Shown here piece by piece: positions 1 through 26,225 of a stretch of DNA of 26,225 bases (the first letter of the stretch is position 1; the number at the start of each line of letters is the position of its first letter). The position numbers and the translations under genes were made by a program. The DNA lies in NCBI GenBank assembly GCA_016839765.1, contig JAEOTP010000056.1, forward strand, positions 1 through 26,225, read 5' to 3'. Source of the stretch: Promethearchaeota archaeon. GTDB lineage: Archaea > Asgardarchaeota > Lokiarchaeia > Sigyniarchaeales > SOKP01. The notes below the pieces were generated by a model that worked only from the letters and a program-made list of their open reading frames with translations, searched no databases and was not told the DNA's origin.

Positions 1-265
1 TAACATCTGCAGCTGCTTCTTCAGAAAGAATAATTAAAAAATCATAAGGCTCTAGTGCTTTTGGATAATCAATAATTTTCACAGTTTTATCTAAATCAAT
101 AACGACTTCAGCCCAGCACTTTCCTCCTCTAGCTGCTGCTGAATATGCTTCTGTTTGTGTTCCAGCTAATCGTTCATACAAAGAACTGGCAGTAATTATC
201 ATTTTACTTAAGGTAATTACTCCTTGACCTCCATAACCAGCTATTCTTACTTCAAAGCGAGTCAT
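1..265 (-). CDS. korC: 2-oxoacid:ferredoxin oxidoreductase gamma subunit (partial, runs off window start)
   Basis: Not in ORF track. Manual translation from ATG at 265: MTRFEVRIAGYGGQGVITLSKMI...TQTEAYSAAARGGKCWAEVVI, the gamma-subunit G-x-GGQG and Y-x4-RGG signatures. Directly follows the beta subunit. Confidence 0.9.
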   Translation of the reverse strand, partial: MTRFEVRIAGYGGQGVITLSKMIITASSLYERLAGTQTEAYSAAARGGKCWAEVVIDLDKTVKIIDYPKALEPYDFLIILSEEAAADV

Positions 266-267
266 TA

Positions 268-1185
268 TTATTCCTCCTTCATAGCAATTTTTTGAATTTT
301 GGCGTACTCTTCAGAATATTCAGGTTTATCTGGTTGATATCTGAATTCACCTATTACATATTTATTAAATAATTCTTCTTCAGACATGAATTTTGCTTGG
401 TTTATACGAACAGTATTTCTTTTAATCCAATCTATCATTTTTCCTCCCGTATCCATTTTTTTGCCTTCTAAGCCAATATATTCTGCACCTAAATTATCAA
501 GATTTTTCCTACCAAAATAAGTAACACAGGGAGTAATAACCTCAATAACAGATGTACCTTTATGATTTAATGCTTTTTTAAAATATTTTATATAGGTTCT
601 AGGATGCGCTACTGTAGTTCTTGCTACATAAGTGGCTCCTGCTGCCAATGCTAATTGCACTCCATCACTTCTATTTTCAAACATTTTATAAGGAGTTGTG
701 CTACTAGTCGCACCATAAAGCGTGGTTGGAGCTCCTTGACCACCGGTCATAGCATAAATACTATTATTAAAAATGAAAATGACACAATCTAGATTTCTGC
801 GACAAACATGAATAAAATGATTACCACCTATCCCTAAACAATCACCATCACCTGAGAAAATAATAGGCTTCATATTTGGATTTGCCATTTTAATTCCTGT
901 AGCAACTGCGGGGGCTCTCCCATGAAGAGCTAAAATTTTCTGAGATTTTGCATGAACCAATAATAACATTTGACTATAACAACCAATTCCGATTATAGTT
1001 GGATATAAGTGAGGATCTAATTTCTCATCTTCGAAAAGACGAGTGAAAATATGACCTATTATGCCATATCCACAGCCAGAACAAAATCTTGTAGCAAAAT
1101 TTTTATACATACTTCCTCCATATGAAAAGATTACATAAGGATGTTCTGGTTTCTCATTAGGAAGCATTCGACCAATTTCTGGCAT
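268..1185 (-). CDS. korB: 2-oxoacid:ferredoxin oxidoreductase beta subunit (TPP-binding)
   Basis: FCSGCG, IGIGC, LHGRA, the TPP motif GDGD...NN, MTGGQ and ITPC. Substrate specificity not determinable. Confidence 0.92.
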   Translation of the reverse strand: MPEIGRMLPNEKPEHPYVIFSYGGSMYKNFATRFCSGCGYGIIGHIFTRLFEDEKLDPHLYPTIIGIGCYSQMLLLVHAKSQKILALHGRAPAVATGIKMANPNMKPIIFSGDGDCLGIGGNHFIHVCRRNLDCVIFIFNNSIYAMTGGQGAPTTLYGATSSTTPYKMFENRSDGVQLALAAGATYVARTTVAHPRTYIKYFKKALNHKGTSVIEVITPCVTYFGRKNLDNLGAEYIGLEGKKMDTGGKMIDWIKRNTVRINQAKFMSEEELFNKYVIGEFRYQPDKPEYSEEYAKIQKIAMKEE

Positions 1186-2360
1186 TATTTTGCCACCTCC
1201 CTGATCACATTTAAAATATCGTCTGGATGGTGAAATTCACAAACTTTGGGTATCTTTATAACAGGAGTACCAAGTTTAGTTACTCTTTCAACTTGTTCTG
1301 CAATATATCCAGTATAATTTAATTCAGGAACGATTACAGCCCTTGCATCTTTAACCACTTCTTTAACCTGTTTATCAGGAAATGGCCAAACAGTAACCAA
1401 TCTAAAAATACCTACTTTGATATTTTCTTTTCTTGCTATATCGACAGCTCTATAGCTTGAGCGAACTGGTAAGCCATAAGCAATAATAACAATATCAGCA
1501 TCATCTAATTTGTATTTTTCAGTAATACAAATTTTATCTTTATTTTTATTTATTTTGTCCATAATTGCTTTCATAAATTGCATAGGTTTAGGCGTTGGTA
1601 AACCTTCATAATTATGAGGTTGATGCAGAAATAACACTGGACAATAATCAGTACCCATTTGAGGAGGTCTAGGGATAACAAATTCTCCTGTAATATCATC
1701 CTTATAGGTAAATTTCTTGACAAATTGATCAGGCGGGGGCAATTCTCTGTCAATAACTCTTTTTCGAATTTCTTCTTTAGGAGGAATATTAACAATCTCA
1801 TGTAAATGACCTAAATATGCATCCGATAAAATATAAACAGGACACCGGTATGTTTCAGCATAATTAAAGGCTGTTATTGTTAAATCAAAAAGTTCTTGAC
1901 AAGTCATTGGTGCAAGTGCTATTACCTGAAATTCTCCATTTCCTGAAAAGCGTACTAAACCTATATCATTATGATGAGGTTCTGTAACAAAACCGGTTCC
2001 AGGACCATTTCTTTGGACATCACAAAAAACAAACGGAACTTCCAGATTAGCAGCCATAGATATTGTTTCTACCATCAATGATAAGCCAGGTCCTGACGTA
2101 GCAGTCATTGATTTTGCCCCTACCAAAGAGGCTCCTATTACTGAGTTAATAGAAGCTAGTTCATCTTCCATTTGCATGCAAATTCCTCCAACTTGGGGTA
2201 ACCTAACTGCTAAATGTTCAATCACCTCAGTACTGGGAGTTATTGGATATCCACCAAAAAATTTTAATCCTGATGACAGTGCTCCTTCTGCCATCGCAAC
2301 ATTTCCCATCATTAAATGCCTTCCTTCTGGCAAAAATCTTTTTCCATTTCCAATATTCAT
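1185..2360 (-). CDS. korA: 2-oxoacid:ferredoxin oxidoreductase alpha subunit
   Basis: GNVAMAEGA, GYPITPSTE, QMEDE, TATSGPG and QRNGPGTG. No fused gamma domain; one-base overlap with the beta gene. Confidence 0.92.
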   Translation of the reverse strand: MNIGNGKRFLPEGRHLMMGNVAMAEGALSSGLKFFGGYPITPSTEVIEHLAVRLPQVGGICMQMEDELASINSVIGASLVGAKSMTATSGPGLSLMVETISMAANLEVPFVFCDVQRNGPGTGFVTEPHHNDIGLVRFSGNGEFQVIALAPMTCQELFDLTITAFNYAETYRCPVYILSDAYLGHLHEIVNIPPKEEIRKRVIDRELPPPDQFVKKFTYKDDITGEFVIPRPPQMGTDYCPVLFLHQPHNYEGLPTPKPMQFMKAIMDKINKNKDKICITEKYKLDDADIVIIAYGLPVRSSYRAVDIARKENIKVGIFRLVTVWPFPDKQVKEVVKDARAVIVPELNYTGYIAEQVERVTKLGTPVIKIPKVCEFHHPDDILNVIREVAK

Positions 2361-2373
2361 TTTATATCCCTCC

Positions 2374-2646
2374 TTAAATTTTGGCTTTTTCAGCCAATTT
2401 TTCTTCTTCCTCTTCTAAAACATAAATACACCATTCAGGGCATCCAAATTCACATCTCCGACAACTAGTGCAATATTTTGCTTTACCCTCTTTCACTCTT
2501 GGAATATAAGCAACTCTCATATTCAATTCATCTCCAATTTCTAAAATACCTGTTGGGCACACAGAAACGCATATAGCACACTGGTCTCCGCCACATCTAT
2601 TTTTATTCAAAAATAATTTAAATTTCTTTTCCTTATTATCCACCAA
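2374..2646 (-). CDS. korD: 2-oxoacid:ferredoxin oxidoreductase delta subunit / 2x[4Fe-4S] ferredoxin
   Basis: CGGDQCAICVSVCP and CTSCRRCEFGCP; first gene of the delta-alpha-beta-gamma operon; TTG start. Confidence 0.85.
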   Translation of the reverse strand: MVDNKEKKFKLFLNKNRCGGDQCAICVSVCPTGILEIGDELNMRVAYIPRVKEGKAKYCTSCRRCEFGCPEWCIYVLEEEEEKLAEKAKI

Positions 2647-2802
2647 TTTTGGAATTTTTGAATCAACTCCAAAAGAATTCTATTGAATTAAAAAATATTT
2701 TAATTGTTATAAATTTCAGTTTACTTCAAAATAAGTATTACTTAAAATAATTTGAGGTAAAATAATTAAAACCTTTTTTTAAATTAAGATTATATCTTTA
2801 TT

Positions 2803-3546
2803 ATGAATAAAATAATTTTCTTAGGTTGTTTATCAAGTACCAAATATAAAGATACATGTGAGAATGCTATAAAAGTTATTAAATTTTTAGATAATGAATA
2901 TCAAGAGTTGGAAAATCCTCCTTGTTGTGGTGCTCTTGCCCATCAAATTGCACCAATCGAAGAAATAAGAGATCATATAAAACTTGTAAATAATTGGTTT
3001 AAAGATAATGATGTAAAAAAATTGATTACTATCTGCGCGGGTTGCTATAATTATCTTACTCGTTATTATCCTAAACATTTAGGAACAGATTTTAATATTA
3101 AAGTAATGCATTTGCTCCAATTTATAAATAGACCTGAAAATTTGAAAAAGTTGAACTTAAAATATCCTGGTAAAAAATTAAAAATATATTATCATGATGC
3201 CTGTCATTTGAGAAATGCAGAGATCCCAATTATTGATGAACCACGAAATATTATTAATTCAATCGAAGGAAACATTGTCCTCGGTGAAATGGAAAATAAT
3301 AGTTTAAATTCGCTTTGTTGTGGAGCAGGAGGGGGTGTGTATTCAATTTTTAGAGAAAGTAGTGATTTCAGTTCCAAATTAATTTTTGATCAAATGAGAA
3401 TGCCAAAAGCCTTGTTAACAGCCTGCCCATTTTGTTATACATCTCTTATAAGAATAAGGGAAGAAAATAATATAAAAACACCTGTAATTAAATTCGAAGA
3501 TTTTATTTTAAACATAATGGAAGGGGTGGATCCTATAAGTGTCTGA
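2803..3546 (+). CDS. CCG-domain Fe-S protein (LutA/GlcF/HdrD C-terminal-like)
   Basis: Two CCG domains: LGC...CCG...CAGC and YHDACH...CCG...ACPFC. Overlaps the LutB-like gene. Confidence 0.85.
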   Translation: MNKIIFLGCLSSTKYKDTCENAIKVIKFLDNEYQELENPPCCGALAHQIAPIEEIRDHIKLVNNWFKDNDVKKLITICAGCYNYLTRYYPKHLGTDFNIKVMHLLQFINRPENLKKLNLKYPGKKLKIYYHDACHLRNAEIPIIDEPRNIINSIEGNIVLGEMENNSLNSLCCGAGGGVYSIFRESSDFSSKLIFDQMRMPKALLTACPFCYTSLIRIREENNIKTPVIKFEDFILNIMEGVDPISV

Positions 3547-4843
3547 AAAAGGAGAGGAATTATATAATAAAATTAAAGACAAATTGGTAGAATTGCAGAG
3601 TGAAAATTCCGCTTATGCTCAATTTAATGAAATATGGAAAATGGCATGCGCTATCAAATATAAATCATACGATTTGAGATATCTTTATGAAGATACGAGT
3701 AGAGAGTTTGTTGACGAGTATAGAGAGCATTTAATTAAAATGAAGAAAGATTTTGTTGAAAACATAGATGAATATGTAGATAAATGCATTAAAAGAATGG
3801 AAAGTACAAATCACTTCAGAGTATATCTTGCAAAAACTAATCAAGAAGCTCAAAGAATTTTCATGGAAGAATTAGGAGATAATAAAGTTATATACAAGTC
3901 AAAGTCTTTAGAGGCAAAAGATGCGGGTATAATGGATACGCTTAAAAAAAATAATATAACTATTAAAGAAACTGACTTAGGAGATGTATTCTGCCAATTA
4001 TTAGAATATGATTATCCAAGTTTTACTTTAGGTCCTGGAATACAATTTACTCCTGAAGAGATTGTCGCTAAAATAAAAGAAAAGTATGGAGTTGAAGTAG
4101 AACCCGAAGCTGAAGCAATTGTTAATTATTTTAGAAATACATATCGTAAAGAATTACTTAAAGATGTGAAGGTGTCATTAACTTCTGCTAATGCAATATC
4201 AGCACAAGATGGATCAATTGTTTTAGTAGAAAATGAGGGAAATATTAGTATTATTACAAGAGCAACAGAAAAGCATATAGTAGTAGCTGGGATTCAACGA
4301 ATAGTCCCAAGCGTTTTTGATGCCCTACTATGCGCAAAAATACAAGAAAGAATCATAAATGTAGATGGTGCTTATATTAGTTTTATTTCATCTCCTTCAA
4401 ATACTTCAGATGTTCAAGGACACCGTGTATTCGGAATGTACGGAGCTAAAGAAGTGGTTATAATTCTTGTGGATGATTGGCGTATGAAAGCTGTAAAAGA
4501 AAACCTTTTTTATAAGGATATGTTGAAATGTATCGGTTGTAAAAGCTGTGATCTTGTATGTACTGCCTCTAGAGCATTTGGAAATATTTATGCTTCTAAA
4601 TATGGAATTGGTGCTATAAATATTGTTCGTGATTATATTCATAATGGTATTGAAGCAGCAGTCGCAGATGGTTTGTTCTTATGTACTGGATGTGAAAATT
4701 GTACTAACTGGTGTCCAACAGGAGTAGATTTAGCAGAAATGATAAGAGAATTGAAAAGAATAGCGGTTGATAAAGACTTGTGTCCTCCACCATTAAAGGA
4801 ATACAAAGAAAAAATTCTTAAGGATAAAAATCCTTTTAAATAA
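3539..4843 (+). CDS. LutB/LldF-like LUD-domain Fe-S protein
   Basis: KSKS, ETDLG, SANAISAQDGSIVLVENEGN, HIVVAGI and SSPSNTSD, plus two ferredoxin motifs (CIGCKSCDLVC, CTGCENCTNWCP). Confidence 0.85.
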   Translation: MSEKGEELYNKIKDKLVELQSENSAYAQFNEIWKMACAIKYKSYDLRYLYEDTSREFVDEYREHLIKMKKDFVENIDEYVDKCIKRMESTNHFRVYLAKTNQEAQRIFMEELGDNKVIYKSKSLEAKDAGIMDTLKKNNITIKETDLGDVFCQLLEYDYPSFTLGPGIQFTPEEIVAKIKEKYGVEVEPEAEAIVNYFRNTYRKELLKDVKVSLTSANAISAQDGSIVLVENEGNISIITRATEKHIVVAGIQRIVPSVFDALLCAKIQERIINVDGAYISFISSPSNTSDVQGHRVFGMYGAKEVVIILVDDWRMKAVKENLFYKDMLKCIGCKSCDLVCTASRAFGNIYASKYGIGAINIVRDYIHNGIEAAVADGLFLCTGCENCTNWCPTGVDLAEMIRELKRIAVDKDLCPPPLKEYKEKILKDKNPFK

Positions 4844-4930
4844 AAATTTTAATCATTTATCTATAACAATGATTGGTTTTTTAATATCTTCTTTATGTTT
4901 CGCATTTTCTTTTTCTTATATAATATTAAA

Positions 4931-6118
4931 TTATTGGGAATGAAAAATCTGGAATGGGGCAGCTGAACATCTCCAAATTGCTATATCTTCAAAACCTAAT
5001 ATTTCTGCGTATGTTTTCTCACCGTTACAAGTCTCCTTTAACTTTTGCCATAATATTTTAGCAATATCGTTAACTTCTTTATTTTCAGTAATTATTTTAC
5101 TAGCATCTACATCAATATTGCTTGCCATCCAATCACATGTTTTTGGATTACCACAGATTTTAATAACAGGTGCTACAGGATTACCGCAGGGACTACCTCG
5201 CCCAGTTGTCATTATTATAACTTGAGCACCTGCAGCTGCTAATCCCGTCATAGATTCAACATCCAAACCAGGTTCTATCATTAGCCATAATCCTTTTCCT
5301 TTAGGAGCTTCAGAATACTCTAAAATTCCGTTAATTGAAGCCTTTCCTGCTTTTGCAATGGTTCCTAAAGATTTTTCTTCGATTGTGGTTAATCCTCCTT
5401 CAATATTACCAGGTGTTGGTTGTATACCTCTAAAATCTATTCCAAGTTTCATAGTATTTTCTAAAAACATATTAAGTGTTGAACTTATTTTCTCAGCAAC
5501 TTTCTCGTCAACAGCTCTTTTTATTAGCAGGTGTTCAGTTCCAATCCATTCAGTAAATTCAGGTAAAATTGAAGTTCCGCCTAATTCAATTATCTTATCT
5601 GAAACAATTCCCACGGCGGGGTTTGCTGAAATCCCAGAAATCGAATCTGAACCTCCACATTCCAAACCTAATACTAGATTTGAGAAATCAAAAGGTTCTC
5701 TTTTTGATTCTTTAGCTTCTTCAGCCATCTGTTTTCCAATTTTAACCCCTTTTTCTATAGCTGCTTTTGAACCGCCCTGGACATCTTGTAAATTGAAAAA
5801 ATCTACAGGTTTTTTTGCTCTTTTGATATTTTTAGCAATTAACTTACTGCTTAGATTTTCGCATCCTAAACCTATAATAATAGCACCAAAAATATTTGGA
5901 TTACTGCCTAATCCAACTAAGGTTCTCTGAGTGTAAGAAAAATCTGGTCCAAATTGTCCACAACCAAGGGGGTGAGTTATAGCGACAGCATTTTCAATGT
6001 AATTAGCAATTTGCTGCGCAACACGATTAACACAAACTACTGAAGATATAACTACAATTTTATTTCGAATACCGACTTTGCCTTTTGGTCTTTCAAAACC
6101 TAAAAATTCTTCGCTCAT
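4931..6118 (-). CDS. UxaA-family hydro-lyase large subunit (altronate/galactarate dehydratase or sulfolactate sulfo-lyase SuyB-like)
   Basis: GFERPKGKVGIRN, SVVC, HPLGCGQ, GLGCE, LECGGSD, TPGNIEGGLTTIEEKSLG and TTGRGSP. Confidence 0.9.
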   Translation of the reverse strand: MSEEFLGFERPKGKVGIRNKIVVISSVVCVNRVAQQIANYIENAVAITHPLGCGQFGPDFSYTQRTLVGLGSNPNIFGAIIIGLGCENLSSKLIAKNIKRAKKPVDFFNLQDVQGGSKAAIEKGVKIGKQMAEEAKESKREPFDFSNLVLGLECGGSDSISGISANPAVGIVSDKIIELGGTSILPEFTEWIGTEHLLIKRAVDEKVAEKISSTLNMFLENTMKLGIDFRGIQPTPGNIEGGLTTIEEKSLGTIAKAGKASINGILEYSEAPKGKGLWLMIEPGLDVESMTGLAAAGAQVIIMTTGRGSPCGNPVAPVIKICGNPKTCDWMASNIDVDASKIITENKEVNDIAKILWQKLKETCNGEKTYAEILGFEDIAIWRCSAAPFQIFHSQ

Positions 6119-6402
6119 TTTTTAACCTCCTCAAGATAATGACTTTTTATGTTATAAGTGTGTATCCAATCGCCAGCTTTAATGTCTTGTGTAGCGATTC
6201 CTATTATTTCTCCATACTTTATAATTAATTCACCCTTATTTATATTTAATAATGCAAATTTATGCCCTATCGGAATTTCTTGACTCATTTTTATAATATT
6301 CTCATCTATCTTAATTTCCGTATCTTTTGTAATGTTCTCAAGTGCGGTAGCACAGTTGTCTTTGGGATTCATTATTACAAAATTGTCCTTTTTTATTAAC
6401 AT
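6115..6402 (-). CDS. UxaA-family small subunit, SAF domain (SuyA-like)
   Basis: DNCATAL, IPIGHKFAL, IKYGEIIG and GDWIHTYN; ATGA overlap with the large subunit. Confidence 0.9.
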   Translation of the reverse strand: MLIKKDNFVIMNPKDNCATALENITKDTEIKIDENIIKMSQEIPIGHKFALLNINKGELIIKYGEIIGIATQDIKAGDWIHTYNIKSHYLEEVKK

Positions 6403-6463
6403 TTTAAATCCATCAGATAAATTATTATAATTTATTTATTGTTAAATTAAAAAAAAAGGATTA

Positions 6464-6841
6464 TTATAGCACCGCAATTGCACTTATCTCTATTAACATA
6501 GAATTTAATGGCAAATTTGATACTTCAACTGTAGCTCTTGCTGGATAATTTTCTGTGACTCCATTATCATTAAAAAATTTTTCATATGTTCTATTCATTT
6601 TACCAAAATCATTTATATATCTTAGAAAGACCGTAGTATTTACAATGTTAGAAACTTTTCCTCCAGCAGCTTCAACAATTTTTTTTATGTTTTCTAGTAC
6701 GGTATAGGTCTGGTCTTTAATATCTGTTGTTCCTTGCGTGGGACCTTGACCTGAAATAAATAATAAATTTCCAGCTTTTATACCAGGATTATAAGGACCA
6801 GCAACAGGAGTTCCTGGATTAATATTTTTAATATCTACCAT
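6464..6841 (-). CDS. ridA: RidA family enamine/imine deaminase
   Basis: GPYNPG, LFISGQ, PARATVEVSNLP (catalytic Arg retained) and IEISAIA. Confidence 0.9.
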   Translation of the reverse strand: MVDIKNINPGTPVAGPYNPGIKAGNLLFISGQGPTQGTTDIKDQTYTVLENIKKIVEAAGGKVSNIVNTTVFLRYINDFGKMNRTYEKFFNDNGVTENYPARATVEVSNLPLNSMLIEISAIAVL

Positions 6842-6863
6842 AAATAATTTTTCACCTCAATAA

Positions 6864-7943
6864 TTAATAATTTTTTCCTCTTGCTAAAATTTCCCATTTA
6901 TCGAATATTTCATTATTTTTTATAATAGTGAAGAAATCATATAGATTTACTGTTGTACAAATATGTGAAGGGTATAATTCAACCCTTTGTCCAATTTTAA
7001 AATTATCTTTAGGACCTGTTCTAAAAATAGAGTGTTCTTCTGTCATTACTCTAATCTTGCATTTGGGATAATTCTTGAAAGTTGGATTTCCATTATCATT
7101 GGTAGTAGCTTTTAATCCTGCATCAACAGTATATAATCTTTTTCCAGGATTATTGGTGACTGTTCCTAAAACAGTAGCTCCTATATCAAATTCAGGAGAT
7201 ACTCTATAATAATGTTCATCGTTGAAAATGTATGTGCCCGGTTGAAGCTCGGTTATCCCATTATATTTTGCTGAAAATTTGTAAGTTACAGTATTACTTG
7301 CTGTCAAATATTTTATATCAAATCCATTGTTATTTAATAGATCTCTTGTATCTACTAATAACCTTAAACATTCTTCTGTTTGCGTTTTTCTTAACTCAGG
7401 ATCAATTACTGAAGTTAAATGACCCTCATAACCTTGAAGTCCAACTAGCTTTAAATTCGGTTGCTTTAAAATTAGATTAGCAAGTTTCAATGCTGGTTCT
7501 CCAGGTTTTACTCCATTTCTTCCTAAACCTATATCTACTTCAATTAAAATCTCTAAATTAACTCCATTTTTAGAAGCAATTTTATTCAAGTCTAATACAT
7601 TCTGTTCTGAATCAACACACACTCTCACTAATGACGTTTTATTCAGTTCTACCAACCTTTTAATTTGAGTTAAATTGACCACTTCATTTGCGATTAAGAT
7701 ATCATTAAAACCGTTTTCAGCAAATACTTCCGCTTCACCTACTCTTGCAACACAAATCCCCTTAGCTCCTGCTTCCAGTTGCATCTTCCCTATAATTGGG
7801 CATTTATGGGTTTTAACATGAGGACGTAATTTAACATTATTTTCTTTAGCAAATTTTGCCATTTTTTCAATGTTTTCTTTCATAATATCATAGTAAACTA
7901 AAAGAGCAGGCGTTGATATCTTATCTTTCCAACTATCTTCCAA
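6864..7943 (-). CDS. Fold-type III PLP enzyme, DSD1/D-threonine aldolase family (probably a D-serine-type dehydratase)
   Basis: TPAL, RPHVKTHK (PLP Lys), GYEGH, ELQPGTYIFND, DAGLKA, EEH and C-terminal PSHICTTVN (H-x-C metal site). Confidence 0.88.
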   Translation of the reverse strand: MEDSWKDKISTPALLVYYDIMKENIEKMAKFAKENNVKLRPHVKTHKCPIIGKMQLEAGAKGICVARVGEAEVFAENGFNDILIANEVVNLTQIKRLVELNKTSLVRVCVDSEQNVLDLNKIASKNGVNLEILIEVDIGLGRNGVKPGEPALKLANLILKQPNLKLVGLQGYEGHLTSVIDPELRKTQTEECLRLLVDTRDLLNNNGFDIKYLTASNTVTYKFSAKYNGITELQPGTYIFNDEHYYRVSPEFDIGATVLGTVTNNPGKRLYTVDAGLKATTNDNGNPTFKNYPKCKIRVMTEEHSIFRTGPKDNFKIGQRVELYPSHICTTVNLYDFFTIIKNNEIFDKWEILARGKNY

Positions 7944-8181
7944 AATTTATAACCTTTCAAATAAGAATATTAGAGTAGTGATTTATTAAAACATAAAAAT
8001 CTAATTAAATTTATTGCGAATATAACTTCTAGATAAAAATAGTTTGCAAAAAATCTCAATATAATAAAAAGATTATTCAGACCATTTAACATGCAAAAAT
8101 TTGCCTATAAAATAGAAAATAATATTTGATACTGTTCTTTTTTATATATAATCTAACTCATTCAGAACTACAAGTGATAAT

Positions 8182-9528
8182 ATGCCAAAATTTTCTAAAG
8201 AACCATTAAGGGGTATGGAAGATTTTTATCCCGATGATTTACGTCAATTGAATTGGATAATTGATACTATAAGAGATGTTGCAGAACGTTATGGTTATGA
8301 AGAGTATGAAACTCCTCGATTAGAGCCAATTGAAATCTTTGCTGCAAAATCCTCTGATGAGCTAGTATATGAGCAATCTTTTATAGTTGAGAAGAAGAAG
8401 GGAGAAAAATTAATTTTAATTCCTGAGCTCACTCCATCTTTAGCACGGATTGTTGCTAAGAAAAGTCAAGAATTAAAAAAACCTATCAGATGGTATTCGG
8501 TTCCAATATGTTATAGATATGAGAGACCCCAAAGAGGAAGAAGGCGTGAATTTAAACAAATTAATATAGATATACTTGGTGATAATAGTTTATATGCCGA
8601 TCTTGAGATTTTTAATATTATAGTTGATATTTTTAAAGAATTCGGTGCTACCCCTACGCAATTTCAGATATTTTATAATAATCGACGTTTTATAGATTCG
8701 GTATGTAGTATCATACTTAAAATGGATAATAAAAATTTACCAATCCTCTATAAAGTACTCGATAAATCTGATAAGATGGATGAGGATGATTTTGAAAAAT
8801 ACGTGACTGATACTTTTCAAAACGAGACAATACTTCAAGGTATCTTTATACTAAAAGATTCAAATAGTGTAAGTGATTTATTAGAGAAGTTTGATAATAT
8901 ACCTGAAGAGTTTTATAAATCTGATGGATATAAAGAGTTAATCATGTTTGAACAGTACTTAAAAGAAATAGGGATTTCGGATTATTGTAATTTTTCATCT
9001 AGCGTTGTAAGAGGTTTAGATTATTATACGGGAATTGTATATGAAGTTTTTGATACTGGTAAAGAAAATATAAGAAGCATTTTCGGTGGGGGTCGATATG
9101 ATGATTTATTATCATTATTTTCTGACGAAAAAATATCAGGTACTGGTTTTGGAATGGGTGTTTTAATGCTAAACTTATTTTTAGAAACTTATGACTTAAT
9201 TCCTCAAGAGGTTAGAGAAAAAGATTATACTGATACCGTTTATATCGCGTCAATCGACGAAACTGTATCATTATACGCTTTTAAAATCGGTCAAATTCTC
9301 CGTAATGAGGAAATACCTTGTTTAATTGATTTTAAGTTTAAAAATTTAAAGAATCAACTTAGTAAAGCAAATGAATTAGGAGTTTTGATTACTTTAATCG
9401 TTGGAGCTAAAGAAATGAATAAAAATGAAGTAACAATAAGAAATATGAAAACTGAGGAACAAAAAACGATTAAAATTGATAAACTTATAGAAGAATTCTA
9501 TTATATATTAGACGAATATGCTGAATAG
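8182..9528 (+). CDS. hisS: Histidine--tRNA ligase
   Basis: RGMEDF, LIPELT, YRYERPQRGRRREFKQ, VRGLDYYTG, GGGRYD, GFGMG and a C-terminal anticodon-binding domain. Confidence 0.97.
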   Translation: MPKFSKEPLRGMEDFYPDDLRQLNWIIDTIRDVAERYGYEEYETPRLEPIEIFAAKSSDELVYEQSFIVEKKKGEKLILIPELTPSLARIVAKKSQELKKPIRWYSVPICYRYERPQRGRRREFKQINIDILGDNSLYADLEIFNIIVDIFKEFGATPTQFQIFYNNRRFIDSVCSIILKMDNKNLPILYKVLDKSDKMDEDDFEKYVTDTFQNETILQGIFILKDSNSVSDLLEKFDNIPEEFYKSDGYKELIMFEQYLKEIGISDYCNFSSSVVRGLDYYTGIVYEVFDTGKENIRSIFGGGRYDDLLSLFSDEKISGTGFGMGVLMLNLFLETYDLIPQEVREKDYTDTVYIASIDETVSLYAFKIGQILRNEEIPCLIDFKFKNLKNQLSKANELGVLITLIVGAKEMNKNEVTIRNMKTEEQKTIKIDKLIEEFYYILDEYAE

Positions 9529-10338
9529 AACGAATATTTCAAATTTGGTTCATCTATCATAAATGTTTAATTTACATTCAACCTTGTTAATTATTTCATA
9601 TCAAATTTTTATAAAACATCATATATAGAAAAGAAATCATTCTCATTACTAAAACTTCCTAACTCCGTAGTATCATGAAATAAAAATTCCCCTTGCAGAC
9701 AACAAAAATGAATTTCTTCGATATTTTTATTCATTTTAGTTCTATTTTTTATGTTTTTTTTAAAAATATTCACCTTTATAATGCACTATTCTTTTCTCTC
9801 AATAAAATTTAGAATTTTATTTTCAAAAAAAATACTTTAAAATGTTTTACTTTGTTCATAATTGAGCAAAAATGTATATTTTGTTAGGTTGAACTTTTCG
9901 ATTTTTGTTTCTTCCGTATGTTTTTCTTTCTCGAGTTTAGAGATAGGTATTTTAATTACGAATTTATATTCTTTTAAATACATATTATAGTAAAAGACTT
10001 GTTTATTTTTATCGAAATCAAGAAACTTATTTAAATTCATGAACATTCCATTTTTTTAATCACTATTATTTCTCCTACGATTACCCCTGTTTCGACCAAA
10101 TATCAGTCCTAATCCGCGATTGATCCTTCTTTTTTATTTCAATTATTTTTACAAAAATTGATTATTTAAAAGTTATGAATAATAATTCAAAATAGAGTGT
10201 ATTAATTACTTATATTTTATAACTGAAATCAAATCTGTTGCTTAAAATGAAAGAAATAACATTTTAAATAATGAATAATTATTCACAATATTATATTATT
10301 AAAAATCTACTAAAATCATAAAAGTGTGAGGTTATGTT

Positions 10339-11187
10339 ATGCAAGAAGATATCCCTTCCATAGACAAGAAAAAAAGTATGATGGATGAACGCATGAAAAA
10401 TATTGAAAAAAATATGGAAAAAATAAAGCATAAGATTGTCATTATATCTGGAAAGGGAGGAGTTGGAAAAACCACTGTTGCCGTTAACCTTGCGATTAGT
10501 TTAGCTAGCGTTGGACTAAGGATAGGAATTTTAGATGTAGATATTACCGGTCCTAATGTATTAAAAATGCTAGGAGTTAATCCAGAAATTAAACCCAGAG
10601 TCGAACCAGGAGCTAATAAATTTTATCCTGTTAATGGTCCTTTAAATATAAAAGTTATGAGTATGGCTTTTTTAACTCAAAGTTCAGATGAACCTGTTAT
10701 TTGGAGAGGCCCAATGAAAATGGGTGCAGTAAGGCAATTTTTAGGAGATGCCATTTGGGGCGAACTTGATTATTTGGTGTGTGATTTACCCCCAGGAACT
10801 TCTGATGAGATATTAGATATTTTACAGTTGATTCCAGATGAGAATGTTATTATTGTATCAACACCTCAGGAAGTAGCTTTAATGGATGCCAGAAAAACGA
10901 TTAAAATGGCTCAGATAATGAAAAGAAATGTTCTTGGAATTATTGAAAACATGTCAGGATTTAAATGTCCAAAATGCGGTGAATTTATTGAAATTTTTGG
11001 AAGTGGAGGTGCAGAAAAAGCTGCAAAAGATTTTAAGATTCAATTGTTAGGGAAAATTCCTTTTGAAACAGAAATAGGTCAGCAAGGCGATCAAGGATTA
11101 CCCTTTACTTTAAAATATCCTGATTCTGAAAGTGGAAAAGCTTTTAAAATGGTTGTAAATAGAACACGTGAAATTATCGAAAAATAA
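10339..11187 (+). CDS. mrp: Mrp/Nbp35/ApbC Fe-S cluster carrier ATPase
   Basis: SGKGGVGKTT, LDVDITGP, VIWRGPM, DLPPGTSD and GIIENMSGFKCPKC; SD-like GAGGT upstream. Confidence 0.95.
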   Translation: MQEDIPSIDKKKSMMDERMKNIEKNMEKIKHKIVIISGKGGVGKTTVAVNLAISLASVGLRIGILDVDITGPNVLKMLGVNPEIKPRVEPGANKFYPVNGPLNIKVMSMAFLTQSSDEPVIWRGPMKMGAVRQFLGDAIWGELDYLVCDLPPGTSDEILDILQLIPDENVIIVSTPQEVALMDARKTIKMAQIMKRNVLGIIENMSGFKCPKCGEFIEIFGSGGAEKAAKDFKIQLLGKIPFETEIGQQGDQGLPFTLKYPDSESGKAFKMVVNRTREIIEK

Positions 11188-11223
11188 AAACCTCATTTTA
11201 ATTTAGGAAGAGGTGAAAATAGA

Positions 11224-11823
11224 ATTACTAAAGATAATTTTGATAAGTTTGTAAATAAGCTTCAAAAAAAAATTATAAAAAAAGAGGTTGAAGAATATAA
11301 CGAGATTATTGTTGATTTATTCAATAATCCAAAAAATTGGGGAAAACTCCCAGAGGAAGAAATTTCAGTCTCACAATCTTATACTGGCCCTTGTAGAGAT
11401 ACAATGCAATTCTTTTTAAAAATTAATAATAATATAATTGAAAAGGCGAATTTTGTTACAGACGGTTGTGGGGCATCTGTTGCAACAGCAAGTCAAACAA
11501 CTATCCTCATTGAAGGTAAATCTTTAGATTTTGCAGAACAATTAAAACCCGAAGATGTTGATCAGGCTCTGAAAGGTTTACCGGAAGATCATAAACACTG
11601 CACAGAATTAGCGGTAAGAACTTTAAAACGCGCAATAAAAAAATATAAAGATAAACTACAGCATGGTATTAAAAATAATGAAGATTGTTATAAAGAAAGA
11701 GGAGATAGTAAAAACATTTTTAAAGAAAATAACAAAAGAATAAAAGAAATTGAACCAAAGAGGTACATCTATGGTCACGTCCCCAGCAAAATCAACTTTA
11801 AAAAATATTTTAGAAAGTCGTGA
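11224..11823 (+). CDS. NifU/IscU N-terminal-type Fe-S scaffold with C-terminal extension
   Basis: The frame is open upstream of the track's ATG at 11404 and encodes YNEIIVDLFNNPKNWG...GPCRDTM (first Cys), then DGCGAS and HKHC. Start placed at ATT 11224, 7 nt after GAGGTGA; start uncertain. Confidence 0.75.
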   Translation: MTKDNFDKFVNKLQKKIIKKEVEEYNEIIVDLFNNPKNWGKLPEEEISVSQSYTGPCRDTMQFFLKINNNIIEKANFVTDGCGASVATASQTTILIEGKSLDFAEQLKPEDVDQALKGLPEDHKHCTELAVRTLKRAIKKYKDKLQHGIKNNEDCYKERGDSKNIFKENNKRIKEIEPKRYIYGHVPSKINFKKYFRKS

Positions 11824-11828
11824 AATTA

Positions 11829-12851
11829 ATGTCAAATATTCGATTAGAAAATCAAAAAATCGAAAACTCAATTAAAGAGATAGCAAGATATTTATTTAAA
11901 GAAAAAAAAGTAGATGTAATTATTGGGTATTCAAATGGAACTGTTCCATTGAGTACTATGCCGATTTTTGTAAGAAATGAAATAGACATTAATAAATTAG
12001 TATGGAATAATTTATGTTATGCAAATTTAGCCAAGTATTTAGCCCCTCGAGTGCCACAGCTGAAAGATCCTGACGATAATAACTTAAAAGTAGGAATTAT
12101 AGCTAAAGGGTGTGTCGGTAGAGCCTTAATTCATCTGATTATAGAAAAACAAATCAATCTTAATGAGATAAAAATCATAGGAATACATTGTAATGGAATC
12201 ATTAATAGAAAGAGAATTGAAAAAGAAATTGGAGAAAAAGAGATTCTTGAATGTTTCATATTAAATGATGATATAGTTATTAAAGGAAGAAATTTTGAAC
12301 AGAAATTTCCATTCCATGAATATTTAAATGAATTATGTAAAACTTGTAAAATCAGATCTCCACCAAAATCTTCACCTCTATTAAATGTGATAATTGGAGA
12401 ATCACAAGAAATTACCTTTTTAGAAGATGAATATACAGAAATTGTTGAATTTGATGCGAAATCTCCTAAGGAAAAATGGAGATATATAAAAGATCTTTTA
12501 AGTAATTGCATAAGATGTTATGCTTGCAGAGAAGCTTGTCCTATGTGTTATTGCAATCTATGTTTTGTAGATCAAAATAAGCCCATTTGGTTCGGTAAAA
12601 CAACAGAATTATCTGATATAATAGTTTTTCATTTGGTTCGAGCAATACATCTAGCTGGCAGGTGTGTAAGTTGTGGAGCATGTAGTAGTGTATGCCCAAT
12701 GGGTATTGATTTGCATTTTATTACAAGAAAATTAGAGAAAATTGTAAAAGAGAGATTTAATTTTACCCCAGGTTTGAATCTTGAGACATTACCTCCAATG
12801 ATGTCTTTTAGCATGGAAGATGAACAAGAATTTATGTTAGATGAAGATTAA
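11829..12851 (+). CDS. FdhB/FlxD-like [4Fe-4S] protein (FrhB-related N-terminus, Hdr-associated)
   Basis: VDVIIGY, GIIAKGC, IIGIHCNG, CKTC, CIRCYACREACPMCYCNLC and HLAGRCVSCGACSSVCP. ATG at 11829 (alternative GTG at 11820). Confidence 0.78.
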   Translation: MSNIRLENQKIENSIKEIARYLFKEKKVDVIIGYSNGTVPLSTMPIFVRNEIDINKLVWNNLCYANLAKYLAPRVPQLKDPDDNNLKVGIIAKGCVGRALIHLIIEKQINLNEIKIIGIHCNGIINRKRIEKEIGEKEILECFILNDDIVIKGRNFEQKFPFHEYLNELCKTCKIRSPPKSSPLLNVIIGESQEITFLEDEYTEIVEFDAKSPKEKWRYIKDLLSNCIRCYACREACPMCYCNLCFVDQNKPIWFGKTTELSDIIVFHLVRAIHLAGRCVSCGACSSVCPMGIDLHFITRKLEKIVKERFNFTPGLNLETLPPMMSFSMEDEQEFMLDED

Positions 12852-13008
12852 ATATAGTAAAAAATGTTAGCATACCCATACATAAAAGATTAATTAGAAA
12901 ATCTAAAAAAAATACGTTTAATAAATTGAATATTATAAAAAAGAAATAAAAAAATAAAAAAATAAGTAAATTTTCTACAACTTTGAAAGAATTGAAAGAA
13001 GAGAAGAT

Positions 13009-13968
13009 ATTACGAGTAAAATTAATAAATATAAGTGGAAATATGGATTATTTTTAGGATGTGTTATTCCTAATCGTTATCCTATGCTTGAAGTTTCTAT
13101 TAGAAACGTACTAGAGCATTTGGGAGTGGAAATTTTAGATTTGCAAGGAGCTTCATGTTGCCCAGCTCCAGGAGTTTTTCGAGCTTTTCACATCCCGACA
13201 TGGTTAGTAATAGCAGCAAGAAATATTTCTATTGCTGAAGAACTCGGGGTAAATCCTATTACAGGTTGTAATGGATGCTATGGGACTCTTAGAGATGTAT
13301 GGTATGAACTTAATCATAAGCCAGAATTAAAAAAGGAAGTAAACAATGAACTTGCTAAAATTGGACGAGTTTACAAGGGTAATTTTCAACCTAAACATAT
13401 TCTTGAAGTTTTTTATCTTGATATGGGATTAGATTATATAAGAGATCATATAAAACATAATTTTACAGATTTAAAGGTTGGGGTTCATTATGGATGTCAT
13501 ATTCTTAAACCAAGCGATAAACGTCCCTGGGGTGGTGAATATGAAAGTCCTACCTTTTTTGATGAAATTGTCGAATTAACTGGAGGAAAAAGTATAGATT
13601 ATAAAGATAAATATATGTGTTGTGGAGCAGGTGGAGGCTTAAGATCAGCAGTGAAAGAGGTTGCTGCAGACTTTACACGTGAAGAACTAACTAATATGAG
13701 AGATGCAGGGGTCGATATTATTGTTGATTGCTGTCCATTCTGTCATATGCAATTAGATCTTGGACAAATTGAGGTTAATAATTTTTATAAGGATATGATC
13801 GGAGAGCCTTTCAATATTCCAGTCATTTATGTTACTCAACTTTTAGGTGTATCTTTTGGAGTTGATCCCTCTTTATTAGGACTAGTAAAAAATCACAAAT
13901 TAAAAGGAGTTTCACCTTTCATTTCTATAGATCCGTTTTTATCAATTGTAAAAAAACAGTTAATCTAG
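13009..13968 (+). CDS. hdrB: Heterodisulfide reductase subunit B
   Basis: The in-frame sequence upstream of the track's ATG encodes KYGLFLGCVIPNRYP. Also SCCPAPG, CNGCYGTL, VHYGCHILKP, CCGAGGG and CPFCHMQLD. Start placed at ATT 13009 (uncertain). Confidence 0.9.
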   Translation: MTSKINKYKWKYGLFLGCVIPNRYPMLEVSIRNVLEHLGVEILDLQGASCCPAPGVFRAFHIPTWLVIAARNISIAEELGVNPITGCNGCYGTLRDVWYELNHKPELKKEVNNELAKIGRVYKGNFQPKHILEVFYLDMGLDYIRDHIKHNFTDLKVGVHYGCHILKPSDKRPWGGEYESPTFFDEIVELTGGKSIDYKDKYMCCGAGGGLRSAVKEVAADFTREELTNMRDAGVDIIVDCCPFCHMQLDLGQIEVNNFYKDMIGEPFNIPVIYVTQLLGVSFGVDPSLLGLVKNHKLKGVSPFISIDPFLSIVKKQLI

Positions 13969-14391
13969 AAAATTGATATTAATCGAAGATATTTTATTTC
14001 CAAACTTAAAGATTTAATTATACTATTTGGAGGAATTCCAGTAGATTACCAAGAAAGAGAGAGTTGTTGTGGATGGGGTGCAAGTCAAATAGTGATCCAC
14101 GAAAAAGATGCATTAAAATTAACCTATAAAAAACTCAGAAGCGCGGAAAATGCAAACGCAGATTTAATTTTGATGCCATGTCCAACATGTCTTTATACTT
14201 TAAGTAAGCTGGAATTTAGAGAAAAGATGTTTAAATGGTATGGGGAATATTTAGATATACCTACAATCCACATAAATGAATTAATCGCAATTTTAAGAGG
14301 ATACGAAGAAGAGCGCTGTGTGTATATTAGAAAGAACGATCCTAGAATTCATGAAATTTACAATATCATTACCCAAAATTCAAACCTTTAA
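13969..14391 (+). pseudogene. Truncated second HdrB-like gene (partial C-terminal CCG domain)
   Basis: The frame is open from the hdrB TAG and reads LFGGIPVDYQERESCCGWG...ADLILMPCPTCLYTL...IPTIHINELI. It lacks the HYGCH ligand and has no canonical start before CCG. Confidence 0.65.
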
Positions 14392-14450
14392 ATGGGCTTT
14401 ATAATTTTATGTTTTACTATTATAGCTCTTAGAAAATACACCAACTATCG

Positions 14451-14573
14451 ATGAACTCATCTAAAAAATTAAATAAAAATGATATTTTATTAAGACTAGA
14501 AAAACTTGAATCTCAGAAAAAGATTGAAAAGATAATTTATTTAAACAATACTTATTGGAAATTAAAAATATAA
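14451..14573 (+). pseudogene. Possible winged-helix C-terminal remnant (40-aa ORF)
   Basis: MNSSKKLNKNDILLRLEKLESQKKIEKIIYLNNTYWKLKI, preceded in another frame by ENTPTIDEL. The helix plus beta-wing pattern was recognised by eye only. Confidence 0.3.
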
Positions 14574-14612
14574 ATAAAATTAAATCATCATATGCAATGG
14601 AGCTAATGATAT

Positions 14613-14951
14613 TTGAGTATGAAAAAAAAGTACGGAATTGATGGTCCTAAAAAAGGTAAATTTATAGTTGTTTTATGCTCTAAATGGTGTAAGTCTTGTA
14701 AATTGCTCTCTACACTCTTAGAAAAATTTAGAGATGAAAATTTTATTAAGATAAAAGAAATAGATATTGGTGAAAATAGCAAGTTAGCTCGAGAATTGAA
14801 TATCAATGCAGTGCCCGCTTTAATTTTTTTTAAGGATGGTAAGCTCTTAGATAAAGACATTAAAATCAATGGGGTAACACTCATTAATAGAGGAGTTATT
14901 ATTGGAGCCGTCAACGAATTAATATTGAAAGAAATTATTAAGCAAATATGA
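14613..14951 (+). CDS. Thioredoxin family protein
   Basis: WCKSC active site, EIDIGE and INAVPALIFFKDGK (cis-Pro). Start TTG 14613 or ATG 14619. Confidence 0.85.
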   Translation: MSMKKKYGIDGPKKGKFIVVLCSKWCKSCKLLSTLLEKFRDENFIKIKEIDIGENSKLARELNINAVPALIFFKDGKLLDKDIKINGVTLINRGVIIGAVNELILKEIIKQI

Positions 14952-14990
14952 ATCTCTACTAAAAGTAAGATCTTAATATATCTACCCTAA

Positions 14991-15320
14991 CTAATCTATT
15001 TCTGGTAGGATTGCATTATTAGGACAAGTTTTAAAACATCTTAAACATATAATGCATTCTGAAAGATTTTTGTTCTGAAACTTAATCCATTCTTTTCCAT
15101 TTTCATCTTTTTGGAGTTCGAAGAGATTTTTAAAGCAAAAATCGCCATTTAAACAGATCTTACATAGTGTACATTTATCTAAATCAATAATAAATCCTTT
15201 TAATTTTCCTTTCTCAATAGAAATAACTTCGATTGCTCCTTGTTCGCAAACATCTACACACTTTAAACATCCTCTACATTTATCATAGTCAAAATGCTCA
15301 ATAATATAACGTAAATAAAT
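14991..15320 (-). CDS. Polyferredoxin-like [4Fe-4S] protein with three Cys motifs
   Basis: CRGCLKCVDVC, CTLCKICLNGDFC and CIICLRCFKTCP. The track's start at 15398 overlaps pyrF; the real start is probably near 15314-15320 (uncertain). Confidence 0.8.
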   Translation of the reverse strand: MYLRYIIEHFDYDKCRGCLKCVDVCEQGAIEVISIEKGKLKGFIIDLDKCTLCKICLNGDFCFKNLFELQKDENGKEWIKFQNKNLSECIICLRCFKTCPNNAILPEID

Positions 15321-15369
15321 AAGTATATTTATTTCTATTTCAAATTTACTTATAATTGAATAAAAAAAT

Positions 15370-16305
15370 ATGCTTAAATCAACGATGTTTGTTAACAAAC
15401 TAATTCAATTGATAAAAGACAAAAAAAGTGTTGTATCAATGGGGCTTGATCCCCGTATGGACAAGGAAGGAGAAATTCCTAAATATCTTATTGAACAATA
15501 CACTGACCCTAATAAGATAATTTTAGAATTTAATAAGACTTTAATCGAAAATACACATGATTTAATTCCCGTTGTAAAACCCCAAATTGCTTTTTATGAA
15601 AAATATGATGCTCTAGATGCACTAAAAGAAACTATAAACTTTGCGCATAAAAATGACTTATTGGTAATTTTAGATTCTAAACGTAATGATATTGGTACAA
15701 CTTCTAAAGCTTATGCAGATGCTACGTTTAAAATTTATAAAGCAGATGCGTGTACTTTAAACCCGTATCTAGGATTTGATAGTATCCAACCTTATATTGA
15801 GCACTATAAGGAAAAAGGATTATTTATACTTGTAAAAACATCTAATCCAAGTAGTAATGAACTTCAAAATCTGTTTAGTGTAAGGATAGATAATATTAGT
15901 AATGCTCAAATTGAAATAGAAAAAGAAAGGGTAAAATTGGTAAGAAATTATATTCATATTGCTAAACTTATTGTAGAATGGAGCAAAAATCTTTATAGTT
16001 TCTCGAATTATAACAATTTAGGCGCTGTAGTTGGCGCAACTTTCCCTCAAGAATTGAAATCAGTTAGAGATATAATAAAAAATTCGTTTATTTTAATACC
16101 AGGTTATGGTGCTCAAGGAGCTCAAGCTGAAGATATAAAGTATGGATTTCATAAGGATGGTTTGGGAGGGATTGTAAATTCTTCACGAGCTATAATTTAT
16201 TCTTACGTAAATAAAAAACAGTTTCACTCAGTTAAGTTTGGAGAGGCTGCTAGAGATGAAATTATTAAGATGAATAAAGAAATAAATAAGGAAATAGGAT
16301 TATAG
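15370..16305 (+). CDS. pyrF: Orotidine-5'-phosphate decarboxylase (subfamily 2)
   Basis: GLDP, KPQIAFYE, ILDSKRNDIGTT (DxKxxD), VKTSNP, GAVVGAT, LIPGYGAQG and NSSRAI. Start may be ATG 15385. Confidence 0.95.
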   Translation: MLKSTMFVNKLIQLIKDKKSVVSMGLDPRMDKEGEIPKYLIEQYTDPNKIILEFNKTLIENTHDLIPVVKPQIAFYEKYDALDALKETINFAHKNDLLVILDSKRNDIGTTSKAYADATFKIYKADACTLNPYLGFDSIQPYIEHYKEKGLFILVKTSNPSSNELQNLFSVRIDNISNAQIEIEKERVKLVRNYIHIAKLIVEWSKNLYSFSNYNNLGAVVGATFPQELKSVRDIIKNSFILIPGYGAQGAQAEDIKYGFHKDGLGGIVNSSRAIIYSYVNKKQFHSVKFGEAARDEIIKMNKEINKEIGL

Positions 16306-16322
16306 CACTTTTTTTACTTATT

Positions 16323-16733
16323 TTACAGTGTTGCTAAAAATTCTCCTAAAAACCTCATAGCGAATACTATCGGCACCAAAATTAGAAGTAAAACAAATAA
16401 GGCGCGCTTAAGACCGACTTGATGGATAACATTTATAATATTCAAATCTACAGCAGCTGCAACAACTATTATAGGAATTATTGCTAATGGATCTCCTTCA
16501 TAAGCTCCCGCAAAACCAAGTAACATCAAGGGGGAACCTATAGCAAAAATAACTCCAAACTGAATTAAAAAACTATATCCAACCCATTTCATGCCAGTCC
16601 GTTTTTCAGCTTTTACAATAATTAAACTTAGCTTCAATATTAGAAAAGTGATTCCTAATAGAGTTCCTGCAATGATTATAGGCAAGTATTTATCCATGGT
16701 ATCCTTTCCATTTTGAAAAATCATGAGCAACAT
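16323..16733 (-). CDS. Hypothetical membrane protein (about 4 TM helices)
   Basis: Four hydrophobic segments. The track's N-terminal 60 aa are translated AT-rich promoter sequence; plausible ATG at 16733 (MLLMIFQ...). Confidence 0.7.
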   Translation of the reverse strand: MLLMIFQNGKDTMDKYLPIIIAGTLLGITFLILKLSLIIVKAEKRTGMKWVGYSFLIQFGVIFAIGSPLMLLGFAGAYEGDPLAIIPIIVVAAAVDLNIINVIHQVGLKRALFVLLLILVPIVFAMRFLGEFLATL

Positions 16734-16955
16734 GTTATAATTCAGCAACCATATATTGTTATTCTTAAGAAGAAAATTATAAGATATTTTATTTTTAACT
16801 GTATAACTTATGAAAGATATATAAAAGATTTTTGATTTAAAGTTAATTTTTTTAATATAAGATTTTAATTTAATTAAAATATTAATGTTTATAATAATCT
16901 TTATCAAAATCAATCGGAGGAAATATTAAAAAAAGAGAGAAAGGATTGATTTGCA

Positions 16956-18932
16956 ATGGTAGAAACAAAGAGTAAAGAGATAAAAACTACTGACGAAATT
17001 AGAATTTTTGTAGCGATTTGCCAATGAGGTATTAACGTTGCTGAAATAATTGACACAAAAGCGTTATCTGAATATTCTAAAAAATTACCTAATGTTGTGG
17101 ATGCTTTAGATTATATCTCCTTATGTACTGAGCCCGGAGCAGAATTTATTAAAGAGAAAATGCTTGATGTCAATGCTAATAGACTAGTTGTTGCATCTTG
17201 CACCCCCAAGACTCATGAACCTGTTTTTAAAAGTGTATTAGAATCAATGGATTTAGATTCCTCATATTTAGAGTTTGTGAATATACGTGAACATTCGAGT
17301 TTTGTACATAGGAATGATAAAGAAGGCGCACAGAGAACAGCTGAAGATGCTGTTAAATCAGGAGTTGCAAGAGCAACAGTATTAGAAAAGATTTTAGTGA
17401 AAGAGGTGGATATTACTAAGAAGGCTTTGATTATTGGCGGTGGTGTTGCAGGGTTATCTGCTGGCATAGATCTTGCAGAGGAGGGATTTGAAGTATATTT
17501 AGTAGAAAAAAGCCCCACGATTGGAGGAAAAATGGCAATGTTAGATCGAACATTCCCCACGGACGATTGCAGTATATGAATATTGGGACCAGTCATGTTA
17601 GAATCAGCACGAACTCCTGGAATGAATATTTATACTTATAGTGAAATTGAAGATGTCTCTGGATTTGTAGGAAACTTTGAAGTAAAAATTCGCAAAAAAG
17701 CTAGGTATGTAAACAATGATTGTAATGGTTGCGGTGCCTGTTATGAGGTGTGTCCCGCATACGGGTATGATGAATTCAATGAAGGAATGAATCCTAGGAA
17801 GGCAATTTATGCATCGTTTACGCAAGCTGTTCCCTCAATAGCACAAATCGATATGACTAAATGTATTAAGTGTGGATTATGCGAGAGTGCTTGCGAATTA
17901 AATGCCATAGATTTTGATCAAGAAGAGGAAATAATTGAGATTGAAGTCGGTTCAATAATAGTAGCAACTGGTTGGGATGAATATGAACCTGAAACGGGAT
18001 ATTTAGGCTACAATGTCTATCCTAACGTTATAACACAATTGAAACTTGAAAGAATACTAGCTCCTAATGGACCAACTTTTGGCCATCTTGTGAGACCCTC
18101 TGACGGAAAGAAACCTAAAAATGTCTTATTTATACAATGCGTTGGTTCAAGGGATCTAACTAAGCAAACTTACTGTAGTGCGGGAGTATGCTGTATGATA
18201 TCTATTAAAAATACAAAACTAATAAAGCAACATCTACCTGATGTAGATATAACTGTGGCATATATGGATATCAGGGCTGCTGGAAAAGATTATGAGGAAT
18301 ATTTTACAGCTTCAAGGAAAGAAGGTATAAAGTATGTAAGAACTAATATCTCAAAAATTCATGAGGATCCTGAAACTCATAATCTTAAAGTAATTTTACA
18401 AAATACGCTTAGTACTGCAGGATTAAAAGAATTTGAGTATGATCTGATTGTGCTTTCATGTGCAATGGTACCTCCAAAAGGCATTGAAAAAATTGAAAGA
18501 ATATTGAAGTTAGAAACAAGTCAAGATGGATTTTTCAAGGAATTTCATTCAAGATTAAACCCAATTGATACAAAAATCCCCGGAATAGCCCTTGCTGGAG
18601 TAAGTCAAGGACCTAAGTCTATTGCTGAATCTATTGCTCAGGGAAGAGCTGCTGCTTCATCTTTAGCAAGACTAATGAGTAAAGATAAATATCGAATTCT
18701 CCTAATAAGAGCAAATGTGGATAAAGAATTATGCGCGAAATGTGGGTTATGTGAATTAAATTGTCCCTATGATGCTATTAAAATAGAATCTGATGGCGCT
18801 GAAGTAAATGAAATATTGTGTAGAGGATGTGGTTCATGTTTGGCCAATTGTCCTTCTGAAGCGATTACTTTAATGTACTATCGCGAACCCCAATACGAAA
18901 AACAAATAGATGCTATTCTTGAGGAGATATAA
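16956..18932 (+). CDS. hdrA: Heterodisulfide reductase subunit A, selenoprotein (Sec24, Sec208; 658 aa)
   Basis: Single frame from ATG 16956. TGA 17025-17027 lies in IFVAICQ-U-GINV (consensus ICHCG) and TGA 17577-17579 in FPTDDCSI-U-ILGP (consensus DCSxCIL). Also GGGVAG FAD motif, four CxxCxxCxxxC motifs, IQCVGSRD, CSAGVCC and GPKSI. Confidence 0.95.
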
Positions 18933-18945
18933 AGAGGCGAGCTAA

Positions 18946-19404
18946 ATGACAACTGAAAATAATATTAAGATTCTAGCATTTATGTGCTGGAAATGAGGTT
19001 ATGGAGCGGGAGATATGGCTGGTACTATACGAGCACAATATCCCGCAACAATCAGACCAATTAGAATAAATTGTACTGGTAGAGTAACGCCTAGTCTTAT
19101 GATGCGAGCAATTGGAAAGGGTGCCGATGGAGTACTCGTAGCTGGTTGATATGAAGGGGAATGTGATTATGAAACAGGTAATCTAGTAGCAGCAAAAAAT
19201 GTGGAATTTACTAAAGAAGTGTTAAAAGCAACAGGAATATCCCCTGAAAGAATACAAATGTTTCATTGTAGTGCTGCCGAAGGTCAGAGATTTCAAGAAG
19301 AAGTAACTCGCGTCTCAGAAATAATTGAAAATCTGGGGAAAAATCCATTGAAAGATTCTTTAAGGTCAGAAGTTAATAAAAAAGAAAAAAAACCGAATGA
19401 ATGA
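18946..19404 (+). CDS. mvhD: MvhD/VhuD [2Fe-2S] hydrogenase delta subunit, selenoprotein (Sec17, Sec68; 152 aa)
   Basis: From ATG 18946: ILAFMCWK-U-GYGAGDMAG...IRINCTGRV...GADGVLVAG-U-YEGECDY...ERIQMFHCSAAEG. TGA at 18994-18996 and 19147-19149 occupy conserved Cys positions. Confidence 0.95.
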
Positions 19405-19436
19405 ATCTTGTAAGGTAAATCTTTGTTACAAGATGA
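19401..19436 (+). promoter_or_regulatory. Eukaryote-like SECIS element (AUGA-N12-AA-N16-GA)
   Basis: AUGA 19401-19404; perfect 9-bp stem ATCTTGTAA (19405-19413)/TTACAAGAT (19426-19434); apical AAA 19417-19419; GA 19435-19436. Lies directly 3' of two Sec genes. Confidence 0.75.
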
Positions 19437-19463
19437 CGAACCATAAAGCAATGGTTTCGGGAA
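19433..19463 (+). promoter_or_regulatory. Second SECIS-like hairpin overlapping the first
   Basis: AUGA 19433-19436; stem CGAACCAT/ATGGTTTCG with one bulge; loop AAAGCA; GGAA 19460-19463. Confidence 0.55.
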
Positions 19464-19541
19464 AAAAAATTTTAAAAAACATAACTATTTATTTTTAATT
19501 TCCTAAGTTTGAAATCCTATTAATAATATAATAAAAGGGGT

Positions 19542-19556
19542 GTAAAGCTTTTTAAA
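19542..19556 (+). promoter_or_regulatory. Putative archaeal BRE/TATA promoter
   Basis: GTAAAGC followed by TTTTTAAA, about 85 nt upstream of the 19642 gene. The AT-rich background limits certainty. Confidence 0.3.
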
Positions 19557-19641
19557 CCCGTAATTCTAGATTAATCCTAATTTAATTTCTTATGAAATAA
19601 AATTAAAATAAAATAAAATTTAAAAAAAAAAGTGAAAAAAG

Positions 19642-20298
19642 ATGGGTGAAGCTCCTAAAGGAGAAATTTCAGCATCAAAAGTGATTGCCTTCATTGGAAT
19701 GCTATTCACAGTTTATTTTGCTATGATTTTTTTTTATAACGTTACTCTTTTCACAGGAATATTTGTACTTTGGGGAATAATCTGTCTATTGATTGCATTC
19801 TTAATCTTTATTACTTTAGGACTAATTAGTTTTGGACCTTTAAGCAAAATAACTTATCAATGGTGGATACTACTTATCTTTGGAGCAGTTTTAGTGTTAA
19901 TCGCATACTTTTATATAAGCTATTATTTACCTGCTATTCTAATTTTGATGGCAGCCGTCATTGAACTGATAATGCAAAAGAAACCTTATAAAGCTTCCAA
20001 AATGGTTGCAATCGTAGGCGCTGGTTTTGCAGGGTATGAATGTGTAGTATTGATGTTATCTGGAATTACTTTATATATTGTAAATGCTGTTTTCGGTTTG
20101 ATTCTAATCATTATTCTACTTCTGCTTATTTTTGAAGTAGTAGATTTCAAAATCTTTAATTATTCTTGGTGGGTTGTTTTACTAATAGGATTCGTTATCT
20201 TTACTTGGATATCACCATATGCTGCCGGTTATCCAGTCCTTGGTTATGGAGGAATGATCATTTTAATAGCCTTTATACTCATATTAATGGCATTCTAA
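19642..20298 (+). CDS. Hypothetical polytopic membrane protein with internal duplication (about 2x4 TM)
   Basis: Highly hydrophobic; repeated motifs ASKVIAFIG/ASKMVAIVG and YQWWILLIFG/YSWWVVLLIG. Confidence 0.8.
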   Translation: MGEAPKGEISASKVIAFIGMLFTVYFAMIFFYNVTLFTGIFVLWGIICLLIAFLIFITLGLISFGPLSKITYQWWILLIFGAVLVLIAYFYISYYLPAILILMAAVIELIMQKKPYKASKMVAIVGAGFAGYECVVLMLSGITLYIVNAVFGLILIIILLLLIFEVVDFKIFNYSWWVVLLIGFVIFTWISPYAAGYPVLGYGGMIILIAFILILMAF

Positions 20299-20319
20299 AT
20301 CAATTAATTAATCAATTAA

Positions 20320-20340
20320 TTTTTTTTTTATTTTTTGTTT
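20320..20340 (+). terminator. Putative oligo-T archaeal terminator
   Basis: T10 and T6 runs about 20 nt after the stop codon. Confidence 0.4.
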
Positions 20341-20421
20341 CATACAAACTGATTTTACAAGTAATTTTTAATTTTAAAATTAATTAATAGAAATATTAAT
20401 CTAGACTATTGTGAAATGTAA

Positions 20422-21729
20422 ATGGGTAAAAATATACTTGCAAATACTGAAAATCAATTTTTAAAGGCTGAAAAACTATTCAAAGCCAGACAATTTAAGA
20501 AAGCTGCAAAAAATTATTACTCTGCCGGGAATAAATTTTTAAACTTGGATAAATATGAAGAAGCTATAATTAGTTTTATTAATGGCGCAAATTCATTTAT
20601 AGAATTGGATAGAATCCAGTCAAGTTTGGATTTATTAAGAATGGCAGGGGATACTTCCTTACTTAACGACGATTACTTAAAGGCGAATGAAATTTTTAAA
20701 AAGGCAGTAGAATTCATCCCAAAATTGAGAAGCAAAGGTGCTCGGAATAATTATTATGTATTATTTTCTGTTCTTTCTTATTTATGCTTATTTACGAAAG
20801 TAAAACAAGAAGAGGGGCTAAATTTTATTAAAAAATTACAGAACAAAGTTGAGAGTTCTTATTTCAAAGAACATCCTTTAATTGTTCTGGTTACTGAATT
20901 GACAATTTGCTTACGCGATGAGAATCCAAAATATATGGAAAAAATTCAAAATAATCTTCATAATTATGAATTCAGTGATGCTGAATTAAAATTGATGAAA
21001 GAAATTCTTTTTATTGTGAATCTACAACTTTCTTTAAAATCAGAATTACATTTGGACAAGGAATTATATACTACAAAGGAGAATATTAGTTTAAAAGTAA
21101 TTGTTGATACCAAACCTTTATTACCAGTTACCCAAAACCCTTTTTTTAACTATGGAATTGAGAAATTTGAAATAATCAAAATTAACCTCCATTTATCAGA
21201 CAATTTAAGTTCAAGTAGGAAACCGGTGATTCCTTTTGATTTGGAAATTGGGAAAACCCATGAACTAGATTTTATAGTTAAACCCCATTTTCAGCTTGAT
21301 AATCCTTTTATAGGACCTTTATCTTTAACATGTGAAATAAATAATAACTTAATATTTATCTATGAAACAGTAGAAGTTATACCAAACCTAATTTCACCAC
21401 CTCCAACTCTGGAAATTTCTACAAAAAATTTGAGACCTCCTCTTATAGAACAGACTTTTCCATTAGAAATCCTAGTACAAAATCAAAGTCAGGGTGAAGC
21501 ATTGGATGTAAATATTGATGCTGAATTTCCTGAGCAATTAAAATTAATGCGAGGTACAACAACTAAAAAAATTTATTCATTGAGATCAAATGAAGAAATC
21601 AGATGGGAAGTAAATCTTAAGCCACTTGAAGCAGGAGATTATGTTGTTAAACTTATAATTAAGTTTAAAGATCCAGATCAAAATCTCATAGAAGAGACTA
21701 AAGAATTCCCCATCTCGATAAAGTTATAG
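20422..21729 (+). CDS. Hypothetical protein: SNAP/TPR-like alpha-solenoid plus C-terminal Ig-like beta-sandwich domains
   Basis: Helical repeats (FKKAAKNYYSAG, YEEAIISFINGA, YLKANEIFKKA), then beta-rich segments (FPLEILVQNQSQGEALDVNI, WEVNLKPLEAGDYVVKLIIKFKD). Confidence 0.7.
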   Translation: MGKNILANTENQFLKAEKLFKARQFKKAAKNYYSAGNKFLNLDKYEEAIISFINGANSFIELDRIQSSLDLLRMAGDTSLLNDDYLKANEIFKKAVEFIPKLRSKGARNNYYVLFSVLSYLCLFTKVKQEEGLNFIKKLQNKVESSYFKEHPLIVLVTELTICLRDENPKYMEKIQNNLHNYEFSDAELKLMKEILFIVNLQLSLKSELHLDKELYTTKENISLKVIVDTKPLLPVTQNPFFNYGIEKFEIIKINLHLSDNLSSSRKPVIPFDLEIGKTHELDFIVKPHFQLDNPFIGPLSLTCEINNNLIFIYETVEVIPNLISPPPTLEISTKNLRPPLIEQTFPLEILVQNQSQGEALDVNIDAEFPEQLKLMRGTTTKKIYSLRSNEEIRWEVNLKPLEAGDYVVKLIIKFKDPDQNLIEETKEFPISIKL

Positions 21730-21769
21730 CTTTCTCAAATAATTTGGAAAGTAAAAGAAATATTTGAAA

Positions 21770-22909
21770 TTAAATTAAAATAGGATCTTCAGGATTGTAG
21801 GTTACTTGTTCACATTTTGTTTTCCCTATAATCACATCATCTTCTAACCGGATTCCCCATTTACTTATCCAATATAGACCGGGTTCATTTGTATATACCA
21901 TATTTTCTTTAAGAGTATACGTTTCTGGAATATTCCTATTTATTCTTGCACCAATATCATGGGCTTCAAACCCTAATGAATGTCCAAGTCCATGGAAAAA
22001 TAATTTCTCGTGATCATAACCTTTTTCTGCTAAATATTCACGACATTTCTTCGCTGGAAGATAATTGGGAGTCCCATCTATAAAATATTCATTGGCAATT
22101 TTCTTTGAATCGTATAGAACTTTATAAGCTTGAAGAAACTTGTCAGCTGGATTATTTCCGACCCAAAAAGTCCAAGTTATATCAGAACACATCTCATCTA
22201 TTTGTAAACCAGTGTCAATTAATAACACGCCTGGCTCAATCTTTTTATTTGAAGTATTATGGTGAGGGTCTGCTGAATGAGGGCCTGTTCCCACAATAGT
22301 TTCGAATGCTATTTTCCCTAATTTCATATACTCATATTCTATTTTAGCTCTTACTTCTTTTTCACTCATTCCAACTTTTACAAATTCCGGCATAGCTTCT
22401 AATATCTCAAGTGTAGCTTTACAGACATTTCTTAAATCCTTTAACTCCTCAGAAGATTTAATACTTCTGAGTTCATGTATAATCGGAGCTGCGGATATAA
22501 ATTCTGTCTTCGGTGCTAAATCTTTTATAGAAAAATAATCTCCAGCACGGATATAATCAGCTTGTGAAGTGCCATACTCGTTTAGGACATTTTCACCAAA
22601 ATTTAGGGCAATTCGAGATTTATTAACGATTGGCGTTAATAATTTTATTAACCCATTTAATGATCTATAAGGGATCACTTCACATTTTATACTTCTCTGC
22701 TTCAATGAGCTCTCAATCATAGCAACTTCCATTTCAACAGAAAAAACTTTATGGTTTCCACCAGCATCTACATATATATAATGGCGAGCATGTGATCCAA
22801 CTCCTAACAAGAATCTAGAATTGATATCACTATCCTCATTACAAATAATTAACCATCCATCAGCATTAATTTCCTTAAGAATTTTCTGAGCTTTTTCAAA
22901 TTTATCCAT
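21770..22909 (-). CDS. M24 family Xaa-Pro aminopeptidase/prolidase
   Basis: ADPHH, LIDTG, CSDITWT, FHGLGHSLG, TNEPG and GIRLEDDV metal ligands; creatinase-like N-domain. Confidence 0.92.
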   Translation of the reverse strand: MDKFEKAQKILKEINADGWLIICNEDSDINSRFLLGVGSHARHYIYVDAGGNHKVFSVEMEVAMIESSLKQRSIKCEVIPYRSLNGLIKLLTPIVNKSRIALNFGENVLNEYGTSQADYIRAGDYFSIKDLAPKTEFISAAPIIHELRSIKSSEELKDLRNVCKATLEILEAMPEFVKVGMSEKEVRAKIEYEYMKLGKIAFETIVGTGPHSADPHHNTSNKKIEPGVLLIDTGLQIDEMCSDITWTFWVGNNPADKFLQAYKVLYDSKKIANEYFIDGTPNYLPAKKCREYLAEKGYDHEKLFFHGLGHSLGFEAHDIGARINRNIPETYTLKENMVYTNEPGLYWISKWGIRLEDDVIIGKTKCEQVTYNPEDPILI

Positions 22910-23021
22910 ATTTCAAATAATTTAATGCTCTTTATTTAACTTTATCAATTAATTATTTGTATTTTTGAAAACTCTTTAAGATTTCCAAGAAGTAAGAAAA
23001 AAAAAATTTAGAAGTTTTTAT

Positions 23022-25931
23022 TTACACCATCCAACCAAAAAAGAAAACTTTTCGGCCTATTCCTATGGAAAGTCCATTCTTAGTAATGGTTAACTTAAAC
23101 CACCCAAGTTCATTCTCTCCTTTATAGCATTCCCTTCCTTTGGAAATTTTGTAATAAACAATTTCCCATGATACACGCACATCATTAATTTTGAAATCTA
23201 TTACATTTTCATTAATGTATATAGCAATTTCTCCGTATATTTTCATATTATTTATGTATAATTTACCCGTTCCCAGAAGCATTCTACGACTCATTAACCA
23301 ATCATATGTGGGTTTGCTTACTTGTAATTCAGAATATTCACCAGCATAGACATCTAGATGACCATAATTCCATAAATATATTCCTGTAAAATCAGGATTT
23401 GTAATACCATGTCTAAAGGGACCCCAATAAGCAAGCCCAAATAGTTCACTCGTAAAAGCAAGCAATGGAACATCAATCTCGCTATAATGATCATCAAAGT
23501 CGTATGTGACGTAAGGACAATTATCCCAATTAGAAATAGCACTACTTTCAAGACCTAATCTTGAAGGCCAGTACCTATCAAACGTAGCATCTATGTGTAT
23601 CATTACGCTTGGATCTCCATATCCCCCAGTAATATTACTCACGACACCTTCTCCCCATGCCATATATATCATAAATGCAGCCCATTCAGAGATATTAGCC
23701 CATGGTAATCCTGTAAGAGGATTAATAGCAGGAGAAACTGGATTTCCAGGTGGAAATTCTGGAGGGGCACCAGGGTTCTCATCAGCGTATTTTAATGCGA
23801 ATATAGATCCTGGAGAACTACCAACTTCAAGATACCAATTCCCTGTCGCTATCATTCCAGCTATCATAGCAGGTAAGTCGAAAGTATTTGTGACTAACTC
23901 GGGATATTTTGTCCCGGTTCCACCATCTCTTAATATAATCCCTTTTAGATCTTCTTGCCAATACATTGAAGCATAGTTCATTGCTGCACTTCCACCAAAA
24001 CTCTCACCTGCCAGATAGATTCGCTTGACTCCTGATATTATTTTTGCTAGTTCCACAGCTTCCTTTATATCACTAATCCATGTGTCCCAGCCCCATTCTG
24101 CCATGAAAGCAAGATCCTCTGGTTCTAAGTATAGATTTACAAAATGGGTTCTATAATCGATAGCATATACATCAAAACCTCTATTAGCAAGATAATATGC
24201 ATGACTATGTTTCTCATCCATAGTCCACTTATCCTCAGGTGGATTTGAGATTAGTTGCTCACCATTGCTCCATGTTCCAGGTAAAATAAAAACGACTCCT
24301 TTTGGTTCAATACCCGCTTTCACAACTCTGCGCAAACCAATTTTGTCATAAGGGCCATATGGAGGCCTTTTCATTTCCCAAACATACTCCTGCAAATCAG
24401 GATAAAGCTTAACATCTCTACCGTCATGTAATTTAGTCCATTTCAATAAAGAAGGAGAAGTTTTGTCAAGATTCTTAATAATATCAATGAACATATTAGT
24501 TGTAGGTACTAGCTCCTCTTTTGCTATTGTATCAAGGGTATCATACTGAGTGAACTGGGGAGCATTATGTGAAATAAAATTAATAGTAGGAATTCCAATT
24601 GCATGGAATTTTCCTCCCTCCCCTGGAACAGCAAAAGCTCCTGGTAAACAAGACGTCCGTTCCATATCATTTTTTACAATTGCTTCAGATGCGTAGGACA
24701 AGAGGTATTCATTTGCTGATAGAAAGGGTCCTGATAGGAACATTCCTCTTGGAGCAACTAGTCCAGTTTCAAAAAATTCTCCACCCTCTATCTTAATTTG
24801 CTTACCAATCATCTCAATATTTATAGCACATGCCACTTTAGGCAATGAGTTGTATACATGACAATTATACTCATTCCAAGATGCCTTTTTGCCAAAATGA
24901 CTTCCGAAACAATAGAATAATAATGTTTTTTCTCTATGATGTTTAGGAATTCGAGAGAAATATTTAGCTAAAGCCATAACTATCGAGGTCCCTGAAGCTT
25001 CATTAGTTGCCCAACCATCATGATGTGTTAAAATAACAATTATATCGTCTGTCTCTCCGGGTAAAGTTCCATAAACGTTATGAGTAAATCCAGAGCTACT
25101 TTCCCCTGTTAAAATTATAGTTGCCTCCTTTGGACCAGCTTCTAATAGTTCTTTTAGGTGATTACCCTCATTTGGACTCACAGTCAGTCCAGGGAGAGAT
25201 CCATCACCATACCAATGTAGGTACTGATTAACGTGGTCAGCCATACAAGTCAAAATACCAACATAACCTACAGCTCCATAAGTATTGGCTAAACTATAAG
25301 ATTCATCCAAGTTGTCTAAAGGCCAATTTTCGGTAGCCATTGGATCATCAGCAAAAGTATCATCTGGATCCCATTCAAACAAAATAAAAGGTTTAAGAAA
25401 TGCTCTAGGCCATGGAGCGCCAATAATGTCTACAAGAACGATCTTACCTTCAATCCCAGCAGTTTCGTTCGTAACATGGAATTCATCATCTGACCCCGTC
25501 CCTACATAAACCATCTCAGCCTTGATACCTTCTGAGTCAGTGAAATTTGCATAACGTAAGAAATAACAAGGTATATCTTCATCTTCATCTTCTAAATGCA
25601 TTTTTAATTTCCATTGTTCTGGTTCACATAAATCTGCAGGTACAGGTTCCATGTGTGTATCTTTTAGTCCAAACTCCTTAAATTTTTGGTAAATATAACT
25701 CGCTCCTTTTAATTCTGCATCTGTCCCAGGCATTCGGTAGCCATATTTACCATCAATGCCTATTTGATAAATATCCTCAGCCCATCCAAAAATTTGATCC
25801 TCAGAAGGTACTTTGGGTTTACACCATCTGCAATATCCATGATCATAAGAAACCACCATTGTTGGAAGGATACAAAACCCTAACACTAAAAGGAGAACCA
25901 GTGTATAATTCTTAAGATTTTTAGTTTTCAT
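23022..25931 (-). CDS. Secreted multidomain hydrolase: signal peptide, M28-like peptidase with PA domain, alpha/beta-hydrolase and small C-terminal domain
   Basis: N-terminal K-rich plus hydrophobic signal. M28/PA features: RMPGT, AEMVYVGTG, IEGKIVLV, HNVYGTLPG, THHDG. Hydrolase features: FILPG, RGFDVYAIDYR, GESFGG, YGHLD. Confidence 0.82.
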   Translation of the reverse strand: MKTKNLKNYTLVLLLVLGFCILPTMVVSYDHGYCRWCKPKVPSEDQIFGWAEDIYQIGIDGKYGYRMPGTDAELKGASYIYQKFKEFGLKDTHMEPVPADLCEPEQWKLKMHLEDEDEDIPCYFLRYANFTDSEGIKAEMVYVGTGSDDEFHVTNETAGIEGKIVLVDIIGAPWPRAFLKPFILFEWDPDDTFADDPMATENWPLDNLDESYSLANTYGAVGYVGILTCMADHVNQYLHWYGDGSLPGLTVSPNEGNHLKELLEAGPKEATIILTGESSSGFTHNVYGTLPGETDDIIVILTHHDGWATNEASGTSIVMALAKYFSRIPKHHREKTLLFYCFGSHFGKKASWNEYNCHVYNSLPKVACAINIEMIGKQIKIEGGEFFETGLVAPRGMFLSGPFLSANEYLLSYASEAIVKNDMERTSCLPGAFAVPGEGGKFHAIGIPTINFISHNAPQFTQYDTLDTIAKEELVPTTNMFIDIIKNLDKTSPSLLKWTKLHDGRDVKLYPDLQEYVWEMKRPPYGPYDKIGLRRVVKAGIEPKGVVFILPGTWSNGEQLISNPPEDKWTMDEKHSHAYYLANRGFDVYAIDYRTHFVNLYLEPEDLAFMAEWGWDTWISDIKEAVELAKIISGVKRIYLAGESFGGSAAMNYASMYWQEDLKGIILRDGGTGTKYPELVTNTFDLPAMIAGMIATGNWYLEVGSSPGSIFALKYADENPGAPPEFPPGNPVSPAINPLTGLPWANISEWAAFMIYMAWGEGVVSNITGGYGDPSVMIHIDATFDRYWPSRLGLESSAISNWDNCPYVTYDFDDHYSEIDVPLLAFTSELFGLAYWGPFRHGITNPDFTGIYLWNYGHLDVYAGEYSELQVSKPTYDWLMSRRMLLGTGKLYINNMKIYGEIAIYINENVIDFKINDVRVSWEIVYYKISKGRECYKGENELGWFKLTITKNGLSIGIGRKVFFFGWMV

Positions 25932-26225
25932 TAGATTTTCCCTTAATTTTTTATTTTTTAAAATTGTTCTAATAGGTTTTTAAGTTAGATTTAGCACCAC
26001 AATATGATTTGATGGGAAAGTATTTAAAACTTTACATCTAAACCTAGTTCTAAATAATCCAATGTTTACTGTTATCTCTGGTTAATTATTAGAAATTTTT
26101 TTAATTAGAAAAGCAAATATTAAAGCCATAACTAATATTTATTTATCCCGATTTTATAGTTATATTAATTATAATACAATAAATTAAAATCATGAAGCTA
26201 AAAGTAAAAAAAGTAAATTATGAAA

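Follow-up and report, generated by a model that had tools for sequence, protein, structure and literature searches.

A single 3′ SECIS element and four predicted selenocysteine codons in an Asgard hdrA-vhuD gene pair

The hdrA and vhuD genes of a Promethearchaeota archaeon of the Loki-type Asgard group are most probably intact selenoprotein genes carried on one bicistronic mRNA, with four in-frame UGA codons predicted to be recoded via a single eukaryote-like SECIS at the 3′ end. The pair lies in a window of 26,225 nt (the whole stretch of DNA that was analyzed), which is contig C35 of a 3.32-Mb metagenome-assembled genome (MAG) with 29.7% GC and an estimated completeness of 96%. The shared-SECIS arrangement of hdrA and vhuD is already known from Mariotti et al. 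(2016, PMC4989117) and was extended to Asgard archaea in general in 2024 (PMC11227280). The genes and UGA codons of the locus are:

16956..18932, plus strand: hdrA, 658 aa with TGA read as U; stop codon TAA at 18930-18932
17025..17027, plus strand: UGA, predicted Sec24 of HdrA; counterpart in 5ODC_A is Cys13; distance to the downstream SECIS AUGA 2376 nt
17577..17579, plus strand: UGA, predicted Sec208 of HdrA (canonical Sec site); counterpart in 5ODC_A is Cys197; distance to the downstream SECIS 1824 nt
18933..18945, plus strand: intercistronic spacer, 13 nt; Shine-Dalgarno-like AGAGG directly after the hdrA stop
18946..19404, plus strand: vhuD/mvhD, 152 aa with TGA read as U; stop codon TGA at 19402-19404
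18994..18996, plus strand: UGA, predicted Sec17 of VhuD; counterpart in 9sfi_K is X; distance to the downstream SECIS 407 nt
19147..19149, plus strand: UGA, predicted Sec68 of VhuD; counterpart in 9sfi_K is X; distance to the downstream SECIS 254 nt

Translation of 16956-19404 with table 11 gives fragments only, and reading TGA as U gives two whole frames. An earlier note on this DNA had taken the fragments of the open reading frame track for two intact genes separated by 13 nt, and the frames of 658 and 152 residues and the spacer at 18933-18945 bear this out. A domain search places Fer4 and FAD domains in the HdrA product, and residues 13-655 match 5ODC_A, the solved structure of Methanothermococcus HdrA, with an E of 2e-202. 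The NCBIfam HdrA2 model scores the same product at 759 bits, under the model's 1100-bit cut-off; along the 777 positions of this model the match of the hdrA product ends at 643 and the VhuD product covers 645-773. Pfam FlpD (PF02662) is found in the vhuD product with an E of 3e-43. The predicted product of 16956-18932 is HdrA, and that of 18946-19404 is VhuD/MvhD.

The gap between hdrA and the divergent gene upstream of it is 42 nt. Farther upstream on the same strand (window 11820-13968), one gene encodes a Fer4 protein of 343 aa and another a CCG-domain protein of 294 aa (HdrC/HdrB-like or HdrD-like); they are followed by a thioredoxin-like frame that ends at 14951. Other Hdr-related redox genes are therefore located near the hdrA-vhuD pair, and a pyrF-like gene and the divergent gene stand between them and hdrA. 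For the two genes 3′ of the SECIS (window 19642-21729; 218 and 435 aa), Pfam gave no match at E 1e-5.

The TGAs at 17025, 17577, 18994, and 19147 were said in the earlier note to fall exactly at conserved Cys positions. Alignments with 5ODC_A, 9sfi_K, and the paralogues agree that these are conserved Cys/Sec positions; the two X residues of 9sfi_K are presumably its Sec sites. The paralogue alignment comprised 12 hdrA loci of the same genome, seven of them with a separate mvhD. In the Cys-type paralogues, HdrA column 24 and both VhuD Sec columns are occupied by Cys. At HdrA column 208 the closer paralogues have Cys, and the more divergent fused forms are unaligned there. TGA is otherwise an ordinary stop codon, as the note had maintained in arguing against global recoding: it ends the window gene 2803-3546 (TGA 3544-3546), the thioredoxin-like frame (TGA 14949-14951), and 167 of the 1370 genome frames of at least 300 codons (12%). 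A ferredoxin-like frame on the minus strand (14991-15503) has an in-frame TGA within a low-complexity 5′ extension and was rejected as a Sec candidate.

The element behind vhuD consists of the following parts:

19391..19462, plus strand: whole SECIS element, match of covariance model R1, 77.3 bits
19393..19397, plus strand: 5′ arm of helix P1, CCGAA; pairs with 19456-19460
19401..19436, plus strand: predicted lokiSECIS core, made up of AUGA (19401-19404), helix, apical loop, and GA (19435-19436)
19405-19413/19426-19434, plus strand: 9-bp helix, perfect pairing
19414-19425, plus strand: 12-nt apical loop, GGUAAAUCUUUG
19440..19455, plus strand: hairpin P3, ACCAU / AUGGU with loop AAAGCA, within the 3′ strand of the junction
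19456..19460, plus strand: 3′ arm of helix P1, UUCGG

Covariance model R1 was built on 60 distinct elements, the window's own included, and detects lokiSECIS-type elements only. A scan of the window with filters off returned a single element (77.3 bits, E 3e-17) with a runner-up at 11.8 bits, in line with the earlier claim that the only SECIS-like structure lies after mvhD. Eight of the nine base pairs of the helix are altered on both sides in the 60-element alignment. The helix covariation score was reached by none of 500 shuffles, and slid registers came nowhere near it. AUGA and GA are invariant over the 60 sequences with the exception of one GUGA. The vhuD stop codon, TGA 19402-19404, falls within the AUGA of the core. 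The apical loop GGUAAAUCUUUG keeps the AAA and the last G, begins with GGU, and ends in UG rather than AG; the same loop is present in locus L019 and a near variant, AGAGAAAUCUUUG, in L022. The predicted core shape is that of the lokiSECIS as defined by Mariotti et al. (PMC4989117). An Rfam search over the whole window with E up to 10 gave four chance-level matches and no SECIS family, and by the curated Rfam models the element lies outside the eukaryotic SECIS families. Existing SECIS tools were reported to fail on Loki elements as well (PMC4989117).

Two further helices surround this core. The 3′ region folded alone formed two separate hairpins, the second of which extended to CGAACCAU/AUGGUUUCG, and this fold was overturned by the 60-locus comparison. 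The outer bases of the second hairpin pair with the CCGAA located 5′ of AUGA, so this hairpin was no longer read as a terminator or as a second SECIS in tandem. The resulting lower helix P1 is also predicted by RNAalifold on its own. P1 is nearly invariant in orthologues, and its pairing is formed by other sequences in L085 (GCGA/UCGC) and in the elements on contigs C33 (UCUGA/UCAGA) and C43 (CUCCC/GGGGG). Hairpin P3 (19440-19444 paired with 19451-19455) is likewise accompanied by changes on both sides in the compared elements, and a conserved GAC stands between the 3′ GA of the core and P3. The junction comparison included L100, L101, L102, L103, and L105. By eye, the vhuU element of the same genome apparently has the same layout with other sequences; the C12 element is less clear. 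It is possible, although we hold this tentatively and on comparative grounds, that the Asgard SECIS is a three-helix junction in which P1 closes the kink-turn hairpin and P3 follows GAC, and not a simple hairpin. If the extra helices are needed, they might offer a dock for an Asgard SECIS-binding factor or aid action over 2.4 kb and across the cistron boundary. In their text, the 2016 and 2024 papers on Asgard and Loki elements cover only the core, upper helix, loop, and a generic lower stem (PMC4989117, PMC11227280); the P1/P3 junction is absent from that text and may be new. A short extra stem and a GAC trinucleotide are mentioned for Methanococcales VhuD in the text of the SECIS literature compared here.

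The comparison set consisted of 80 related loci, and the closest relatives of the window are all Promethearchaeota (Asgard) MAGs. The loci are related, so counts over them are not independent events. In all 80, vhuD contains two TGAs at columns matching those of the window, and hdrA is directly upstream of vhuD wherever the contig extends that far. Full-length hdrA copies contain one to four in-frame TGAs; both UGAs of the window hdrA are kept in nearly all full-length orthologues and the canonical site in all of them, which answers in the affirmative whether the TGAs are conserved in orthologues. The covariance model was run over the 80 loci with up to 3 kb of flank, about 20 of them outside its training set. 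One SECIS was detected in each, always at the vhuD end, with one match clipped by the contig end. The model found none in or before hdrA in the 80 loci, and the sole further match, of 20 bits, was in L073, some 1 kb farther downstream. The SECIS of about 18 of the 80 loci had escaped a simple motif scan owing to helices with two mismatches, and the covariance model recovered all of them. In the loci placed by the motif scan, AUGA is offset from the vhuD stop by -1 to +29 nt.

The junction between the two genes is conserved as well. In most of 79 related loci AGAGG(T/C)G lies right behind the hdrA stop with the vhuD start about 7 nt farther on, and the motif reads AGAGGTG in most of the 79. The hdrA stop codon in these 79 loci is TAG in 45, TAA in 34, and TGA in none, and the vhuD stop is TGA in 17 of 81 loci. 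According to Mariotti et al., a UGA ending hdrA would be recoded (PMC4989117); the absence of TGA from all 79 hdrA stops repeats this argument on a larger set. A codon alignment of 65 full-length hdrA orthologues was used to look for a hidden element within hdrA. The profile of synonymous-codon identity was flat with no signal near either UGA, and identity rose only at codons 1-15 and at codons 640-658, the latter adjoining the vhuD ribosome site.

The genome was searched for the Sec machinery, and every component was located. The tRNA-Sec gene (C34:4361-4453) is 200 nt from SepSecS (377 bits). PSTK is full length and scores 167 bits, below the curated NCBIfam cut-off, and SelD has one in-frame TGA that corresponds to Sec in the HGUSCK motif. 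The best PDB match of SelB/EFSec is Methanococcus maripaludis SelB (E 7e-49). The EFSec/SelB gene appears to be broken across two contig starts, C75:5-1114 and C34:1-123, the latter with the first residues. C34 also carries tRNA-Sec and SepSecS, so C34 and C75 probably join into a Sec-machinery cluster. The predicted archaeal/eukaryotic Sec-decoding gene set (tRNA-Sec, PSTK, SepSecS, EFSec/SelB, and SelD) is complete in this genome.

The same genome provides an internal control. Covariance model R1 detects seven elements genome-wide. Three are located behind UGA-containing hdrA-vhuD pairs, with two plus two UGAs in the window, two plus two on C59, and four plus two on C43; the other four follow a solo hdrA, vhuU, and two small UGA proteins. 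The solo hdrA (C33:15242-17344, L100) contains two in-frame UGAs, has no vhuD behind it, and is followed immediately after its stop codon by a SECIS of its own; it shows that the same predicted element type would be able to serve hdrA alone. The four UGA-bearing hdrA loci have one SECIS each, and both features are absent from the eight Cys-type hdrA/mvhD paralogues or fusions; UGA and SECIS thus co-occur without exception.

The two small UGA proteins are separate from these loci. The frame at C20:10364-10893 (L104) has 154 codons with two adjacent in-frame UGAs (GCUU) and a SECIS match of 32.7 bits, and its protein is outside the five classic Asgard selenoprotein families. The frame at C12:3547-3892 (L103) encodes a small, apparently membrane-anchored protein with one UGA in a GGGUPCP motif and a SECIS match of 49 bits; this protein is possibly a short selenoprotein of Prx-like or thiol-oxidoreductase-like type.

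We infer co-transcription, Sec insertion, and SECIS action across the cistron boundary from these sequence comparisons. In the proposed mechanism, hdrA and vhuD would be transcribed as a bicistronic mRNA with the single SECIS at its 3′ end. The SECIS, with its predicted AUGA...GA kink-turn core, 9-bp helix, and A-containing apical loop, would act with tRNA-Sec and the archaeal EFSec/SelB to make ribosomes read UGA as selenocysteine at two positions in hdrA and two in vhuD. Translation of hdrA would terminate at its TAA, which is not recodable, and vhuD would be begun anew from the Shine-Dalgarno site right behind that codon. The fifth UGA, the vhuD stop inside the SECIS core, would terminate because it is too close to the SECIS for recoding. 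An extra vhuD-only mRNA may also arise from an internal promoter.

Other explanations of the locus were weighed against this mechanism. Because the sequence comes from a metagenome-assembled genome, the TGAs could in principle be assembly errors or pseudogene lesions, or they could reflect general UGA reassignment. This is exceedingly unlikely given the TGAs that 80 independent assemblies share at these columns, the use of TGA as the terminator of those 167 of 1370 long frames and of at least two window genes, and the occurrence of in-frame UGA only where a SECIS follows. Transcription of the two genes separately, with mere adjacency of hdrA and vhuD and poor decoding of the hdrA UGAs, is very improbable. 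Archaeal promoters are short and AT-rich and could hide in a 30% GC genome, but an hdrA mRNA that lacked the SECIS would yield 23-residue products, and yet nearly every full-length orthologue retains both UGAs and all retain the canonical one. The conserved 13-nt spacer, the Shine-Dalgarno motif right at the hdrA stop, and the avoidance of a TGA stop by hdrA in 79 of 79 loci also argue against separate transcripts.

A signal of its own for hdrA, located in the coding region, in the 5′ leader, or within vhuD, would leave the 3′ SECIS to vhuD alone. Bacterial SECIS and eukaryotic Sec-redefinition elements do sit inside coding sequence, and a signal of a type other than lokiSECIS would escape the covariance model; if it had no conservation trace it would evade the synonymous-site test too. 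The solo hdrA on C33 has its own SECIS, but that element is of the same type and is placed at the 3′ end of the gene. The window scan with filters off produced no second match above 11.8 bits, the scan of the 80 loci gave no match within hdrA or before it, the synonymous profile of hdrA is flat near both UGAs and rises at the gene ends only, and a leader element would have just 42 nt before the divergent gene. A separate hdrA signal is therefore considered very improbable, and a bicistronic hdrA-vhuD mRNA served by one 3′ SECIS is the preferred reading. The operon-wide search for a separate hdrA SECIS of the lokiSECIS type came back empty in the window and in all 80 loci.

The earlier note offered the sharing of one SECIS across cistrons as its own idea. 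The sequence-level predictions made from that idea hold, but the idea itself is the stated conclusion of Mariotti et al. (PMC4989117). The window proteins have also been catalogued: entry Lokiarchaeia_GCA_016839765_U in the supplement of Huang, Xiao, and Zhang (2024, PMC11227280) equals the window VhuD over 152 of 152 residues with X at 17 and 68. As far as the excerpt of that supplement extends, the HdrA entry GCA_016839765_U_2 equals the window HdrA over about 96 N-terminal residues with X at 24, and the next VhuD entry of GCA_016839765 starts like the C43 paralogue. These matches make the finding known down to the gene. With the arrangement in print since 2016 and the proteins in the 2024 catalogue, the window adds no new kind of biology. 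The locus remains a case, from the archaeal lineage that is closest to eukaryotes, in which one RNA signal would redefine several stop codons spread across two genes and more than 2 kb. In practical terms it offers a clean and fully annotated example whose own genome supplies the controls: three Sec-type pairs, a solo hdrA followed by a SECIS of its own, and eight paralogues of the Cys type. This set could guide a reporter or proteomic test, and the locus also puts on record two further conserved helices surrounding the core of the SECIS.

The closest known systems are the HdrA-VhuD pairs of Lokiarchaeota (PMC4989117). A single lokiSECIS was described downstream of VhuD, HdrA and VhuD were considered most likely translated off one polycistronic mRNA, and one lokiSECIS was proposed to suffice for as many as six UGAs across about 2 kb. 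The window shares with these pairs the gene order, the very short spacer, a multi-Sec HdrA that includes the canonical site, two Sec in VhuD, one AUGA/9-bp/GA element after VhuD, and an hdrA that never ends in UGA. A UGA stop overlapping the AUGA core was described for VhuU.1 in the same paper. The window differs in having four UGAs compared with up to six, a 12-nt loop (GGUAAAUCUUUG) compared with an A-rich 11-nt consensus ending in AG, and a conserved lower helix and 3′ hairpin, neither of which the 2016 text has for Loki elements. The Asgard selenoproteome catalogue, in which hdrA and frhD share one eSECIS-like structure (PMC11227280), has no gene-level difference from the window and models the core, upper stem, loop, and a generic lower stem.

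VhuD and HdrA of Methanococcales and Methanopyrus belong to the same enzyme complex and have the same Sec positions, and the Methanococcales VhuD SECIS is flanked by AUGA and GAC (PMC4989117). Unlike the window, these archaea have a euryarchaeal GAA_A-bulge SECIS and an HdrA with a single Sec; a separate SECIS for Methanococcales hdrA is implied by the 2016 discussion (PMC4989117). SBP2 was not found in Lokiarchaeota (PMC4989117). The predicted window element resembles eukaryotic type I SECIS in its AUGA...GA kink-turn core, the A residues of the apical loop, and its 3′ location, and differs from them in its shorter helix (9 bp) and in having no Rfam SECIS match. Multi-UGA mRNAs such as SelP share with the locus, as predicted, long-range action on several UGAs and a minimal distance below which a UGA stop escapes recoding, whereas the window mRNA would differ from eukaryotic mRNAs in being bicistronic with a Shine-Dalgarno-led restart.

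Follow-up and report, generated by a model that had tools for sequence, protein, structure and literature searches.

The SECIS elements of eukaryotes are composed of helix I, an internal loop, an AUGA/GA quartet, helix II and an apical AAR motif. The lokiSECIS described by Mariotti et al. (2016, PMC4989117) consists of an AUGA, a 9-bp stem, an 11-nt loop and a GA, and in Lokiarchaeota a single eukaryote-like SECIS is located 3' of vhuD and is common to hdrA and vhuD. A type I eSECIS-like model made up of the core, an upper stem and an apical loop has been reported by Huang et al. (2024, PMC11227280), as has a G[U/G]AAA variant of the apical loop. That study also mentions an internal loop and a lower stem, and lists family-specific lower-stem pairs only for frhA and selD. 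Asgard archaea have so far yielded no SBP2 (PMC4989117, PMC9723677).

We have analyzed one such element behind an hdrA-mvhD gene pair and compared it with elements from Asgard mvhD loci and from other selenoprotein genes. Very probably, nucleotides 19393-19460 constitute one composite SECIS, in which the known Asgard eukaryote-like arm stands on a compact three-way junction together with a helix I and an accessory hairpin. Relative to the published lokiSECIS and eSECIS-like elements, this adds a hairpin in the 3' side of the internal loop, the three-way junction itself and an invariant G...C pair on either side of the core. The junction is widely conserved and apparently has not been described as such in the text of the SECIS literature. 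The texts of PMC4989117, PMC11227280 and a 2026 review mention neither a loop hairpin nor a three-way junction, and the invariant G...C pair is likewise absent from the published descriptions in the texts searched; the supplement text of PMC11227280 does not contain the terms "lower stem", "hairpin" or "junction"; and a literature search that combined SECIS, three-way junction and archaea returned nothing relevant.

The hdrA-mvhD locus and the predicted fold of its 3' end

The window, meaning the whole stretch of 26,225 nucleotides of Promethearchaeota archaeon DNA that was analyzed, contains an hdrA gene whose product has Fer4, FAD/NAD-binding and Pyr_redox_2 domains (Pfam), followed after an intergenic gap of 13 nt by an mvhD gene whose product matches Pfam PF02662 FlpD (E = 2.9e-43). 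There are four in-frame UGA codons over the two genes, and the UGA stop codon of mvhD (19402-04) falls within the AUGA of the SECIS. This layout matches the published Lokiarchaeota arrangement (PMC4989117). The features under discussion, in window coordinates, are as follows:

16956..18932, + strand: hdrA, with in-frame UGA (Sec) codons at 17025-27 and 17577-79; open when TGA is read as U
18946..19404, + strand: mvhD/vhuD, with in-frame UGA (Sec) codons at 18994-96 and 19147-49
19393..19396, + strand: CCGA, 5' strand of helix I, pairs with 19457-60; A19397 can give a fifth pair
19399, + strand: invariant G, putative closing pair of a proposed kink-turn C stem with C19437
19400..19402, + strand: proposed 3-nt kink-turn bulge A-A-U as read from the sequence, the AU being part of AUGA
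19401-04, + strand: AUGA of hairpin 1, immediately 5' of the stem
19403..19404, + strand: GA of AUGA, which supplies the 5' side of the tandem sheared G·A pairs and is a defining feature of the lokiSECIS (PMC4989117); invariant (78/78)
19405-13 with 19426-34, + strand: SECIS stem of hairpin 1, a perfect 9 bp
within 19405..19434, + strand: apical loop GGUAAAUCUUUG, 12 nt, with AAA at 19417-19 and terminal G at 19425
19435..19437, + strand: GA (19435-36, immediately 3' of the stem), 3' half of the core, then C
19437-44 and 19451-59, + strand: hairpin 2 strands as initially annotated, CGAACCAU and AUGGUUUCG, which pair with one bulged U
19440..19455, + strand: hairpin 2 as accessory third helix, ACCAU/AUGGU with loop AAAGCA (19445-50)
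19457..19460, + strand: UCGG, 3' strand of helix I, pairs with 19393-96; U19456 can give a fifth pair

The initial annotation had described two interlocked SECIS-like hairpins here, and all motifs that it listed between 19393 and 19463 are present. Its assignment of hairpin 1 as a SECIS is borne out by the AUGA/GA, the 9-bp stem and the A-rich loop with its terminal G. Hairpin 1 resembles the lokiSECIS and type I eSECIS-like elements in its AUGA and GA/AA, its 9-bp stem and its A-rich loop, which is about 11 nt long and has G as its last base. It also resembles the lokiSECIS in its location just 3' of vhuD/mvhD, in being common with hdrA and in that the stop codon may be the UGA of AUGA. We find the AUGA/GA, a covarying 9-bp stem, the loop and an upstream gene with in-frame UGA codons, all of which characterize the lokiSECIS. 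A second AUGA (19433-36) and a trailing GA (19461-62) also exist in the window sequence, and CCGAA (19393-97) is complementary to UUCGG (19456-60). G19460 separates the hairpin 2 stem from GA 19461-62, so a second core would lack the direct stem-GA geometry of the first.

Folding of 19380-19480 yields a minimum free energy of -18.3 kcal/mol (z = -3.36), with none of 200 shuffled sequences folding as well, and the three-way junction is both the minimum free energy and the centroid structure. Partition-function folding of the same segment, the check proposed in the initial annotation, favours the junction. For the closing helix (19393-96 with 19457-60) the pair probabilities are 0.63-0.88, while both the hairpin 1 stem and the core of hairpin 2 (19440-44 with 19451-55) reach 0.92-1.0; the extra pairs initially drawn at the base of hairpin 2 have 0.04-0.11. 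Formation of a second core would need the stem pair A19405-U19434, with a probability of 0.92, to be open. Searching the whole window with the Rfam covariance models, among them that of the eukaryotic SECIS, gave no match to any family at this site at E up to 10. C/D-box sRNAs are expected in archaea, and elsewhere in the window there are weak matches to SNORD65 (5872-5932, + strand, 20.4 bits) and SNORD21 (25086-25176, - strand, 22.5 bits), both far below gathering score and probably due to chance.

Conservation of the three-way junction

To place the element in a comparative context we scanned species-representative genomes with MvhD, which provided 80 Asgard loci. Every complete locus has the layout CCGA-N4-5-AUGA-stem-loop-stem-GA-C-NN-hairpin-(U)UCGG, with a 9-bp SECIS stem and an 11-nt apical loop. 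Column counts were taken from a MAFFT alignment (A1) of the 78 distinct elements. The covariation analysis of Asgard mvhD 3' regions that had been suggested for this locus shows that pairing is kept in all three helices. For helix I, 99.7% of cells are paired, with one double change (GCGA/UCGC) and two G·U pairs; for the SECIS stem 90% are paired and 8 of 9 pairs show double changes; and for hairpin 2 88.6% are paired, its fourth pair being A-U in 41 elements, U-A in 21 and C-G in 3. When partner columns are slid by 1-3 positions, pairing falls to 30-50%. The loop AAA and terminal G are invariant columns, as is the UGA of AUGA, which includes the 5' GA at 19403-04 (78/78). On the 3' side of the core the A and the following C are invariant and the G is at least 90% conserved.

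Conservation of CCGA might have been explained by protein-coding constraint, which is ruled out by its position relative to mvhD. In 36 elements mvhD ends with a UAG located 4 nt before AUGA, in 22 with a UAA 5' of CCGA and in 16 with a UGA inside an (AUGA)AUGA run. CCGA consequently occurs in three codon phases or in the untranslated region, and therefore the constraint acts on RNA rather than on protein. Mutual information over all A1 column pairs indicated no pseudoknot or loop-loop contact; the top pairs are those of the proposed helices, and the leftover high-scoring pairs 24-68 and 11-68 resemble clade effects. Helix I is near-invariant in sequence among mvhD orthologs, with its covariation coming mostly from paralogs and other families. 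One variant core was seen at locus L132 (about 1201-1277, minus strand) in another genome of the window's family. There the SECIS behind an hdrA-like gene reads AUGC in place of AUGA and keeps the junction and hairpin 2; the AUGC could reflect a sequencing error, degeneration of the core or a rare variant.

The genome from which the window derives contains eight candidate SECIS sites, seven identified by a covariance model of the junction (R1) and an eighth by a regular-expression scan. They are located behind the mvhD of the window, two mvhD paralogs, an hdrA-like gene (Fer4/Pyr_redox_2), a VhuU-like ORF, an ORF with a GCUU motif, a small membrane ORF with GGGUPC and an ORF without assignment. 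The VhuU-like (DCULSCAAH) and PrxL-like (GCUU) labels are based on motif only and are without a Pfam match. At all eight sites, a hairpin of at least 4 bp starts 2-5 nt past the core, as compared with 36 of 594 decoys (AUGA-stem-GA sites from the same genome). A hairpin together with a closing helix of at least 4 bp is present at 7 of 8 sites and at 21 of the 594 decoys. The closing helices in this genome include UCUGAAA/UUUCAGA, UUAUG/CAUAA, CUCCC/GGGGG and UUGGCUU/AAGCCAA, with GCUAGA/UCUAGC a further sequence among the groups. The published frhA and selD lower-stem pairs (PMC11227280) match the helices behind the VhuU-like ORF and the C64 ORF.

Two of these sites have features of their own. 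The element at C64:41239-41310 (L166:1340-1411) has a GGAG/CUCC closing helix, an AAAGG/CCUUU hairpin and a 12-nt loop, and sits behind a 323-aa frame that has in-frame TGA codons and no Pfam match. The ORF 5' of this element was considered as selD, but with no Pfam match it is left unassigned. At C12:~3550-3900 (L094:1225-1575), a complete SECIS of the junction type stands behind an ORF of about 95 aa that carries a GGGUPC motif and a single predicted membrane helix. The same type of small ORF, with the motif GGPSULC and a junction-type SECIS behind it, occurs at L140 in another genome of the window's family. These GGGUPC/GGPSULC ORFs have no Pfam match and may represent a selenoprotein family outside the published Asgard list.

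Beyond this genome, R1 was run on 25 genomes of the window's family and had 2-8 matches in every one. Sec-mvhD is present in at least five other families of the phylum, and we examined the DNA behind 18 Sec-mvhD genes from them. With strict filters R1 missed the elements in three of five other families; these were recovered from the DNA 3' of Sec-mvhD and with a broader model (R2). Under the rule set used for the own genome, elements from other genomes have the hairpin in 37 of 37 cases and the hairpin plus closing helix in 33 of 37; a clear closing helix is absent under the spacing rules in 4 of these 37 and in 1 of the 8 own-genome sites. Closing helices in other families read AGCU/AGCU, GUUAC/GUAAC, CUGCUGC/GCGGCAG, CCGCCA/UGGCGG and UCGAUGG/CCAUCGA, and their hairpins include CCCC/GGGG, UCCUC/GAGGA, ACUCU/AGAGU and AUCC/GGAU. 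Because helix sequences differ completely between groups, all 18 pairs, including all four of helix I, show double changes in two further alignments, A2 (29 sequences) and A3 (19 sequences), which are both model-fitted and so lean towards the structure. In these alignments 91-92% of cells are paired versus 60-63% when shuffled and 35-52% when slid, with the shuffle statistics overstating support since related sequences are not independent. Over all comparisons, the three helices keep both their pairing and their spacing, with covariation, among orthologs and paralogs, behind other selenoprotein genes and in six Asgard families.

Hairpin 2 deserves separate description. The hairpin given in the initial annotation is real and proves to be conserved, and all five of its pairs covary across families; in one ORF group the strands are swapped (AAGGG/CCCUU). 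It begins 3 nt after the core GA in the window and 2-5 nt after it across gene and taxonomic families. Among mvhD elements its ACC/GGU is nearly invariant. Nearly every loop has a GC with a purine 3' of it (AAAGCA, UAGCU, GCA, GCG, UUGCG, GUAAGCG, UGCAC, GGCAA), and no covarying partner for this loop was found elsewhere in the element in A1. A euryarchaeal type of SECIS, in which a GAA_A bulge lies between two stems, was also considered for hairpin 2 and was rejected, given that GAA 19438-40 faces UUU with no A and that these bases are not conserved. The closure of both hairpins by CCGA/UCGG into a three-way junction, also foreseen in the initial annotation, is upheld by the near-complete pairing, the cross-family covariation and the pair probabilities given above.

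The features that would make hairpin 2 a second SECIS or kink-turn core fare differently. In A1 columns 48-51 AUGA is found in only 26 of 78 elements, the others having AAGA, GGGA, AGGA, GAGA, ACGA and so on, and a GA directly 3' of the closing helix is found in 4 of 78. A conserved AUGA/GA around hairpin 2, which the initial annotation had named as decisive, is therefore absent. The extended form of hairpin 2 (C52-G78, G53-C77, A54-U76, A55-U75) is 70.5% paired with no double changes, G53-C77 pairs in 19 of 78 and fails in 59 of 78, and helix I is preferred. Lastly, hairpin 2 has a conserved stem of 5 bp and a loop of 3-9 nt without an A-run or terminal G, as opposed to the 9-bp stem, A-rich loop of about 11 nt and terminal loop G that are hallmarks of the lokiSECIS.

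A kink-turn sequence signature at the junction

The 5' stem-loop of U4 snRNA contains an "AAUGA/GA" loop, and the 3b·3n position of a kink-turn decides between ion- and protein-dependent folding. In a standard kink-turn, a pair of the C stem is followed by a bulge of 3 nt and then by tandem G·A pairs, and the 3b·3n position is variable (PMC5061560, PMC10573300). Each of these parts can be recognized in the Asgard element as G13-C52, an N-A-U bulge, GA/GA and a variable 19·49. G19399 and C19437 (A1 columns 13 and 52) are G and C in 78 of 78 elements, and exactly three bases, N-A-U, lie between the invariant G and the GA; columns 13-18 read GAAUGA in 62 of 78, GGAUGA in 10, GUAUGA in 4 and GAGUGA in 2. 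One position outward, columns 12 and 53 can pair in 52 of 78 elements, as A-U, U-A, U-G or G-C. The first stem pair beside the G·A pairs (19405/19434, columns 19/49) is non-standard in 31 of 78 elements and in 10 of 19 in A3. This pair and its equivalents occupy the 3b·3n position and are non-Watson-Crick in about 40% of elements. G19399-C19437 cannot covary since it is invariant, and ViennaRNA assigns it a probability of 0.01 with an energy model that does not cover kink-turns. From this pattern we infer a standard kink-turn made up of G19399-C19437, the A-A-U bulge and the tandem G·A pairs, with a proposed C stem that is 1-3 bp long and opens straight into the junction.

The "G-AAUGA...GA-C" of this element resembles the U4 loop. 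As in other standard (5+2) kink-turns of the L7Ae family (U4, box C/D RUGAUGA...CUGA), a Watson-Crick pair is followed by a 3-nt bulge ending in AU and by GA opposite GA. It differs from these in that the proposed C stem is just 1-3 bp before the junction. There is also a likeness to the k-junctions described by Wang et al. (2014, PMC4005666) and Li et al. (2023, PMC10573300), which share tandem G·A pairs and, inserted in the non-bulged strand between these pairs and the closing helix, an additional helix. Hairpin 2 is such a third helix, placed opposite the bulge between GA-C and the 3' strand of helix I. k-junctions are further characterized by coaxial C and T helices and by an extra bulged nucleotide between G1b and A2b; in the Asgard element no nucleotide lies between G19403 and A19404, and the invariant G-C pair and 3-nt bulge would allow a standard kink-turn that has a short C stem of its own above the junction. 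Since L7Ae does not fold k-junctions (PMC10573300), simple recognition by L7Ae would be doubtful if this were a true k-junction. Two loci from another family of the phylum (L148 and L149) have a CAG-AUGA...GA-UG core instead of G-N-AUGA...GA-C; this variant would retain a 3-nt bulge (G-A-U) and a C-A/U-G C stem as a shifted kink-turn pattern.

Among archaeal elements, the VhuD SECIS of Methanococcales and Methanopyrus is similar in having an AUGA opposite a GAC/AAC and a short "extra stem" below (PMC4989117). In contrast to the element studied here it carries euryarchaeal GAA_A features, and no accessory hairpin has been reported between its GAC and the extra stem (PMC4989117). With the eukaryotic SECIS the Asgard element shares the order of its parts, CCGA/UCGG being equivalent to helix I and both the core and the apical adenines matching. 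It differs from the eukaryotic SECIS in that helix II is shorter and that a structured hairpin occupies the 3' side of the internal loop.

A probable composite SECIS and its alternatives

One alternative holds that the junction is a thermodynamic clamp alone, the equivalent of a eukaryotic helix I plus a structured internal loop, in which helix I and hairpin 2 are selected for stability and are read by no factor. The free variation of helix sequences between gene families with retention of pairing is in keeping with this view, as is the fact that these helices are the sole G+C-rich segments in a very AT-rich tail. However, conservation of the GC(R) motif in the hairpin 2 loop across families, and of ACC/GGU among mvhD elements, exceeds what stability alone would need, and we consider a pure clamp rather unlikely.

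A second alternative is that hairpin 2 is an independent 3'-end element, either a terminator or an mRNA-stability hairpin, that merely adjoins the SECIS. It does lie at the operon end, with an A8-U4 tract (19462-73) downstream, but a scan for bacterial-type terminators across 19300-19700 gave zero sites, and the sequence 3' of hairpin 2 is GGG followed by A8 rather than a U-run. Moreover, hairpin 2 is enclosed by a helix whose 5' strand is upstream of the SECIS, it keeps its spacing and GC-containing loop across gene and taxonomic families, and a hairpin of this kind occurs at just 6% of decoy sites. An independent 3'-end element is accordingly very improbable.

The least credible reading, originally proposed for this site, is that two SECIS-like kink-turn cores share GA 19435-36 and either alternate as a switch or act in tandem for different UGA codons; the AUGA, stem and GA that flank hairpin 2 in the window and the four UGA codons that need serving speak for it, but the second core and the switch are unsupported because the AUGA/GA is not conserved, G53-C77 fails and the SECIS hallmarks are missing, the alternative pairs are rare in the ensemble, G19460 intervenes and Loki hdrA-vhuD pairs are reported with a single SECIS (PMC4989117), so that the comparison brings this reading close to refuted.

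For the composite SECIS, the arm would direct UGA-to-selenocysteine recoding at the four in-frame UGAs of hdrA and mvhD. Since the proposed C stem is only 1-3 bp, we suggest that stacking on helix I or hairpin 2 lengthens it and fixes its register, and that the junction may set the geometry in which the kink-turn and the A-rich apical loop are presented. The mvhD stop codon is 0-12 nt from the core, and for this reason the 5' strand would be unwound by each terminating ribosome. The junction could keep the core folded in an extremely AT-rich mRNA tail and permit refolding once terminating ribosomes have unwound helix I. Additionally, the GC-containing loop of hairpin 2 may be a second recognition surface for a factor that replaces SBP2. 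These roles of hairpin 2 and helix I are suggested by comparative data.

A more far-reaching proposal, to which we would give somewhat less than an even chance, is that Asgard SECIS elements are a distinct class in which a kink-turn hairpin stands on a three-way junction. Sec insertion would then depend on the accessory hairpin with its GC loop, which would be either part of the site for an SBP2 substitute or a scaffold that serves four to six UGAs up to 2.4 kb upstream, and the internal loop of eukaryotic SECIS elements would be a remnant of this arrangement.

The composite SECIS bears on how Asgard archaea read eukaryote-like SECIS elements without SBP2 and on how multiple distant UGA codons in two genes are recoded by one element. 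The junction also makes for a better search model, as illustrated by the number of sites that its covariance model detects per genome throughout the window's family, and the comparison removes a riboswitch-like reading in which SECIS cores alternate. The loop of hairpin 2 and the junction would be concrete RNA surfaces for factor binding, and the junction is a possible structural intermediate towards the helix I and internal loop of the eukaryotic SECIS.
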